NCBI GenBank assembly: GCA_041496385.1
Contig: JBGQEL010000002.1
Location: forward strand, 14,543 to 78,542
DNA: 64,000 nucleotides
Source of the DNA: Candidatus Methylomirabilia bacterium
GTDB lineage: Bacteria; Methylomirabilota; Methylomirabilia; Rokubacteriales; CSP1-6
Direction: 5' to 3'
This document shows positions 1-64,000 of this stretch, piece by piece (positions within the stretch are counted from its first letter, which is position 1; each line of letters opens with the position of its first letter). The notes beneath the pieces were generated by a model, which was not told where the DNA came from, did not search any database, and worked only from the letters and a program-made list of their open reading frames with translations. Position numbers and translations under genes: made by a program.

Positions 1-424
1 TGCCGCCGATCCAGACGTTGTCCTGGTAGTCCACGTAGATCCCGTGCTCGTTGAGCGGCCAGTCGTAGCCCGCGCCGGGGCCGCCCCACGCCTGGAGCAG
101 GTTGCCCTGCGCGTCGAGCTCGAGCACGGGCGGCGCCGGCGCGCAGCAGAGCGAGCGCGGTGGGGTGAGCACGGCGCCGCGCTCGTCCTCGGTGAGCGAG
201 CGCGGGCGCTGCAGGACCCAGACGTGGTCCTGACGGTCCACCGCCACGCCCGACGCCTGGCCGAGGATCCAGTTGTGCGGCAACGGCTTCGGCCACCACG
301 GATCCACCGCGAACCGCGGCGCGAGCCCCTCCACCGGCCGCTGCGCCGTCGCGCTCTCGATGAGCACGGCGACTCCGATCGCGAGCGCCACCGCCGCCCC
401 CGCCGCCATCACGCTGCGTCTCAT
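1..424 (-). CDS. Secreted NHL-repeat beta-propeller protein (PAL-like), truncated by window edge
   Basis: Not in the ORF track. Manual translation: MRRSVMAAGAAVALAIG...FAVDPWWPKPLPHNWILGQASGVAVDRQDHVWVLQRP...WGGPGAGYDWPLNEHGIYVDYQDNVWIGG. GGAGG RBS; overlaps the LLM stop. Confidence 0.8.
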   Translation of the reverse strand, partial: MRRSVMAAGAAVALAIGVAVLIESATAQRPVEGLAPRFAVDPWWPKPLPHNWILGQASGVAVDRQDHVWVLQRPRSLTEDERGAVLTPPRSLCCAPAPPVLELDAQGNLLQAWGGPGAGYDWPLNEHGIYVDYQDNVWIGG

Positions 425-1428
425 GGTTGAGCCTCCTCCAGGCCGAAGACCTGCGCCAGCAGCTCGTACGAGCGGCGCCGGGCCTTGACATCGTGGGTGA
501 TCGTGACGACGACGAGCTCCTCCACGCCGTACTCGGCGGCCAGGCCGAGCAGCCGCTCGCGCACCTGCTCGGGCGCGCCCGCGATCACGCGCCGCCGCGC
601 GTGCTCGACGATCCCCCGTTCGTGGTCGGTGTACGCGTACGCCTCGGCCTCCTCGACCGAGGGGTAGCGACCGGCGCGCCCGGTGTAGAGTCGCACGATG
701 AAGAGCTCGCGGCTCTTCGCGAGGCGGAGCGCCTCGGCCTCGGCGTCCGCGCAGACGACGAAGACCGCGGCGCTCGCGCGCGGCGCGGCCAGGAGCTCGG
801 AGGGCCGGAACTCGCGGGCGTAGGCGCGCGTGATCTCGGCGCCACCCTCGGCGCTGATGAAGTTCGCGAAGGAGAAGGCAAGCCCGAGCTGTGCCGCGAG
901 CATCGCGCTCTGGTCGCTCGAGCCGAGGAGCCAGACGTCGGGCGCGCCGGGGCCGCTCGGCATCGCGACGACGCGTGCGAAGGGGTGGCCCGCAGGCAGC
1001 CTCGCGCGCAGGAAGCCGACGACGTCCGCGACCTGCTGCGGGAACGCTTCGGGGGACGCCTCCGCCTTGAGGGCGCGCGCCGTGAGCTGGTCGGAGCCGG
1101 GGGCGCGGCCGAGGCCGAGGTCGATGCGCCCGGGGAAGAGCGTCTCCAGCACGCGGAAGCACTCGGCGACCTTCAACGGGCTGTAGTGCTGGAGCATGAT
1201 GCCGCCCGAGCCCACGCGGATCCGCGACGTGCGGGCGGCGACCTGGCCGATCAGCACCTCGGGGCTCGAGCCCGCGAGCCCAGGGGTCGAGTGATGCTCG
1301 GCGAGCCAGTATCGCTGGTAGCCCCAGCGGTCGCAGGCCTGCGCGAGATCGAGCGTCTCGTGGAGCGCGTCGGCGGCGGTGCCGCCGCTCCGAACCGGCG
1401 ACTGGTCGAGGACGGAAAGGCGTAGCAC
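421..1428 (-). CDS. LLM-class flavin-dependent oxidoreductase (luciferase-like)
   Basis: C-terminal part of ORF 421..3072. VLRLSVLDQSP, YWLAEHH, RIRVGSGG, GRIDLGLGRAPG. GTG start overlaps the upstream TAG. Confidence 0.9.
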   Translation of the reverse strand: MLRLSVLDQSPVRSGGTAADALHETLDLAQACDRWGYQRYWLAEHHSTPGLAGSSPEVLIGQVAARTSRIRVGSGGIMLQHYSPLKVAECFRVLETLFPGRIDLGLGRAPGSDQLTARALKAEASPEAFPQQVADVVGFLRARLPAGHPFARVVAMPSGPGAPDVWLLGSSDQSAMLAAQLGLAFSFANFISAEGGAEITRAYAREFRPSELLAAPRASAAVFVVCADAEAEALRLAKSRELFIVRLYTGRAGRYPSVEEAEAYAYTDHERGIVEHARRRVIAGAPEQVRERLLGLAAEYGVEELVVVTITHDVKARRRSYELLAQVFGLEEAQP

Positions 1429-3026
1429 TAGTTGATCCGCTTCTCCCGCCCCTTCCACTCCTTGTCGCGCAGGACGAACTTCTGCACCTTGCCGGTCGAG
1501 GTCTTCGGGAGGTCGCCGAACTCCACCGCCGCCGGGCACTTGAAGTGCGCGATGTGCTGCCGGCAGAACTCGATGATCTCCTGCGCCGTCGCCGTCCGGC
1601 CCGGCTTGAGCGTGACGAAGGCCTTCGGCCGCTCGCCCCACTTCTCGTCGGGGATCGCGACGACGGCGCACTCGAGCACGGCCGGATGCTTCGCGACGGT
1701 CTGCTCGACCTCGATGGTCGAGATGTTCTCGCCGCCCGAGATGATGATGTCCTTCTTGCGGTCGCGGAGCTCGATGTAGCCGTCGGGGTGCCACACCGCG
1801 ATGTCGCCCGAGTGGAACCAGTCGCCGCGGAAGGCCTCCGCCGTCGCCTCGCGCTGCGCGAAATAGCCCATCGCGGCGTTGTTGCCCCGCATGACGACCT
1901 CGCCGAGGGTCTCCGCGTCCTTCGGGACGTCGGTCATGTTGGCGTCGACGACCCGCACGAGGTCGAAGAGGGCGTAGCCTTGGCCCTGCCGCGCGGCGAC
2001 GCGCGCCTGCTCGTCGATCGGCAGCGCGTTCCACTCCTCGTGCCACGCGCACACGGTGTGGGGCCCGTAGGTCTCGGTGAGGCCGTAGACGTGGACGGGT
2101 CGGAAGCCGAGCTCCTTCATCCTGGCCAGGAGCGTCGGCGACGGCGGGGCGCCGGCGACCGTGACCGTCACCGGCCGTGTGAGCGTGTGGGCCTTCGGGT
2201 CGTTGATGACGCCGATGTGGACGGTGGGCGCGCCGTTGTAGTGGGTGATGCCCTCCGCGTCGATCATGTCCCAGATGCGCGTGGACTCGACCTTGCGGAG
2301 GCAGACGTGGGTGCCCCCGACGGCCGTGACGCCCCACGTGAAGCACCAGCCGTTGCAGTGGAACATCGGCAGCGTCCAGAGATAGCGGGCGTCGAAGCTC
2401 ATTGCCGTCTCGATGACCTCGCCGATCGCGTTGACCCACGCGCCCCGGTGCGAGTACATCACGCCCTTCGGCCGGCCCGTCGTGCCCGAGGTGTAGTTGA
2501 TGGCGAGCAGCTCCTCCTCGTCCTTGAGCCAGCTCTCGACCGACGCGGGCGAGCCGGTCGCGAGGAAATCCTCGTACGGGTCGCCGGCGGCGCCCGTGTC
2601 GTCGACGCGGATCACGCGGAGCCCCGAGAGATCGAGCGGCTTCACGACGGGCTCGAACTCCGCGTCCACGAACAGGAACCGAGCGCCGCAATGCGTGAGG
2701 ATGTAGCCGATCTCGTCCGAGCTCAGCCGGATGTTGATCGCCACGAGGACGCCGCCCGCCAGGGGGACGCCGTAGTGCGCCTCGAGCATCGCCGGCGTGT
2801 TCGGGCAGAGGAACGCCACGCGGTCGAGCTTCTCGAGGCCCGCGCGGCGCAGGCCCGAGGCGAGCCGGTTCGCGCGCGCCTCGAGCTGCGCGTAGGTGTA
2901 GCGGCGCCCGCCGTGCACGACGGCGGTCTTCTGCGGGAACACGTAGGCGCTGCGCGCGAGGAAGCTCACCGGCGTGAGCTCCGTCCGGTAGACGTGGCGA
3001 AAGTCGAGGTGGCGAAACTCGCTCAT
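1428..3026 (-). CDS. Acyl-CoA synthetase (AMP-forming, medium/long-chain or DmdB-like)
   Basis: MSEFRHLDF start with GGAGG RBS; INYTSGTTGRPKG, YGLTETYGP, FHSGD, DRKKDIIISGGENI, PKTSTGK. Confidence 0.92.
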   Translation of the reverse strand: MSEFRHLDFRHVYRTELTPVSFLARSAYVFPQKTAVVHGGRRYTYAQLEARANRLASGLRRAGLEKLDRVAFLCPNTPAMLEAHYGVPLAGGVLVAINIRLSSDEIGYILTHCGARFLFVDAEFEPVVKPLDLSGLRVIRVDDTGAAGDPYEDFLATGSPASVESWLKDEEELLAINYTSGTTGRPKGVMYSHRGAWVNAIGEVIETAMSFDARYLWTLPMFHCNGWCFTWGVTAVGGTHVCLRKVESTRIWDMIDAEGITHYNGAPTVHIGVINDPKAHTLTRPVTVTVAGAPPSPTLLARMKELGFRPVHVYGLTETYGPHTVCAWHEEWNALPIDEQARVAARQGQGYALFDLVRVVDANMTDVPKDAETLGEVVMRGNNAAMGYFAQREATAEAFRGDWFHSGDIAVWHPDGYIELRDRKKDIIISGGENISTIEVEQTVAKHPAVLECAVVAIPDEKWGERPKAFVTLKPGRTATAQEIIEFCRQHIAHFKCPAAVEFGDLPKTSTGKVQKFVLRDKEWKGREKRIN

Positions 3027-3131
3027 GGACCGTTCCTCCGACCTGGTTTGGGTCAGTGTACCCCAGGAGCACTTGCGCCGGGCGCCGACACCGACTGCCC
3101 TCCCGACGAATCCTGACTCGAGGAGGGACGC

Positions 3132-3995
3132 ATGAGCGACGTGTCTCGGCGCGAGCTGCTGCAGGCCGCGGGGGTGCTCGGCGTGGCGGCCGCCTTCACC
3201 GGCACCGCGATCGCCCAGGGCCGGCCCACGGCGGACGACTTCATCCGCACCGTCAAGGGGGCGAGGATGTTCGACCTCTCGTTCGTCTGGAACGAGCAGT
3301 CGCCCGTCCTCAGCCTGAATCCGCCCTACGCCTTCGCGCTCAACCGCACGCACAAGATGACCCACGAGATCTTCGGCCAGGTCCCGGGGAGTCGCGTCTC
3401 CTGGGCGTCGGCCATGGCCATCATGTACTTCAGCGGCCAGCACGGCGCGCCGACGATCGACGCCAATCTCGGCATGGAGAGCTTCCCCGCGGACCTCATG
3501 GTGAACCGCGCGGTCCTCCTGGATGTCGCGCGCCAGATCGCCGGTGGCCGGCCGGACCCGCTGCCGCCGGGCTTCGAGATCACGGGTGCGCACCTCGAGC
3601 AGACGATGCGGGCGCAGAGCGTGGAGGTGCGGCGCGGCGACTCCCTCCTGATCCGCACCGGGTGGGGCCAGTACTTCGCGAAGGACAACGCCAAGTATCT
3701 CGGCGAGCAGTCGCCCGGGCCGGGTCAGGACGGCGCGCGCTGGATCATCGACAAGGGCGTCCGGCTCGCGGGCGACGACACCGCGACGTTCGAGAAGCGG
3801 CCGGCGGCCTACGGCCGCGAGCTGTTCAGCGTCCACATGATGCTGCTCGCGGACAACGGCATCTACATCGTCGAGAACGCGAACCTCGAGCCGCTCGGCG
3901 ACGCCAAGGCGTACGTCGCCCTCCTGGTCCTGACGCCGCTCCGGATCCAGGGCGCGACGGGCTCGCCGCTCCGCGCGATCGCGCTCGCCCCCTGA
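3132..3995 (+). CDS. Tat-exported cyclase / kynurenine-formamidase-family protein (metal motif looks truncated)
   Basis: SRRELL twin-arginine signal; RAVLLDVA, GDSLLIRTGW, GIYIVEN, PLRIQGATGSPLR. Confidence 0.8.
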   Translation: MSDVSRRELLQAAGVLGVAAAFTGTAIAQGRPTADDFIRTVKGARMFDLSFVWNEQSPVLSLNPPYAFALNRTHKMTHEIFGQVPGSRVSWASAMAIMYFSGQHGAPTIDANLGMESFPADLMVNRAVLLDVARQIAGGRPDPLPPGFEITGAHLEQTMRAQSVEVRRGDSLLIRTGWGQYFAKDNAKYLGEQSPGPGQDGARWIIDKGVRLAGDDTATFEKRPAAYGRELFSVHMMLLADNGIYIVENANLEPLGDAKAYVALLVLTPLRIQGATGSPLRAIALAP

Positions 3996-4020
3996 GGCGG
4001 CGCGACCGCGCGGCGCTCCG

Positions 4021-4653
4021 TCAGCGCGGCTGGGGGGTGAGGCGGAGGTACGGCTTGAGGGCGCGCCAGCCCTTGGGGAACTTCGCCTTCGCCTCCTCGT
4101 CGCTCACCGCGGGCACGATGATGACGTCCTCGCCCTGCTTCCAGTTGACGGGCGTCGCGACCCGGTGGGCGTCGGTCAGCTGGAGCGAGTCGATCACGCG
4201 CAGGATCTCGTCGAAGTTCCGCCCGGTCGTCTGCGGATAGGTGATCATCAGGCGGATCTTCTTCTTGGGATCGATGACGAACACGGTGCGCACCGTGTAG
4301 ACCTCGTCGTGCGCCGGGTGGATCATGCCGTACAGGCCCGCCACCTTCTTCTCCGGATCCGCGACGATCGGGAAGTTCGGCGCGTGGCCCTGCGTCTCCT
4401 TGATGTCAAGCGCCCAGGCGCGGTGCGAGTCCACGGGGTCGATCGAGAGGCCGATCGCTTTCACATTCCGCTTGTCGAACTCCGGCTTGAGCCGCGCGAC
4501 GTAGCCGAGCTCCGTCGTGCAGACGGGCGTGAAGTCGCGCGGGTGCGAGAAGAGGACGGCCCAGCCGCCGGCGAGCCACTGGTGGAAGCGGATCGGGCCT
4601 TCCGTGCTGTCGGCGCTGAAGTCCGGGGCGAGATCTCCGAGTCTGAGGCTCAT
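4021..4653 (-). CDS. 1-Cys peroxiredoxin (Prx6 subfamily)
   Basis: MSLRLGDLAPDF; FSHPRDFTPVCTTELG; GRNFDEILRVIDSLQ; ATPVNWK. Confidence 0.95.
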   Translation of the reverse strand: MSLRLGDLAPDFSADSTEGPIRFHQWLAGGWAVLFSHPRDFTPVCTTELGYVARLKPEFDKRNVKAIGLSIDPVDSHRAWALDIKETQGHAPNFPIVADPEKKVAGLYGMIHPAHDEVYTVRTVFVIDPKKKIRLMITYPQTTGRNFDEILRVIDSLQLTDAHRVATPVNWKQGEDVIIVPAVSDEEAKAKFPKGWRALKPYLRLTPQPR

Positions 4654-5624
4654 CGATGGTCTCCTTTCGTCGTTGCGACCCTGACGATGTAGTCCACGAA
4701 GGGCGGGAACGGATCGAATCCGAGCACGCGCGGCGCGTCGGCGACGAAGTTCGACGTCGCGTTGACGTCGTAGAAGTACGCGAGGCCGTCGGCCTCGCTC
4801 ACCAGGTACTCGATGCCGCCGACGTCGATGGATGCCGCGTGCGCGAGGGCGAGCACCTGCGCAACGACCTCGGCCGGGGCGTCGTACCGGCTGACGCTGA
4901 GCCCCGGTCTCGCGTCCACCGGGCAGGCGTTGAGCTCCGCGGCGGCGGCCGTAGCCGGCGCCTGGCAGATGTCCGCCGGGCAGAGGTTGAAGTCGGCGGC
5001 GGTCCGCACGATGCGGATGGCGTACAGGTAGCGACCGTCCAGCACCTCGACACGGACGATCGCGCCGTCCACAGGCTCGATGTACTCCTGGAGCAGGGCG
5101 ACGCCGTCCGGGCCGAAGTCGAGTGCGGCCGCGCGCGCCTCGAGCCCGGCGCGCGAGTCGAAACGCTCGATGAGCGCGCCCGAGCCGCCGACGTTCGGCT
5201 TGACGACCGCCGGGAACCGAACGCCCTCGCTCGCCTTGGCGAGCTGCTCCCGGTCGTTGACGACGAGCGTTCGCGGGTAGCGCACGCGCAGCCGCTCGAA
5301 CAGGCCGATCTGCAGCGCTTTGGACTTCTCGAAGCGCCAGGCCGCCACCGGGTTGATCACGGGGACGTCGAGCGCCTCCCAGTGGGCGAGCAGCGGCTCG
5401 GCGTAGAACAGCACGCTGCCGTGGCCGCGCCGGTGGGACGACGGGCTCGTCCGGTTGACGATGACGGAGTAGCGCGGGCTCCTCTCCCGCGGATCGAACG
5501 CGTGGCTCGAGTGGTCGATCTTCTCGAACGGCAGCCTGCGGTGCTGGAGCTCGGCGATCAGCCGCGCCGACCACTCGGGGTGCTCGTCGAGGACGCCGAT
5601 CGGTGCCGAGAGAGGCGTGGTCAT
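4650..5624 (-). CDS. ATP-grasp ligase (RimK/glutathione-synthetase-like fold)
   Basis: MTTPLSAPIG start, ATGA overlaps on both sides; VVKPNVGGSG, LLQEYI, GGIEYL, YDVNATSNF. Confidence 0.8.
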   Translation of the reverse strand: MTTPLSAPIGVLDEHPEWSARLIAELQHRRLPFEKIDHSSHAFDPRERSPRYSVIVNRTSPSSHRRGHGSVLFYAEPLLAHWEALDVPVINPVAAWRFEKSKALQIGLFERLRVRYPRTLVVNDREQLAKASEGVRFPAVVKPNVGGSGALIERFDSRAGLEARAAALDFGPDGVALLQEYIEPVDGAIVRVEVLDGRYLYAIRIVRTAADFNLCPADICQAPATAAAAELNACPVDARPGLSVSRYDAPAEVVAQVLALAHAASIDVGGIEYLVSEADGLAYFYDVNATSNFVADAPRVLGFDPFPPFVDYIVRVATTKGDHR

Positions 5625-6400
5625 CGTATCGCTCCCATGGGAATCGGAAGGGCCTGCTCGGGGAACCACCGGAGGCGCCGGCGAAGCGCGACGACGTCGC
5701 CGATCACGGCGACGACCGGCGGCTCGAGCCTCGCGCGCGCCGCGCGGCCGGCGATGTCGTCGAGACGTCCGGTCAGAGTCTCCTGGAGATCGGTCGTCCC
5801 CCAGCGCACGAGGGCGACGGGTGTCGCGGGCGAGCGGCCCTGGGCGATCAGCGCCCGCGTGATGCGCGGGAGCGCGCGCGCGCCCATCAGCACGACGAGC
5901 GTGTCGGCCGCCCCGGCGAGTCGCGCCCAGTCCACGCTCGCCCCGCGCTTGACCGCGTCCTCGTGGCCCGTGACGACCGCGAAGGAGGAGGCGACGCCCC
6001 GGTGGGTCAGCGGGATGCCGGCGTAGGCGGGCACCGCGACCGCAGACGTGACGCCGGGGACGACCTCGAACGGCACGCCCGCGCGCGCCAGCGCTTCGGC
6101 CTCCTCGCCGCCCCGGCCGAAGACGAAGGGATCGCCGCCCTTGAGCCGCACCACGCGCCGCCCGCGGCGCGCGTGCCGGACGAGGAGCGCATTGATCCGA
6201 GCCTGGGGCAGCGCGTGGCGTCCGGCGGCCTTGCCCGCGAACACGCGGCGGGCGCGCGGTGCCTCGTCGAGGAGCCGGGGGTGCACCAGCCGGTCGTAGA
6301 CGACGACCTCGGCCTGCCGGAGCAAGTCGCGGCCGCGCACCGTGATGAGCCCGGGATCGCCGGGCCCGGCGCCGACGAGCGCGACCGTCCCGGCGGTCAT
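5621..6400 (-). CDS. cobA: Uroporphyrinogen-III C-methyltransferase
   Basis: VGAGPGDPGLIT, VYDRLV, RLKGGDPFVFGRGGEE, VPGVTS. Confidence 0.95.
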   Translation of the reverse strand: MTAGTVALVGAGPGDPGLITVRGRDLLRQAEVVVYDRLVHPRLLDEAPRARRVFAGKAAGRHALPQARINALLVRHARRGRRVVRLKGGDPFVFGRGGEEAEALARAGVPFEVVPGVTSAVAVPAYAGIPLTHRGVASSFAVVTGHEDAVKRGASVDWARLAGAADTLVVLMGARALPRITRALIAQGRSPATPVALVRWGTTDLQETLTGRLDDIAGRAARARLEPPVVAVIGDVVALRRRLRWFPEQALPIPMGAIR

Positions 6401-7026
6401 GCCCGCACGCCGAGACGCTCGAGGACGTGGCGCTTGGCCGCGTCCCGTCCGCGTTCGACGATGAGCCGGCGCGTCTCCGGCCCGAGCGCGTTCCGCCAGA
6501 GGTCGGCAGTGGCGACGCGGCCCTCGGCGCGGAGCTCGCGGCGCGCCTCGGCGGCGATCTCGGCGAGCGTCGCGTAGTCGGCGGTGAGGACACGCTCCAG
6601 CTCCTCGCGGACGGTCCGCGCGAGCGCGGGCGAGGTCCCGCCGGTCCCGACCGCGACGACAAGGTCGCCGCGGCGGACGAGCGCCGGCAGGAAGAAGTCG
6701 CAGTGCGCCGGGTCGTCCGCGGCGTTGACCCAGACGCCGCGCCGGCGGCCCTCGAGCGCCACCGCGGCGTTGACCTCACCCGCGTCCGTGGCCGCGAACG
6801 CCAGGTCGAAGCCCGCCAGGTCGCCGGCGCCATAGCCGCGCGCCAGGTGCTGGAGCCGCCCGGCGCCGACGAGCGCGGCGAGCGCCGGCGTCAGCGCCGG
6901 CGCGACGACGGTCACACTCGCGCCGGCCGCCAGGAGACCGTCCACCCTGCGCTCGGCGACGACACCGCCGCCCACGACGACGCAGCGCCAGCCCGCCAGG
7001 TCGAGCACGATCGGGTAGGCGGCCAC
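6397..7026 (-). CDS. sirC: Precorrin-2 dehydrogenase/sirohydrochlorin ferrochelatase (SirC/Met8, CysG N-terminal type)
   Basis: GTG start; YPIVLDL, VVGGGVVAERR, VNAADDPAHCDF, GTGGTSPALA. Confidence 0.9.
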   Translation of the reverse strand: MAAYPIVLDLAGWRCVVVGGGVVAERRVDGLLAAGASVTVVAPALTPALAALVGAGRLQHLARGYGAGDLAGFDLAFAATDAGEVNAAVALEGRRRGVWVNAADDPAHCDFFLPALVRRGDLVVAVGTGGTSPALARTVREELERVLTADYATLAEIAAEARRELRAEGRVATADLWRNALGPETRRLIVERGRDAAKRHVLERLGVRA

Positions 7027-7027
7027 C

Positions 7028-8725
7028 TCAGCCGTCCACACCGTGCGGCGCGCTCCCCGGCGAGGCGTCGCGCGCGACCGACTCGACCAGCGTGCCCGCC
7101 AGCAGCGCGCGCAGCTCATCCTCGCTGTGACGCGCGGCAAACGGCCTGAAGTTCTCGCCCGGGAACCGGTCCAGGAGATAGGCGCGGAGCAGGCGCTCGA
7201 TCGCCGGCGCGACCTCCGTCGCCGGCACGCGCAGCCCGATAGGCCGCGCCACGGCCTGGTGCAGGCCGAGAGCGCCGCCGACGCAGAAGTAGTAGGCGTC
7301 CACGAGCGCGCCGTCCACCTTCGCCTTCTTGCCCTCGATGCCGAGGTCGGCGATCCAGTGCTGGCCGCAGCTGTTCGGGCACCCGGTGACGTGGATCTTC
7401 AGGTGCTGCTCGAACCCTGGCAGCCGCGCCTCGAGCGCCTCGACGAGGCGCCGCGCGAAGCCCTTGGTCTCGGTGAGCGCGAGCTTGCAGAACTCCGAGC
7501 CCGTGCAGGCCACGGTGCCGCGCCGGAAGGGCGAGGCCTCCAGCGGGAGCCCGGCCGCCTCGAGCGCCTGCGCGAGCGCGCCGCCATGCTCGCGTCGGAC
7601 GTTCGGGATGAGGAGATTCTGCAAGTGCGTCGTGCGGATCTCGCCGGAGCCGAAGCGGTCGGCGAGGTCGGCGACCGCGCGCATGGCGGCCGGCGCGAGC
7701 CGCCCGCGCAGGACTGCGACGCCGGCGTAGACATAGCCCGGCTGCTTCTGCGGGTGGATTCCGACGTGATCGCGGTACACGTCGTCCGGCGGATCGTCCG
7801 GCACGCCCGGCTCGAGGGCCACGCCGAGCCGTTCCTCGATCGCGGCCTGGAAGCGCGCCGCCGTCCAGCCGTGCTGCAGGAAGAGGAACTTGAGCCGCGC
7901 CTTCTCGCGGTTCTGGCGTAGCACGTCGGAGTCGCGGAAGATCTCCGAGCTCGCGCGCAGGACCGGCAGGGCCTGGTGCCAGGGCACGAAGGCGTCGAGC
8001 CGCAGTGCCAGGTGCGGGTCGGTGGAGAGACCGCCGCCCACGCGCACGGCGAACCCGATCTCACCCGTCGCCGGGTGGCGCTGCGCCGTGAGCCCGACGT
8101 CGTTGATCTCCGGATAGGAGCACCACGCGCGGCAACCGGTGATCGTCACCTTGTACTTGCGCGGGAGGTTGTAGAAGGCGGGATTGCCGTTGAGCATCCG
8201 CGTCGCCGCGTGCACGAGCGGCGAGGCGTCGACCAGCTCGTCCCTGTCCGCGCCGGCGAGTGGGCAGCCCGTGACGTTGCGCGTGACGTCGCCGCACGAG
8301 CCGAGCGTCGTGACGCCGTTGAGCCAGAGCGTCTGGAACACCTCCGGGAGGCTTTCAAGGGCCACCCAGTGGAGCTGGATGTTCTGGCGCACGGTGACGT
8401 CGGCGACGCCGCGCGCGTGGCGCTCGGCGAGGTCGGCGATCGTCCGCAGCTGATGCGACTGGAGCGCGCCGTTCGGGATCCGGATGCGCACCATGAAGTG
8501 GCGCGTGGCCTTGCCCTCGCCGCCCTTGCCGCCGACGGCGCCGACGCCGTCACCCTGCGTGTAGATGCCCCACCAGCGGAAGTACGTCCCGATCCACTCC
8601 GGCGGGATCGCCTCCCATCCCTCGCGCGCGAAGCGGACGATCTCGGCGTACGCCTCCCACGGATTCTGCTCACGCTTGAGCCGCTCGACGCGCTGAGCCT
8701 TCGTCTCCTGGACGGCTTCGCTCAC
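7028..8725 (-). CDS. sir: Siroheme/[4Fe-4S] sulfite (or nitrite) reductase, ferredoxin type
   Basis: GTG after GGAGG; FMVRIRIP, TVRQNIQ, NLPRKYK; cluster ligands CTGSEFC and GCPNSC; adjacent siroheme synthesis genes. Confidence 0.88.
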   Translation of the reverse strand: MSEAVQETKAQRVERLKREQNPWEAYAEIVRFAREGWEAIPPEWIGTYFRWWGIYTQGDGVGAVGGKGGEGKATRHFMVRIRIPNGALQSHQLRTIADLAERHARGVADVTVRQNIQLHWVALESLPEVFQTLWLNGVTTLGSCGDVTRNVTGCPLAGADRDELVDASPLVHAATRMLNGNPAFYNLPRKYKVTITGCRAWCSYPEINDVGLTAQRHPATGEIGFAVRVGGGLSTDPHLALRLDAFVPWHQALPVLRASSEIFRDSDVLRQNREKARLKFLFLQHGWTAARFQAAIEERLGVALEPGVPDDPPDDVYRDHVGIHPQKQPGYVYAGVAVLRGRLAPAAMRAVADLADRFGSGEIRTTHLQNLLIPNVRREHGGALAQALEAAGLPLEASPFRRGTVACTGSEFCKLALTETKGFARRLVEALEARLPGFEQHLKIHVTGCPNSCGQHWIADLGIEGKKAKVDGALVDAYYFCVGGALGLHQAVARPIGLRVPATEVAPAIERLLRAYLLDRFPGENFRPFAARHSEDELRALLAGTLVESVARDASPGSAPHGVDG

Positions 8726-8735
8726 CGGTTCCTCC

Positions 8736-8780
8736 AAAGCGAAACCGGGAGGTGGGCGTGTCGCTCGCCCGTCCTCCCGG
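8736..8780 (-). terminator. Intrinsic terminator-like hairpin in the sir leader (candidate attenuator)
   Basis: Minus strand CCGGGAGG-ac-GGGCG-agcgaca-CGCCC-a-CCTCCCGG followed by TTTCGCTTT, then GGAGG and the sir start. Confidence 0.7.
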
Positions 8781-8826
8781 CTCTGGGTCTTCGTTGTCGA
8801 GACTGGCCGTTACGACGGCACCACGG

Positions 8827-8898
8827 TCACCCGATGTACTGACGTAGCGATCTCTCCCGCGCTTTACATCGCACTCGAGCCAACCGCTCCGGCGCCAT
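8827..8898 (-). CDS. Putative leaderless leader peptide MAPERLARVRCKARERSLRQYIG (23 aa)
   Basis: Only 6 nt separate the -10 box from the ATG at 8898; TGA at 8827-8829; single Cys codon; lies upstream of the terminator and the sulfur operon. Confidence 0.65.
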   Translation of the reverse strand: MAPERLARVRCKARERSLRQYIG

Positions 8899-8904
8899 GA
8901 CGGA

Positions 8905-8933
8905 AAACTACTATTCCCTATCGGCATTGTCAA
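8905..8933 (-). promoter_or_regulatory. Sigma70-type promoter of the sir operon
   Basis: TTGACA (8933-8928), 17-nt spacer, TAGTTT (8910-8905), inside an AT-rich patch. Confidence 0.75.
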
Positions 8934-8948
8934 GAATGATTTCGGCCA

Positions 8949-8961
8949 TATGTTAAACATA
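8949..8961. promoter_or_regulatory. Palindrome TATGTT-A-AACATA, candidate transcription-factor site
   Basis: Perfect 6-1-6 AT-rich inverted repeat in the divergent sir/prpE intergenic region. Confidence 0.4.
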
Positions 8962-9068
8962 GTTGACTGCTACTCCCAAAATCGGGAAGGGGCTTGCGCG
9001 ATGCGCGCGGGACGGCTAACGTGCCAGCGCTGACCCTGTCGGGGCAGCGTGCCGCGGGAGGATTCGAC

Positions 9069-10973
9069 ATGGCGAGAAGCATCTACGACGAGACCTACGC
9101 CCGCTCGATGAGGGATCCCGAGGCGTTCTGGGCCGCGGCGGCCGAGGACATCCACTGGGACAGGCGCTGGGACCGCGTCTTCGACGACTCGCGCAAGCCG
9201 TTCTACCGATGGTTCACGGGCGGCCTGCTCAACACCTGCTACAACGCGCTCGACCTGCACGTGGACCGCGGGCGCGGCAAGCAGCGAGCGCTCGTCTACG
9301 ACAGCCCGGTGACCGGCACCGTGAAGACCTTCACCTACCGCGAGCTGCGCGACGAGGTGGCGCGCCTGGCCGGGGCGCTGCGGCGCCAGGGCGTCGGCAA
9401 AGGCGACCGCGTGATCATCTACATGCCGATGGTCCCCGAGGCGGTCATGGCGATGCTCGCGTGCGCGCGCATCGGCGCGATCCACTCGGTGGTCTTCGGC
9501 GGCTTCGCCTCGAACGAGCTCGCCAAGCGCATCGACGACGCGCGGCCGCGGCTGATCCTCTCGGCCTCGTGCGGCATCGAGGTGAACCGCGCCGTGCCCT
9601 ACAAGCCGCTCCTCGATGGCGCGATCGATCTCTCGACGCACAAGCCCGAGCGCTGCGTGATCCTCCAGCGGGCACCCGAGCTCGCCCGTCTCTCGGCCGC
9701 GCGCGACCTGGACTGGGGAGACTTCGTCGCCGGCGCGCCGGCGGCGGAGTGCGTGCCCGTCGCGGCCACCGACCCGCTCTACGTCCTCTACACGTCGGGC
9801 ACGACGGGCGTGCCGAAAGGTGTGGTGCGCGATCACGGCGGCCACGCCGTCGCGCTCAAGTGGTCCATGACGAACGTCTACGGCATCGGCGCCGGCGAGA
9901 CCTACTGGGCCGCGTCGGACATCGGCTGGGTGGTCGGCCACTCGTACATCGTCTACGCGCCGCTCCTCAAGGGCTGCACGACGATTCTCTACGAGGGCAA
10001 ACCCGTCGGGACACCCGACCCCGGCGCCTTCTGGCGGCTCATCGCCCAGCACGGGGTCAGCGCCCTGTTCACCGCCCCCACCTCCTTCCGCGCGATCAAA
10101 AAGGAAGACCCGCAGGGCCACCACATCGCCAGGCACGACCTCCGAAACTTCCGCACGCTCTTCCTCGCGGGCGAGCGCTGCGATCCCGACACGCTCCACT
10201 GGGCCGAGGAGCGCCTCGGCGTGCCGGTCATCGACCACTGGTGGCAGACGGAGACGGGCTGGCCCATCGCCGCCAACTGCGTCGGACTGGGCGCGCTGCC
10301 GGTGAAGGCGGGCTCACCGACGAAAGCGGTGCCCGGCTACGACGTGCGCGTCCTCAGCGAGGAGAACACGGAGATGCCCGCGGGGCAGATCGGCTCGATC
10401 GCCATCCGGCTGCCGCTGCCGCCCGGCTGCCTGCCGACCCTCTGGAACAACGACGCGGGCTACGTGCAGTCCTACCTCGCGAAGCACCCGGGCTACTACC
10501 TCACGGCGGACGCGGGCTACCGGGACGAGGACGGCTACCTCTACATCATGAGCCGCGTGGACGACATCATCAACGTCGCCGGCCACCGGCTCTCGACCGG
10601 CGCCATGGAGGAGGTGCTGGCCGGGCATCCCGACGTGGCCGAGTGCGCGGTCGTGGGCGTCGCCGACGAGATCAAGGGCGAGGTCCCGGTAGGTTTCGTG
10701 GTCACGAAGGCCGGGGTCGAGCGGAGCGAGGCGGACATCGCGGGCGAGCTGGTCCAGCGCGTGCGCGCGCAGATCGGGCCCGTGGCCGCCTTCAAGACCG
10801 CGATCCTCGTGAAGCGGCTGCCCAAGACGCGCTCGGGCAAGATCCTGCGCGGCACCGTGAAACGCATCGCAGACGGCCTGGAATACACGCTGCCCGCGAC
10901 GATCGACGATCCGGCGATTCTCGACGAGATCGCTGAGGCGCTCCGCCAGAAGGGCTACGCGAAGGAGCGCTGA
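9069..10973 (+). CDS. prpE: Propionyl-CoA synthetase
   Basis: MARSIY start after GGAGG; NTCYNALD, YTSGTTGVPKG, DHWWQTETGW, LPKTRSGKILR, PATIDDP. Confidence 0.9.
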   Translation: MARSIYDETYARSMRDPEAFWAAAAEDIHWDRRWDRVFDDSRKPFYRWFTGGLLNTCYNALDLHVDRGRGKQRALVYDSPVTGTVKTFTYRELRDEVARLAGALRRQGVGKGDRVIIYMPMVPEAVMAMLACARIGAIHSVVFGGFASNELAKRIDDARPRLILSASCGIEVNRAVPYKPLLDGAIDLSTHKPERCVILQRAPELARLSAARDLDWGDFVAGAPAAECVPVAATDPLYVLYTSGTTGVPKGVVRDHGGHAVALKWSMTNVYGIGAGETYWAASDIGWVVGHSYIVYAPLLKGCTTILYEGKPVGTPDPGAFWRLIAQHGVSALFTAPTSFRAIKKEDPQGHHIARHDLRNFRTLFLAGERCDPDTLHWAEERLGVPVIDHWWQTETGWPIAANCVGLGALPVKAGSPTKAVPGYDVRVLSEENTEMPAGQIGSIAIRLPLPPGCLPTLWNNDAGYVQSYLAKHPGYYLTADAGYRDEDGYLYIMSRVDDIINVAGHRLSTGAMEEVLAGHPDVAECAVVGVADEIKGEVPVGFVVTKAGVERSEADIAGELVQRVRAQIGPVAAFKTAILVKRLPKTRSGKILRGTVKRIADGLEYTLPATIDDPAILDEIAEALRQKGYAKER

Positions 10974-12172
10974 CGCCGGCGCCACCAGAGCGCGAGCGCC
11001 GCGAGCACGGCGAGGCCGAGCGTGCCGTTCCAGAGGAATGCGGCCGAGACGCCCCACCACTGGGAGATCGTCCCGACCAGAAACGCGCCGATCGGGAAGA
11101 TGCCGCCGGAGACCCACGTGTAGAGGCCCATCACTCTCCCGCGTAGCGCGTCCGGAGCGCGGAGCTGCATCGAGGTGTTGCAGCTCGCCATCAGCATGAT
11201 GCCGAAGTAGCCCGTCACGAACAGGAGCGGCACCGCCATCCAGACGTGGCGCGTCGCCGCGAGGCCCAGCAGGCTCGAGAACGTGATCCCGGCCGCGACG
11301 AACATCTGCGCCAGCCCGGGCTCGCGCGACCCGCGCATGCCGACCGTGAGCGCGCCGCCGACGGCGCCGACGCCGAGCGAGGCCATGAGGAAGCCGAAGC
11401 CCTCGGGACCGAGGCCGAGCACGGTGCGCGCCAGCAGCGGCACGTAGACCGTGAAGTTGAAGACGCAGAGGCTCACGACGAGCACGAGGCCGATCGCGAG
11501 CAGGAGCCGCGGCGTCCGCAGCACGTAGCGAAGTCCCTCCCCGATCTCCTCGAGCATCGAGGCGCGCGGTGCGGCGGCCGGCAGCCCGCCCGACTTCAGC
11601 CGGAGCAGCGTGACGATGACCGCGAGGAACCCCACGCCGTTGACAAAGAACGCCGGCACCACCCCGAAGCGGCCGATGACGATGCCGGCGACCGCGGGCC
11701 CCACGATGCGCGCGCCGTTGAACGCCGCGCTGTTCAGCGCGACCGCGCTCGCCACGTCGGCCTTGCCGACCATCTCCATCACGTACGACTGCCGGGCGGG
11801 CTGGTCGAAGACGTTGGCGAAGCCGAGCAGGAGCCCCAGCGCGGCGACGTGCCAGTACTCGACGAGCCCCGTGGCCGCGAGCGCGCCGAGCCCCAGCGCC
11901 TGGCAGGCGAGCGTCGTCTGCGTCGCGACGAGCAGCTTACGCTTCGGCAGCCGGTCGGCGACCGCGCCCGTGACGATCGAGAACAGGAGCACGGGCGAGA
12001 ACTGGAGAGTCGAGATGAGCCCGAGCTTGAACGGGGACCCGGTGAGCTGCAGCACGAGCCACGCCTGCGCGACCGTCTGCATCCAGCCGCCGATCTGGGC
12101 GATGAGCTGCGCGGCGTAGAATCGGCGGAACTCTCCGTGGTGCAGCGCGCGCAGTCCGTGCGGGAGCCTCAC
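10955..12172 (-). CDS. MFS transporter (H+ antiporter / DUF894-like)
   Basis: Multiple TM helices; GAVADRLPKRKLL, AVALNSAAFNGARIVGPA, RGRVMG. Confidence 0.88.
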   Translation of the reverse strand: MRLPHGLRALHHGEFRRFYAAQLIAQIGGWMQTVAQAWLVLQLTGSPFKLGLISTLQFSPVLLFSIVTGAVADRLPKRKLLVATQTTLACQALGLGALAATGLVEYWHVAALGLLLGFANVFDQPARQSYVMEMVGKADVASAVALNSAAFNGARIVGPAVAGIVIGRFGVVPAFFVNGVGFLAVIVTLLRLKSGGLPAAAPRASMLEEIGEGLRYVLRTPRLLLAIGLVLVVSLCVFNFTVYVPLLARTVLGLGPEGFGFLMASLGVGAVGGALTVGMRGSREPGLAQMFVAAGITFSSLLGLAATRHVWMAVPLLFVTGYFGIMLMASCNTSMQLRAPDALRGRVMGLYTWVSGGIFPIGAFLVGTISQWWGVSAAFLWNGTLGLAVLAALALWWRRRQRSFA

Positions 12173-12216
12173 CGGGCCATTCTACAGGCGCGAGCTGCTG
12201 CAGGCGGCGAACCGGG

Positions 12217-13599
12217 CTAGGGTTTGGTCTTGCCGAAGGCGTTGCCCGGGATCGACGCGGGCCTCCCGGTGGCATTGGCGACGCCGTGCCCCGGCGCGAC
12301 CGCGCTGACGACCGGCGGAACAGCGCTGACGATCGGGGCCACGGGCGTGACCACCGGCGCGACGGTGCTGGCGATCGGGGCCACGGGCGTGACTACCGGC
12401 GCGACACTGCTGACGATCGGGGCCACGGGAGTGACCACCGGCGCGACCGGGGTCACGACAGGCGCGACGGCGCTGATGACCGGCGTGACCGCGTTGACGA
12501 CCGGCGCTGCGGCACTCCCGTTGCCCGGAGTCCCGGCGTTGCCGAGCGCGAGGCCGTTGCCACTGCTATTGCCCGGAGTCCCGGCGTTGCCGACGGCCAG
12601 TCCACTCGCCCCGTCGGTAAGAAGGGAAGTGGTCGTCGCACTGCCACCACTAGTGCCGAGCCCCTTGCCGCTGCCCCCGTCGCTCTGGGTCGTGGCGACG
12701 CTTACCTTGTCGACGATGATCGTTGCCTTCTCGCTGGCGGCGCCGGCGCTGCTCGCCGCCTTGTCGCTGCCGGTGCTCACCTTGTCGCTGTTGCTGCCCG
12801 ACTTGTCGCTGCTGCCACCGGTCTTGTCGCTGCTGCCGCTCGTGGTGCTCGCGCTGGCGCTGGTGGCCGCTTGCGGAAGCACGGCGGCAATGTCCTGGAC
12901 CGCGCGCTGCACGGACTCGGCGACCGCGGGCGCCATGCTCGCGGCCGGCGGATTCTTCGGGAGCACGGTGAAGTCGGCGCCGAGGCTGTTCGCGCGGGCG
13001 GGCGAGATCCTTGTCGGCTGCGGAAGCGGAAGCAGCGACGTCCCGCTCACCGTGATGGATTCCCGGATCGAGACGGACACGGGCGCGCCGATGCTGCGGC
13101 CCGTCGCCGAGTCCAGGCGGGTCACATCGATGAGGCCGCGCAGGACCGTGATGACCGAACGCGCGCTCGCCACCTCGGCGACCACGATCGTCCCGCGGAT
13201 CGCGGCCTTCGCGTTCGGCGTCGTGATCTCGACGACGTCGCCCGGCTTCATCTTGTCCTTGGAGACCGACACGGAAATACGCCCGGAGGCGACGTGGATC
13301 GTCGCGGTGCCCGGCACCTCGGTGATCGTCAGCACCGTCTGCTCGCGCGCGGTCACGGTCGCCTTGCCGCCGAGGAGGACACGCACGAAGGACCTCTCGC
13401 TCGTCGTGATGCGGTCGCGGACGAACACGTCGTCCTTGAACTTGAGGGCGGCCGGCTCGGGTGTCGCGGTACGAACGACCGTCGCCGTGCCTTCCAGCGT
13501 CGTGACGACGCCGGCGCGCTCGCCCGCCAGCGCCGCCGCCGGCAGGAGAAACGCGGTCATGACGAGTGAACGCAGCGATCGCGTGCTGTGACGGCTCAT
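12217..13599 (-). CDS. Secreted FecR-domain protein with Ser/Thr/Gly-rich and Val/Pro-repeat tail
   Basis: Signal peptide; AGVVTTLEG, VFVRDRITT, ITTPNAKAAIRGT; low-complexity C-terminal half. Confidence 0.8.
   Translation of the reverse strand: MSRHSTRSLRSLVMTAFLLPAAALAGERAGVVTTLEGTATVVRTATPEPAALKFKDDVFVRDRITTSERSFVRVLLGGKATVTAREQTVLTITEVPGTATIHVASGRISVSVSKDKMKPGDVVEITTPNAKAAIRGTIVVAEVASARSVITVLRGLIDVTRLDSATGRSIGAPVSVSIRESITVSGTSLLPLPQPTRISPARANSLGADFTVLPKNPPAASMAPAVAESVQRAVQDIAAVLPQAATSASASTTSGSSDKTGGSSDKSGSNSDKVSTGSDKAASSAGAASEKATIIVDKVSVATTQSDGGSGKGLGTSGGSATTTSLLTDGASGLAVGNAGTPGNSSGNGLALGNAGTPGNGSAAAPVVNAVTPVISAVAPVVTPVAPVVTPVAPIVSSVAPVVTPVAPIASTVAPVVTPVAPIVSAVPPVVSAVAPGHGVANATGRPASIPGNAFGKTKP
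12325..12490 (-). repeat. Coding tandem repeat, 42-nt unit (three near-perfect copies plus degenerate 21-nt half-units)
   Basis: gctgacgatcggggccacgggcgtgaccaccggcgcgac recurs at about 12325, 12367 and 12409, encoding VAPVVTPVAPIVSS-like units. Confidence 0.85.
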
Positions 13600-13657
13600 G
13601 TCGTCGGCTCTCCGTGCGGCGGTCTCTACCCGCAGACCGCGCGCGCAGCGGAGAGAG

Positions 13658-13672
13658 GCAAGTGAAATGCCA
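13658..13672 (-). promoter_or_regulatory. Sigma54 (-24/-12) promoter candidate for the FecR-domain gene
   Basis: Minus strand TGGCATTTCACTTGC gives GG-N10-GC, about 60 nt upstream of the ATG. Confidence 0.6.
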
Positions 13673-13797
13673 CGACGTTCCGGAAATCCGAGGACTTACA
13701 GGACGCGAGTTTGCGCTCGACGCCCGCGAACCGGCGCCGATCAGAGTCGCGCCAGCGGTCGCCTTCGCGCCAGGCCGACTCGCGCCGCGCCGGCCAG

Positions 13798-14763
13798 CTA
13801 GGCGGGCAGCCGGATGGGCGTCAGGACCAGTCGCGCGGGCGAGTTCGGGAAGGGCCAGCCCGGAATCAACGCCGTGAACGCGCCCGCCGTACCGCCGGCG
13901 ACGACCAGCTTGAAGTTCGCGGGCGAGCGGAACTTCGGCACGGGCGTGGCGCGGCGCGCCTCGAGCTGCTCCCACAGAAACCTCCGCGCGTCGGCCTTCG
14001 ACCACCCGTCGCCCCCGATCGTGCGCGCGTGGAGCGGCGAGAGGACCATGAGAATGTCGCCGAGCCCGGTCGTCGCGTGGCTCGCGATCACCTCGAGGCT
14101 GCGCGCGAGGGTCGCGAGCACGTCCGGCGCCGAGCGGCTCTGGCCGTCGGCGACGACCTGGAGCGGCTCGCCGGGAAGCGCCGCCACCGTGCTCTCGCCC
14201 GACGCGAAGCCGTGCTCGACGTGGAGCGGTTCCCACGGGCTCGCCTCCTCGTACTCGCCGAAGCAGCACGCGTAGCGGCCCGGGCCGCCGAAGGTGGACA
14301 TGCTGATCGCACCCGGCCGTGCGCCGCCCAGGTTCACCCAGACCAGGCGCAGCGCGCGACCGATCGTGGCGTTGGCGCGCCAGCCGGGGCCGAGCGCGCC
14401 GACACCGCAGTTGATGTCGAGCACCGCGCGCACCGGGCCGTTCACGACGATGACGGGCGCGACGGCGTCGGTCGTGCCGGAGACGCCCACCAGGTCGAAG
14501 CCGTCGTCGCAGAGCGCCTGGACGCCGGCGATGACGACCGGCAGGTACGCCGGGAGGCAGCCGGCCATCACGGCGTTCACCGCGATCTTCTCCACGGTCG
14601 CGCGCCCGTGCGCGGGCGCGACCAGCCCGATCAGCTCGTCGGCCGGTCGACCCGACGCGTCGATCGCCGCACTGACGCGCTCGCGCGTCGGCGGCACGAC
14701 CGGCAGGCCGTCGGTGACACCGCGGGCGAAGAACTGCTCGAACGGATCGTCCTCGGGCCGCAT
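13798..14763 (-). CDS. Conserved hypothetical protein of the TDGLPVVPPT family (often linked to UGSC-family proteins)
   Basis: TDGLPVVPPT, TVEKIAVNAVMAGC, RANATIGRALRL, EYEEASPWEPLHVE. Confidence 0.8.
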   Translation of the reverse strand: MRPEDDPFEQFFARGVTDGLPVVPPTRERVSAAIDASGRPADELIGLVAPAHGRATVEKIAVNAVMAGCLPAYLPVVIAGVQALCDDGFDLVGVSGTTDAVAPVIVVNGPVRAVLDINCGVGALGPGWRANATIGRALRLVWVNLGGARPGAISMSTFGGPGRYACCFGEYEEASPWEPLHVEHGFASGESTVAALPGEPLQVVADGQSRSAPDVLATLARSLEVIASHATTGLGDILMVLSPLHARTIGGDGWSKADARRFLWEQLEARRATPVPKFRSPANFKLVVAGGTAGAFTALIPGWPFPNSPARLVLTPIRLPA

Positions 14764-14836
14764 CGCGCCGTCCATTCTACGTCGTCGCGTGCGTCTCGCT
14801 TGCCTTCGACGACACGGCGGACTACTCTCCCTACGC

Positions 14837-15913
14837 ATGAGCCAGAAGACCGTCGTCGCCCTCGGTGGCGAGGGCATCGGCATCGAGGTCGTGGACGCGA
14901 CGTGCGAGCTGCTCGACGCCGCGGGCTTCCCGCTCCGCATCCTGACGCCGCCCCACGGCGCGGCCGCGGAGAAGACGCACGGCTCGCCCGTGCCCGACGA
15001 GACCAAGCGGCTCTGCGGGCAGGCCGACGGCATCCTGTTCGGCGCCGCGGGACCATCCACGAGCGCCGTCGTCAGCTGGCTCCGCTGGCAGCAGGACGCG
15101 TACGCCGGCGTGCGCCCGATCAAGTACTACGAGGGCGCCCGCTCGCCGCTCGCCGATCCGCACGGGATCGACTTCATTGTGCTGCGCGAGAACACCGAGG
15201 GTCTCTATCCCGGGCGCGAGGGTGACCTCGCCGAGCTGGGACGCGCCATGCCGGAGCTGCGCGACCGCGTCGGCAAGCACGTCGGCGACTACGGCGAGGG
15301 ACGGTTCGCCGTCAAGGTCGTGAGTCGGGCCGGCACCGAGCGCATCGCCCGCTTCGCGTGCCGGCTGGCGCTCGAACGCAAGGCGCGGGGGCACGCGGGC
15401 AAGATCACGTGCGTCACCAAGTCCAACGTGCTCCGTCAGTCGGACGGCTTCTTCCAGGCCGTGGTCGAGGACGTCGTGAAGCAGCACCCGGGGCTCGGCT
15501 TCGAGCACTTCCACGTGGACGATGCGTCCCGGCGCCTCGTGCGCTTCCCGCAGAGCATGGACGTCGTGCTCTGCATGAATCTCTACGGCGACATCCTCTC
15601 CGACCTCGCCGCCGAGCTCGCGGGCGGCCTTGGCATCGCGCCCTCCGGCTGCTTCGGCGATCGGTGGGCGTACTTCGAATCGGTTCACGGCTCGGCGCCC
15701 GACATCGCCGGCCAGGGCATCGCGAACCCGACGGCGACCATCCTCTCCGCGTCGATGATGCTCGAGCACATGGGGCTCGCGGGCGAGGCCCGGAGGCTCG
15801 AGGCCGCCGTGGCGCGCGTCTATCGGGAGGGCAAGCGCCTCACGCGCGATCAGGGTGGCGGCGCGACGACGCGCGAGTTCGGCAAGGCGGTGCTCGCCGC
15901 GCTCGAGGCATGA
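14837..15913 (+). CDS. Isocitrate/isopropylmalate/tartrate dehydrogenase family protein
   Basis: GEGIGIEV, VLRENTEGLY, KSNV, NLYGDILSD, FESVHGSAPDIAGQGIANP. Confidence 0.9.
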   Translation: MSQKTVVALGGEGIGIEVVDATCELLDAAGFPLRILTPPHGAAAEKTHGSPVPDETKRLCGQADGILFGAAGPSTSAVVSWLRWQQDAYAGVRPIKYYEGARSPLADPHGIDFIVLRENTEGLYPGREGDLAELGRAMPELRDRVGKHVGDYGEGRFAVKVVSRAGTERIARFACRLALERKARGHAGKITCVTKSNVLRQSDGFFQAVVEDVVKQHPGLGFEHFHVDDASRRLVRFPQSMDVVLCMNLYGDILSDLAAELAGGLGIAPSGCFGDRWAYFESVHGSAPDIAGQGIANPTATILSASMMLEHMGLAGEARRLEAAVARVYREGKRLTRDQGGGATTREFGKAVLAALEA

Positions 15914-16103
15914 CGGCGGACCGGCGGGGCGCGTTCTGGGACATGATCGAGGGCCGGGCGCCGGCGCGCGGCCCGGGCGCGTGAAGGCCGCGTACGAGAT
16001 CCGCATCCCCCGCCCGCGCGACGTGATCAAGGTGAAGGACAGCGAGGAATACCTGGAGGACTTCCGCGAGATCCGGAGAATCCTGGGGGCGGAGTTCACG
16101 TAA
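15910..16103 (+). pseudogene. Chimeric remnant: N-terminus of a PaaI-like thioesterase joined out of frame to the C-terminus of a TauB/SsuB-type ABC ATPase
   Basis: MTADRRGAFWDMIEGRAPA (ATGA-coupled to the upstream gene), then in another frame ARPGRVKAAYEIRIPRPRDVIKVKDSEEYLEDFREIRRIL-stop. Confidence 0.6.
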
Positions 16104-16127
16104 GCCGATGGGCGGGCCGGAATCCCC

Positions 16128-17555
16128 ATGACGGCGGCCATCGAGAGGCGCGTCCTGATCGTCGACGACGAGCCCGCCATCCGCAGCCTGCTCGAGGAGT
16201 CGCTCGCGAGCTGGGGCTACGAACCGGTGCCGGCGGCCAGCGGTGCCGAAGCGTGGGAGATCTTCCAGCGCGCCGACGCGCCGGCGCTGGCGATGATCGA
16301 CTGGATGATGCCCGGGATGGACGGCGTCGAGCTGCTCCTGAAGGTCCGGGGCCTGGCGAAGCCGCGTCGGCCCTACCTCATCTTCGTGACGTCCATGACA
16401 CGGACCGATGACGTCGTGACGGCTCTCGAAGCCGGTGCCGACGATTACGTCGTGAAGCCCTTCCAGCCCGACGAGCTGCGCGCCCGCCTACGGGTCGGCG
16501 AACGGATGCTCGAGCTCCACGCAGCGCTCGCGCGGCGGACGGAGCAGCTCGACGCGCGCAACCGCTTCATCCGCCGGACGTTCGGCCGCTACCTGAGCGA
16601 GGAGGTCGTGACGCGCCTGCTCGGCGATCAGGAGGCTCTGGCGATGGGCGGCCAGCGGCGCAAGGTCACCGTCCTCATGTCGGACCTCCGTGGCTTCACC
16701 GCCGTCGTCGAGCGTCTGTCGCCCGAGGCCGTCGTGAAGATGCTCAATCACTATCTCGGCGTCATGACCGAGGTCATCCGGGAGCACGGGGGCACGATCG
16801 ACGAGTTCATCGGCGACGCCATCCTGGTGATCTTCGGCGCGCCGATCGCTCGTCCGGACGACGCGGCCCACGCCGTCGCCTGCGCCGTCGACATGCAACT
16901 CGCGATGGTTGACGTCAACGCGTTCAACCGCCGGCAGGGGCTCCCGCCGCTCGAGATGGGGATAGCGGTCAACACCGGCGAGGTGGTGGTGGGTAACATC
17001 GGCTCCGCCCTCAGGGCCAAGTACGGCGCGGTCGGGCGGACGATCACCGAGGCCGCGCGGCTCGAGTCCCTGACGGTCGGCGGGCAGGTGCTCATCGCCG
17101 AGGCCACGCGCGCGGACATCGGCCCCGCGGCCCGGGTCGGCGACAGGCTCACCTGCAGCGTCAAGGGGGTGGGCGAGCCGCTCACGGCGTTCGACCTCAC
17201 GGGCATCGGCGGCACATTCCAGCTCGACATGCCGCCGCGCGACCGCAGGCTCCAGACACCGACGCACGAGCTTCCGGTCGAGTATGCCCTCATCGAGGGC
17301 AAGCAAGTGGGGCCGTCGCGCGTTCACGGCCGCGTGGTCAGGCTGTCGCGCGACGAGGCCGAGATCTGGAGCGATAACCCGCCCGCCCCGCTCGCGGATC
17401 TCCGGCTCGAGCTCACGGCGGCCGGAGAGCCGTCGAAGGCGTGCTACGCGAAGGTGGTCGGCCCGGCGTCCGAGCGCGGCTGCTTCCGGGTACGATTCAC
17501 GTTCGTGCCACCCGAGGTCGCCGCGGTCTTCTCGTCGCTGCTCCCGGCGATCTGA
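16128..17555 (+). CDS. Response-regulator receiver plus class III nucleotide cyclase, with C-terminal PilZ-like beta domain
   Basis: VLIVDDE, IDWMMPGMDG, GADDYVVKPF; LMSDLRGFT, IDEFIGDAI, GEVVVGNIGS. Confidence 0.9.
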   Translation: MTAAIERRVLIVDDEPAIRSLLEESLASWGYEPVPAASGAEAWEIFQRADAPALAMIDWMMPGMDGVELLLKVRGLAKPRRPYLIFVTSMTRTDDVVTALEAGADDYVVKPFQPDELRARLRVGERMLELHAALARRTEQLDARNRFIRRTFGRYLSEEVVTRLLGDQEALAMGGQRRKVTVLMSDLRGFTAVVERLSPEAVVKMLNHYLGVMTEVIREHGGTIDEFIGDAILVIFGAPIARPDDAAHAVACAVDMQLAMVDVNAFNRRQGLPPLEMGIAVNTGEVVVGNIGSALRAKYGAVGRTITEAARLESLTVGGQVLIAEATRADIGPAARVGDRLTCSVKGVGEPLTAFDLTGIGGTFQLDMPPRDRRLQTPTHELPVEYALIEGKQVGPSRVHGRVVRLSRDEAEIWSDNPPAPLADLRLELTAAGEPSKACYAKVVGPASERGCFRVRFTFVPPEVAAVFSSLLPAI

Positions 17556-17565
17556 CGCGGCCCCC

Positions 17566-18444
17566 TCACATCGTCTTCGGCAGGATGGCCGAGCCCGTCA
17601 TCGAGTCGGCGCGCCGCCGCGGCCAGCGTCCGCCGTCCACCGCGGTGAGGAAGTCGAGCACCGCCCGGTTGAAGAGATCGGGCTCCTCGAGGTTGATGGC
17701 GTGGCCCGACTTGGCGAGGACGACGAGGCCCGACGTCAGGATCGTGCGTTTCATGTAGATCCCGGGCTCGAGGCAGGGCTCGTCCTCGTCGCCGGTCATG
17801 ATGAGCGTCGGCACGTCCAGCTTCGCCATCCGGTCGCCGAGGTCGAAGATGGACGGGCGCAGCATCTGGACGCCGCGCAACGTGAGGGCGTGGCCCTGTG
17901 CCGAGCCGGCCGCGAGCCGGTCGTGGAACTCCTGCCAGCCGACGGGGTCCTTCTCGGCGAACTGCACGCGCGTGGGCCCGCGCGCGTAGAACTCGGCGAC
18001 GGCCGCCATGCCCTCCGTCTCGAGCCGGCGCGCCACCAGCTCGGAGTCGGCGCGATGCTTGCCCTGGGCCTCGCTCCCGTAGCCCGCGCCGGCGACGACG
18101 AGCGAGAGCGCGCGCTCCGGATACGACAGCCCGAAGTGGAGCGTCGCGTAGCCGCCCATCGAGAGGCCAACGACGTGGGCCTTCGGGATCGCGAGGTGGT
18201 CGAGGACGCCCTTGATGTCGTCGGCGGCCTGCTGCTGCGAGTAGGTCTTGCCGTCGAGCGGGACGTCGGAGGGCGGATAGCCGCGCGCGTTGAAGACGAT
18301 CGTGCGGTAGCGGCGCGCGAAGAACCGGACCTGGGCTTGCCAGCTCCAGCAGTCACCCGCGAACTCGTGGACGAACACGAGCGGCCCTCCGCCACCCGCT
18401 TCCTCGTAGTAGAGGTTCACGTCGCCGACCCTGGCCTTGGGCAT
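17566..18444 (-). CDS. Alpha/beta hydrolase
   Basis: FVHEFAGD, GLSMGG nucleophile elbow, GDED, GHAINLEEP. Confidence 0.9.
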   Translation of the reverse strand: MPKARVGDVNLYYEEAGGGGPLVFVHEFAGDCWSWQAQVRFFARRYRTIVFNARGYPPSDVPLDGKTYSQQQAADDIKGVLDHLAIPKAHVVGLSMGGYATLHFGLSYPERALSLVVAGAGYGSEAQGKHRADSELVARRLETEGMAAVAEFYARGPTRVQFAEKDPVGWQEFHDRLAAGSAQGHALTLRGVQMLRPSIFDLGDRMAKLDVPTLIMTGDEDEPCLEPGIYMKRTILTSGLVVLAKSGHAINLEEPDLFNRAVLDFLTAVDGGRWPRRRADSMTGSAILPKTM

Positions 18445-18506
18445 CGCTCACGTCCCTCCCTGGAACATCCCCGCGCCGCCTCGCCCGCTCGCCGCGCCCG
18501 CCGGGC

Positions 18507-19322
18507 TCAGCGCGCGACGGCCGCGCCGCCCTCGACGATCCGGACCTCGCGCTGCGGGAGGCCAGGGCCCACGCCGATCTGGCGGAACCGCTCGACGAGC
18601 GCGGCATAGAGCTCGCCCTCGGCGGAGCCGTAGTCCGGAACGCGCACCCACGGGTCCACGCTGAGGGTGACCCCCGCGTCGCCGACCTTCACGATCCCCA
18701 TGATCGCGACCGGGTCCTTGAGCACACGCGGGTTCGCGTCCACGACGCCGCGCGCCGCGCGGAGCACGCCCGCGAGGTCCGTGCCGTGGGGCACCGCGAC
18801 GGCCAGGTGGAGCTGCCGGGTCGAGCCGAAGTTGTGGAGGATCTCGCCGACGATCTTGCGGTTCGGGATGACGACGCGCGAGCGATCGGTGTGCAAGAGC
18901 GTGGTCGAGAACAGCTCGACCGCGACCACCTCGCCGTGCACGTTGAGCAGCTCGATGTACTCGCCGACGCGGAAGGGCTTGGTGAAGATGATCGTGAGTC
19001 CCGCCATGACGTTGCTGAGCACGCCCTGGAGCGCGAAGCCGACACCGATGCCGGCGACACCGATGCCGGCGACGAGGGGCGCGATCTGGAATCCGAACTT
19101 GTCGAGGGCCACGACGACCGCGAAGAGCAGGACGATCACCTTGACGGCGCGGACGATGAGCTTCCGCATCGGCGGCTCGATCGCCTTCCTCTCGAGCGCG
19201 CGGTCGGTGAGGCTTCCCGTCCACCGGGCGGCGATCGCGCCGACGACGAGAATGACGATGGCGCCCAGGACCTGGAAGCCGTAGCGGATCACGAGATCGA
19301 GAATCAACTCGGTCGGTGGCAT
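18507..19322 (-). CDS. mscS: Small-conductance mechanosensitive channel
   Basis: AGIGVAGIGVGFALQGVLSNVMAG, KPFRVGEYI, VIPNRKI. Confidence 0.9.
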   Translation of the reverse strand: MPPTELILDLVIRYGFQVLGAIVILVVGAIAARWTGSLTDRALERKAIEPPMRKLIVRAVKVIVLLFAVVVALDKFGFQIAPLVAGIGVAGIGVGFALQGVLSNVMAGLTIIFTKPFRVGEYIELLNVHGEVVAVELFSTTLLHTDRSRVVIPNRKIVGEILHNFGSTRQLHLAVAVPHGTDLAGVLRAARGVVDANPRVLKDPVAIMGIVKVGDAGVTLSVDPWVRVPDYGSAEGELYAALVERFRQIGVGPGLPQREVRIVEGGAAVAR

Positions 19323-19336
19323 GGCGGGCTCCTTCT

Positions 19337-19768
19337 CTACACCGCGAGCTCCGAGGTGCAGTGCGGGCAGCGCGTCGCCGGCAGCGGGATCGGCATCGCG
19401 CAGCGGCCGCACGCCTTCGTGGCCGACGGCGCGGAGGGCTTCGGAAAGAGGCGGTTCACCTGCTTCACGAGCAGGAAAACGGCGAACGCGACGACGAGAA
19501 GGTTGATGATCGCGTTGAAGAAGAGCCCGTAGTTGAGCGTCGGCGCGCCGGCGGCCTTGGCGGCGGCGAGCGTGGAAAACGACTGGCCCGTCAGGCTGAT
19601 GAACATGTGCGAGAAGTCCACCCGGCCGAGGAGGAGGCCGATCGGCGGCATGATCACGTCGCTGACGAGCGAGGTGACGATGCCGCCGAAGCTCGCGCCG
19701 ATGACCACGCCGACGGCGAGATCGACGACGTTGCCGCGCATGATGAAGGCCTTGAACTCGTTCAGCAT
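19337..19768 (-). CDS. mscL: Large-conductance mechanosensitive channel with C-terminal CxxC-CxxC
   Basis: [27 protein letters not shown]; C-terminal CGRC...CPHC. Confidence 0.95.
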
Positions 19769-19815
19769 GGCGTCTCCTGGTTGTGAGTCGGCCAGCGGCA
19801 GCATATCATCAGGGC

Positions 19816-21336
19816 GTGTTCCGGCGCCTCGCCTCCGATCCGCGAAGCGCAGACGTCGGGCTCCTCGTCGCCAGCCTCGCGCTCTACGTCAAGACGCTCG
19901 CGCCGACCGTCTACATCTTCGACAGCGCCGAGCTGGCCGCGGGCGCGTACACCCTCGGGATCGTCCACGCCACCGGCTACCCGCTCTATCTCCTGCTCGC
20001 CAAGCTCTTCACGCTGCTCGTCCCGCTGGGTGACGTCGCGTGGCGCGTCAATCTCTTCTCGGCGCTCTGCGCGTCGCTGACGCTCGTGCTCCTCCGGCGG
20101 GTGATGTTCCTGCTGAGCGCCTCCCCCGCGAGCGCGCTGGCCGCCGCCGCGATGCTCGGCGTCTCGTACCCCTTCTGGTCGGAGGCCACGGCGGCGGAGG
20201 TGTACACGCTGCACGGCGTCTTCCTGACGGCGCTGCTCTGGCTCGCCCTGCGCTGGCGGGAGACCGGGCGGTCGCGACACATCCTGCTGCTCGCGCTGAT
20301 GCTCGGGCTGAGCTTCGGCAATCACATGTCCACGTCGCTCCTCCTGCCCGCGCTCGCGTTCTTCGTCTGGCGCGTGGCGCGGGTCCACCCGATCACCCGT
20401 CGCGCGTGGATCGCCGCGCTCGGCCTGACCGCGCTCGGGCCGCTCACGTATCTCTACCTGCCGCTGCGCGACGCGGCCCAGCCCGCCGTGAACTACGCGC
20501 ACACCCTGGGCGTCGACCTGCGGACTCTGGCGGGCGTCCTCTGGATGGTCCGCGGCACCATGTTCGGCGAGTTCATGTTCGGCTTTGCGCCCGCGGAGAT
20601 CCCGAGGGAGGTTCTCCGGTTCCTCGGCTTCTTCTGGGATAGCTTCCTCGGCGCCGGCGCCGCGGTGGCCGCGCTCGGCCTGCTCGATCAGTGGCGGCGC
20701 GACCGGGTCGCCGCGGGGACGCTCGGCCTCGTCTTCGTCGTCACGGCCGCGTTCTTCATCGACTACCGCGTCCCCGACAACGACACGATGTTCCTGCCAC
20801 CGCTCCTCGTCGGCGCGATCTGGATCGCCCTCGGCCTCGACGGCCTGCGCGACGTCCTCGCCCAGGCGCAGCGGCTGCGCGTGCCTCCGCGCGCGTTCCG
20901 CGGGGCGGCCGCCCTGCTCGTGGCGGCGATGCTGATCGCCAACTACACGCGCGTCGATCTCTCGCGCTACGCGACGCCGCGCACGTACGCCGAGGGCGTG
21001 CTGGGTCACGTCCTGCCCGGCGCCTTCATCCTGGGCGGCTGGCTCAACATCACGCCGCTGCTCTATCTCAAGGCCGTCGAGGGCCGGCGCCCCGACGTGG
21101 AGCTGTTCGACTGGGGACTCTACGGCCTCGGGCACCGGGCCGCGCTGCGCGCACGGGGGGTGCCGAGGGACGAGGCGCTCGAGGACGCCCGGGACGAGGT
21201 GCGCCTGCGTGTCCGGCGCGAGCTTCTGACAGGCCGGCCCGTCTATACGCTCAACGACGACGGCCTGCTGAGCCGGGACTTCACGCTGGTGCCGGAGGGC
21301 GACGTCCTCCGCGTGTGCGACGGCCCGTGCGACTGA
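19816..21336 (+). CDS. DUF2723 (TMEM260-like) GT-C membrane glycosyltransferase
   Basis: [40 protein letters not shown]; many TM segments. Confidence 0.85.
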
Positions 21337-21391
21337 GGCCCGGCGAGCGCGCAACTTGCCTTTCCGCGCGGCGTCGAGTCATAATCGCCGC

Positions 21392-22189
21392 GTGAAAATT
21401 CTCGTGCCGGCACTCCTCGCGCTCGTTCTCGCGCCCGGCACCGCCTGGGCCCAGGGGCCGGCCGCGGGCAAGGTGACCGGGGTCAACGGCGAGGCCGTCG
21501 CGACCGGCCCCGCGCGCGCCGCGCAGGTCGCGCTCAAGCCGGCCAACGACATCTTCCTGAGGGACAGGATCCAGACGTCCGAGCATTCGTTGCTCCGGAT
21601 GCTCCTCGCGAGCAAGGCGGTCGTCACCGTCCGCGAGCTCTCCGTCGTGACCATCACGGAGGATATCAAGCAGATCGACCTCACCAGCGGCAAGATCGCC
21701 TACGGCGTCGTGCCGCAACGGACGCAGGCCCAGGCGTACGACATCAGGACGCCGAACGTCGTCGCCAGCATCCGGGGCACGCTCGTAGTCGTCGAGGTGC
21801 CGACGCAGCCGGCGGGCGGCCCCTCGCAGACCGACCTCCACAACGTGTCCGATCCCGCGAAGGAGCCCGCGTCCCTGGTGGAGGTCCGGTCTCGCTCCGG
21901 CTCGGGATCTCCCGTCACGCTCGGACCGCTGCAATCGCTCACCGTCGTCGGCAATCTCTTCGGCCAGATCCGCGTGCTCACGCGGGCGCAGGCGCTGAGG
22001 ATCTCGGATCTGAAGCCCAAGGGCCAGGCGCCGCCCAGCCAGCCCCGCGGCGGGCCGCGGGGCGCGCAGGCGTCGAGCGATCTGGATGCTGCGAGAGGTG
22101 GTGCTCCGGGCGGGCTGAACACCCCGACGACCGTCCGGACGCCGGGACTGAATCCGGGGAATCAGATCGTCGGCGGCAGCTACAGGTAG
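21392..22189 (+). CDS. Secreted FecR-domain protein (paralog of 12217-13599)
   Basis: Signal peptide ending AWA-Q; AGKVTGVNG, IFLRDRIQT, KAVVTVRELSV, IRTPNVVASIRGT. Confidence 0.8.
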   Translation: MKILVPALLALVLAPGTAWAQGPAAGKVTGVNGEAVATGPARAAQVALKPANDIFLRDRIQTSEHSLLRMLLASKAVVTVRELSVVTITEDIKQIDLTSGKIAYGVVPQRTQAQAYDIRTPNVVASIRGTLVVVEVPTQPAGGPSQTDLHNVSDPAKEPASLVEVRSRSGSGSPVTLGPLQSLTVVGNLFGQIRVLTRAQALRISDLKPKGQAPPSQPRGGPRGAQASSDLDAARGGAPGGLNTPTTVRTPGLNPGNQIVGGSYR

Positions 22190-22209
22190 CCGACGGCGCC
22201 GGATCTTCG

Positions 22210-23799
22210 TCAGTAACGCCAGGAGAGGATCAGCGAGAAGACGCTCCGGCTGAGCGAGTAGAGCGGAACGTTCGAGTGGTTGACGATCCCCTGATACTCA
22301 CCCGCCAGCGTCATGTTGAACGGCAGCGGCTTCTCGACGCGGACGACGTGGGTCTGCTCGGTGTCCTCCCGGGCCTTCGAGTTCGGATTGGCGGCGGGCA
22401 GGAGCGCGTGGTCGTTGACGTAGTCGCGCTGGTGCAGGTCGAAGTCGTACTTGAGCCGTAGCCCGCCCCAGGGCAGCGTGTACTGCCCGCCCGCGAGCAG
22501 CCGGTGACCGCGGTAGCTGTAGTCACGGCCGTCCGCGTTCTCGATGTCGAACTGGTACCCGAGCCGCACGTAGTGCCGGTCGGCGGCGAACCGGAACACG
22601 TGAAGGCCGCCCACCATCCAGTTGTCCGCGCTCCGCTGCTCCGCGCGCACGGTGAGCGGGAGCTCGGAGAAGCTCTTGTCCTGGAAGCGGGCCTGCAGCG
22701 CCGTCAGGCTGCCCGCGTTCTCGACGAGCGTCGCGCTGGCGCTCACCGTGTGGCGGTCGAGAAACGCGTCGCCGTCGAGCAGCGTCGTGTCGAAGGCATA
22801 GTCGGCGACGAGCCGCAGCGGCATTCCGCCGAGCGCGCCCAGCCAGGCGCCGGAGAGACCGAAGAGGTGGTTCGTGACGTCGAACTTCGGCAGGTCGTTG
22901 TAGAACACCTGGAAGAACGAGTACGAGACGCTCGATTCCCACGGCCCCGTCCTGAGCCACGCGTAGTCCAGACGCAGGCCGAGGAGCTCGCCGATCGAGT
23001 GCTGGTCCCGCAGCTGCCGGACCGCCTCCGCGGTCGGATCGTGGCTGGGCCGGGGCAGGAGCGAGACGTTGGTGTCGTAGAGGAACCCCGCCCGGAGCTC
23101 GGCGTGGAAGCGCCGGCTGCGCTCCCGCGCGGTGGCCATCGTGTCCCGCAGCCGGTCCGCGACGCCCGTGAGCGCGGTGGCCGAGGGGATCCTGAGCGCC
23201 TGCTCCGCCTCCGCGGCGGCCTCCGGCGCTTCGCCCAGGCTGGCGAGCGCCAGGCTCGAGTAGAAGCGCGTGAGCTGCTGCGTGTCGGGGTCCGAGGACG
23301 TCGACGCGCGGAAGGCCTCGAGCGCGCCACGGTAGTCGCGCTTGTGATAGCGGACGAGACCGACGTAGTAGCCGATCCCCTCGGTCTGCGGCGCGGCCTG
23401 GAGCACGCGGGTGAGCGGCGCCTCCGCCCGCTCGTAGTCCCGCCGCGTGACGTACGCCACGCCGAGCTGGTAGAGGACGTTCAGGTCGTCGGGCGCCGCC
23501 GCGCGCGCCTTCTCGAGCGCCTCCGCGGCCTCGGCCGGCTTCCCTTGGGCGAGCAGGACGAGACCCGTGTAGTAGAGCGCGTCGGCGTTGGCGGGATCCT
23601 GCGCGAGCGCCGCGCGCAGGAGAGTGAGCGCCTCGTCGTAGCGCTTGTCCTCGTACGCGAGCGCGGCCTCGGCCGTCGCGACCTCGGCCTCGGCCGACTG
23701 CTGGGCCGCGGCCGTGCCGATGCCGAAGCCGAGCGCCGCGACGGACGTGAGCACGCAGGCGAACGCCAGGAGGGCGCGCGCGGGAGTTCGAACGATCAC
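22210..23799 (-). CDS. TPR-repeat plus outer-membrane beta-barrel protein (Slam/DUF560-like architecture)
   Basis: Signal peptide; TPRs (ALYYTGLVL, VLYQLGVAY); GFLYDTNV at barrel start; amphipathic strands; ends SLILSWRY with a terminal aromatic residue. Confidence 0.8.
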   Translation of the reverse strand: MIVRTPARALLAFACVLTSVAALGFGIGTAAAQQSAEAEVATAEAALAYEDKRYDEALTLLRAALAQDPANADALYYTGLVLLAQGKPAEAAEALEKARAAAPDDLNVLYQLGVAYVTRRDYERAEAPLTRVLQAAPQTEGIGYYVGLVRYHKRDYRGALEAFRASTSSDPDTQQLTRFYSSLALASLGEAPEAAAEAEQALRIPSATALTGVADRLRDTMATARERSRRFHAELRAGFLYDTNVSLLPRPSHDPTAEAVRQLRDQHSIGELLGLRLDYAWLRTGPWESSVSYSFFQVFYNDLPKFDVTNHLFGLSGAWLGALGGMPLRLVADYAFDTTLLDGDAFLDRHTVSASATLVENAGSLTALQARFQDKSFSELPLTVRAEQRSADNWMVGGLHVFRFAADRHYVRLGYQFDIENADGRDYSYRGHRLLAGGQYTLPWGGLRLKYDFDLHQRDYVNDHALLPAANPNSKAREDTEQTHVVRVEKPLPFNMTLAGEYQGIVNHSNVPLYSLSRSVFSLILSWRY

Positions 23800-23863
23800 C
23801 GAGCTTTTCTATCAGAGATCGGTCGGTCCTGTCCAGAACGGCGGACCCGCGCGCCCCTCCCCC

Positions 23864-24535
23864 TCAGCCGAGGTGCCGCTTCAGGAACTCCAGAGTCCGG
23901 GTGCGCGCCAGCGCGGCGCTCGCCGCGTGATAGCTCCCGCGCTCGTCGCAGTTGAAGCCGTGGCCCGCCGGGTAGACGTGCATCGGCAGCGACGGCTGGG
24001 CCGCCCGGATCCGGTCGTGGTGCTCCGTCGGGATCGACTGGTCCGTTTCGCCGAAGTGGAGCACCACGGGACATTTCGGATGCTCCTGCGCGGTGTCGGC
24101 GATGCCGCCGCCGTAGTAGCCCACCGCGCACGCGACGCCGTCGATGCGCGTGGCCGCGAGCCACGCGAGCGTACCACCGAGGCAGTAGCCCACGACGCCC
24201 ACCTTGAGGCCCTCGGCCGCCAGCGCCTTCACGGCGGCCCGCACGTCCTGGACCATGTCCTCCAGCTGGATCTTCATGCGCACCGCGCGCCCGCGCTCGA
24301 TGTCCTCGGGCTTGTAGCCGATCGAGAACTCGCGCTCGACCCGATCGAAGATGGCCGGCGCCAGCGCCACATAACCGTCCGCGGCGAAGCCGTCGGCGAC
24401 CTTCCTGATGTGCGTGTTGACGCCGAAGATCTCCTGGATCACGACGACGCCGCCGCGCGGCGTGCCTGCGGGGGCCACGCGGTACGCGGCGAGCCGGTGG
24501 CTGTCCTCTGCGGTGAGCGTGAGCATCTCGGCCAT
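23864..24535 (-). CDS. Dienelactone hydrolase family protein
   Basis: VIQEIFGVN, GYCLGG, HFGETD, GHGFNCD. Confidence 0.93.
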   Translation of the reverse strand: MAEMLTLTAEDSHRLAAYRVAPAGTPRGGVVVIQEIFGVNTHIRKVADGFAADGYVALAPAIFDRVEREFSIGYKPEDIERGRAVRMKIQLEDMVQDVRAAVKALAAEGLKVGVVGYCLGGTLAWLAATRIDGVACAVGYYGGGIADTAQEHPKCPVVLHFGETDQSIPTEHHDRIRAAQPSLPMHVYPAGHGFNCDERGSYHAASAALARTRTLEFLKRHLG

Positions 24536-24614
24536 GGTCTCCCTCCCGGGTGTCGTTTGGTGTCGGGTGGGGCTAAGATACGCGAGACTCGGCGGCATGC
24601 AAGGAGGTCGCGAG

Positions 24615-25700
24615 ATGGACCAGCAGAGCCAGAACCCGACGCCGCGCGAGCGCGTGTCGGCGGCCTACAAGGGCGGCCGCGCCGACCGCGTGCCCGCCTA
24701 CCCGATCGCGGGTTCGTTCGCCGGCTGCCTCGACGGCCTCTCGATCGAGGAGTACTGCACGAATCCGACCAAGGCCGCGAAGGCGATGCTGAACTACTAC
24801 GAGCGGTACCAGCCCGACATCATGATCGCCTTCAACGATCTCGCCAAGGAGGCCGAGGCGCTCGGCTGCCGCGTGAAGTACTCCGACTACGTGGTCCCCT
24901 CGATCGACACGCACATCCTCCAGGACGATAAGGGCCGGCTCGCCCGCCTGGAGATCCCGGATCCGCGCAAGGACGGCCGGCTGCCGGCCTTCCTCGAGCA
25001 GTGCGAGGCGCTCTCCGCGGCGAAGCTCCCGAGCCCGCTGGGCGCCGTGCTCGTCGGGCCCTGGACGATCGCGATGCTGCTGCGCAACCCCGAGATCATG
25101 TGCCTCGACACGATCGACGACCCGGCGTTCGTGCACGCGCTCATGCGCTTCTCGACCGAGTACGCCAAGCGCTGGGGCGATGCGGTGCTGGCGACGAAGA
25201 TCGGGCTCTCCTATACCGATCCGACCGCCTCGTGCTCGCTCGTCGGGCCCGAGACCTACCGCGAGTTCATCAAGCCCTACCACCGGGAGATGGTGGACTA
25301 CTTCCGGGCGAAGAAGGTCGGCACCACGATCCACATCTGCGGCACGACCCATCAGATCCACGAGGACCTGGTGGACGTCGGCTTCGTTGCGATCACGATC
25401 GACCTCGACCAGCAGGCGGACCCGCGCCTGAAGGTCGACCAGCTCGACAAGCTCGTCACGCTCGGCAACGCGCGGGGCGTCGTCGCCGTCGGCAACGTGG
25501 ACGCGACGATCTTCGAGCGGGCCACGCAGGCGGAGATCGAGGCCGAGGTGCGCCGCTGCATCGACACGGTCGGGCCGCGCTCGCGCTTCGTCCTCTCGAC
25601 CTCGTGCGAGCTTCCGCCGCGCGCGAACCCCGACTGTGTGAAGTGGTTCATGGACGCGGCGCGCGAGTACGGGCGCTGGGAGCGCATCCTCGCGTCGTGA
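24615..25700 (+). CDS. Uroporphyrinogen-decarboxylase-fold protein, MtaA/CmuA (MT2) methyltransferase-like
   Basis: EAEALGC, GPWTIA, DPTAS, IHICG and STSCELP zinc-ligand pattern; AGGAGG RBS. Confidence 0.8.
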   Translation: MDQQSQNPTPRERVSAAYKGGRADRVPAYPIAGSFAGCLDGLSIEEYCTNPTKAAKAMLNYYERYQPDIMIAFNDLAKEAEALGCRVKYSDYVVPSIDTHILQDDKGRLARLEIPDPRKDGRLPAFLEQCEALSAAKLPSPLGAVLVGPWTIAMLLRNPEIMCLDTIDDPAFVHALMRFSTEYAKRWGDAVLATKIGLSYTDPTASCSLVGPETYREFIKPYHREMVDYFRAKKVGTTIHICGTTHQIHEDLVDVGFVAITIDLDQQADPRLKVDQLDKLVTLGNARGVVAVGNVDATIFERATQAEIEAEVRRCIDTVGPRSRFVLSTSCELPPRANPDCVKWFMDAAREYGRWERILAS

Positions 25701-26671
25701 GCGTCGCCGTCTCGCTCATGCCGCTCGAGCACCGCCGCGAGACCATCCTGCGCCTCGCGACGGGCGCCGACCGGCTCGGTCTCGACGGCGTCTTCCTCCC
25801 CGAGACGTGGTCCTACGACGCCACGGTGCTCCTCGCCGAGATCGCGGCCCGCACCGAGCGCGTCGGCCTGGGCTCGGGCATCCTCGGCGTCTGGGGACGG
25901 AGCCCGGCGCAGATCGCGATGGCCGCCGCCACGCTCCACGACGTCTCGCGCGGGCGCTTCACGCTGGGGCTCGGCGCAAGCACCCGACAGCTCACGGAGG
26001 GGCTCCACGACGTGCCCTTCACCGCCCCGGTGCCGAAGCTGCGGAGCACCGTCGCGCAGGTGCGCGCGCTCCTCCGCGGCGAGCGGGTCCCGCTCGAGGC
26101 GATGCGGGACGCGCGGCCGCTGAAGCTGAACTTCCCGCCCGCCCCCGCCGTGCCGATCTATCTCGCCGGGCTCTCCGACGCGACCGTGCGGCTCGCCGGC
26201 GAGGTGGCGGACGGCTGGATCCCGTTCCTCTACCCGCGCTCGCGGCTGCGCGAGGCCGCGGCGCTCCTGCGCGCGGGGGCCGCGCGCGCCGGCCGCGCGG
26301 CCCTGCCGCCCATCGCGCCGTCCATCCCCGCGGTCATCGCCCCGGACGCCGCCGAGGCGCGCAAGGGCGCCGCGTGGTTCGTCACCTTCTACCTGACGTC
26401 CATGGGGCCGTTCTACCCCGACACCATTTCGCGACTCGGCTTCGCGAAGGAAGTCCGGGCCGTGCAGGCGGCCAACACGACCCGCGGCTCGGCGATCGTC
26501 CCGCCCGAGGCCGAGGCGCTCCTCGAGGAGCTGACCGTGTACGGCACGCCGGCCGAGGCGCGGGTGCGGCTCGCGCGCTGGCAGGAGGCTGGCGCCGCCC
26601 TCCCGATTCTCCTGCTGCCGCCGAACCTCGACGCCAGGCAGCTCGACTTCGCGCTCGACGCGCTCCGCTGA
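25697..26671 (+). CDS. LLM-class oxidoreductase (F420/FMN-dependent, Mer-like)
   Basis: FLPETWSYDA, RSPAQIAMAAATL, GRFTLGLGAS, AGEVADGW; GTGA overlap. Confidence 0.85.
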   Translation: MSVAVSLMPLEHRRETILRLATGADRLGLDGVFLPETWSYDATVLLAEIAARTERVGLGSGILGVWGRSPAQIAMAAATLHDVSRGRFTLGLGASTRQLTEGLHDVPFTAPVPKLRSTVAQVRALLRGERVPLEAMRDARPLKLNFPPAPAVPIYLAGLSDATVRLAGEVADGWIPFLYPRSRLREAAALLRAGAARAGRAALPPIAPSIPAVIAPDAAEARKGAAWFVTFYLTSMGPFYPDTISRLGFAKEVRAVQAANTTRGSAIVPPEAEALLEELTVYGTPAEARVRLARWQEAGAALPILLLPPNLDARQLDFALDALR

Positions 26672-26761
26672 GCCGGCGCGCGGCAGGGAAGATCACGGTA
26701 GAATATCCGCCGCGGGAGCCCGGCGTGGTGGTCGATCGCGGGCGCTCCGCAAGGAGAGACC

Positions 26762-27037
26762 ATGAGAGCGATGCTCGTGCTGGTCACGGCCCTGTTCCTG
26801 GCGGGCTGCACCCTCGACCTCGAGGCGGCGAAGTGGACGAAGCCCGCCATGATGGCTCAGCAGGTGACGGCGAGCGAGATCGAGTGCGCGCGCCAGACGT
26901 TCGAGATCGGACCCGGCCCCGATCTCGTCGTGGGCGGGCTCGTAGACGTCGGCCGCCTCTTTCTGCTCGAGACGCGGCAGGCCCGCGCCTTCGACGCCTG
27001 CATGATCTCGCGGGGCTACGCGCGGGTCGGCGAGTAG
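26762..27037 (+). CDS. Small lipoprotein
   Basis: AGGAG RBS; lipobox LAGC; WTKP...EC and FDACMISRGY. Confidence 0.75.
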   Translation: MRAMLVLVTALFLAGCTLDLEAAKWTKPAMMAQQVTASEIECARQTFEIGPGPDLVVGGLVDVGRLFLLETRQARAFDACMISRGYARVGE

Positions 27038-27041
27038 GATC

Positions 27042-27578
27042 GTGCTGACCGCCGCCGAGTTCATCCACGCCGAGCTCGGGCGCCTGCACCGGGGGCTCGA
27101 CCGCGCGCTCGACGGGCTCACCGGAGAGCAGCTCCACGCGGTGCCGGGCGGCCATCCGAAGGCCAACACGATCGCCTGGGGGCTCTGGCACTACGCGCGG
27201 ACCGAGGACAACGTCGCGCGCTACGTGATCCAGGACCGGCGGCCGACGGTCTGGATGGAGGGCAAGTACGCCGAGCGGCTCGGGCTGCCGCCGGTCGCGC
27301 AGGGGACGGGGATGTCCGTCGAGGAGGCCCACGCGCTCCGCGTCAAGGACGTCGCGCTGTTCAAGGACTACATGCAGAAGGTCTGGACCTCCACCGACGA
27401 GCTCTTCGGCCGCGCGGACGCGGCGCTCCTCGAGAAGGCCGTGACGATCAAGCCGCTCGGCGACATGACGGCGCTCCGCGCGCTCGGCCAGGTCGGGCTC
27501 ACGCACGGCATGACCCACCTCGGCGAGATCGAGCTCGCCCGGACGCTCGTCGGCGCCGGGCCGGTGCTCGGCGCGTAA
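27042..27578 (+). CDS. DinB/YfiT family protein
   Basis: NTIAWGLWHYARTED; C-terminal HGMTHLGEI (HxxxH). Confidence 0.85.
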   Translation: MLTAAEFIHAELGRLHRGLDRALDGLTGEQLHAVPGGHPKANTIAWGLWHYARTEDNVARYVIQDRRPTVWMEGKYAERLGLPPVAQGTGMSVEEAHALRVKDVALFKDYMQKVWTSTDELFGRADAALLEKAVTIKPLGDMTALRALGQVGLTHGMTHLGEIELARTLVGAGPVLGA

Positions 27579-27594
27579 CCGCGAAGCCCCGCCG

Positions 27595-28608
27595 ATGCGC
27601 GCCGCCTTCTATCAGGGGTCGCGGACGTTCACGACCGGGCAGGCGCCGATGCCGGTGCCCATGCCGGGCGAGGCCCTGCTGCGCGTCCGGCGCGTCGGCA
27701 TCTGCGGCACCGATCTCCACATCTTCCAGGGCCACCTCGATCACCGGGTGCCGAAGGGCGGCGTGATCGGCCACGAGACCTTCGCCGAGGTCGTCGAGGC
27801 GCCGGCGGCGAGCGGCGTCCGGCCGGGCGACCGGGTCGTCTTCGAGCCGCTCTCGTTCTGCGGCACGTGCCGCGCCTGCCGGATGGGCGCGACCTATCTC
27901 TGCTACGGCCTCAAGATCATCGGCGTGGAGCTGCCGGGCGGGATGCGCGAGTACTGCACGGTCCCCGCGGCGCGCCTGCTGAAGGTCCCCGACGCGCTCT
28001 CCGACGACCACGCCGCGATGATCGAGCCGCTCGCCGTCGCGGCCCACGACGTCGCGCGCGCCCAGGTCAAGGCGGGCGACGCGGTCCTGGTCCTGGGCGG
28101 CGGGCCCATCGGCGCGCTGATCGCGCTGGTGGCCCGTCACCGCGGCGCCCGCGTGGCCGTGGCCGAGCTGAACCCGTTCAGGATCGACATCCTCGAATCG
28201 CTCGGCCTCGAGACCGTCGGCCCCGACATCGACGTCCTGCGCTTCACGAACGACTGGACCGGCGGGACGGGCGTGGACGTGGCGTTCGAGGTCACGGGCA
28301 ACCCCGCGGCCGCGCGCCTCGTCACCGACGTCGTGCGCGTCTGGGGGACGATCAGCATCGTCGCGATCCACGCCGAGCCGATCCCCGTGAACCTCTACCA
28401 GATGTTCGCCCGCGAGCTCGTCATGCACGGCAGCCGCCTCTACGCGCGCGAGGACTGGGAGGAGGCGATCCGGCTCGCCGCCTCGGGCGCCATCCCCGTG
28501 GCGCCGCTCGTGACGCGGACGATCCGCCTCGAGGAGCTGCAGCGCGGCATGGAGGAGACGCTCGCGGGCGCGCCCGTCATGAAGGTCCTCGTCGACGTCA
28601 CGGCCTGA
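27595..28608 (+). CDS. Zn-dependent alcohol/sugar dehydrogenase (MDR family)
   Basis: GICGTDLH, GHE, CGTCRACRMGATYLC, GGGPIG. Confidence 0.92.
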   Translation: MRAAFYQGSRTFTTGQAPMPVPMPGEALLRVRRVGICGTDLHIFQGHLDHRVPKGGVIGHETFAEVVEAPAASGVRPGDRVVFEPLSFCGTCRACRMGATYLCYGLKIIGVELPGGMREYCTVPAARLLKVPDALSDDHAAMIEPLAVAAHDVARAQVKAGDAVLVLGGGPIGALIALVARHRGARVAVAELNPFRIDILESLGLETVGPDIDVLRFTNDWTGGTGVDVAFEVTGNPAAARLVTDVVRVWGTISIVAIHAEPIPVNLYQMFARELVMHGSRLYAREDWEEAIRLAASGAIPVAPLVTRTIRLEELQRGMEETLAGAPVMKVLVDVTA

Positions 28609-28609
28609 G

Positions 28610-31597
28610 ATGACGCGCCGCCGCCGCGTCCTCCTGGTCGTCGCCGCCGGGCTCGTCGTCCTGGGCGCCGTCGGCCTCGCCGTGCTCCCCGAGATCGCGC
28701 GCCGGGTCGCCGAGACCCAGCTGGCCAAGCTCACCGGGCGCGCCGTCGTCATCCAGGGCGTGGACCTGAACGTCTTCACGGGCCGCCTCGCCGTGAAGCG
28801 CTTCCGCCTCGCGCAGCGCGAGGGCAAGGACGCGGCGATCGAGTTCGAGCGCCTCGAGGTCCGGGTGGGGCTCCTCTCGCTCCTGACCTCGAACGTGCGC
28901 GTGCGCGAGCTGACGCTGACCCGGCCGACGATCCGCGTGACGCGCACCGGACCCGCGGAGTTCGATTTCTCCGACATCCTGGCGCGCCTCCCGGCCGCCG
29001 ATCCGAACGCCAAGCCCTCGACGCGGGCCGTGACCGTCGAGCGGCTCACGCTCGCGCAGGCCACGGTGCTCGCGCGGGATCAGGCCGTCACGCCGGCGGC
29101 GGAGTGGCGCGTGGAGGACCTGGGCGTCGAGCTCCAGAACCTGACGACGCGCGAGGGCGCCGGGCCCGGGCATCTGGAGGTCGCCCTCAAGCTCAACGGC
29201 GCGCGGATCGCGGTGAAGGACGGTGGCGTCGCGCTCAAGCCGCTTGCCTTCTCAGGGCGCGTCGCGGTCGACGGCTTCGATCTCGCGGCGGCCGTCCCCT
29301 ACATCCCGCCAGGGCTGCCCGCCGCGCCGCGCGCCGGACGCCTCACGGCCGGGCTCGACGTCGCGCTCGAGAAGGGCGCCGAGGCGCTCGGACGGCTCCG
29401 CGTCGCCGGCGAGGTGAAGCTCGAGGGGCTCGAGGTGATCCAGACGGGAGGGGCGGCGCCGTTCCTCGTCCTGCCCCGGCTCGCCGTCGCGATCAAGGAG
29501 GCGGACCTCGTGGCCCGCTCGATCACCGTCGCGTCGGTGGAGCTCGACGGCCTCGACCTCAAGGTGGCACGCGACGCGAAGGGCGTGATCGATCTCCTGG
29601 CGCTCGCGGCGACGCCCGCCGGGGACGCGCCCGCCGCGCCGCCCGCTCCCGCGCCGGCCGCCGCCGGGCCCACCGCCCAGCCGGCGCCGCAGCTCCAGCT
29701 CAGGATCTCGGACATTGCCCTGCGCGGCTCGAAGGCCGCATTCACCGACGCGATGGTCGCGCCCGTCACGACGCTCGTGCTGACCAACCTCACCGCGCGC
29801 GTCCGTGATCTCACCTGGCCGAGCACGGCGCCCGCGGACCTCGAGGTGGCGACGACGCTGCCGGGAGGCGGCAAGCTCGAGCTGAAAGGCCGCGTCACGC
29901 CGCTCCCGCTCGACCTCGAGATCGTGACGTCCATGCGCAACGCGCCCATCAGGCCCTACGCCGCGTACATTCCCGTCAACGCGGCCTTCGCCGGCACCTT
30001 CAACGGCGACAGCCGCTCGCGCGTCCGGATCGCGAACGGCGCGTTCACGGCTCAGTCCAAGGGCACGAGCTGGATCGACGGCCTCGAGCTGCAGGCTCCC
30101 GGCGAGACCACGCCGGCCGCGCGCCTGGAGCGCGTCCGCCTGGACGGCATCGACTTCGCCTGGCCGCAGCACGCCAAGGCCGCGAAGGTCACGGTCACCA
30201 AGCCGGAAATCCGCCTGGAACGTGACGCCGACGGCACGATCAATCTGCGCAAGCTCTTCGAGCCGCGCTCCGCGCCCGGTGGGGGGACTGTGGGGGGCAC
30301 GGCTGGGCTCGGAACTACACTCGCCGCCGCACCCCCCACAGTCCCCCCACCGGGCGCGGCGTCGGCGGCGACTGCATCAGCGGAGAAGGAGAAGAAGTCG
30401 ACGCTGCCGCTCGCGGTCGAGCTCGGCCAGATCGTCGTGGAGGACGGGTTCGCGCGGTTTCTCGACCGGACGACGACGCCCGCGTTCTCCGAGACCGTGT
30501 CGCGTCTCAACCTCACGATCGACGGGCTCTCGAACGAGCCGGGCCGGCGCGCGAAGCTCACGATGCAGGGCATCGTCGGCGGCGACGCCGCGCTCGACCT
30601 GCGCGGCGAGATCGCGCCGCTGGGCGAGCTCTACGCCGACCTCGTCGGCGAGCTGCGCGACTTCTCGCTGCCCAGCGTGAATCCCTACGCGGAGAGCTTC
30701 GTCGCCTGGTTCCTGCGCAGCGGCAGGCTCGGCGTCCGCATCCACTACCGCGTCGAGAAGGACCAGCTCACGGCGGACAACGAGATCATCGTGCAGAACC
30801 TCACGGTGGCGCCCTCCCAGCAGCACGAGGACGAGGTGAAGAAGCGGATCGGCCTGCCGCTCGGGCTGATCGTCGCCCTCATCACCGACTCCAAGAACGG
30901 GATCAAGTTCAACGTGCCGATCTCGGGCCCGCTCGCGCAGTGGCAGGTGGGCATCAGCGACGCGATCTGGGCGGCGATCAAGAACGCCGTCGTCAACATC
31001 GTCGCCGCGCCCTTCCGCGCGATCGGCCGGCTCTTCAAGGGCAAGGACGACACGGTCGAGGAGCTGAAGGTCGAGCCCGTGACGTTCGCCGCGGGGAGCG
31101 CGGTGCTCGCCCCGGCGATGGAGCGGCACCTGACGCAGGTCGGCGACTTTCTTCGCAAGGCGCCCCTCATCAAGCTCGGGCTGGCCCCGGTCCTGACGGC
31201 GCGCGACAGCGACAGCCTCCGGGCGCAGGAGCTGACCGCGCGCCTCCAGAAGCTGCAGCAAGAGCGCGGGCTCGCCGACTACGCCGCCGCGGTGACCCTC
31301 GACCTTCGCGAGCGCCTCCCCGAGGTGCCGCTGCCGGAGAAGGCCGAGGAGCAGCTCGCCCTGCTCCGTGCGCGCGAGCCGTTGCCGCCCGCGCGCCTGG
31401 CCGAGCTGCAGACGCGCCGCCTCGACGCCGTGCGCGAGGCCCTCGTGAAGGTCGAGGGTATCCCGGCCGACCGGCTGATCGCCGCCGGCGACGCCCCGGC
31501 GACTGCCGCGCCCGCACCGCCGTCCGCGCCCGCGCCATCGGCGTCGGCGGCGGCCGACGCCGTGGACGGCCGGATCGAATTCCGCATCGCGAACTGA
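28610..31597 (+). CDS. DUF748 (AsmA-like) envelope protein
   Basis: N-terminal TM anchor; repeated beta-rich blocks (RDAKGVIDL, ERDADGTINL); GLPLGLIVALITD; NIVAAPFRAIG. Confidence 0.85.
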   Translation: MTRRRRVLLVVAAGLVVLGAVGLAVLPEIARRVAETQLAKLTGRAVVIQGVDLNVFTGRLAVKRFRLAQREGKDAAIEFERLEVRVGLLSLLTSNVRVRELTLTRPTIRVTRTGPAEFDFSDILARLPAADPNAKPSTRAVTVERLTLAQATVLARDQAVTPAAEWRVEDLGVELQNLTTREGAGPGHLEVALKLNGARIAVKDGGVALKPLAFSGRVAVDGFDLAAAVPYIPPGLPAAPRAGRLTAGLDVALEKGAEALGRLRVAGEVKLEGLEVIQTGGAAPFLVLPRLAVAIKEADLVARSITVASVELDGLDLKVARDAKGVIDLLALAATPAGDAPAAPPAPAPAAAGPTAQPAPQLQLRISDIALRGSKAAFTDAMVAPVTTLVLTNLTARVRDLTWPSTAPADLEVATTLPGGGKLELKGRVTPLPLDLEIVTSMRNAPIRPYAAYIPVNAAFAGTFNGDSRSRVRIANGAFTAQSKGTSWIDGLELQAPGETTPAARLERVRLDGIDFAWPQHAKAAKVTVTKPEIRLERDADGTINLRKLFEPRSAPGGGTVGGTAGLGTTLAAAPPTVPPPGAASAATASAEKEKKSTLPLAVELGQIVVEDGFARFLDRTTTPAFSETVSRLNLTIDGLSNEPGRRAKLTMQGIVGGDAALDLRGEIAPLGELYADLVGELRDFSLPSVNPYAESFVAWFLRSGRLGVRIHYRVEKDQLTADNEIIVQNLTVAPSQQHEDEVKKRIGLPLGLIVALITDSKNGIKFNVPISGPLAQWQVGISDAIWAAIKNAVVNIVAAPFRAIGRLFKGKDDTVEELKVEPVTFAAGSAVLAPAMERHLTQVGDFLRKAPLIKLGLAPVLTARDSDSLRAQELTARLQKLQQERGLADYAAAVTLDLRERLPEVPLPEKAEEQLALLRAREPLPPARLAELQTRRLDAVREALVKVEGIPADRLIAAGDAPATAAPAPPSAPAPSASAAADAVDGRIEFRIAN
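30270..30359. repeat. Perfect 28-bp inverted repeat with 34-nt spacer, inside the DUF748 CDS
   Basis: ccgcgcccggtggggggactgtgggggg (30270-30297) and its exact reverse complement (30332-30359). Confidence 0.9.
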
Positions 31598-31602
31598 GCC
31601 CG

Positions 31603-32325
31603 GTGTCCCCCCACTGGGCGGCGGGCGCCCTCATCATCGCCGCGGCGAGCCTCGTCATGGGGCTCGCCGGCTTCGGCATCGGGCTGGTCTCGCTCGCGTT
31701 CCTGCCCTACATCATGGCGCCCGCGGACGCGATCGTGCTCATGACGCTCTACGCGGCGGTCGGGGCGCTCGCGATCTTCGTGCCGGTGCGCCGCGACTTC
31801 GCGCCCCGGCGCGTGGCCGACCTCGTGCTGGGCTCGGTGGTCGGCACGCCGCTCGGCGTCTGGACGCTCGCGAGCACGCCCGCGAGCGTGCTGAACCGGC
31901 TCATCGGTCTCATGCTGCTCGTCGCCGTCGCGCTCGAGTGGCGCGGCCTCTACCCCGAGAGGCTCGCGGGCCGCGGCTGGGGCCTCGGCGCCGGCGTGCT
32001 CGCGGGGGTGATCGGCGGCGCCGTCGGCACGCCGGGACCGCCCGTCGTCCTCTACGCCACGACGCAGGGCTGGAGCCCGCGGACGATCAAGGCGAACCTC
32101 CAGGCCTTCTTCATCGTCAACCAGGTGGTGATCCTGGTGGGCTACTGGTGGGCGGGGCTCCTCACGCGCGAGGTCTGGCGTCTCGCGGCCGTCTACGCGC
32201 CGCCCGCCATCGCCGGCGTGGCCGCGGGAATGGCGCTCTTCACCCGGATCGATCCTGTCCGCTTTCGGCGAGTCGTCTTCGGGCTGATCTTCGTCTCGGG
32301 CCTGGTGCTGCTCGCGCGGGGCTAG
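31603..32325 (+). CDS. Sulfite exporter TauE/SafE family protein
   Basis: GLAGFGIGL, GSVVGTPLG, GGAVGTPGPPVV; hydrophobic. Confidence 0.87.
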   Translation: MSPHWAAGALIIAAASLVMGLAGFGIGLVSLAFLPYIMAPADAIVLMTLYAAVGALAIFVPVRRDFAPRRVADLVLGSVVGTPLGVWTLASTPASVLNRLIGLMLLVAVALEWRGLYPERLAGRGWGLGAGVLAGVIGGAVGTPGPPVVLYATTQGWSPRTIKANLQAFFIVNQVVILVGYWWAGLLTREVWRLAAVYAPPAIAGVAAGMALFTRIDPVRFRRVVFGLIFVSGLVLLARG

Positions 32326-32328
32326 TCG

Positions 32329-32823
32329 CTACCGCCGGGGCGCCGCGCGCCACGCGGCCACGTTCGCCTCGATCTGCCGCGCGTGCACCTCGAGGTGCTC
32401 GGCGTAGATCCTGAGCCACTCCTCCGCGGTGTACCGGCCCGACTCGGTGTGCCGGCCCACGCGCGCCCACGCCTCGTCGCCGAGGCGCCGGATGAGCGCG
32501 GCCGTGTTGGCGCGGACCGCGTCGACCGTGGCGAGCGCGGGCTCGAGCGGGGCCGCGTGGTAGTCGAATTCGCGCGCCCACTGCTCCTGGTCGTAACCCT
32601 GGACGACGGGGTCCTTCTCGGCGAGCACGTAGCGGATGCGCGCGTAGCTGTTCGTCTCGGAGTCGGCGCAGTGACAGACGACCTCGTGCGCCGACCACTC
32701 GCCCGGCGCCGGACGCCACGTCATCGCCTCCGCGGGCACCGTCGCGAGCGCGGCGCGCAGGCGCGCGGGCCCGGCGGCGTACTGGGCGATCAGCTGCTCG
32801 CGCTCGGTCCTGGACAGGGTCAT
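32329..32823 (-). CDS. DinB family protein (YfiT-like)
   Basis: WSAHEVVCHCADSE, YDQEQWA, HLEVHARQI. Confidence 0.88.
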   Translation of the reverse strand: MTLSRTEREQLIAQYAAGPARLRAALATVPAEAMTWRPAPGEWSAHEVVCHCADSETNSYARIRYVLAEKDPVVQGYDQEQWAREFDYHAAPLEPALATVDAVRANTAALIRRLGDEAWARVGRHTESGRYTAEEWLRIYAEHLEVHARQIEANVAAWRAAPRR

Positions 32824-32824
32824 C

Positions 32825-33253
32825 TCAGCCCTCCGCGATCTTCCGCTGCAGCACCTTGGCGAGCGACGCGGGGGCGAAGCCGAGCTGCAGCAGCGCCTGG
32901 CCCTCGTCGAAGTACTCGCGATAGTCGGCGATCCGTCCGTCGGCCAGCTCGAAGACGCTCATGCCGCGGAAGCGCACCTTGCGCCCGGCGCTTCGCGGCA
33001 CCGCCTCCGTGACGACGTAGCCGAAGCTCCACTCGGCCGCGGCGCGGCGGCCGTCCTCGACGACGGTCTCGAACGTCCAGGCGTAGTCGCGGCCCTCGCG
33101 AAACATGCGCTCGAACATCGCGCGCAGCGCCGCGTGCCCCGTGTGGCGTCCGAAGAACGTGTCCGTATAGCTCCCCGCCGGTGCCCACAGCGGGACGAGG
33201 GCATCCACGTCCCGGCGGTTGAAGGCGCGCTCGAAGTCCCGGACGACGCTCAC
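32825..33253 (-). CDS. SnoaL/NTF2-like protein
   Basis: AFNRRDVDAL, RAAAEW, GRIADYREYFD. Confidence 0.85.
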   Translation of the reverse strand: MSVVRDFERAFNRRDVDALVPLWAPAGSYTDTFFGRHTGHAALRAMFERMFREGRDYAWTFETVVEDGRRAAAEWSFGYVVTEAVPRSAGRKVRFRGMSVFELADGRIADYREYFDEGQALLQLGFAPASLAKVLQRKIAEG

Positions 33254-33879
33254 GACGCCGGGCTCCCGGCGACGAGCCAGCCCATCTCGGTCCGTTGCCG
33301 GCGCTCGAACGCGGCGATCGCGGCTTCCTGAGAGAGCGTGAGCGCGATCTCGTCCTGGCCCGTCAGCAACGCCTGCTTGCGGAACGGATCGACCTCGAAG
33401 GGGTGCGCGACACCGTCCGGGTCCGTCACCGTCTGCGTCTCGAGATCCACGGCGAGCGCGGTGCCGGGGCGCGCGTGGAGCTGACGCCGGAGACCGGCGA
33501 CGGCCGCGGCGGGCAGGATCACGGGCAGCAGCCCGTTCTTGTAGCAGTTCTGGTGGAAGATGTCGCCGAGGCTCGGCGCGATCACCGAGCGCACACCGTA
33601 GGCCTCGAGCACCCAGACGGCCATCTCGCGCGAGGACCCGCAGCCGAAGTTCTCCGCGACGACCAGGATGTGCGCGCCGCGGTAGGGCGCCTGGTTCAGG
33701 ACGAACTCCGGCCGCTCCGAGCCGTCGGCGTCGAAGCGCACGTCGTGGAAGAGGAACCCCGCATAGCCGGGCGTCGCCCGCGGCTTGCGGAGGAAGCGCG
33801 CCGGGATGATACGGTCCGTGTCCACGTTCGGCAGGTCGATCGGCGCGGCGACGGCGCTGAGCCGCGTGAACGGCCGCAT
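33250..33879 (-). CDS. leuD: 3-isopropylmalate dehydratase-family small subunit
   Basis: NVDTDRIIPARFL, NFGCGSSRE, IFHQNCYKNGLLP. Confidence 0.9.
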   Translation of the reverse strand: MRPFTRLSAVAAPIDLPNVDTDRIIPARFLRKPRATPGYAGFLFHDVRFDADGSERPEFVLNQAPYRGAHILVVAENFGCGSSREMAVWVLEAYGVRSVIAPSLGDIFHQNCYKNGLLPVILPAAAVAGLRRQLHARPGTALAVDLETQTVTDPDGVAHPFEVDPFRKQALLTGQDEIALTLSQEAAIAAFERRQRTEMGWLVAGSPAS

Positions 33880-35264
33880 CAGAGCGTCCGCACGTCGGTG
33901 AGCCGCCCCGTGACCGCGGCCGCCGCCGCCATCGCGGGCGACATGAGGTGCGTGCGCGCGCCCTTGCCCTGACGTCCCTCGAAGTTGCGGTTCGACGTCG
34001 ACGCCACGCGCTCGCCCTCGCGCGCCGTCTCGCCGTTCATCCCGACGCACATCGAGCAGCCCGCCTCGCGCCACTCGAAGCCGGCCTCGACGAAGACACG
34101 ATCGAGCCCCTCGGCCTCGGCCGCGCGGCGGATCAGCCCCGAGCCGGGCACGACCCACGCCGGCACGAGGGCGCGGCGTCCCCGGACGACGCGCGCCGCG
34201 GCGCGCAGGTCGTCGAGCCGGCTGTTCGTGCAGGAGCCGATGAAGACGCGGTCCACCGTGACGTCGGTCAACGGTGTGCCGGGCGCCAGCCCCATGTAGG
34301 CGAGCGCGCGCGTCATGCTCTCGCGGCGCGCGACGTCGGCGATCGCGCCGGGGTCGGGCACGCGCGCCGTGACGGGCAGCGCATCCTGCGGACTCGTGCC
34401 CCAGGTCACGGTCGGCGCGATCTCGCCCGCGGCCAGCGCCACCTCGCGGTCGAACGTCGCGCCCGGGTCGCTCGGCAGCGCCGTCCAGGCGGCGAGCGCC
34501 TGCGCCCACGCGGCGCCCGTGGGGGCGAACGGCTTGCCCTCGACGTACGCGAACGTCGTCGTGTCGGGCGCCACCATGCCGGTGCGCGCGCCCGCCTCGA
34601 TCGACATGTTGCAGACCGTCATGCGCTCGTCCATGGACATGGCGCGGATCGCCTCGCCGGCGTACTCGATGGCGTGGCCCACGCCGCCGCCGGCGCCGAT
34701 CGTCGCGATGATCGTCAGGATCACGTCCTTGGCGGTGACGCCGGGGCCGAGCCGGCCCTCGACGGCGACGCGCATGGTGCGCGGCTTCTTCTGCCAGAGC
34801 GCCTGCGTCGCCAGCACGTGCTCGACTTCGCTCGAGCCGATCCCGAAGGCGAGCGCGCCGAAGGCGCCGTGGGTCGCCGTGTGCGAGTCGCCGCAGACGA
34901 GCGTGATCCCGGGAAGCGTCAGCCCCTGCTCCGGGCCGATGACGTGCACGATCCCGCGCCGCGCGTCGCCCACGTCGAAGTGGACGATCCCCTGTCGCGC
35001 GGTGTGGCGCGTGAGGTTCTCGACCATGCCGCGGATCTCGGGGTCGGCGGCGACCGCGCCCGGCGCCGTGAGCAGGTAGTGATCCGTCGTCGCGAAGGAG
35101 AGCTCCGGCCGCCGCACCCGCCGGCCCTGCGCCGCGAGCCGGCCGAAGGCGCTGGTCGAGCCCTCGTGCAGCAGGTGCCGGTCGATGTAGAGGAGGACGT
35201 GGCCCCCCGGCCCCTCGGCCACGACGTGGCGCGACCAGATCTTCTCGAACATCGTCTGCGGCAT
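33879..35264 (-). CDS. leuC: 3-isopropylmalate dehydratase-family large subunit
   Basis: [43 protein letters not shown]. Confidence 0.9.
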
Positions 35265-35293
35265 GGCGGGCGCTCGGATCCTCCCGAGCCGGA

Positions 35294-35330
35294 AGATTAC
35301 CCGGTGTCACGGCGCATCTCAACTGTGAGA
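35294..35330 (-). promoter_or_regulatory. leuC promoter (TTGAGA-17-TAATCT) with overlapping palindrome TCTCA-N4-TGAGA
   Basis: -35 at 35322-35317, -10 at 35299-35294; inverted repeat at 35317-35330. Confidence 0.55.
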
Positions 35331-35360
35331 GACTCTTTCCCAAATTCACGGGAGGTCTCC

Positions 35361-36974
35361 ATGCGTCACGCCACGATCCTGCTCGGGCTCGCGCTGACCC
35401 TCGTTCCCCTGGCGACGCCGGCGGCCGCGCAGGCGCCGGCGGCGCGCGAGGGCAAGCCGGGCGGCATCCTGCGTCTCCTGCTGCGCGAGGACCTGCCCCA
35501 GGGGTTCTCGATGCACGAGACGGCGACCAACTCCGTCACGTGGCCCGGGATGCCCTGCTACAGCAACCTCGTCGTCTTCGACCAGCAGAAGCAGCTCGAG
35601 CGCCCCGAGACGATCGTCCCCGAGCTGGCCGAGCGCTGGTCCTGGCAGGACGGCTACCGCAACCTCGTGTTCTTCCTGCGCCGGGACGTCCGCTGGCACG
35701 ACGGGCAGCCGTTCACCTCGAAGGACGTGAAGTTCACCTTCGACATGGTGCGCGAGGCCAAGGACACGCCGCTCCGGCTCCGGCTCAACCCGCGCAAGGA
35801 GTGGTACGCCAACGTCGACGCCGTCGAGGCGCCCGACGCGACCACCGTCATCTTCAGGCTCAAGCGCCCGCAGCCGTCGTTGCTGGTGATGCTCGCCTCC
35901 GGCTACTCGCCCGTGCTGCCGGCGCACGTGCCGCCGGCGGAGCACCGCTCGCGCTGCGTGGGCACGGGGCCCTTCAAGCTCAAGGAGTGGCGGCGGGGCG
36001 AGTCCGTCGAGTTCGTGCGCAACCCCGACTATTTCGTCAAGGGTCGCCCGTACCTCGACGGCGTGCGCTACACCATCATCGTCGAGCGCGGCACGCGGGC
36101 CGCCGCGCTGCAGGCGGCGCAGGTGGACGCGTCCTACCCCGGCGAGATCACGATCAACCAGTGGGAGCAGCTCCGGGCCGCCGTGCCCAGGATGGTGTTC
36201 ACCGAGACCGCCTCGAACGTCAGCGAGAACCTGCTACTCAACACCAAGCGGCCGCCCTTCGACAACGTGAAGGTCCGCCGCGCGCTCAGCCTCGCCATCA
36301 ACCGCCGCGCGTACACGCAGGCCGTGCACCGCGGGAGCGCCGTGATCGGCGCCGCCCTCTCGCCCAAGCCCTGGGGGGTCTGGGGGCTGCTCGAGCGTGA
36401 CCTCGTCCAGCTCCCGGGCTACGGTCGCGCGGCCGACGACAAGGCGAGGGCGCGCAAGCTGCTGGCCGAGGCGGGCTTCACCCCCGCCAGTCCGCTGAAG
36501 GTCGAGATGGTGACGCGCGGCATCGCCATCTACCTCGACTTCGCGTCATACGTCGTCAGCGAGCTCCGGCAGGTCGGGCTCGAGGTCACGCTCAAGCAGA
36601 TCGAGACGGCCCAGTGGCATCCGATGGTCACGCGGCGCGAGTACCAGATCGCCGCCAACCTGACCGGCCTCGGCGTGGACGACCCCGACGCCAACTTCTA
36701 CGAGAACTACGCCTGCGGCTCGGCGCGCAACTACCGCGACTACTGCAACGAGCAGGTCATGAAGGCGATCGAGCAGCAGTCGCAGGAGACCGACCCCCAA
36801 AAGCGCCAGGCGCTCGTCTGGCAGATCCAGAAACAGCTCGAGGAGGACGCCGCGCGGCCCACCATGGGCTGGCGCACGGACCGCTTCGCGCATCACCCGT
36901 GGGTCAAGAACCTCGTGCCGCACAACGTCACGTACAACTGGCCGCGCCTTCAAGACACGTGGCTCGACCGGTAG
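35361..36974 (+). CDS. ABC transporter substrate-binding protein, family 5 (peptide/nickel)
   Basis: GGAGG RBS; signal peptide; PELAERW, WHDGQPFTSKDVKFT, VGTGPFK, PFDNVKVRRA. Confidence 0.92.
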   Translation: MRHATILLGLALTLVPLATPAAAQAPAAREGKPGGILRLLLREDLPQGFSMHETATNSVTWPGMPCYSNLVVFDQQKQLERPETIVPELAERWSWQDGYRNLVFFLRRDVRWHDGQPFTSKDVKFTFDMVREAKDTPLRLRLNPRKEWYANVDAVEAPDATTVIFRLKRPQPSLLVMLASGYSPVLPAHVPPAEHRSRCVGTGPFKLKEWRRGESVEFVRNPDYFVKGRPYLDGVRYTIIVERGTRAAALQAAQVDASYPGEITINQWEQLRAAVPRMVFTETASNVSENLLLNTKRPPFDNVKVRRALSLAINRRAYTQAVHRGSAVIGAALSPKPWGVWGLLERDLVQLPGYGRAADDKARARKLLAEAGFTPASPLKVEMVTRGIAIYLDFASYVVSELRQVGLEVTLKQIETAQWHPMVTRREYQIAANLTGLGVDDPDANFYENYACGSARNYRDYCNEQVMKAIEQQSQETDPQKRQALVWQIQKQLEEDAARPTMGWRTDRFAHHPWVKNLVPHNVTYNWPRLQDTWLDR

Positions 36975-36977
36975 CCC

Positions 36978-37829
36978 ATGGGCCACAGCGCCGCGCGCCG
37001 GACCATCGCCGATCTCATCGAGGAGCGGTTCGGCCTGCCCACGCAGGCCGGCCGCGCCCTGCCCGCCGAGGGCGCCCTCGCCCAGATGCTGTCGCACCGC
37101 ACGCAGCGTCGGTACAAGCCGGACCCGGTTCCGGACGACATCCTCGAAGTCCTGCTCGCGGCCGCGCTCTCCGCGCCGTCGAAGTCCGATCTCCAGCAGG
37201 TGGCGATCATCCTGGTCAAGGACCGCGCGAAGCAGGCCACGATCGGCGGCTGGATCCCCGACATGCCGTGGATCGCGCAGGCCCCGCTCTTCCTGGTGTT
37301 CTGCGGCGACCACCGTCGCATCCGGCGGGTGGCGGAGCTGCGCGGACGGCCCTTTCCCAACGACACGCTCGACATGTTCATGAACGCCGCGGTGGACACG
37401 GGCCTGGTGCTGCAGAGCTTCATCACGGCCGCCGAGAGCCTGGGGCTCGGCTGCTGCCCGATCAGCGTGGTGCGCAACCACGTCGAGCGGCTCGCCGCGC
37501 TGCTGGAGCTGCCCGCCGGCGTCTTTCCGGTCGCCGGCCTCTGCGTTGGCTATCCCGTCCAGACGGGCTGGATCAGTCTGCGGCTTCCACCAACCCTCAC
37601 CGTCCACACCGATCGCTACGACGACCGCCGCCTGCCCGGGGAGCTCGAGGCCTACGACCGGCGGCGCGAGGCGCGGCACGCGACGCCGCGGGAGAGCCAG
37701 CGCTACGCGGACCGCTTCGGCTACACCGAGCCCTACGGCTGGGCGGAGGACAAGGCGCGGCAGTACTCGGTGCCCGAGCGCCACAACTTCGGCCCCTTCA
37801 TCCGGGGCCACGGCTTCGCGCTGCAATGA
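36978..37829 (+). CDS. Nitroreductase (NfsA/Frp-like)
   Basis: HRTQRRY, APSKSDLQ, AAESLGLGCCPI, SLRLP. Confidence 0.9.
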   Translation: MGHSAARRTIADLIEERFGLPTQAGRALPAEGALAQMLSHRTQRRYKPDPVPDDILEVLLAAALSAPSKSDLQQVAIILVKDRAKQATIGGWIPDMPWIAQAPLFLVFCGDHRRIRRVAELRGRPFPNDTLDMFMNAAVDTGLVLQSFITAAESLGLGCCPISVVRNHVERLAALLELPAGVFPVAGLCVGYPVQTGWISLRLPPTLTVHTDRYDDRRLPGELEAYDRRREARHATPRESQRYADRFGYTEPYGWAEDKARQYSVPERHNFGPFIRGHGFALQ

Positions 37830-38182
37830 GCGTCCGGCAGCTTCTGCAGTGGCAGTGGTCCGACTACACCGCGAAGCATCGCAGCCGGGCGAACCTCCTC
37901 GTCCACATCGTCGCGGTGCCGCTGTTCCAGCTGGGAACCCTGCTCCTGGTGTACGCCGCCGTGCGGCGCGTGGGGGGCGCCGCCGTCCTGGGCGTCGCGT
38001 GCCTCGTCGCGTCGCTTTCGCTGCAGGGCCGTGGACACACGCTCGAGGCGGAGGCGCCCGAGCCGTTCCACGGGGCCGGGGACTTCGTGCGGCGCATTCT
38101 CGCCGAGCAATGGATCACGTTCCCCCGCTTCGTGCTGTCCGGCGGCTGGGCCCGCAACCTCAGGGACGCGCCCCACGCCTGA
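37826..38182 (+). CDS. Small membrane protein (Mpo1/DUF962-like)
   Basis: YTAKHRSRANLLVHIVAVPLF, QGRGHTLE, EQWITFPRFVLSG; ATGA overlap. Confidence 0.75.
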   Translation: MSVRQLLQWQWSDYTAKHRSRANLLVHIVAVPLFQLGTLLLVYAAVRRVGGAAVLGVACLVASLSLQGRGHTLEAEAPEPFHGAGDFVRRILAEQWITFPRFVLSGGWARNLRDAPHA

Positions 38183-38251
38183 CGCCCCCTCGACATGTGA
38201 GCGCGTTCGCCTTATCCTGTCGGGCATCCCCTCACCCGAAAGGAACGAGCG

Positions 38252-38599
38252 ATGAGCGTCAAGCGTCACGGTGTCGGTGCCCGGCTCTCCCAGGCGGTCG
38301 TCCACGACAACACGGTCTACCTCGCCGGGATGGTGGCCGGCGACCCCTCGGCGGACGCCAAGGGGCAGACCGAGCAGATCCTCAAGAAGATCGACGAGAC
38401 CCTCGCGGCCGTCGGCAGCCACAAGTCGAAGCTGCTCTCGGCCACCGTCTACGTCGCCAACATGGCGGTCTACAACGATATGAACGCCGCCTGGGACGCC
38501 TGGGTGGACAAGGCCAACACGCCGGCGCGGGCGACGGTCGAGGCGCGGCTCGCGTCGCCGAAATATCTCGTCGAGATCATGAGCGTCGCGGCCATCTAG
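38252..38599 (+). CDS. RidA/YjgF family protein (YoaB-like)
   Basis: VYLAGMV, MNAAWDAW, PARATVEARL, LVEI; upstream TCGACA-17-TATCCT promoter (38190-38218). Confidence 0.92.
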   Translation: MSVKRHGVGARLSQAVVHDNTVYLAGMVAGDPSADAKGQTEQILKKIDETLAAVGSHKSKLLSATVYVANMAVYNDMNAAWDAWVDKANTPARATVEARLASPKYLVEIMSVAAI

Positions 38600-38649
38600 C
38601 GCGCGCGCGCGCCCGCGCGCGCGCCGCCCCGAGGCACAAGGAGACCATC

Positions 38650-39837
38650 ATGCGTGAAGCCGTCATCGTCGCCAGCTCCCGGACGCCGCTCGCCAAGTCG
38701 GGGCGCGGCTCGTTCAACCTGACCCGGCCCGACGACCTCGCCGCCCACTGCATCAAGGACGTCCTCGGCAAGGTCCCGCAGCTCGATTCCAAGGAGGTCG
38801 AGGACGTGATCCTCGGCTGCGGCCAGCCGCACGGCGCCCAGGGCCACAACATCGCGCGCGTCGCGGCCGTCCGCTCGGGTCTGCCGGTGACGGTCGCGGG
38901 CCTCACCCTGAACCGCTTCTGCTCGTCCGGCCTCCAGGCGATCGCGATCGCGGCGAACTACGTCATGAACGACGGCGCCGACGTGATGATCGGCGGCGGC
39001 GTCGAATCGATCACGATGATGCAGCGGGACACGAGTCCGAATCCCTGGGTGAAGGAGCACTTCCCCGGGATCTACATGGCCATGGGCGACACGGCCGAGG
39101 TCGTGGCCAAGCGCTACAAGATCAGCCGCGAGGCCCAGGACCAGTACTCGCTCCTCTCCCAGCAGCGGACCGCGCGCGCCCAGCAGGAGGGCTTCTTCAA
39201 GGAGGAGATGGCGCCGATGCACGTCACGCGCGGCGTCCTGGACAAGAAGACGGGCGAGGTCGTGGGCAAGGAGGAGTCCTACGTCGAGAAGGACGAGTGC
39301 AACCGGGGCGACACGACGCTCGAGGGTCTGCTGAAGCTCCCGCCCGTCTTCGACAAGGACAGCGGCCAGGGCTCGGTGACGGCCGGCAACTCCTCGCAGC
39401 TCTCCGACGGCGCCTCCGCCACGCTCGTCATGTCCATGGACCGCGCGAAGGCGCTCGGCGTCAAGCCGAAGCTCATCTTCCGCGGCTTCGCGGTCGCCGG
39501 CTGCGAGCCCGACGAGATGGGCGTCGGCCCGGTCTTCGCGGTGCCGAAGCTTCTCGGGCGCCACGGCCTCAAGGTGTCCGACATCGGCGTGTGGGAGCTG
39601 AACGAGGCGTTCGCCTCGCAGGTCATCTACTGCCGCGACCGGCTCGGGCTGGATCCGGAGAAGCTGAACCGGAACGGCGGCTCGATCTCCATCGGCCACC
39701 CGTTCGGCATGACGGGCTCGCGCATGGTCGGCACGATCGCCAACGAGATGCTCCGCACCAAGGCGCGCTACGGCGTCGTGACCATGTGCATCGGCGGCGG
39801 CCAGGGCGCCGCGGGGCTCTTCGAGGCGTGTAACTAG
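38650..39837 (+). CDS. Acetyl-CoA C-acyltransferase (thiolase)
   Basis: NRFCSSG, ELNEAFA, GHPFGMTG, MCIGGGQG. Confidence 0.95.
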   Translation: MREAVIVASSRTPLAKSGRGSFNLTRPDDLAAHCIKDVLGKVPQLDSKEVEDVILGCGQPHGAQGHNIARVAAVRSGLPVTVAGLTLNRFCSSGLQAIAIAANYVMNDGADVMIGGGVESITMMQRDTSPNPWVKEHFPGIYMAMGDTAEVVAKRYKISREAQDQYSLLSQQRTARAQQEGFFKEEMAPMHVTRGVLDKKTGEVVGKEESYVEKDECNRGDTTLEGLLKLPPVFDKDSGQGSVTAGNSSQLSDGASATLVMSMDRAKALGVKPKLIFRGFAVAGCEPDEMGVGPVFAVPKLLGRHGLKVSDIGVWELNEAFASQVIYCRDRLGLDPEKLNRNGGSISIGHPFGMTGSRMVGTIANEMLRTKARYGVVTMCIGGGQGAAGLFEACN

Positions 39838-39870
39838 CGGCGCGCGCTCACGCCCGCCGGGTCGGTCGCA

Positions 39871-40230
39871 TCACCGGGACGCCAGGACGAGAAGAAGGGC
39901 GACGGCGCCCGGCAGCGCCTGAACCCAGAGAATCTTGCGGCCCACGGTGAGGGCGCCGAAGAGCCCGGCGACGACGACGCACGCGAGGAAGAAGAGCTCG
40001 ACCGCGACGCCCGCGGGGCCCATCGCCAGTCCCCAGACCAGTCCCGCCGCGAGGAAGCCGTTGTAGAGGCCCTGGTTCGCGGCCAGGGCTCGGGAGGCCT
40101 GCGCGAACTCGGGCGTGAGGCTGAACGTGCGGCGACCGAAGGGCTTGCTCCAGAGAAACATCTCGAGCACCAGGAAGTAGACGTGGAGCAGGGCCACCAG
40201 TAGGACGACGACGCTCGCCGCCGCGCGCAT
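39871..40230 (-). CDS. DUF1304 membrane protein
   Basis: HVYFLVLEMFLW, LAANQGLYNGFLAAGL, QALP. Confidence 0.88.
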   Translation of the reverse strand: MRAAASVVVLLVALLHVYFLVLEMFLWSKPFGRRTFSLTPEFAQASRALAANQGLYNGFLAAGLVWGLAMGPAGVAVELFFLACVVVAGLFGALTVGRKILWVQALPGAVALLLVLASR

Positions 40231-41273
40231 CACCCGGCCCTCGGGGCGAGGAGCGCCCAGGCGGACTCGGCGAGCGGGCGCGCCCGACGCCCGCGCTCGC
40301 GCGCGTTGGGGTCGTTGGCGGTGCCGGTGACGACGCGGCCCATGATCCCCTGCGCGATCGCGGCCAGCCGGAACATCGCGAACGCGAGGCAGAACTCCCA
40401 GTCGGGGATCCCCGCGCGCCCCGTGCGGCGGCAGTAGGCCGCGACGTACTCCTGCTCGCCCGGGATCCCGAGCTCCGCCAGGTTCTTGTCGGCGAGGCCC
40501 TCCCACTCACGCGTGAAGCGGTGGGGCAGGCAGTTGTAGGCGAGGTCGGCGAGCGGGTGGCCGAGCGTCGAGAGCTCCCAGTCGAGCACCGCGGCGACGC
40601 GCGGCTCGGTCGGATGGACGACGACGTTGCCGAGCCTGAAGTCGCCGTGGACGAGCGCCACCTCGTCTTCCGCGGGCAGGTGCTCGGGCAGCCACGCGAT
40701 CAGCCGCTCCATCGCCTCGATCTTCTCCGTCTCGGAGGCGCGGTACTGCTGCGTCCAGCGATGGATCTGGCGCGCGAAGTAGTTCCCGGGCTTCCCGAAA
40801 TCGGCGAGCCCGATCGCCCGCCAGTCCACCGTGTGCAGCCGCGCGATGACCTCGTTGAGCGAATCGTAGATGGCCGCGCGCTCGTGCCTGGACAGGCCCG
40901 GAATCGCCGGATCGGTGATGACGCGCCCGTGGACGCAGTCCATGACGTAGAACGCGGTGCCGATGACCGTGTCGTCCTCGCAGAGCGCGTACGTGCGCGG
41001 CACCGGAAACCCGGTCGTGCCGAGGGCCGTGATGACGCGGTACTCGCGATCCACCGCGTGCGCCGACGGCAGGAGCTTGCCCGGCGGCTTCCGGCGCAGG
41101 ACGTACTCCTTGCCGCCCGCCGCCAGGTAGTACGTCGGGTTCGACTGGCCACCCTGGAACTGCTGGACGTCGAGCACACCCGCGAATCCCTCGACGTGCA
41201 CGCGCATGTAGCGCGCGAGCGCGTCGACGTCGAAGCGGTGCTGCTCGCGGACGGGGGCCGTGGTCGAGATCAA
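40230..41273 (-). CDS. APH-family phosphotransferase (ACAD10/11 N-terminal-like)
   Basis: FQGGQSNPTY, AHAVDREY, HGDFRLGN, LDWELSTLGHPLADL. Confidence 0.92.
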   Translation of the reverse strand: MISTTAPVREQHRFDVDALARYMRVHVEGFAGVLDVQQFQGGQSNPTYYLAAGGKEYVLRRKPPGKLLPSAHAVDREYRVITALGTTGFPVPRTYALCEDDTVIGTAFYVMDCVHGRVITDPAIPGLSRHERAAIYDSLNEVIARLHTVDWRAIGLADFGKPGNYFARQIHRWTQQYRASETEKIEAMERLIAWLPEHLPAEDEVALVHGDFRLGNVVVHPTEPRVAAVLDWELSTLGHPLADLAYNCLPHRFTREWEGLADKNLAELGIPGEQEYVAAYCRRTGRAGIPDWEFCLAFAMFRLAAIAQGIMGRVVTGTANDPNARERGRRARPLAESAWALLAPRAG

Positions 41274-41341
41274 CGGGATCGCCTCCTGCGCGCGACAGTA
41301 TAATCCGACTCGACGTCCTTTTCCCCGCGAGAGGAGAGCGC

Positions 41342-41854
41342 ATGATCCGCGAGGTTCCCGGCCGCAGGCCGCGCGTCCACCCCGGCGCCTACGTCGACCC
41401 CCAGGCCGCCGTCATCGGCGACGTGACGATCGCGGAGGGCGCCAGCGTCTGGCCGTTCACGGTGCTGCGCGGCGACCAGGACAGCTACGTGCGGCTCGGC
41501 CGGAATTCGAACGTCCAGGACAACTCCGTGCTGCACGTGATGCCGGGCGTCCCGTGCGTCGTCGGCGACAACGTCACGATCGGCCACCGCGCCGTCGTCC
41601 ACGCGTGCACGATCATGGACAACTGCCGCATCGGTATCGGCGCCGTCGTGCTGAACGGCGCGGTGGTGGAGGAGGGCGCGCAGGTGGGCGCGGGCGCGCT
41701 CGTGCCTCCCGGCAAGGTCGTGCCCGCGGGCTGGCTCGTCATGGGCGTGCCGGCCAAGCCGGTGCGGAAGATGGAGCCCGACGAGCTGGAGGACATCCTG
41801 CGAAACGCGCAGGAGTACGTGGATCTCTGGCACCGCGACTACCGCGTGGGCTAG
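41342..41854 (+). CDS. Gamma-carbonic-anhydrase family protein (YrdA/CaiE-like)
   Basis: VLRGD, SNVQDNSVLH, TIGHRAVVHAC hexapeptide repeats. Confidence 0.93.
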   Translation: MIREVPGRRPRVHPGAYVDPQAAVIGDVTIAEGASVWPFTVLRGDQDSYVRLGRNSNVQDNSVLHVMPGVPCVVGDNVTIGHRAVVHACTIMDNCRIGIGAVVLNGAVVEEGAQVGAGALVPPGKVVPAGWLVMGVPAKPVRKMEPDELEDILRNAQEYVDLWHRDYRVG

Positions 41855-41859
41855 CGGTC

Positions 41860-42025
41860 CGTCGCGGGTGGCCGGGCCGGGCGCCGTAGGGGTCGACGGA
41901 CCACGCGGCACGCGCTCGCCGTCCCGCTGTGACTGGGCTCCATCCGGGCACGCGTAGCCCCGCCGCCGCGCGGCGGGAACGAGTCCTTTCGACCCCTACG
42001 GCGCCCGGCCCGGCCACCCGCGACG
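41860..42025. mobile_element. MITE/REP-like element with 37-bp perfect terminal inverted repeats
   Basis: cgtcgcgggtggccgggccgggcgccgtaggggtcga (41860-41896) and its exact reverse complement (41989-42025), between convergent genes. Confidence 0.6.
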
Positions 42026-42043
42026 AGCGCGATCCGAGCGGGA

Positions 42044-43504
42044 CTAGAGGTCGCGCGGAAGTCGCGGCGGCTCGGCGCAGGCGCGCTCGATCTCGTCCAC
42101 GGTCTTCGGCGTCCCCGCGGTGAGCACCTCGGTGCCGCCGGCCGTGACGAGCAGATCGTCCTCGATGCGGATGCCGATCCCGCGAAACTCCTTCGGAATC
42201 GGATGCACGAGCTTCTCGGCCTTGGCCTTTTCCTCGTCCTCGAGGCGCTTGGCGGCCGCCATGCCGAGCCGGAGGCGCCGCTCCCACATCTCCTCCTCGC
42301 TGTACTCGCGGAGGTAGAAGGTCGCGGTCTCGCGCTCGGCGTCGACGTAGAGGCCGGGCTCGACGGTGAAGACCATACCCGGCTCGAGGGCGCGCGACTT
42401 TCCGTCGATCCGGTAGTCGCCGACGTCGTGGACGTCCATGCCGAGCCAGTGACCGGTGCCGTGCATGTAGAACTCGCGGTAGTGGTGCATCGCGAGCGTG
42501 TCGTCGAGGCCGCGCGGCACGAGGCCGAGCGCCACGAGCCCCTCGGCGAGCACGCGCCGCGCCGCCTCGTGCACCGCCTCGTAACGGCCGCCCGGCTGCG
42601 CCGCGGCGATGCCCGTGAGCTGCGCGCGCAGGACGATCTCGTAGATCGCGTGCTGCGCGGCGGTGAAGCGCCCGCTGACGGGGAAGGTGCGCGTGATGTC
42701 GGCCGAGTGGTAGCCGTACTCGCAGCCCGCGTCGATCAGCAGGAGGTCGCCGTCCGCCAGCCGCCGCGTGTTCTCGGTGTAGTGGAGGATGCAGGCGTTG
42801 GGCCCCGACGCGACGATGGACGGGTAGCCGTTGCGCGGCGAGCCGCTGGCGCGGAAGACGAACTCGAGCGCCGCCTGCACCTGGTACTCGTAGAGCCCCG
42901 GCCGCGCGTAGCGCATCGCCTCGACGTGCGCGTCGCGGCTGATCTCGCAGGCGCGGCGGTGGCGCGCGAGCTCGGCGGGCGAGCGGCGCAGGCGAAGCTC
43001 GTGGAGGAGCGGGCCCGGGTCCTCGACGCGCACCGGCGCGGCGAAGCCGCGGGCGCGCGCCAGGCGCAGCTCGGCGATCAGCCTCGTGATCCGCCCGTCG
43101 AACGCGCCCTGGCCGAGGCGATAGTAGAGCGTCGGCCGGTCGATGAGGTATTCGCGCAGCTTCTCGTCGAGCTTCTCGATCGGATAGGCGGCGTCGGCGC
43201 CATAGGTCGCGACGGCGCCCTCGACGCCGGCGCGCCGGCCGTTCCAGATCTCCATCTCGCGGTCGCGCGGACGGACGAAGAGGACGTAGCGCTCCTTGGC
43301 GTGGGCCGGGTTGATCACGGCGACGGCGTCGGGCTCGTCGAAGCCCGTGAGGAAGAAGAAATCCGAGCTCTGGCGGAACTCGTGGTTCACGTCGCCGTTG
43401 CGCCGGACCTCCGGCGCGCCGGGGACGATCGCGATCGCGTCGCCGAGCGCCGCCGCGAAGCGGAGACGGCGCTCACCGAAGGGCGCCAGGTCGGGAGTCG
43501 CCAT
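42044..43504 (-). CDS. pepP: Xaa-Pro aminopeptidase
   Basis: FRQSSDFFFLTGF, LIDAGCE, ADITRT, HGTGHWLGMDVHD, TVEPGLY, GIRIEDD. Start could be 43513. Confidence 0.93.
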   Translation of the reverse strand: MATPDLAPFGERRLRFAAALGDAIAIVPGAPEVRRNGDVNHEFRQSSDFFFLTGFDEPDAVAVINPAHAKERYVLFVRPRDREMEIWNGRRAGVEGAVATYGADAAYPIEKLDEKLREYLIDRPTLYYRLGQGAFDGRITRLIAELRLARARGFAAPVRVEDPGPLLHELRLRRSPAELARHRRACEISRDAHVEAMRYARPGLYEYQVQAALEFVFRASGSPRNGYPSIVASGPNACILHYTENTRRLADGDLLLIDAGCEYGYHSADITRTFPVSGRFTAAQHAIYEIVLRAQLTGIAAAQPGGRYEAVHEAARRVLAEGLVALGLVPRGLDDTLAMHHYREFYMHGTGHWLGMDVHDVGDYRIDGKSRALEPGMVFTVEPGLYVDAERETATFYLREYSEEEMWERRLRLGMAAAKRLEDEEKAKAEKLVHPIPKEFRGIGIRIEDDLLVTAGGTEVLTAGTPKTVDEIERACAEPPRLPRDL

Positions 43505-43533
43505 ACGCGGCATAGGGTATCATGCGGAACGCG

Positions 43534-45779
43534 ATGATCGGAGCCAGCCACCCGCGCCTCGGCGGCGAGCGTCTCGTGACCGGCCGCGGCCGGTTCGTCG
43601 CCGACGTCCGGCCGCCGGGCCTGCTCGAGGCGGCGGTGCTCCGGTCGCCGTACGCCCACGCGCGCGTGCAACGCGTGGACGCCTCGCGGGCGCTGCGACT
43701 GCGCGGCGTGCGCGCCGTCCTCACCGCCGCGGACGTGCCCGCGAACGCCATCATTCCCAACCGCGTGCCCGCGCCCGACGGCGCGGCGCGCTATCTCCAG
43801 CCCGCGATCGCGCGCGACGTCGCCCGCTACGCGGGCGAGCCCGTCGCGCTCGTCGTGGCCGACGACCGGTACGTCGCCGCGGACGCGCTGGAGCTGATCC
43901 GCGTGGACTGGGCGCCGCTCCCCGCGTGCGCGACCGTGGCCGCCGCGCTCGCGCCCGACGCGCCGCGGCTCTTCGCCGGCACCGACGGCAACAACGTCGC
44001 GACGATCCGGATGCGGGTCGGCGACGCCGGCGCGGCGCTGGCCGCCGCGCACCTCGTCGTCCGCGACCGCTTCCGCCACCCGCGGCAGACGGCGGCCGCC
44101 CTCGAGACGCGCGGGCTCGTCGCCGTGCCGCCCGATCCGCGCGGCGGCGAGCTGCACCTGATCGGCTCGACCAAGTGCATCCACATCAACCGCGGCATCC
44201 TCGCGCCGATCTTCGGGATCCCGCCCGGCGCGCTGCGCCTCACCGAGGTGGACGTGGGCGGCGGCTTCGGCGTCCGAGGCGAGCTCTACCCGGAGGACAT
44301 CCTCGTCCCGCTCGCCGCGCTCAAGCTCGGCCGGCCCGTCCGCTGGATCGAGGAGCGTCGCGAGAACCTCGTCGCGGCGAACCACGCGCGCGATACCGAG
44401 TACGACCTCGAGATCGGGCTCGACGCCGCCGGACACATCCTCGTGATGCGGGCCGTGATCCACGCCGACATCGGCGCGTACGTGCGGACGGCGGCGCTGG
44501 TGCCCGCCGAGTTCGGCGCGGCGCTCCTGCCCGGGCCGTACCGCGTGCCGGCGTACGCGTGCGACCTCTGGAGCGTCGTGACGAACAAGACGCCCGTCGG
44601 CACGCTCCGCTCGCCCGGCCGGCCCGAGTGCAACTTCGCGCGCGAGCGGCTGCTGGACGTCGCGGCCGCGCGGCTCGGGCTGGACCCGGCCGAGATCAGG
44701 CGGCGGAACCTCATCCGCCCGGAGGAGATGCCGTACGAGACGGGGACGACGTCCTTCGGGGCCACGACCGTCTACGACTCGGGCGATTTTCCCGCCCTCT
44801 TCGACGAGCTGCTGAAGCGGCTCGACTACGACGGTGCGCGCAACGCGCAACGCGCGCTGGCCGCGCGTGGCGTGCGGCGCGGCATCGGGCTGGCCGCCTA
44901 CGTCGAGAAGACCGGGCTCGGGCCGTTCGAGACCGCGCACGTGGAGGCGAAGTCGGACGGCACCTTCACCGTGGACACCGGGGCCTCGTCCATGGGGCCG
45001 GGGCTCGAGACCGTGCTGGCGCAGATCCTCGGCGAGGCGCTCGGCCTGCCGGCGGACCGCTTCGTCGTCCGGCACCCGGACACGGCGGCCATCGAGAGCG
45101 GCGTGGGCACCTACGGCTCGCGCGGCACGGTGATGGCGGGCAACGCCGCGCACCTCGCCGCCGCCCGGCTCGTCGAGGAGGCGCGCACGCGTGCCGCGGC
45201 GCTGCTCGGCGCGCCCGCGGACGAGATCTTCTATGCGCGCGGCGTCCTCGGCCGGGGCGCCCGGCGCGTCAGCCTCGCCGAGCTGGCCGCGCACGGGCCG
45301 CTGGCCGCCGGCGCCTCGTTCACCGTCGCCAAGGTCACGTACGCCGGCTGCGCCGTCGCCGTCGTGCTCGACGTGGACGAGGCGACGGGACAGGTGCGCC
45401 TGCGGCGCGTCGTGGTCGGCGCCGACGTAGGCCGCGCGGTCAATCCGGCGCTGATCGAGGGCCAGCTCGTCGGCGGCGTCGCATTCGGCATCGGCAACGC
45501 GCTGCACGAGAGCCTCGAGTACGACGCGGCGGGTCAGCCGCTCTGCGGCAGCCTCCTCGACTACGCGCTGCCGCTCGCGGGCGACGTGCCGCCGATCGAG
45601 GGCTTCTTCCAGGAGATCGCCGCGCGGACCAATCCGCTCGGGCTGCGCGGCCTCGGCGAGTGCGGCAACCCCGGCCTCGGCGCGGCGATCGCCAACGCCG
45701 TCTGCGACGCGTTTCGCGACCGCGGCGTCGCGCTGACCGCGCTCCCGCTCACGCCCGCGCGGGTTCGCGCGGCGCTCGG

Positions 45780-45783
<4 letters not shown>
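43534..45783 (+). CDS. Xanthine dehydrogenase/CoxL-family molybdopterin-binding subunit (stand-alone)
   Basis: TGRGRFVAD, RSPYAHA, VGGGFG, GTYGSRG, GQLVGG, RGLGE. Confidence 0.9.
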
Positions 45784-46479
<696 letters not shown>

Positions 46480-46487
<8 letters not shown>

Positions 46488-48282
46488 GCGACGTCTCCAC
46501 CGCCGAGCCGAGATACGCCTCGATCACCTTCGGGTCCTGCTGGACCTCCTTCGTCGTGCCCTCGGCGATCTTCTCGCCGAAATCGAGGACCGTCACGACA
46601 TCGGAGATGCCCATGATGAGCTCCATGTGGTGCTCGATGACGACCTGCGTGACGCCGGCCGCGCGGATGTCGCGGATGATCTTGGAGAGGTGGTGAAGCT
46701 CCGTCGGGTTGACGCCAGCCGCGGGCTCGTCGAGCAGCAGGAGCCGCGGGCGCACCGCGAGCGCGCGCGCGATCTCGAGCAGCCGCTGCTGGCCGTACGA
46801 GAGGTTCTGCGCGATCTCTTGCGCGCGATCTGCGATCCCGACGACCTCCAGGAGCGCCATCGCCTTCCGGCGGAACACCGCCTCCTCCTCCACCGCGCCG
46901 CGCGTCCGGAGCAGGTGCGCGACGAGACCTGCGCGCAGATGAAGGTGGAAGCCGGCCATCACGTTCTCGAGCACGCTGAGGTCGCCGAAGAGGCGGATCG
47001 ACTGAAACGTGCGCGTGACGCCGAGCGCGGCCATACGGTGAGGCGAGGTACCGGCGACCGCCGTCCCCTCGAACTCCACCGCGCCGCTCGAGGGCTCGTA
47101 GAGGCCGGTCAGCACGTTCACGAACGTGGACTTGCCCGAGCCGTTCGGTCCGATGAGGCCGTGGACGACGCCGGGGCGTACGGCGAGCGTCACCCGGTTG
47201 AGTGCCCGGATGCCGCCGAAGTTGCGGCTCAGGTCGCGCACGGCCATCACCGGGCGTTCCCCGTCGCCCGCGACGGCGAAGACGAACGCGGCGCGGTCGG
47301 GCTCGATCGCCGCCGGCGGGCGGCGGAAGCGTTGCCACACGCGCATCTTGAGCACGCTGCCGACGATCCCGTCCGGTAGGAAGACGATCGTCACGAGGAT
47401 GATCCCGCCGTAGATGTAGAGGTGATACTCGTGCAGCTTCGCGAAGATCGTCGGGATCAGGTTGAGGATCACGCTCCCGACGAGCGGGCCGTAGAGCGTG
47501 CCGCTCCCGCCCATCAGCACCGACGTCAGCAGCGAGACCGACAGGCCGAACACGAACGTGTCGCTGTTGATGAAGCCGTTCTGGTGGGCGAAGAAGACGC
47601 CGCCGATCCCCGCGTACACCGAGCTGATCACGAAGGCCAGGACCTTCCAGCGGTACACGTTGATCCCGACCGTCTCCGCCGCGACCTCGCTGCCGCGGAG
47701 GGCCAGCAGCGTGCGCCCGACGCGCCCCGTCAAGAGATTGTTCGCGAGCAGCTGGCAGACGATCGCCGTTCCGGCGATCAGCCAGAAATACTGGGTCGGG
47801 CTGAGCTCTGCGCCGCCGGGGAGCTTCGGCCCGGGGATGCCCATGATTCCCATCGGCCCGCCGGTGAGGCTCCAGCGGTTCGCGGTCACCTCGGCCATGA
47901 AGCCGAACGCGACCGTGACCATCGCCAGGTATGGGCCCTTGGCGCGGAGCGACGGCAGCGCCAGGAGCGCGCCGAAGACGCCAGCCAGGACGACGCCGGC
48001 GGGGGCGCTCAGCCAGAAGGGCCAGCCGAGCCTCGTCGTCGCGAGCGCCGACGTGTACGCGCCGACGGCGTAGAGCCCCGCGTGGCCGAGCGAGATCTGG
48101 CCCGTCCAGCCGACGAGGATGTCGAGGCCGAGCGTCGCGATGTAGAGGTACGCGAGCGACTGCAGCACGAGGATGAAGAACGGGTCCGCCAGAATCAGCG
48201 GGAGCGCCGCGACGCCAAGGGCAACGACGAGAAGCATCCCCCAGTGGCGGGGGCCCGTGTGGGCGAAGACCGGCGGGCGCAC
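46480..48282 (-). CDS. Fused LivM permease and LivG ATPase
   Basis: GQISLGHAG, YLAMVT permease motifs, then GPNGSGKST, LSYGQQRLLEIARAL, LLDEPAAG. Confidence 0.9.
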
Positions 48283-48283
48283 G

Positions 48284-49171
48284 CTAGACCTTCTCGACGT
48301 CCTTCTTGCCCATGAGACCCGTCGGCCGCAGAGCCAGGATCAACAAAATGAACAGGAAGGTGATGCCTTCCTTCAGGTTCGAGCTGATGACGCCGAAGAA
48401 CTGCTCGAGCAGGCCGATCACGAGGCCGCCGATGAGAATGCCGATCGGGTTCTCGAGGCCGCCAAAGATCGCCGCGGCGAACGCCTTGATGCCGGGCACG
48501 GTGCCCATGTACGCCCACGCGAAGGTGATCGGCGCGATCAGGACCCCCCCGAGCCCCGCCATGGCGGACGAGATGACGAACGCGAGCACGATCATCCGCT
48601 GCACGTTGATCCCCATCACCGCCGCGGCGTTCCGGTTGTGGGCGACGGCGGTGAGCGCCTTACCGAGGACGGCGCGCTTGAGAAAGATCTGGACGAGCAG
48701 CACGGTGCCGATGGCGGCGACGATGATGAAGAGCTCCTGGGGGAAGATGCCGGCCTGGCCGAACCGGAGGACCGTGTCGCCGAAGGGCGACGGGAACTTG
48801 ATCTGCTCGGGCCCCCAGAGCTGCACCGCCGCGTTTTTCAGAATGATGCTGACGGCGACCGTGGAGAGCACCCACGACAGCGAGAGCGCGTGGCGGAGGA
48901 CGGGGCGAATCGCCACGCGTTCGAGGCCGACGCCCATGAGCCCGACGAGCAGCACCGCGCCCCCGATCGCGACCGCGTACGGCAGGCCCAGCGTCACATA
49001 ACATGTGAGACCGAAGAGCGCGCCTATCATCAGGAACTCGCCCTGGCCGAAGTTGAGCGCGCCCGTGGTGATGAAGGTGACGTAGTAGCCCTGGGCGATC
49101 AGCGCATACACGCTACCGACGGAGAGGCCGCTCACGAGGGCCTGCCAGAGCTTGACGAGTAGAGCGTCCAT
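48284..49171 (-). CDS. livH: Branched-chain amino acid-type ABC permease
   Basis: GSVYALIAQG, LNFGQGEF, KAFAAAIFGG, RPTGLMG. Confidence 0.9.
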   Translation of the reverse strand: MDALLVKLWQALVSGLSVGSVYALIAQGYYVTFITTGALNFGQGEFLMIGALFGLTCYVTLGLPYAVAIGGAVLLVGLMGVGLERVAIRPVLRHALSLSWVLSTVAVSIILKNAAVQLWGPEQIKFPSPFGDTVLRFGQAGIFPQELFIIVAAIGTVLLVQIFLKRAVLGKALTAVAHNRNAAAVMGINVQRMIVLAFVISSAMAGLGGVLIAPITFAWAYMGTVPGIKAFAAAIFGGLENPIGILIGGLVIGLLEQFFGVISSNLKEGITFLFILLILALRPTGLMGKKDVEKV

Positions 49172-49238
49172 GGGTCCCGGGTGACGCGACGGGGCCGCCG
49201 CGGGGCAGCCCCGCCGTCCGAGGGTCGCCGGCGACGGG

Positions 49239-50393
49239 TCAGTCGGCGCGAACCAGCTTGCCGTTCTTCCAGACGGCCAGGAAGCCGCTCTCGCGACCGA
49301 GGGCCTCATGGTTGTCCTTGCTGTACGGCCGCGGCTTCATCTTGGTGACGGGATCGGTGAAATCGCTGATCTCCTCGAGCGCGTCGCGGATCTTCTTCGG
49401 GTCCGGCCCGACGCGGTCGAGCGCGCGCAGCACCAGGCGGGCGCCGTCATAGGTCTGCGCCGTCGCCACCGGGTGGAAGTCGCCGCCCTGGTCCTTGAAC
49501 CGCTGGTCGACCTTGGCGTGGAGCTTCTTGGCGTTCTCGCTGTGGTCCGGCGTGTACGAGGTGACCGCCATGACCCCCTCGACGAGGTCCTTGCCGCCGA
49601 GCTTCAGGAAGTTCGGCGCGATGAGCGCCCACGTCGACGTCCACGGCGTCTTGAGCCCGACCTTCTGCATGCTCTTCGCGATCTGCACGCCCGCGGGCGC
49701 CAGCGAGTAGGAGATGATGAAGTCCGCCTTCGCGTCCTTCATCTTCGTGAGCTGCGAGGTCATGTCGGTGTCGTTCTGGTCGAAGACCTCGGGTCCCGCG
49801 ACGACCTGGATGTTCGCTTCCTTCATGAGCCGGATCGCCGTGTCGCGGCCGCTCTGCCCCCAGCCCGTCGAGTCGTGCATGAGCCCGACGCGCTGGTACT
49901 TCTTTTTCTGGATGTGGTCGATCATGAACGAGGTCTGGATGCCGTCGTTCAGCGACACGCGGAAAATGTAGCTCTTCGGCGCCTTCGCGTACCGCTCGAT
50001 GATCGGCTCCGCGGTGGCGATCGTGTCCATCAACGGCACTTCCATCTTCTGGGCGATGTCGATGATGGCGAGCGCCACGCCCGAGTTGACCGGCCCGACG
50101 ACGGCGAAGGCCTTGTCGCGGGTGATCATCCGGGTGATGTTCTCGACGCCCTTGGCCGGCTTGGTCTCATCGTCGTAGACGACCATCTCGACCTTCTGGC
50201 CCTTGTACCCGCCCCGGGCGTTGTACTCCTCTACCGCGAGCGTCAGGCCCATCAGCGCCGCCTTGCCGTAGTCGTCGGTCCCGCCGGTCAGCGAGAGCGT
50301 CGAGCCGATCTTGAGGTCGGCGGCGACGACCGGCGCCGCCAGCAGCAGGAGCAGGGCCAGGACGAGAACGCCTGTCTTCTTCGGATCCGGCAT
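49239..50393 (-). CDS. LivK-type ABC substrate-binding protein
   Basis: Signal peptide; AVEEYNARGG, YDDETKP, GPVNSG, TDMTSQL. Confidence 0.9.
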   Translation of the reverse strand: MPDPKKTGVLVLALLLLLAAPVVAADLKIGSTLSLTGGTDDYGKAALMGLTLAVEEYNARGGYKGQKVEMVVYDDETKPAKGVENITRMITRDKAFAVVGPVNSGVALAIIDIAQKMEVPLMDTIATAEPIIERYAKAPKSYIFRVSLNDGIQTSFMIDHIQKKKYQRVGLMHDSTGWGQSGRDTAIRLMKEANIQVVAGPEVFDQNDTDMTSQLTKMKDAKADFIISYSLAPAGVQIAKSMQKVGLKTPWTSTWALIAPNFLKLGGKDLVEGVMAVTSYTPDHSENAKKLHAKVDQRFKDQGGDFHPVATAQTYDGARLVLRALDRVGPDPKKIRDALEEISDFTDPVTKMKPRPYSKDNHEALGRESGFLAVWKNGKLVRAD

Positions 50394-50461
50394 ATGTGGG
50401 TCCCTCCAGGACGTGACGTCGGGCGCCCCGGCCGGGCGCGGCGTCGCAGAATCGCGTCGCG

Positions 50462-50490
50462 ACGATATGCGGAGGCGCCATGGTTGTCAA
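50462..50490 (-). promoter_or_regulatory. Sigma70-type promoter of the liv-type operon
   Basis: Minus strand TTGACA (50490-50485), 17 nt, TATCGT (50467-50462). Confidence 0.6.
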
Positions 50491-50534
50491 GGACGCCCTC
50501 GTCGGGCAAGATGGGCGGGCGAAGGGAGATCCTC

Positions 50535-51617
50535 ATGCACGTCGGGATGGCCACCGTTTTCCAGAATCCGAAGCGCGGGCGCAGCGACCACGAGGTCTAC
50601 CGCAACGAGCTGCGGCTCGCGGATCTCGCCGAGCCGCTCGGCTTCGACTCGATCTGGGGCGTCGAGCACCACTTCACCGACTACACGATGTGCCCCGACG
50701 TCCTGCAGTTCCTCACCTACATGGCCGGGCGCACGCGGACGGCGAAGCTCGGCTCGATGGTCGTCGTGCTGCCCTGGCACGACCCGATGCGCGTCGCCGA
50801 AGAGGTGTCGATGCTCGACAACATCTGCGACGGCCGGCTCATCCTGGGGCTGGGACGCGGCGCGGGCCGGGTCGAGTTCGACGGCTTCCGCCTCTCCATG
50901 GACGAGTCGCGCGAGCGCTTCGTCGAATCGGCCGAGATGCTGCTGCGCGGCCTGGAGACCGGCTTCTGCGAGTACGCGGGCCGGTTCGTCCGGCAGCCGA
51001 GGGCCGCGATCCGGCCGGCGCCGTTCAAGAGCTTCCGCGGCCGCACCTACGCGGCGGCGGTCTCGCCCGAGTCGCTGCCCATCATGGCGGCGCTCGGCAT
51101 CGGCATGCTGATCATCCCGCAGAAGCCCTGGCACGAGGTCGCGAAGGAGCTCGACGTCTACCGGACCGAGTACCGCCGGGTCAACGGCGCCGAGGCGCCG
51201 CCGCCGGTCTGCGCCGGCTGGACCTTCTGCGACGAGAGCGCCGAGCGCGCCCACGAGCAGGCGCGCCGCTGGATCGGCGGCTACTACCAGACGGTCCTCG
51301 ACCACTACCAGTTCGCGGGCGACCACCTCAAGACGACGAAGGGCTACGAGTACTACGGCAAGATGGCCGAGAAGATCGAGACCTACGGCACCGACAAGGT
51401 GATCGACTACTTCATGAACCTCCAGGTGTGGGGCACGCCCGAGCAGTGCTACGCGAAGATCCTCGACGTGCGGCGCCGCGTCGGCCACGAGACGTTCGTC
51501 GGCGTCTTCAGCTACGCCGGCATGGAGTACGGCGAGGCGGAGCGCAACATGCGCCTCTTCGCCCGGACGGTGATGCCCGAGCTTCGCCGGCTCGCACCCG
51601 AGCCCGCGCTCGCCTGA
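50535..51617 (+). CDS. LLM-class flavin-dependent monooxygenase
   Basis: LAEPLGFDSIWGVEHHF, LPWHDPMRVAE, GRLILGLGRG. Confidence 0.9.
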   Translation: MHVGMATVFQNPKRGRSDHEVYRNELRLADLAEPLGFDSIWGVEHHFTDYTMCPDVLQFLTYMAGRTRTAKLGSMVVVLPWHDPMRVAEEVSMLDNICDGRLILGLGRGAGRVEFDGFRLSMDESRERFVESAEMLLRGLETGFCEYAGRFVRQPRAAIRPAPFKSFRGRTYAAAVSPESLPIMAALGIGMLIIPQKPWHEVAKELDVYRTEYRRVNGAEAPPPVCAGWTFCDESAERAHEQARRWIGGYYQTVLDHYQFAGDHLKTTKGYEYYGKMAEKIETYGTDKVIDYFMNLQVWGTPEQCYAKILDVRRRVGHETFVGVFSYAGMEYGEAERNMRLFARTVMPELRRLAPEPALA

Positions 51618-52477
51618 TGGCCTTCGCCGAGATCCGCTACGACGTGGCCGAGTCCGTCGCCACGGTGACGCTGCACCGCCCCGAGAAGCTCAACGCGGTC
51701 ACGACCACCATGATCGACGAGCTGCTCGAGGCGCTGGACCGGGCCGACGCCGACGACGGCGTGCGCGCCGTGATCGTCACGGGCAGCGGCCGCGCCTTCT
51801 GCGCGGGCGCCGACCTGTCGGCCGGAAGCGGGACCTTCGACGCGACGGCGCGCGACCGCGCCGAGCGCGCGGAGGACCACGAGGACGGCGGCGGGCGCGT
51901 CACGCTCCGCCTCTTCGACCTGACGAAGCCCGTGATCGCGGCGATCAACGGCCCGGCCGTCGGCTTCGGCGTCACGCTCACGCTGCCGATGGACGTCCGG
52001 ATCGCGTCGGCGACGGCGCGCCTCGGCTTCGTCTTCGCCCGGCGCGGCGTCGTGCCCGAGGCCTGCTCGACGTGGTTCCTCCCGCGCCTCGTCGGGATCG
52101 CGCGGGCCGCCGAGTGGGTCTACACCAGGCGCGTCTTCGACGCGGAGGAGGCGCGCGCCGGCGGCCTCGTGAGCCGTGTCGTCGCGCCCGACGCGCTGCT
52201 CCCGACCGCGCGCGCCCTGGCGCGCGAGATCGCCGACAACACCTCCGCGGTCTCCGTCGCCCTCGCGCGCCAGATGCTCTGGAAACTGCTCGGCGCCGAG
52301 CACCCGATGGAGGCGCACCGCCTCGACTCGCAGGGGATGTTCTGGACGGGCCGCTCCGCCGACGCCCGCGAGGGCGTCGGCGCCTTCCTCGAGAAGCGTC
52401 CGGCGCGCTTCGCGAGCGGGCCGAGCAAGGACATGCCGCCCTTCTACCCGTGGTGGACGCCGAGGACCTTCCGGTGA
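51617..52477 (+). CDS. Enoyl-CoA hydratase/crotonase
   Basis: HRPEKLNA, AFCAGADL, KPVIAAINGPAVG, PEACSTWFLPR. Confidence 0.93.
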   Translation: MAFAEIRYDVAESVATVTLHRPEKLNAVTTTMIDELLEALDRADADDGVRAVIVTGSGRAFCAGADLSAGSGTFDATARDRAERAEDHEDGGGRVTLRLFDLTKPVIAAINGPAVGFGVTLTLPMDVRIASATARLGFVFARRGVVPEACSTWFLPRLVGIARAAEWVYTRRVFDAEEARAGGLVSRVVAPDALLPTARALAREIADNTSAVSVALARQMLWKLLGAEHPMEAHRLDSQGMFWTGRSADAREGVGAFLEKRPARFASGPSKDMPPFYPWWTPRTFR

Positions 52478-53328
52478 CGCCGCTCGCGGTCTACCTGCCG
52501 TTCAACCGCGACTGCCTCCGCGGCGAGTTCACGCCCGCCAAGCGCGGCGGCACGCCCCCGGACCGGCGCGGCCACTGGCTCGTCGTCCAGGATCAGAAGC
52601 TCGTTGTCGCGGACGAGGGCGACGGCTTCCGGCTGCCGACGGGCGAGGCGGGCTTCGGCAACGCACTCGGGCCCGCGCACTGGCTCGGCACGTGGGCGGA
52701 CACGCCGTGCTGGGTCGCGGGGCTCCCGAAGGACGCGCCCGTCCCGCCGGGCTTTCACGCCGAGACCCTCGTCCCCATGCAGGGCACGCGCCTGCCCGAC
52801 GACCTCCTCTCGCTCGGCGGCATGGCCATGCAGCTCCTGTACTGGGAGGGGACGAGCCGTCACTGCCCGCGTTGCGGCGCGGCGACGGAGCGCCTCGAGG
52901 GCGAATGGGGCAAGCGCTGCCCCGCCTGCCGCTACGAGCACTACCCGCACCTCCACCCCGCGGTGATCGTGCTCGTGCGCGACGGCGAGCGCGTGCTCCT
53001 CGCGCGCAAGTCGATGTGGGCGCCAGGTCGCTACGCGCTCGTCGCGGGGTTCGTGGACAACGGCGAGTCGCTGGAGGGCGCCGTCGCGCGCGAGGTCAAG
53101 GAAGAGGTCGGCGTTGACGTGAAGGACATCCAGTACGTCGGGAGCCAGAACTGGCCCTTCCCGAGCCAGCTCATGATCGGCTTCGTCGCCCACTACGCGG
53201 GCGGCGAGATCGCCATCGACACGGAAGAGCTGGAGGACGCGCGCTGGTTTCCGTGCACGGACCTGCCGACCGGGCCCGCGCGCCATTCGATCGCCGGCTG
53301 GATCATCGAGCACTACGCGCGCCGCTAG
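52474..53328 (+). CDS. nudC: NAD(H) diphosphatase
   Basis: CPRCG...CPAC zinc finger; Nudix box GESLEGAVAREVKEEVG; SQNWPFP. Confidence 0.92.
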   Translation: MTPLAVYLPFNRDCLRGEFTPAKRGGTPPDRRGHWLVVQDQKLVVADEGDGFRLPTGEAGFGNALGPAHWLGTWADTPCWVAGLPKDAPVPPGFHAETLVPMQGTRLPDDLLSLGGMAMQLLYWEGTSRHCPRCGAATERLEGEWGKRCPACRYEHYPHLHPAVIVLVRDGERVLLARKSMWAPGRYALVAGFVDNGESLEGAVAREVKEEVGVDVKDIQYVGSQNWPFPSQLMIGFVAHYAGGEIAIDTEELEDARWFPCTDLPTGPARHSIAGWIIEHYARR

Positions 53329-53335
53329 CGCGGGA

Positions 53336-53803
53336 TCAGACCGCGCGCTCGAAGCCGTACTCCCGCGTCTGATTCGGATCGTGGGGCAGCGTCCGCGTGC
53401 CGGTCTTCCGGAAGCCCATGCGCGCGTAGAGCCGATGGGCCTGCTCGAACCGCGTGTCCGACCAGAGCACGAGCCGCGAGACCGCCCCGACCCGGCACCA
53501 CGCGAGGACCGCCTCGACGAGCGCCCGGCCGGCGCCCCGACCGCGCAGGTGGGCGTCGAGGTAGAGCCGGTGGAGCTCCGCGGCGGCCCCGGGGAGCCGC
53601 TCGACACCCGCCGAGCCGACGATCACGCCCTCGTGGTGGACGACGAAGAAGGCGCCCCGCGGCGGCGCGTAGTGGCGCTCGAACGCGAAGAGGTCGGGCA
53701 GCTCCGCGGCCGGCTCGAAGACGAAGCCGTACTCCGCGTACACGCGCCCGATGAGGGCGATCACGCCCGGGACGTTCGCGCGATCGGCCGGCGTCACGTT
53801 CAT
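53336..53803 (-). CDS. GNAT N-acetyltransferase
   Basis: ELHRLYL, RGRGAGRAL, AHRLYARMGF. Confidence 0.88.
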   Translation of the reverse strand: MNVTPADRANVPGVIALIGRVYAEYGFVFEPAAELPDLFAFERHYAPPRGAFFVVHHEGVIVGSAGVERLPGAAAELHRLYLDAHLRGRGAGRALVEAVLAWCRVGAVSRLVLWSDTRFEQAHRLYARMGFRKTGTRTLPHDPNQTREYGFERAV

Positions 53804-54657
53804 ACCGTCCTCCTGGGAAGCACGATGATCGCCAGGCCGAGCAGCACCAGCGCCATGCCCGCGAGCCGGTACGGGCCGAAGCGCTCGCCGAACACGATCG
53901 ACGACGAGCAGGCGCCGACGAACGGCACCAGGAGCGCGAACGGCGCGACGGTCGCCGCGGTGTAGCGGCGCAGCAGGCCGCCCCAGATCGCGTAGGCGAC
54001 GACGGTCGCCACGAGGCCGAGGTAGACCGTGGCGCCGACGCCGAGCCACGAGGCCGTCGAGACCGCCCGCCCGAGCGACGCCGGTCCGTCGAGCAGCATC
54101 GACAGCGCGAGCGCGGGGAACGGCGGCACCAGGCTGAGCCATACCATGAGATTCAGCATCTCGACTGCGGCGAGCCGCTTCAGCAGGACGTTGCCGATCC
54201 CCCAGCTCACGGCCGACAGCATCGCGAGGCCGAAGCCCACGAGCGCCAGATCATGCCCCGCCGTGAGCGCGATCGAGACGAGACCCGCGCCCGCGACGCC
54301 CATTCCGATCACGTGTCGCCGCGTCGGCCGCTCCCGAAGCACCAGGGCCGCGAACAGGACCGTGAAGAAGGCCTGCGTCTGAACGGCGACCGCGGCGAGC
54401 CCGGGCGGCATGCCGTGCGCGATGCCGAAGAACTGGAACAGGAACTGGCCGGCGAAGAGCGTCAGGCCGATCGGCACGAGTGCCGACCAGGGGACCGCCG
54501 GGCGCGCGAGCGACAGGGCGGGAACGGACGCGATCAGGAATCGCATGACGGTCAGCTGGGGCGGCGAGAAGCTCTCGAGCCCGATCTTGGTCGCGACGAA
54601 CGCGACCCCCCAGACGACCGCGACGAGCACCCCGAGCGCGATGTGGCGCGGGCTCAC
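53800..54657 (-). CDS. EamA/DMT exporter (close to the O-acetylserine/cysteine exporter type)
   Basis: [40 protein letters not shown]. Confidence 0.88.
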
Positions 54658-54676
54658 GGCCGCCGCGCGCCCGGGC

Positions 54677-55579
54677 TCAGCGCACGACGCGAAGACCGCC
54701 GGGCCGGACGGAGATCGTCACGGGCGCCTGTCCGGCGGCTTCGCCGTCAGCGTGGACCGGCAGCTCGGTCTCGATGGTCACCGACCGCTCGCGCCGCACC
54801 GTCACCTTCGGGTTCCGGACGTGAGCGCCGCGGTAGACGGCCGGAAGCCAGCGGAGCAGCTCGAGCCGGCCGAGGGCGCCGAGCACGACGAGGTCGAGCA
54901 GGCCGTCGCACGGGTCGGCGCCGGGCGCGATCTTCATTCCCCCGCCGTAGTGCGCGCCGTTGGCGGCCACCGCCATCGTGAGCCGACCCGACCACACGAT
55001 CCGTCCGTCCGCCCGGATCACCGCGGGCGCCGCGCGGTACGTGCCCACGGTCTCGAGCACCGCGGCGACGTACGGCACGGTGCCGCCCCAGTGCCAGGCG
55101 GCCGCGCGCCGCGCGACGACGGCGTCGAACCCGACGCCCGCGGCGTTCAGGAAGCAGCGCAGCCGCCCGTCGGCCCAGCTCACGACGCCCAGGTCCACCC
55201 GCCGCGCCTCGCCCGCGAGCGCGCGGTCGAGCGCGACGCGCGGATCGGGCGCGAAGCCGAGGTTGCGACACGCGTCGCGCCCGCGCCCGGTGACGATCGC
55301 GCCGAGCGCGGGCGCGGCCTCGCTCCCGGCGCGCGCGAGGCCGTTCGCGACCTCGTTCAGCGTGCCGTCGCCGCCCACCGCGACCACCACGGGCCAGCCC
55401 TCCGCCGCGGCCTTCCGCGCGAGCGCCGTGGCCTCGCCGGGCGCCCGCGTCTCCGCGACGGCGCACGCCGGCGCGCGCCGCGCCAGCTCCGCCCGCAGCC
55501 CGGGCCAGATCCGGCGCGTGCGCCCGCCGCCGGCCGCGGGGTTCACGACGAAGAATGCGCGCGGGGCGGGCCCTTCCAT
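54677..55579 (-). CDS. Diacylglycerol/lipid kinase family protein (YegS/DgkB-like)
   Basis: [34 protein letters not shown]. Confidence 0.9.
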
Positions 55580-55633
55580 TTCGCTGGCGGGAGGATACAA
55601 TCGGGGGCGCACCAAAGCCAGGGGAGGCCCCAC

Positions 55634-56842
<1,209 letters not shown>

Positions 56843-56865
56843 GGCGGAGCGCCGGAGGCTCGGCG

Positions 56866-58884
56866 ATGCCGCAGACGGCCGGCGTCCGCGTGGGTGTGGA
56901 CGTCGGCGGCACCTTCACCGACCTCGTGGCCTGGGACGCCGCGGGACGGATGAACACGCTCAAGGTCCCGACGACACCCCGGAACCCGGCCGGCGGCGTG
57001 CTCGACGGCCTCGCGGCCATCGCGCGCGCGGCCGGCTCCTGCGCGTCGCTCGCCCACGGGACGACCCTCGTCACCAACGCCATCGTCGAGCGGCGGGTCG
57101 GACCCGTCGGCCTCGTCACCACGCGGGGCTTCCGCGACGTCCTCGAGATCGGGCGCATGAACCGCTCGCACCTCTACCGGCTCGATCTGCCCGCCAGGCC
57201 CGAGCCCCTCGTGCCTCGACGGCTCCGCGCCGAGGTCGACGAGCGCGTCGGCCCGGACGGCTCGGTGCTCACGCCGCTCGACCTCGGCGGGCTGCCGGAG
57301 ATCATCGAGCGCTTTCGGCGCGAGGGCGTCGAGAGCGTGGCGGTCTGCCTGCTCCACGCCTACGCGAACCCTGCCCACGAGCAGGCGCTCCGCCTGGCGC
57401 TGGCCGCGCATTTCGCCCACGTGTCCGTCTCGAGCGAGATCAACGCCGAGTTCCGGGAGTACGAGCGGACGTGCACGACAGTGCTCAACGCGGCGGTGAT
57501 GCCGCTGGCGGCGCGCTACCTCGACGACCTGGCGGCCCGTCTCGCGGCCGGGGCCGGTGCGGTGCCGCTCCATCTCCTCCACTCCGCGGGCGGCATGATG
57601 TCGGTGGACGCGGCGCGGGCGCGGCCGCTCACGATGGCCATGTCCGGCCCCGCCGCCGGCGTGGCGGCGGCCGCCTACCTGAGTCGCGCGCTCGGCCTTC
57701 CCCGGGCGCTCGCCTTCGATATGGGCGGCACCACCACCGACGTCTGCCTCATCGCCGACGGCGCGCCGGAGACGGCGCGCCAGCGGAAGCTCGGCGACTA
57801 CCCCGTGCGGCTGCCGGCGGTCGCCGTCGAGTCGATCGGCGCCGGCGGGGGATCGATCGCCTGGGTCGAGGCCACCGGCGCGCTCAAGGTCGGGCCGCGG
57901 AGCGCCGGGGCCGTGCCCGGGCCGGCGTGCTACGGCCTCGGTGGAACGGAGCCCACGGTCAGCGACGCCAATCTGATCCTGGGCTATCTCAACCCCGAGC
58001 GGATCTACGGGGGATCGATCCGCCTCGATCGCGCGCGCGCCGAGCGGGCGCTCGAGCCCCTCCGCCGCCGCTTCGGGCTCTCGCTCCTCGACGCGGCGCA
58101 CGCCGTCGTCGAGGTCGCGAACGCCAACATGCAGCGTGCGCTGCGGCTCGTCTCGGTGCAGCGCGGCTACGATCTGCGCGAGTTCACGCTGATCGCCTAC
58201 GGCGGCGCCGGGCCCGTGCACGCGGGCGCGCTCGCGCGCGAGGCCGGGATCGCGCGCATCGTCGTGCCCGCGCACTCCGGCGCCTTCTCGGCGCTCGGCT
58301 GCCTCGTCTCTCCGCTCCGCTACGACGCGGTGCAGACCCACCGGATGCGCCTCGAAGCCTGGGAGGGGAAGATCGTCGCCGACCGCTTCCGAGGGCTGGA
58401 GGCGCAGTGTGTGGCGCCGCTCCTCGACGAGGGGCATTCCGCCGACCGCCTGCTGGTCCGGCGAAGCGCCGATCTCCGCTACGCCGGCCAGAACTACGAG
58501 CTGGAGGTCGACGGGGGCGACGGCACCCCGGACGCGCTGCGCGCGACGTTCGAGCGGCGCCACCGCCAGCTCTACGGCTACGCGAGCGGCGAGAGCGTCG
58601 AGTGCGTGAACCTCCGGGTGACGGCGCAGCTCGTCCGCGACGACGTCATGCTCCCACCGGTCGCGGCGGCCGTCCCCGCGGCCCTCGCGGGGACGCTCCA
58701 CGCCTACTTCCGCGAGACCGGCGCCGTCACGATGCCGCGCTACGAGCGCGGAGCGCTGTCCGCCGACCAGGCGATCGCCGGCCCGGCGTTGATCGAGGAC
58801 GAGTCGTCGACGACGCTCGTCTATCCGGGCCAGCGCTGCCAGGCCGATCGGCTCGGCAACCTCCTCATCGAGGTCGGCGCGTGA
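56866..58884 (+). CDS. Hydantoinase/oxoprolinase subunit A
   Basis: DVGGTFTD, SGPAAGV, DMGGTTTD, IGAGGGS, PGPACYG, YGGAGPVH. Confidence 0.93.
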   Translation: MPQTAGVRVGVDVGGTFTDLVAWDAAGRMNTLKVPTTPRNPAGGVLDGLAAIARAAGSCASLAHGTTLVTNAIVERRVGPVGLVTTRGFRDVLEIGRMNRSHLYRLDLPARPEPLVPRRLRAEVDERVGPDGSVLTPLDLGGLPEIIERFRREGVESVAVCLLHAYANPAHEQALRLALAAHFAHVSVSSEINAEFREYERTCTTVLNAAVMPLAARYLDDLAARLAAGAGAVPLHLLHSAGGMMSVDAARARPLTMAMSGPAAGVAAAAYLSRALGLPRALAFDMGGTTTDVCLIADGAPETARQRKLGDYPVRLPAVAVESIGAGGGSIAWVEATGALKVGPRSAGAVPGPACYGLGGTEPTVSDANLILGYLNPERIYGGSIRLDRARAERALEPLRRRFGLSLLDAAHAVVEVANANMQRALRLVSVQRGYDLREFTLIAYGGAGPVHAGALAREAGIARIVVPAHSGAFSALGCLVSPLRYDAVQTHRMRLEAWEGKIVADRFRGLEAQCVAPLLDEGHSADRLLVRRSADLRYAGQNYELEVDGGDGTPDALRATFERRHRQLYGYASGESVECVNLRVTAQLVRDDVMLPPVAAAVPAALAGTLHAYFRETGAVTMPRYERGALSADQAIAGPALIEDESSTTLVYPGQRCQADRLGNLLIEVGA

Positions 58885-60506
58885 ACCTCCATCCGGCGAC
58901 GCTCGAGGTCGTCCGCAACGCGCTCTACGCGATCGCCGAAGAGATGAGCGTGATCGTCATGCGCTCGGCCCGCTCGCCGCTCCTCAAGGAGGCGGGCGAT
59001 CTCTCCTCGGCGCTGACCGACGACGCGGGGCGGCTCATCGCGCAGGGGCGTGACATCCCGATCCATCTGGGCGTGATGGGGTTCACGGTGAAGGAGTTCC
59101 TCAAGCGCGCGCCGCCCGCGCGGCTGCGCGAGGGCGACGTATGGTTCCTCAACCTCCCCGAGGTCGGGGGCAACCACCTGCCCGACGTGAAGGCTCTACG
59201 CCCGGTGTTCGTCGGCGGCCGGCTCGTCGCCTTCGCGATCAACCTCGCGCACTGGGCGGACATCGGCGGCGCCGTGCCGGGCAGCTACGTGCCGTGGGCG
59301 ACGGAGTGTTACCAGGAGGGGCTCCGGATCGCGCCGATCCGGCTCTTTACCGCCGACGGTCCCGAGCGTGATGCGATCGATCTCGTCCTGGCCAACCTGC
59401 GCGGACGAGACGAACGCGAGGGCGATATCTTTGCCCAGTTCGCCGCCAACGACGTCGCCGCCCGGCGGCTCCAGGAGCTCTTCGGGCGCTACGGCGTCGA
59501 GACGGTCAGCGCCTGCTTCGAGCGCCTGCACACCGAGTCGGAGACGGAGATGCGGCGCGCGATCCGCGCCCTGCCCGACGGCGTCTGGGAGGGCGAGGAC
59601 TGGGTCGACGACGACGGGGTCGACGATGGGCCCATCCGCATCCACGTGCGGGTCGAGATCGCCGGCGACGAGGCTCGCTTCGACTTCAGCGGCACGGCGC
59701 CCCAGGTGCGCGGCCCCGTGAACACGACGTACTTCATCGCGTGCTCGGCGGTCTACTACGCGATGAAGGCGCTCGTCGCGCCGGAGGTGCCGCCGAACGA
59801 CGGCTGCTACCGGCCGCTGCACGTCCTGGTGCCGCCGGGCACGGTGCTGAGCGCGGACCCCGACCGTCCGGTGGTCGGCGGCAATCACGAGACCTCGCAG
59901 CGCGTCGTGGACGCGATCATCAAGGCGCTCGCGCCCGTCCTGCCCGATCGCGTCTCCGCCGGCGGGCCGACCACGTCGGGCGTCCTGATCTTCGGCGCGC
60001 GCCAGCCGGACGGCCGCTGGGCGATCTTCTACGAGGTCCACGGCGGCGGCGAGGGTGCCACCGCAGGCAAGGACGGCGCCTCGGCGATACGCGTGCACAT
60101 GTCCAACGTCATGAACACGCCGGTCGAGGTCATCGAGGGCGAGTACCCGATCATGGTCGAGGAGCAGGCGCTGCGTCCGGACTCGGGCGGCGACGGCGCG
60201 CACCGTGGCGGGCTGGGGTTCCGGCGCGCGTACCGGGTCGTGGCGCCCGAGATGACGCTCACGAGCATGCTCGACCGGCGGGTGGTGCCGCCCTACGGGC
60301 TCGCCGGCGGCCGGGATGCCGCGCCCTTCCGGATAACGCTGAACCCGGGTCCCCGCGCGCGCGTGGTCCGCGGCAAGGAGACGGTGCGCCTCACCGCCGG
60401 CGATCTGCTGGTCATCGAGACGTGCGGGGGCGGGGGCTACGGGCCCCCGGCCGCGCGGCCGGCGGAGATGCGCGCGCGCGACCGCGCGGAAGGATACGTC
60501 GGATGA
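58881..60506 (+). CDS. Hydantoinase/oxoprolinase subunit B
   Basis: GNHLPD, HWADIGG, YQEGL, NTPVEVIE, GGGGYG; GTGA overlap. Confidence 0.93.
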   Translation: MNLHPATLEVVRNALYAIAEEMSVIVMRSARSPLLKEAGDLSSALTDDAGRLIAQGRDIPIHLGVMGFTVKEFLKRAPPARLREGDVWFLNLPEVGGNHLPDVKALRPVFVGGRLVAFAINLAHWADIGGAVPGSYVPWATECYQEGLRIAPIRLFTADGPERDAIDLVLANLRGRDEREGDIFAQFAANDVAARRLQELFGRYGVETVSACFERLHTESETEMRRAIRALPDGVWEGEDWVDDDGVDDGPIRIHVRVEIAGDEARFDFSGTAPQVRGPVNTTYFIACSAVYYAMKALVAPEVPPNDGCYRPLHVLVPPGTVLSADPDRPVVGGNHETSQRVVDAIIKALAPVLPDRVSAGGPTTSGVLIFGARQPDGRWAIFYEVHGGGEGATAGKDGASAIRVHMSNVMNTPVEVIEGEYPIMVEEQALRPDSGGDGAHRGGLGFRRAYRVVAPEMTLTSMLDRRVVPPYGLAGGRDAAPFRITLNPGPRARVVRGKETVRLTAGDLLVIETCGGGGYGPPAARPAEMRARDRAEGYVG

Positions 60507-61282
60507 AGCTCGCAGACCGGATCGCCGTCGTCACGGGCGCCGCCAAGGGCATGGGCCGGGACATCTGCCTGGCACTCGCGGGCGAGGGCGCGCATCTGGC
60601 ACTCGCCGCCCGCGAGGCGGGGCCGCTCGAGGCGCTCGCGCGCGAGGTGGAGGCGCTCGGTCGCCGGGCGCTCGCCATTCCGACGGACGTCACCGACGAG
60701 CCCGCGGTCGAGCGCCTGGTCGCGCGCGCGCGTGAGACCTTCGGGCGCCTCGACATCCTGGTCAACGCGGCCGGCATCACCGGGCCCATCGAGACCCCGG
60801 TGTGGGAGATCAAGGCCGACGACTTCGACCACGTCATCGCGGTGAACCTGCGCGGCACGTTCCTCCCGACCAAGCACGTGCTGCCGATCATGATCCAGCA
60901 GCGCTACGGCAAGATCGTGAACATCAGCGGCACCTCGGGGCTCCGGGGCTACAAGTACCGGGCGGCCTACTCGTCGTCCAAGTGGGCGCTGCGCGGTTTC
61001 ACGCGCACCGTGGCGCTCGAGGTGGGCCGGTACAACATCAACGTCAACGCGCTGCACCCCGGCATCGTCGCCGGCGACCGCATGGACAAGCTCTGCCGCG
61101 AGAAGGCGAAGACGCGCGGCTGGACGCCCGAGCGCGTGTACCAGGAGTACGTGGACGAGATGGCGCTCCGGCGCGTCACGACGTCGCGGGACATCGCCAA
61201 CGCGGCGATCTTCCTCGCCTCCGACGACTCGTCGAACATGACGGGGCAATCGGTGACGGTCGACGGCGGCTGGGACGTCTAG
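60503..61282 (+). CDS. Short-chain dehydrogenase/reductase
   Basis: TGAAKGMG, LVNAAG, YSSSK, VDGG. Confidence 0.93.
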   Translation: MKLADRIAVVTGAAKGMGRDICLALAGEGAHLALAAREAGPLEALAREVEALGRRALAIPTDVTDEPAVERLVARARETFGRLDILVNAAGITGPIETPVWEIKADDFDHVIAVNLRGTFLPTKHVLPIMIQQRYGKIVNISGTSGLRGYKYRAAYSSSKWALRGFTRTVALEVGRYNINVNALHPGIVAGDRMDKLCREKAKTRGWTPERVYQEYVDEMALRRVTTSRDIANAAIFLASDDSSNMTGQSVTVDGGWDV

Positions 61283-61321
61283 CGGTCGGCGACGCGAACG
61301 AGGCTCGAGAGGCCATAAGGC

Positions 61322-61570
61322 ATGGACGATAGCGAGGAGATCCGCCAGCTGTTGCGCGACATCCGGGACGCGCAACGCGAGCAGCTGGCCGAATACCGAC
61401 AGGTCACGCAACGCTCGCTGGAGCTCCAGCAGCGTGCCGTCGCGCGCCAGGAGCAGGTCGGCCGCTTCATGCGACGCATCCTCCTCGCCGGAGGCGTCCT
61501 CGTGGCGGCGCTGCTTGTCTTGCTCGTCTACCTGCTCGTACGCTGGTCGAAATATCTCTTCGGCGTCTAG
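61322..61570 (+). CDS. Small coiled-coil protein with C-terminal TM helix
   Basis: Fills the gap between operon genes; Gln/Arg/Glu-rich helix then a hydrophobic segment. Confidence 0.65.
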   Translation: MDDSEEIRQLLRDIRDAQREQLAEYRQVTQRSLELQQRAVARQEQVGRFMRRILLAGGVLVAALLVLLVYLLVRWSKYLFGV

Positions 61571-61578
61571 AGAACATC

Positions 61579-63864
61579 ATGGCCTATCGCGTGATCGGCG
61601 GGAGCCAGACGCGGGCGGACGCGTGGGAGAAGGTGCGCGGCCGGCCGATCTACGCCGGCGACCTGGCGCTGGCCGGCATGCTCCACGCCCGGATCGTCCG
61701 GAGCCCGTACGCGTCGGCCCGCATCGTACGCCTCGACACACGGGCCGCGCTGTCGCTCCCGGGCGTTGCGGCGGTGCTCACGGCGCAGGACGTGCCGCGC
61801 AACGAGCTGCGCATGGAGCTGCCCGGGCGGATGGCCGAGGCCACCGCGGGCGCCGTGCTGGCCACGCAGCCCGTCCTCGCCGCCGACCGCGTGCGCTTCC
61901 AGGGCGAGCCCGTCGCGGCGATCGCGGCCGAGACGCCCGAGATCGCGGCCCAGGCCGCCGACCTCGTCGAGGTGGAGTACGAGGAGCTGCCGGGCGTGTA
62001 CGACCCGCTCGCCGCGCTCGCCCCCGGCGCGCCCGAGGTTCACGAGGGTGGCAACGTGCTCCGCCGCTGGCACCTCCGCTCGGGCGACGTCGCTCAGGGC
62101 TTCGGGCGCGCCGACGCCATCGTCGAGCACACCTACCGCACGCCGTTCGTCGATCACGTTTACCTGGAGACCGAGACCGGGCTCGGCTGGATCGACGCCG
62201 AGGGCGTGCTGGTCCTCCGCGTGAGCACGCAGGTGCTCGAGCACTTCCGGGACGTGGCCGAGATTCTCCGGCTGCCCCACGGGCGCGTGCGACTGGAGGG
62301 CACCTACGTCGGCGGCGGCTTCGGCGGCAAGGAAGACGTCACCGTCGAGTGCCTCCTGGGCCTGCTCGTCTGGACGACGCGCCGGCCCGTGCAGCTCGTC
62401 TTCTCGCGCGAGGAGTCCTTCATCGGCCACGGCAAGCGCCACCCGTACGTGATGCGCTATCGCACCGGCGCCACGCGCGACGGCACGCTCACGGCGCTCG
62501 AGGCCGAGCTCGTCTCCGACTCCGGCGCCTACGCGGCGCTCTCACCGTGGGTGCTGCTCTACAGCCTGGTGACGGCGACCGGGCCGTATCGCGTGCCGCA
62601 CGTCAGGGTCGACGCGACCACCGTCTACACGAACAACCCCGTCGCGAGCGCGTACCGGTGCTTCGGCTCGATCCAGACCTGCCTCGCCTACGAGGGCCAG
62701 ATGGATGCCCTCGCGGCGGCGCTCGGCATGGACGCGCTCGCGCTGCGCGAGAAGAACTTTCTCCGCAAGGGCGACGCGCTCGCGACCGGCCAGGTGCTCG
62801 AGACCGAGCCGCGGCTCGCGGAGACCCTGCGCCGCGCGTGGGCCGGGCTCGGTGAGCCGCGGTCATCCGGCCGTCCGATTCGCGTCGGCCGCGCCGTCGC
62901 CGCCTCGTTCACGCCCTACGGTCGCATGTGCTGGACGCGCGACTCGGCGAGCGCCTGGATCGGCATGGAGCTGGACGGCACCGCCGTCGTCCGCTGCGCC
63001 GCGCCCGACGTCGGCGGCGGCCAGACTTCGTCGCTCTGCGCGATCACCGCCGAGGTGCTGGGCCTGGACCTCGAGCACGTGACCGCCGTGGGGCGCGACA
63101 GCCATTTCACGCCGCGCGCCGGCACGACGACGGCCACGCGTCAGCTCCTGATGTCTGGCAACGCCGTGCTCAACGCCGCGCGCGAGGTCCGCCGCCACCT
63201 GGTGGCGGCCGCGGCGACCCTGCTGGAGGCCGCGCCCGGCGACGTCGAGCTGGCCGACGGCCGGGCGTTCGTCAGGGGCGCGCCGGGCCGCGCGCTCACG
63301 ATGGCGAGTGTGGTGAAGGCGGCGATCGCAGAGGGCCGGCCCGTCCAGGCGCTGGAGAAGTACGACGCGCCCTCGGCACCGACGATCGACCCCCTCACCG
63401 GGCAGGGCAAGGCGTTCAACGACTACACGTTCGGCACGCACGCGATCGAGATGGAGATCGACGAGGAGACCGGCCGATCGCGCGTGAGCCGGCTCGTGGC
63501 GTGCTTCGACGCCGGCCGCGTCATCAACCGCGCGAGCGCCGAGGGCCAGCTCGAGGGCGGCGCCGTCCAGGGGCTCGGCTACGCGCTCATGGAGGAGATC
63601 GCGCTCGAGAACGGCGTGAGCAAGAACCCGCACCTGGCCGACTACCGCATCCCGACCACGCTCGACGTCCCCGAGATCCAGACCGTGCTGCTCGAGTCCG
63701 GCGACGGCCTGGGGCCGTTCGGCGCCAAGGGCCTCGGCGAGCCGGCCATGACGCCGAGCATCGCCGCCGTCGCCAACGCCGTGTCGGCCGCGGTGGGGGT
63801 CCGCATGACGGAGCTGCCGATCACATCCGAGCGCGTGCGCGTCGCGCTCCGCTCGAGGACGTAG
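61579..63864 (+). CDS. Xanthine dehydrogenase-family molybdopterin-binding subunit
   Basis: RSPYASA, VGGGFGGKE, SAYRCFG, GQLEGG, GPFGAKGLGE. Confidence 0.92.
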   Translation: MAYRVIGGSQTRADAWEKVRGRPIYAGDLALAGMLHARIVRSPYASARIVRLDTRAALSLPGVAAVLTAQDVPRNELRMELPGRMAEATAGAVLATQPVLAADRVRFQGEPVAAIAAETPEIAAQAADLVEVEYEELPGVYDPLAALAPGAPEVHEGGNVLRRWHLRSGDVAQGFGRADAIVEHTYRTPFVDHVYLETETGLGWIDAEGVLVLRVSTQVLEHFRDVAEILRLPHGRVRLEGTYVGGGFGGKEDVTVECLLGLLVWTTRRPVQLVFSREESFIGHGKRHPYVMRYRTGATRDGTLTALEAELVSDSGAYAALSPWVLLYSLVTATGPYRVPHVRVDATTVYTNNPVASAYRCFGSIQTCLAYEGQMDALAAALGMDALALREKNFLRKGDALATGQVLETEPRLAETLRRAWAGLGEPRSSGRPIRVGRAVAASFTPYGRMCWTRDSASAWIGMELDGTAVVRCAAPDVGGGQTSSLCAITAEVLGLDLEHVTAVGRDSHFTPRAGTTTATRQLLMSGNAVLNAAREVRRHLVAAAATLLEAAPGDVELADGRAFVRGAPGRALTMASVVKAAIAEGRPVQALEKYDAPSAPTIDPLTGQGKAFNDYTFGTHAIEMEIDEETGRSRVSRLVACFDAGRVINRASAEGQLEGGAVQGLGYALMEEIALENGVSKNPHLADYRIPTTLDVPEIQTVLLESGDGLGPFGAKGLGEPAMTPSIAAVANAVSAAVGVRMTELPITSERVRVALRSRT

Positions 63865-63867
63865 CCC

Positions 63868-64000
63868 GTGCCGGTCTTCGAGGAAGAGTTCACCGTGAAC
63901 GGAGCGCAGGAGGCCGTGTGGGATTTTCTCCTCGATCCCGAGCGCCTGGCGCCCTGCCTCCCCGGCTGCGAGAGCCTCGAGGTGGAGGACGCGACGACCT
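63868..64000 (+). CDS. coxG: CoxG/SRPBCC-family protein, N-terminal part only (truncated by window edge)
   Basis: GTG 3 nt after the previous stop; VPVFEEEFTVNGAQEAVWDFLLDPERLAPCLPGCESL. Confidence 0.8.
   Translation, partial: MPVFEEEFTVNGAQEAVWDFLLDPERLAPCLPGCESLEVEDATT

What the first reader, a model, noticed from the sequence alone, without database searches (positions are those of the whole stretch)
8726..8933. Candidate cysteine/sulfur-sensing attenuator: leaderless single-Cys leader peptide plus terminator ahead of the sulfite reductase operon
Seen (minus strand): TTGACA-17-TAGTTT, then 6 nt, then ATG at 8898, so the transcript probably begins at the start codon. The 23-aa ORF MAPERLARVRCKARERSLRQYIG ends at 8827. 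Its only Cys codon (8868-8866) lies in the 5' arm of a 7-bp stem (CGATGTA 8871-8865 with TACATCG 8838-8832). The enclosed CGGGAG (8859-8854) is complementary to the 3' arm of the terminator. Two small hairpins follow (8819-8806, 8803-8787), then a GC-rich terminator with U tail (8780-8736) directly against the GGAGG of sir. Known: ribosome-mediated attenuation, and leaderless poly-Cys sORFs that control cysteine genes in mycobacteria. Inference: with one Cys rather than a run, and a distinctive RERSLRQYIG-stop end, this may be a different class, possibly an arrest peptide sensing Cys or sulfur status. I do not recognise it as a described leader.
Basis: partly seen in the sequence, partly recalled or inferred. 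Interest (0 to 1): 0.85.

Follow-up and report, generated by a model that had tools for sequence, protein, structure and literature searches.

The report
Eroded cysteine leader before sulfite reductase
The 23-codon reading frame ahead of the sulfite reductase gene is the cut-down remnant of a small four-cysteine zinc-ribbon gene that, in related uncultured soil bacteria, forms a conserved leader with a terminator ahead of sulfur-assimilation genes and is in some relatives replaced by a run-of-cysteine leader peptide.

Summary
The sequence features are real: TTGACA-17-TAGTTT, ATG 6 nt later, a 23-codon ORF, and a strong terminator-like hairpin against the sir ribosome site. The peptide is not a conserved arrest peptide. 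It is an internally deleted, decayed remnant of a 60-75 aa four-Cys zinc-ribbon gene that lies at this place in related Rokubacteria/Methylomirabilota. The tail RERSLRQYIG is eroded WVEVPLRYVG. This genome has no intact copy.

The locus does belong to a leader family for which my two literature searches on the topic and Rfam gave no description. The family has a conserved promoter with an operator-like spacer, a usually leaderless Cys-containing ORF, a purine-rich tract of 4-5 AGNC units, and an intrinsic terminator. It precedes sir, cysH, a beta-carbonic-anhydrase-like gene or a peroxiredoxin gene.

In one genus the zinc-ribbon ORF is replaced by leaderless poly-Cys sORFs such as MKKATGRALEHRCCCPGAA. 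This supports cysteine sensing by translation at family level. No antiterminator was found, so the mechanism stays inferred. Here the sensor looks eroded: one Cys codon and a weak tract match.

The parts
8905..8933 (-). Promoter: -35 TTGACA (8933-8928), 17-nt spacer with operator-like CCGATAGGGAATAG (8927-8911), -10 TAGTTT (8910-8905)
   Evidence: Sequence. The same TTGACAAT-N2-CGATnGACAAT-N3-TAnnnT block occurs in 38 other distinct promoter instances of related loci. A weight matrix built from them finds only this site in the window's genome at training level. The consensus scan did not flag it.
8827..8898 (-). 23-codon ORF (ATG 8898, TGA 8829-8827), probably leaderless. It is a remnant of the zinc-ribbon leader gene and has a single Cys codon at 8868-8866.
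   Evidence: The start ATGGCGCC and the last ~50 nt (TGTAAAGC...GGGTGA) align to the intact gene of the same-genus genome G001. About 130 nt net are missing, and indels lie in the tail.
8815..8898 (-). Long imperfect hairpin that spans the whole remnant ORF. The 5'-terminal AUGGCGCC pairs with GGUGCCGU just past the stop.
   Evidence: -41.3 kcal/mol, z -3.80, 0 of 200 shuffles. The same fold appears.
8779..8812 (-). Purine-rich AGNC-unit tract, partly eroded (ACGGC, CAGUC, AAGAC, GAGCC)
   Evidence: This is the 5' part of the covariance-model match 8812-8736 (33.2 bits against 54-73 for most elements next to intact ORFs).
8734..8786 (-). Intrinsic-terminator-like hairpin: core arms 8780-8773 and 8752-8745, inner stem 8770-8766/8758-8754, tail UUUCGCUUU 8744-8736. 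The lower stem reaches the first Gs of the SD.
   Evidence: -31.9 kcal/mol, z -4.66. The stem is conserved with compensatory changes in 39 relatives. The terminator scan did not flag it.
7028..8735 (-). SD GGAGG (8735-8731) and sir (GTG 8725 to stop at 7028), a ferredoxin-type sulfite reductase
   Evidence: Pfam NIR_SIR 5.8e-48 and NIR_SIR_ferr 1.5e-38. The start is placed by homologues.

Best explanation
The region is an eroded member of a Rokubacteriales-specific leader that controls sulfur-assimilation operons.

Full form of the leader: a sigma-70-type promoter with a conserved operator-like spacer; a transcript that usually begins at or near the start codon of a Cys-containing ORF (most often a 60-75 aa four-Cys zinc-ribbon protein); a purine-rich tract of 4-5 AGNC units; an intrinsic terminator whose base overlaps the last unit; then the SD of sir (or cysH, a beta-carbonic-anhydrase-like gene, or a peroxiredoxin gene).

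In this window an internal deletion has cut the zinc-ribbon gene to 23 codons with one Cys. The promoter, the start codon, the ancestral stop and the terminator are kept.

Shown: homology of the ORF to the zinc-ribbon gene, its decay, absence of an intact copy in the genome, and conservation of promoter, tract and terminator.

Inferred:
- sir is transcribed by read-through of the leader terminator.
- In the family, read-through (or downstream translation) responds to cysteine supply through ribosomes translating the Cys codons, as in mycobacterial poly-Cys leaderless sORFs.
- In this genome that sensing is weak or lost. The leader then acts mainly as a leaky terminator under promoter/operator control.
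For: Identity of the ORF:
- 12 of 20 sir upstream regions from relatives hold the zinc-ribbon ORF.
- The window ORF aligns at its start and its last residues (RCKA...Y.G*).
- The nucleotide alignment to same-genus G001 shows the deletion. The other same-genus genome, G002, lacks ORF and terminator altogether.
- No intact copy is found in the window's genome (best E 1.4; completeness 100%).

Protein reality: median dN/dS is 0.27 over 491 pairs, and third-position entropy is about twice that of positions 1 and 2. The AlphaFold2 model has pLDDT 84.7.

Family:
- 39 of 43 distinct intact-ORF loci carry tract plus terminator.
- The terminator stem has compensatory changes, for example G-C 23 / A-U 14 at one pair.
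- The covariance model hits 24 of 41 relatives and 46 of 151 phylum genomes.
- The window is the only hit in its genome.

Sulfur link: the cassette precedes sir, PAPS_reduct (cysH), Pro_CA and 1-Cys peroxiredoxin genes. In L069 it stays at the operon's 5' end, ahead of a siroheme-synthase-like gene and then sir.

Cys sensing:
- Three genus-g35 genomes carry leaderless sORFs with CCC or CCCPGCC in place of the zinc-ribbon ORF.
- The metagenome scan added 15 complete such leaders with 12 distinct peptides. Their N-termini vary, while the Cys run plus PG (PA in one of the 12) and the TAGTAT-N7-ATG spacing are kept.
- Three other genomes (two genera) keep 28-codon N-terminally deleted mini-ORFs, open to the ancestral stop, with 2-3 Cys (L121, L124, L126).
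- Two cysH leaders have MRCSCIGRCPG and MLHSCPGELPS.

Precedent: the Canestrari et al. preprint 10.1101/834739 (abstract and Discussion read).
Against: - No conserved alternative pairing to the terminator's 5' arm was found in 39 aligned zinc-ribbon leaders (RNAalifold on the alignment cut before the 3' arm gave no pairs).
- In 14 of 14 poly-Cys leaders the terminator keeps probability 1.00 when the Cys region is held single-stranded as under a stalled ribosome.
- The distance from stop codon to tract varies from 2 to about 33 nt.
- Two leaders have tract and terminator with no usable ORF (L082, L122).
- The zinc-ribbon ORF is under protein-level selection, which codon sensing alone does not need.
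- The window has one Cys codon. The mycobacterial work used two consecutive Cys as its threshold.
- Four intact-ORF loci lack the terminator, so ORF and terminator are separable.
- The window's U-tract is interrupted (UUUCGCUUU).
- There are no transcript data.
Confidence: 0.6

Rival explanations
1. A trans-acting factor, not the ribosome, is the sensor. A protein (possibly the zinc-ribbon protein itself, which has net charge about +6 by my count) or a small molecule binds the AGNC-unit tract. The tract's last unit overlaps the base of the terminator, so binding decides whether the terminator closes, in the manner of HutP or TRAP on NAG-triplet repeats (those two systems are recalled, not tested). 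In the window the factor gene is lost and the tract is decaying.
For: - The tract is conserved in sequence across loci whose Sir proteins are only 66-92% identical to the window's.
- [AC]GNC units occur 4.3 per element against 1.72 +/- 0.14 in shuffles, with 66% of spacings at 6-8 nt.
- The tract and terminator persist in ORF-less leaders. One is the cysH leader of G001, whose zinc-ribbon gene lies at the sir locus (L082).
- No antiterminator hairpin was found.
- Elements in genomes without an intact zinc-ribbon gene score lower: 33-52 bits in G000, G072, G075, G067, G121, G126 and G143, against mostly 54-73.
- Some family members are labelled 'phage FluMu protein Com' by one source.
Against: - Three g35 genomes and 15 metagenome leaders keep a well-formed tract with a poly-Cys sORF and no zinc-ribbon gene.
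- The lower scores are partly built in, because the model was trained only on elements next to intact ORFs.
- Pfam and NCBIfam give no RNA-binding family at cutoff, and Foldseek gives only generic zinc ribbons (best E 0.26).
- The elements are related, so the repeat statistics describe one consensus, not independent events.
- No Rfam riboswitch matches.
Confidence: 0.22
2. There is no sensing at all here. The hairpin is simply the terminator of the former small gene, leaky enough to let sir be made, and the 23-codon ORF is a neutral relic. All regulation sits at the promoter/operator.
For: - The ORF tail is scrambled by indels, and only one Cys is left.
- The sister genome G002 does without ORF and terminator.
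- The tract match is weak (33.2 bits).
- One low-depth variant contig changes the last codon from Gly to Arg, and another breaks a terminator pair.
- The operator-bearing promoter is kept even where the leader is gone (L002, L008, L029).
Against: - The terminator stem is fully intact while the ORF next to it decayed.
- The ORF is still open from the ancestral start to the ancestral stop, as in three other mini-ORF loci.
- The ORF region folds far better than shuffles (z -3.80).
- There is no room for a promoter between the terminator and the sir SD.
Confidence: 0.15
3. One reading: a new class of single-Cys arrest peptide (C-x-x-RERSL-x-QYIG) that senses cysteine or sulfur status.
For: The ORF, the Cys codon placed in a stem, and the terminator exist as described.
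Against: - No homologous leader keeps the peptide.
- The tail is eroded WVEVPLRYVG.
- The other mini-ORFs read ...RCKARVWMPLRCLG...RCKASVDAPRRCLG and ...RCKAWVEVPLRYLG.
- One variant contig changes the final Gly.
Confidence: 0.03

Closest known systems
Polycysteine leaderless sORF attenuators of mycobacteria (Canestrari et al., bioRxiv 10.1101/834739; abstract and Discussion read)
   Same: A leaderless short ORF is the first cistron ahead of cysteine/sulfur genes, and Cys codons are the likely sensed element. The g35 relatives and metagenome leaders carry CCC or CCCC runs near the stop.
   Different: There the stalled ribosome opens an RBS-sequestering duplex (translational control), and no terminator is involved. 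Here a strong intrinsic terminator and an AGNC tract follow the ORF. Most family members encode a real 60-75 aa zinc-ribbon protein. The window has only one Cys codon. The phylum is different.
Classical leader-peptide transcription attenuation (trp, his and similar; established knowledge)
   Same: A leader ORF is followed by an intrinsic terminator directly before the first structural gene. A textbook-looking Trp leader (MTRSESLWWWRRWWCPEGGRTAPA plus terminator before a trpE-like gene) exists in a related genome (L087).
   Different: No antiterminator or anti-antiterminator pairing could be found. There is no run of regulatory codons in the window.
Candidate Cys leader peptides of Actinobacteria (Seliverstov et al. 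2005, PMC1262725; passages read)
   Same: Short ORFs with runs of Cys codons near the stop, upstream of cys operons.
   Different: Those were reported 'without obvious terminators'. Here the terminator is the best-conserved structure.
TRAP / HutP protein-mediated attenuation on NAG-triplet repeats (recalled, not from a call)
   Same: Periodic NAG-containing units lie next to or overlap a terminator arm.
   Different: There are only 4-5 units of AGNC. No TRAP- or HutP-like protein was looked for or found. This is a resemblance only.
CysX, the small CxxC ferredoxin-like protein next to cysI in Corynebacterium glutamicum (as described in a passage of Price et al., bioRxiv 10.1101/072470)
   Same: A small protein with CxxC motifs is encoded beside a ferredoxin-type sulfite reductase gene.
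   Different: Homology was not tested, because no CysX sequence was available to me. Here the gene lies upstream, at the 5' end of the operon, and is repeatedly lost or shrunk.

Membership tests
Rokubacteriales zinc-ribbon/Cys leader of sulfur-assimilation operons (defined here) | Conserved promoter with the TTGACAAT-N2-CGATnGACAAT spacer block | tested here: met
   The weight-matrix score of the window site is 29.3-45.6, above the training minimum. It is the only such site in the genome.
Rokubacteriales zinc-ribbon/Cys leader of sulfur-assimilation operons (defined here) | First cistron homologous to the four-Cys zinc-ribbon ORF | tested here: inconclusive
   Only a remnant is present. The start and the last ~17 codons align at nucleotide level. 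The profile search of the genome finds nothing.
Rokubacteriales zinc-ribbon/Cys leader of sulfur-assimilation operons (defined here) | AGNC tract plus terminator matched by covariance model R1 | tested here: met
   33.2 bits, E 1e-5 in the window and 7.1e-4 genome-wide. This is weaker than most members, which score 54-73 bits.
Polycysteine leaderless sORF attenuators | Transcript starts at the start codon | not testable with these tools
   Only the spacing is known: the -10 ends 6 nt before the ATG. No RNA run was listed.
Polycysteine leaderless sORF attenuators | At least two consecutive Cys codons in the sORF | tested here: not met
   The window has one Cys codon. The feature is met in 3 g35 genomes and 15 metagenome leaders.
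Polycysteine leaderless sORF attenuators | Stalled ribosome opens a structure that blocks downstream expression | tested here: inconclusive
   Constrained folding shows no change in the terminator in 14 of 14 poly-Cys leaders. RBS sequestration was not systematically tested.
Classical leader-peptide transcription attenuator | Intrinsic terminator between the leader ORF and the first gene | tested here: met
Classical leader-peptide transcription attenuator | Mutually exclusive antiterminator that overlaps the leader ORF | tested here: not met
   No conserved pairs were found in the truncated alignment of 39 leaders. In the window the minimum-free-energy fold does offer an alternative pairing of both terminator arms, but this is not conserved.
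Known riboswitch or other Rfam family | Match to an Rfam covariance model | tested here: not met
   There were 0 matches at gathering score in the window. Only E > 8 noise appeared at 8400-9400. Nothing lay on the leaders of 7 related loci.

The most novel reading that the evidence does not exclude
The four-Cys zinc-ribbon gene is a dual-purpose first cistron. Its translation reports cysteine supply, and its basic protein product binds the AGNC units beside the terminator to set read-through. Over time this protein gene has repeatedly shrunk into mini-ORFs (as in this window), and in one genus into a true poly-Cys leader peptide. That would be a documented birth of a leader-peptide attenuator from a protein-coding gene.
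Probability: 0.2. Interest if true: 0.8.

Novelty: new variant of a known kind. Interest (0 to 1): 0.55.

Why it matters
Cysteine-sensing leader ORFs are so far known from Actinobacteria, where they lack obvious terminators and act on translation. Here an uncultured soil and sediment phylum shows a conserved leader for sulfite reductase, APS/PAPS reductase and other sulfur-linked genes. The leader joins a Cys-rich first cistron to an intrinsic terminator and to an unexplained periodic purine tract.

The natural series runs from the zinc-ribbon gene, through truncated mini-ORFs, to poly-Cys sORFs, and on to ORF-less or leader-less forms. It gives ready-made 'mutants' for testing how such leaders work and how they arise. 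For the window itself the practical message is annotation: the 23-codon ORF is a gene remnant, not a new peptide class.

Tried and rejected
Searches that gave no match:
- Rfam gave no family for the window or for 7 intact leaders.
- Pfam and NCBIfam on four zinc-ribbon proteins gave only sub-threshold generic zinc-ribbon matches.
- Foldseek against PDB gave nothing at E <= 0.001. The best hits were Elf1, Rpb9 and NrdR ribbons, E 0.26 and above, TM about 0.4.
- The protein atlas returned only unnamed clusters and one Mut7-C cluster, at scores 0.94-0.95.

Ideas dropped:
- A pairing model GGC:GCC plus GUC:GAC for the tract was dropped. The trinucleotides are nearly invariant, so no covariation is possible, and the g35 leaders read GCC in place of the first GGC.
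- An antiterminator was sought by RNAalifold on 39 leaders cut before the 3' arm (no pairs). It was also sought by folding 14 poly-Cys leaders with the Cys region held unpaired (terminator probability 1.00 in both states). Neither gave one.
- A regulon search with the promoter/operator matrix in the window's genome found only the sir promoter.
- A strict scan of the genome for leaderless sORFs with two consecutive Cys codons found none.

Sequencing runs:
- No RNA holder was listed, so start and end of the transcript could not be examined.
- Contigs of four DNA runs gave three low-depth variants and no indel in the leader. This is too little for a test of selection.

Supplementary files of the papers were not opened (closed); tables of mycobacterial sORFs there might bear on the two-Cys threshold.

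Dropped rows:
- L016 was left out of the upstream survey because its contig starts inside sir.
- Four intact-ORF loci without the tract were left out of alignment A3.
- The reverse-strand hit L102:1523-1599 was left out of the unit count.
- L141 and L158 were set aside as chance matches inside coding sequence.
- L123 (G009, 32.7 bits) looks like an ordinary gene-end terminator.

Unpublished genomes:
- G010 (locus L008, one of the three leader-less examples), G024 and G078 are unpublished.
- G024's locus L013 equals the public contig behind L042. I used L042 in A3, but protein alignment A2, which seeded, holds L013.
- G024 also enters the tallies, and G078 that.

Full report
**Observation.**
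On the minus strand the window reads TTGACA (8933-8928), 17 nt, TAGTTT (8910-8905), 6 nt, and ATG at 8898. The ORF is MAPERLARVRCKARERSLRQYIG, with TGA at 8829-8827. After about 45 nt comes CCGGGAGG-AC-GGGCG-AGCGACA-CGCCC-A-CCUCCCGG-UUUCGCUUU (8780-8736). Then follow GGAGG (8735-8731) and the GTG of sir at 8725. Sir is a ferredoxin-type sulfite reductase by Pfam. The next genes are a siroheme-synthase-like gene and, further on, a 1-Cys peroxiredoxin. An acyl-CoA synthetase gene diverges on the plus strand.

The terminator stretch folds at -31.9 kcal/mol (z -4.66). The whole ORF forms one long hairpin at -41.3 kcal/mol (z -3.80). The simple consensus scan flagged neither the promoter nor the terminator. 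It found only a plus-strand promoter-like site at 8927-8954. Rfam gave nothing.

**What the ORF is.**
I searched 41 related genomes with Sir; 27 have a match. I then read 20 upstream regions. Twelve hold a 60-75 aa ORF with the motifs RCPxC...NAIL(K/R)V...AKCxRCKAWVEVPL(R)YxG*, directly behind the same promoter.

The window's 23 residues align to the start and to the last residues of this protein, RCKA...Y.G*. A nucleotide alignment with the same-genus genome G001 shows three things. The window keeps the start (ATGGCGCC) and the last ~50 nt. It lacks about 130 nt net of the middle. It carries small indels in the tail, so that RERSLRQ is eroded WVEVPLR. The other same-genus genome, G002, has lost ORF and terminator entirely, and its promoter abuts the sir SD.

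The window's genome is 100% complete by markers in 167 contigs, and no intact copy was found in it (six-frame hmmsearch best E 1.4).

The family has no curated Pfam or NCBIfam model at cutoff. It counts 763 proteins at E <= 0.001 in the 90% clusters and 138 representatives at 50%. Sources name it mostly 'hypothetical protein'. The contigs that carry it are titled Rokuibacteriota, Rokubacteria or Methylomirabilota, with one 'Binatia' and some 'uncultured bacterium'. It is a real protein. Median dN/dS is 0.27 over 491 pairs of the 32 equal-length cores. The AlphaFold2 model is an all-beta zinc ribbon with pLDDT 84.7. It has no specific structural relative.

**The leader family.**
Of 43 distinct loci with an intact ORF, 39 have a conserved stretch after the stop. 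It reads (A)AGGC-N3-5-GUC-N5-11-AGAC-N3-5-AGCCG(G/A)G, runs into a GC-rich hairpin, and ends in GGCUUU... Four loci lack it.

RNAalifold on the 39 elements predicts only the terminator stem, with compensatory changes at 5 of 10 pairs. A covariance model of the element matches the window at 8812-8736 (33.2 bits, E 1e-5), and that is its only match in the genome. The model hits 24 of 41 relatives and 46 of 151 genomes sampled across the phylum. Those hits lie almost only in three families of one order. The protein profile hits 43 of the same 151.

By my reading of the two tables, 37 genomes have both, 9 have the RNA only, 6 have the protein only and 99 have neither. This co-occurrence is expected for adjacent parts of one cassette.

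Across 60 distinct elements, the tract upstream of the terminator contains 4.3 [AC]GNC units against 1.72 +/- 0.14 in shuffles, and 66% of spacings are 6-8 nt. The elements are related, so this describes one consensus.

**Where else the cassette sits.**
- In one genus the whole cassette (promoter, leaderless zinc-ribbon ORF, tract, terminator) precedes a 163-aa beta-carbonic-anhydrase-family gene.
- Elsewhere it precedes cysH (PAPS_reduct) or a 1-Cys peroxiredoxin.
- In L069 it precedes a siroheme-synthase-like gene that is followed by sir.
- Two cysH leaders have tiny ORFs (MRCSCIGRCPG, MLHSCPGELPS) before the tract.
- The cysH leader of G001 and the sir leader of G075 have tract and terminator with no usable ORF.

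**Variants that speak to mechanism.**
Three genomes of genus g35 carry leaderless sORFs with Cys runs in place of the zinc-ribbon ORF. The spacing is TAGTAT, 7 nt, ATG. The peptides are MKKAVVSRRAHRCCCPGCCPGAPQAF, MKKATGRALEHRCCCPGAA and MKQVMISVAQHFCCCPAGDRGAF. Tract, terminator and sir follow.

A metagenome scan with the g35 tract found 66 stretches. Eighteen distinct contexts passed a tract filter. Two of these are chance hits in coding sequence, one is cut by a contig end, and 15 are complete leaders with 12 distinct peptides. Their N-termini differ, while the Cys run followed by PG (PA in one of the 12) and the leaderless spacing are kept. These leaders form one clade retrieved by its own tract, so they are not independent.

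A fourth g35 genome still has the zinc-ribbon cassette. Its alignment to a poly-Cys leader suggests, but does not prove, that the sORF descends from the 3' half of the gene: VKNA...AKCPRCKAW to MKKA...HRCCCPG.

Three further genomes keep 28-codon N-terminally deleted mini-ORFs that run to the ancestral stop, with 2-3 Cys (L121, L124, L126). L074 keeps only the 5' half, run onto the sir start. The window is thus one of several separate reductions of the same gene.

**Mechanism.**
There is no room for a promoter between the hairpin and the sir SD. sir must therefore be made by read-through, which is the layout of an attenuator. The repeated retention or gain of Cys codons in a leaderless first cistron points to ribosome sensing of cysteine supply. 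This is shown for mycobacterial poly-Cys sORFs, where it acts on translation (10.1101/834739, abstract and Discussion). Actinobacterial Cys leaders were reported without obvious terminators (PMC1262725, passages).

I could not find how a stalled ribosome would act here. No conserved alternative pairing exists in 39 leaders. Holding the Cys region unpaired leaves the terminator at probability 1.00 in 14 of 14 poly-Cys leaders.

In the short-ORF forms, including the window, the 5' end of the RNA pairs with sequence just past the stop. The meaning of this is open.

The periodic tract, kept even without an ORF, suggests a bound factor. The basic zinc-ribbon protein is a candidate, but poly-Cys genomes lack it.

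My odds are 0.6 for the stated best explanation, 0.22 for a trans factor as the main sensor, 0.15 for no sensing in this genome, and 0.03 for the arrest-peptide idea.

**State of the window's copy.**
It has one Cys codon, a scrambled tail, and a tract that scores 33 bits against 70 in its sister genome. The terminator is intact and the ORF is still open. Contigs from other sediment samples show three low-depth substitutions and no indel. One turns the last Gly into Arg and one breaks a stem pair. This fits an eroding sensor in front of a still-working, probably leaky terminator.

**Comparison and novelty.**
Two literature searches aimed at this found no description of it: Rokubacteria with sulfite reductase, sulfate assimilation, riboswitch and attenuation terms, and leader peptide with cysteine codons, attenuation, terminator and sulfur. 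Both cover only the held library. I rate the finding as a new variant of a known kind (Cys leader-ORF attenuation), with an unexplained extra element (the AGNC tract) and an unusual first cistron.

Noticed in passing
L087 (G027:C6), about locus 2830-3060: A textbook-looking tryptophan leader: promoter, ORF MTRSESLWWWRRWWCPEGGRTAPA with five Trp codons, a terminator with a U-run, then a gene whose N-terminus looks like anthranilate synthase (not Pfam-tested). It surfaced as a weak hit of the RNA model (35.8 bits; sequence).
   Followed up: partly
L076-L078, L083-L086 (genus g28): The complete sulfur leader cassette precedes a 163-aa beta-carbonic-anhydrase-family gene (Pro_CA 2.5e-13) in genomes where the Sir query found nothing (0 of 8 genomes of genus g28). 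Enzymes of this fold include carbonyl-sulfide and CS2 hydrolases (recalled), so this may be a sulfur-acquisition gene.
   Followed up: partly
window 8927-8954 (+): A plus-strand promoter-like site, TTGTCA-16-TATGTT, shares its -35 with the minus-strand TTGACA. It may serve the divergent acyl-CoA synthetase gene that starts at 9069.
   Followed up: no
L010, L011, L018, L030: In four relatives the sir reading frame is open far upstream (701-997 aa). The upstream sequence looks like the end of a sulfate adenylyltransferase gene (my reading, not Pfam-tested). This may be a sat-sir fusion or a tight overlap.
   Followed up: no
G000:C38:3405-4913 (+), outside the window: A second, 39%-identical sir-like match in the window's genome carries one in-frame TGA.
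   Followed up: no
L004/L032, just after the -10: A 16-nt tandem duplication (ATGACTGAGGCGGCTA ATGACTGAGGCGGCTG...) lies at the start of the zinc-ribbon ORF. The first copy runs into a stop and the second is in frame.
   Followed up: no
L020, L030, L033: The operator-bearing promoter block also occurs away from the zinc-ribbon ORF. In L020 and L030 it occurs in loci fetched with a second sir-like gene and with a sat-sir locus. In L033 it occurs as a second copy in a locus where a cysteine-synthase-like gene end precedes the ORF. This hints at a small regulon in some genomes. In the window's genome only the sir promoter matches.
   Followed up: partly
L118-L120, L132-L189 poly-Cys leaders: The 5' segment GAAGG(C/U)C, which forms codons 2-4 (KKA or KKV), is complementary to GGCCUUC just after the stop. 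The pairing survives a 3-codon insertion in L189 through wobble pairs. CCUUCU also resembles an anti-SD.
   Followed up: partly

Follow-up and report, generated by a model that had tools for sequence, protein, structure and literature searches.

The window analysed here, a 64,000-nucleotide stretch of DNA from a Candidatus Methylomirabilia bacterium, carries on its minus strand a gene for a ferredoxin-type sulfite/nitrite reductase of 565 aa (sir; 7028..8735 including its GGAGG Shine-Dalgarno sequence at 8735-8731, with a GTG start at 8725). The product matches the Pfam families NIR_SIR (5.8e-48) and NIR_SIR_ferr (1.5e-38) and shares 90% amino-acid identity with its counterpart in G001, a genome of the same genus. 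Located 3' of sir on the same strand are a sirohaem-synthase-like gene and a uroporphyrinogen methylase gene, with a peroxiredoxin domain encoded further on, and a divergent acetyl-CoA-synthetase-like gene starts at 9069. An earlier note on this DNA had read the leader of sir as a candidate cysteine- or sulfur-sensing attenuator, consisting of a leaderless peptide with a single Cys followed by a terminator.

Examination of the minus strand 5' of sir reveals a -35 element TTGACA (8933-8928), followed after 17 nt by a -10 element TAGTTT (8910-8905) and, 6 nt past the latter, by the ATG of a short ORF (8898), exactly as they had been reported. The promoter block comprising the two hexamers and a conserved spacer, CCGATAGGGAATAG, spans 8903..8941 on the minus strand. 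A profile constructed from the promoters of 33 relatives recovers it at 8941-8903 with E 1.6e-7 as the one significant match in the 4.56-Mb genome, the next-best matches having E 2.3 and 7.8; a promoter regulon in this genome was considered and rejected, since the profile matches this locus only. The promoter is identical to that of the congener G001 in 30 of 37 bases, and the block is also found 5' of sir in relatives without ZnR, the leader-encoded protein described below. The distance from the -10 element to the ATG is 6-8 nt in most relatives; given the corresponding 6 nt in the window, we infer that the ORF has a leaderless start and that the transcript begins at 8898. A generic consensus scan flagged neither this promoter nor the terminator (0 terminator-like sites), and its sole promoter-like match lies on the plus strand.

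The leader ORF, MAPERLARVRCKARERSLRQYIG, comprises 23 codons and a stop (8827..8898, minus strand; TGA at 8829-8827), and its sole Cys codon, a TGT at 8866..8868, lies within the 5' arm of a 7-bp stem formed by CGATGTA (8871-8865) and TACATCG (8838-8832), with a CGGGAG at 8859-8854. Past the stop are two small hairpins, CCGT-CGTA-ACGG (8818-8807) and GTC...GAC (8803-8787), and then a GC-rich putative terminator hairpin (8745..8780) with 8-bp and 6-bp stems, a single bulged A and a 7-nt loop. A U-rich tract, TTTCGCTTT (8736..8744), follows it directly 5' of the sir Shine-Dalgarno sequence. This description, too, agrees in every element with the earlier reading of the sequence. The fold energy of the leader RNA is -84.4 kcal/mol (z -2.93), a value equalled by 1 of 200 shuffles, and the minimum free energy (MFE) fold contains the hairpin 8780-8745, which leaves the GGAGG outside. 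The search against Rfam that had been proposed as a check returned no family match to the leader, either in the window (Rfam 15, E <= 10) or on the cassette strand of 10 intact loci from relatives (E <= 1).

Comparison with related genomes points to the provenance of the 23-codon ORF. The corresponding position in G001, between matching promoter and terminator, is occupied by an ORF of 61 aa with two CxxC motifs and the C-terminus RCKAWVEVPLRYVG; in G015 the frame between the same flanks, also with two CxxC motifs, stays open for about 77 aa, and in a second family of genomes a 68-aa ORF starts 6 nt after the -10 element. We term the protein encoded by these ORFs ZnR. Relative to these relatives the window is without about 140 nt of the ZnR ORF, and its last 14 codons line up collinearly with the C-terminus of ZnR, sharing its stop position. 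A gapped alignment to G001 shows that indels of -1, -2 and +3 turn the sequence WVEVPLR into RERSLRQ; these sum to zero, and no stop interrupts the frame between the 5' ATG and the ancestral stop. Of the ZnR core the window ORF retains just RCKA and Y-x-G-stop, and its distance of 36 nt from Cys to stop matches that of the ZnR ORFs. Judged from this collinearity, the 23-codon ORF is a deletion derivative of the larger ZnR leader ORF, and its single Cys, the homologue of the final Cys in the second ZnR CxxC knuckle, is a remnant of that knuckle.

The window ORF diverges at about the neutral rate: its tail is identical to that of G001 in 35 of 45 bases, and third codon positions of sir are 74% identical between the same two genomes. 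Over the last 14 codons pN is 0.34 and pS 0.50 for the window against G001, and the values for two genera with intact ORFs (L002 versus L043) are 0.07 and 0.60. The ZnR profile has no match to the window ORF, and the ZnR gene itself is absent from the window's genome (estimated 100% complete), where the best profile match lies elsewhere and has E 0.76. One Cys in 23 codons constitutes no enrichment (P 0.16 at a Cys background of 0.74%), and the ORF has neither a run of regulatory codons nor consecutive Cys codons. Two scans of metagenome contigs that looked for exact patterns of the reduced leader gave 0 and 0 matches. The same leader recurs in DNA contigs of three sequencing runs, where the one SNP falls at 8771, outside the ORF; these contigs are too similar to be informative on selection, and no RNA run is listed as containing this DNA.

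ZnR is a conserved basic zinc-ribbon protein with four Cys, encoded in MAGs of Rokubacteria/Methylomirabilota by a leaderless ORF of about 57-89 codons. Its core contains two CxxC knuckles in the pattern RCPxCRxK...NAILxV...AKCPRCKxWVEVPLxY (alignment A1), has a median pI of 9.7 (31 sequences) and is under purifying selection, with a median dN/dS of 0.39 over 158 pairs (rows L029, L031 and L034, which have one-codon indels, were left out). The family is narrow: one search gave 129 clusters, and out of 1.84 billion there were 125 representatives with E <= 1e-3. No Pfam or NCBIfam family scores above the cut-off against ZnR or against 30 distant relatives, and the ESM Atlas returns matches solely to clusters of 'hypothetical protein'. 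An AF2 model assumes a beta-rich zinc ribbon (pLDDT 81); structure searches with Foldseek against the PDB (best E 0.25) and across VIA (best Z 2.8) retrieved generic zinc ribbons, and neither identified a nucleic-acid-binding fold. Prediction of a complex between SiR and ZnR gave a score of 0.00 and returned no verdict. As regards genome annotation, ZnR is an unnamed family of small proteins, linked to the genes sir, cysH and sat and to those for beta-carbonic anhydrase.

The full cassette consists, in order, of the promoter, the leaderless Cys-containing ORF, two purine-rich boxes and an intrinsic terminator placed at the next gene's ribosome-binding site. In most cases that gene is sir; for one family it encodes a beta-carbonic anhydrase, and at single loci it is cysH, a cysG-like gene or a peroxiredoxin gene. 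We represented the boxes and terminator by a covariance model (R1) and surveyed 101 related genomes, 38 of which have R1 matches and 41 ZnR matches. Both occur in 37 (including G024, which is flagged unpublished), ZnR only in 4, R1 only in 1 and neither in 59; the R1 match of the lone R1-only genome is a trp attenuator. ZnR lies directly 5' of the R1 element in 36 of the 41 matches examined, so that the co-occurrence of the two is mostly physical linkage. Two kinds of R1 match were set aside: weak ones 5' of trpE, which are trp attenuators sharing the base of the terminator stem, and one in G021:C286 that sits in apparent coding sequence. Three ZnR-positive genomes (G001, G007 and G136) have additional copies of the boxes and terminator 5' of cysH without a ZnR ORF. 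In G001 this cysH leader has the same promoter, boxes and terminator and no ORF at all, and therefore translation is not the only input.

A further set of relatives carries short Cys-rich ORFs on the same platform. In G103, G147 and G162, which belong to one genus, the same promoter, element (R1 43.6-44.4 bits), terminator and sir are combined with ORFs of 19-26 codons containing CCC or CCCPGCC; no ZnR gene was found in these genomes, which are 92%, 92% and 86% complete, and their CCC leaders may represent one evolutionary event, being confined to a single genus. G070, which has neither ZnR nor an R1 match, has a 23-codon ORF, MSRSSMESCCKCLRCKAEWLLIA, containing CCKCLRC and followed by a terminator and sir. 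Ahead of cysH, the promoter is followed by MRCSCIGRCPG in G007 and by MLHSCPGELPS, with one Cys, in G136. The short Cys leader ORFs on this platform range from 11 to 26 codons, and in five of them Cys is enriched at P 1.3e-6 to 6.5e-4 over the same 0.74% background. Furthermore, trpE in G039, G047 and G049 is preceded by Trp-run leaders with similar terminators, and hence attenuation by leader peptides of the classical kind appears native to these bacteria. The earlier proposal of a cysteine-sensing attenuator thus holds in part: the architecture of the family and the Cys-enriched leaders of relatives speak for it, and the unenriched Cys content of the window speaks against it.

The two boxes of intact cassettes lie between the stop and the next gene and are near-identical, box 1 reading AAGGC-GAAA-GUCG and box 2 AAGAC-GAAA-GCCGAG; box 2 continues into the 5' arm of the hairpin, after which comes the U tract. 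All 46 distinct intact copies (46/46) conform to GGC-loop-GTC ... GAC-loop-GCCG with purine-rich loops, mostly GAAA/GAAA. In the window, degenerate equivalents are recognizable as GGC-CA-GTC (box 1, 8808-8801) and GAC-CCAGA-GCC (box 2, 8789-8779): all four trinucleotides are retained and the purine-rich loops are gone, CA or CCAGA loops occurring in 0 of the 46 distinct intact copies. R1 accordingly matches the window (8737..8810, minus strand) at 24.4 bits (E 0.0025 in a small search) versus 39.3-82.6 bits for the intact copies (n=47), and a whole-genome search with R1 did not match the window at E <= 0.01. The position of box 1, which starts 18 nt after the stop in the window, is within the 12-38 nt of the family, and its distance from the Cys codon, by hand count, is 57 nt versus 22-32 nt in five short Cys leaders.

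The terminator has fared better. Against G001, the window is identical in 35 of 46 bases over the spacer and boxes, in 31 of 36 over the terminator hairpin and in 17 of 19 over the U tract and ribosome-binding site; in an alignment read by eye, four of the five changes in the hairpin fall in the loop, so that the stem is identical at 27 of 28 bases. Across the family the upper terminator stem covaries, with 46 two-sided-change cells versus 14.4 +/- 3.0 in shuffled alignments and 0 of 500 shuffles reaching that value, as measured on an alignment fitted to the model.

When the transcript is truncated short of the hairpin's 3' arm, GGC pairs with GCC and GUC with GAC, taking up the bottom 3 bp of the terminator. 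These two box1:box2 helices of 3 bp each gain no covariation support because they are invariant. MFE folds with a ribosome masking the Cys codons or the stop were computed for five Cys-run leaders, a set that does not include the window or G078; the terminator persists in all five (5/5), and no thermodynamic antiterminator appears in any of these folds. The box1:box2 pairing is the only candidate antiterminator. A pairing of box 1 with the terminator 3' arm and U tract was rejected, since by our reading it reflects just the resemblance between the two boxes and shows no compensatory change.

Arranged side by side, the loci form a decay series. The full cassette is present in the congener G001; in the window the ORF is reduced and the boxes are decayed, the terminator being kept; in G004 the ORF and boxes are gone and a short hairpin is kept; and in G002 (of the same genus), G075, G084, G029 and G010 (flagged unpublished) the conserved promoter stands directly 5' of sir. 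Among the 13 ZnR-less loci examined out of 30 returned, five are of this promoter-direct type, one is that of G070, another five are preceded directly by sat coding sequence and the last two by a different gene. In G078 the ORF exists as a 28-codon form with an in-frame deletion and an intact C-terminus. Loss of sulfate-reduction genes was considered as a cause of the decay and rejected: PF01507 and ZnR do not co-vary in the 101 genomes, each being present in 41 and both together in 16; G000 and G004 are without PF01507 and PF01747. The ZnR gene, reduced ORFs, Cys-run peptides and complete loss share one slot, which amounts to a natural experiment on the origin and decay of leader peptides.

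With the terminator abutting the ribosome-binding site there is no room for a second promoter, and the downstream gene would therefore depend on read-through of the terminator. In light of the Cys-codon enrichment, the conserved leaderless starts, the parallels with the trp leaders and the location of the regulatory codons 2-12 codons before the stop, we interpret the family as a cysteine attenuator of the classical, ribosome-mediated type, in which slow translation of the Cys codons would favour read-through. The ZnR protein and the boxes, which are canonical in ZnR-positive genomes only, could supply a second, separable layer of control. A more speculative version, which we consider possible but doubtful, is that sulfur-assimilation genes of Rokubacteria are under a two-input, terminator-based attenuator with a leader ORF that also encodes a working protein: the Cys codons would report cysteinyl-tRNA supply in cis, and ZnR would bind the GAAA boxes both of its own cassette and of further sulfur operons. 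On loss of ZnR the leader would shrink and become a Cys-run peptide, the window representing an intermediate stage.

For the window itself, we propose that deletions reduced the leader to a 23-codon ORF with one Cys, that the boxes decayed and that the ZnR gene disappeared. Conservation persists in the promoter, in the ATG at the 5' terminus and in the stems of the terminator; transcription of sir thus most likely starts at 8898 and passes a terminator that is still active yet leaks in part, the leader's capacity to sense cysteine being slight or gone. On balance we thus favour the view that this leader is a weakened and probably vestigial sensor with a terminator that is still selected. Set against the vestigial part of this view are the conservation of the terminator stems in a ZnR-less genome and the ORF that is still open, such that the reduced leader could work, as well as the leader of G136, which likewise has one Cys.

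The same considerations lend some credence to the 23-codon ORF being a working cysteine attenuator, with a pause at its single Cys favouring read-through and no role for a special peptide. The leaderless-type ATG has retained its conserved spacing to the -10 element, the ORF runs to the ancestral stop despite its indels, nearly all the terminator stem bases are those of G001, the Cys-to-stop and stop-to-box 1 distances are within the family range, a one-Cys leader also precedes cysH in G136, and the ORF is unchanged in the contigs of three runs. Those contigs, however, are too alike to count, one Cys is no enrichment, and other reduced leaders have gained Cys runs. The Cys is also about twice as far from box 1 as in the short Cys leaders, the boxes are decayed, and the congener G002 does without the entire leader. 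We therefore regard a functional attenuator as unlikely, though worth keeping in view.

It is improbable, in our estimate, that the terminator is instead controlled in trans by ZnR or a ligand acting via the twin boxes, with leader translation irrelevant; the window would then be unregulated at present, its hairpin serving as a partial terminator or an mRNA-stabilising structure. The boxes do follow the distribution of ZnR: the 46 distinct canonical copies all come from ZnR-positive genomes, and in every ZnR-less copy seen (the window, G103, G147, G162 and G070) the boxes are altered or collapsed. Consistent with such control are also the cysH copies without a ZnR ORF in the ZnR-positive G001, G007 and G136, the joint presence of ZnR and element in 37 of 101 genomes and joint absence in 59, the basic ZnR core and the overlap of the boxes with the base of the terminator stem. 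The co-occurrence is, however, largely explained by linkage, and G103, G147 and G162 retain an R1-detectable element although no ZnR gene was found in them. Conversely, ZnR lies directly 5' of sir with neither boxes nor terminator between them in L037 and G007, and in L046 and P0237 it forms an N-terminal fusion with ATP sulfurylase. The structure searches offer no nucleic-acid-binding fold for it, and the Cys enrichment of the short leaders would be left unexplained.

Finally, the suggestion that the ORF defines a new class of arrest peptide, with a single Cys and a C-x-x-RERSL-x-QYIG-stop end sensing cysteine or sulfur status, can be set aside as highly improbable: it draws on nothing beyond the presence of the ORF, the leaderless-type start and the terminator, its peptide is not conserved in homologous leaders, its tail occurs in none of about 60 cassette loci of relatives and in neither metagenome scan, and that tail is the frameshift-scrambled, about neutrally diverging C-terminus of ZnR. 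As a shrunken remnant of the ZnR leader, the ORF is therefore not a new kind of sensor peptide.

The weakened, probably vestigial sensor that we favour in the window and the intact cassettes of its relatives can both be set beside known leader systems. Classical trp and his attenuators contain a leader ORF, with its regulatory codons about 7-12 codons from the stop, and a terminator immediately ahead of the first structural gene, features that the family shares. The window resembles them in the putative intrinsic terminator between leader ORF and sir; the family differs from them in that no stable antiterminator was found and most leader ORFs encode a conserved folded protein. In systems of the HutP/PyrR type an RNA-binding regulator is encoded upstream of the terminator that it controls, and ZnR may also resemble Com of phage Mu. 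Like the HutP/PyrR systems, the cassette has a gene for a small basic protein in first position, conserved boxes overlapping the terminator and extra copies before other operons; unlike them, ZnR has no detectable relation to those protein families, ZnR-less genomes keep the terminator, and any RNA binding by ZnR is putative.

The closest parallels in cysteine metabolism come from Actinobacteria. According to Canestrari et al. (2020, 10.1101/834739), the ribosome pausing at Cys codons of leaderless polycysteine sORFs is the proposed sensor in mycobacteria; the proven output there is translational, with the stalled ribosome opening a duplex that hides the next Shine-Dalgarno sequence, and at least two consecutive Cys codons are required. 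The cassette shares with these sORFs a putatively leaderless first cistron with Cys codons ahead of cysteine or sulfur genes, with consecutive Cys codons in G103, G147, G162 and G070. It departs from them in the single Cys of the window, in the intrinsic terminator, a GC-rich hairpin and U tract, that abuts the ribosome-binding site, in its occurrence in a different phylum and in its commonest ORF, which encodes a zinc-ribbon protein with four Cys whose codons are non-consecutive. Cys-run leaders have also been predicted for actinobacterial cys/cbs operons, for which Seliverstov et al. (2005, PMC1262725) detected no terminator hairpins and suggested Rho. Short ORFs with a Cys run near the stop before cysteine genes are common to both groups, and the covarying terminator distinguishes the present one from those leaders. 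Among the publications listed by the literature search, none links Rokubacteria to an element of this kind.

To date, the only demonstrated cysteine-sensing leader ORFs are those of mycobacteria, and their action is on translation. From its organization, the ZnR/box/terminator cassette family looks like an undescribed cysteine-controlled switch; by coupling Cys-containing leaderless ORFs to a covarying terminator in an uncultured phylum, it would be the missing 'classical' cysteine attenuator. The window contributes just a decayed example, and it is the family that merits experimental follow-up. The searches run, which did not compare the two proteins directly, recovered no sequence relation between ZnR and CysX of Corynebacterium glutamicum. 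According to Rueckert et al. (2005, PMC1266029), CysX is a protein of 82 aa with four conserved Cys, encoded between cysI and cysH and proposed to be a ferredoxin-like electron carrier, a function given there as unproven; like CysX, ZnR is a small 4-Cys protein encoded in a sulfite-reductase operon.

Matches to the PAPS reductase (PAPS_reduct, PF01507) and ATP sulfurylase (PF01747) domains are absent from the whole genome of the window (G000, estimated to be 100% complete), and likewise from G004; nevertheless, G000 possesses sir along with sirohaem genes. PF01507 is present in 41 of the 101 relatives, with many of the others resembling G000 in this respect. At five loci (L130, L131, L134, L136 and L141, respectively from genomes G064, G013, G068, G026 and G036) sir directly continues the sat coding sequence. 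As the sat frame runs straight into sir in open frames of 966-1031 amino acids, the sequences suggest Sat-Sir fusions, or else tightly coupled genes, at these loci.

In the second family (L010-L021) a beta-carbonic anhydrase gene replaces sir 3' of the cassette, and in G062 the cassette is placed ahead of a peroxiredoxin gene. The sir cluster of the window itself ends with a peroxiredoxin domain (4021-5574), as does the cluster of G007.

The basic zinc-ribbon protein ZnR, encoded by the leader ORF in relatives, is additionally found in-frame at the N-terminus of an ATP sulfurylase in one MAG (L046:2363-3847), where the fusion gene is followed on its 3' side by a weak box-like element. A second such protein, P0237 (458 amino acids), combines a ZnR part that is 74% identical with PUA_2 and ATP-sulfurylase domains. 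Elsewhere the ZnR gene is broken, with a premature stop after 30 codons at L030 and L064 (G057), and, at L050:2490-2640, an ORF that still starts at the original ATG but is frameshifted, its TAA abutting box 1.

The promoter spacer is unusually conserved as CCGAT-CGA-(C/G)AAT across the promoter block of the window (8903-8941, minus strand) and the promoters of about 40 loci, and often forms the palindrome TCGATCGA. Given that this spacer is retained in genomes lacking ZnR, its conservation suggests a candidate operator for a DNA-binding regulator.

A further hairpin with the stem base GCCGAG...CTCGGC lies at 922-961 of the window (minus strand) and partially matches R1, the covariance model of the boxes and terminator, at 14 bits; within the window's lineage, terminators seem commonly to be built on this stem base. 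Terminators with a stem base identical to that of the cassette (GCCGAG...CTCGGC) also precede trpE in G039, G047 and G049, where near-leaderless ORFs containing 3-6 Trp codons (for example MTRSESLWWWRRWWCPEGGRTAPA) occur upstream of the gene (L086:1364-1692; L084, about 3931-4003, minus strand; L117, minus strand). These trpE leaders resemble trp attenuators of the classical type, here in Rokubacteria.
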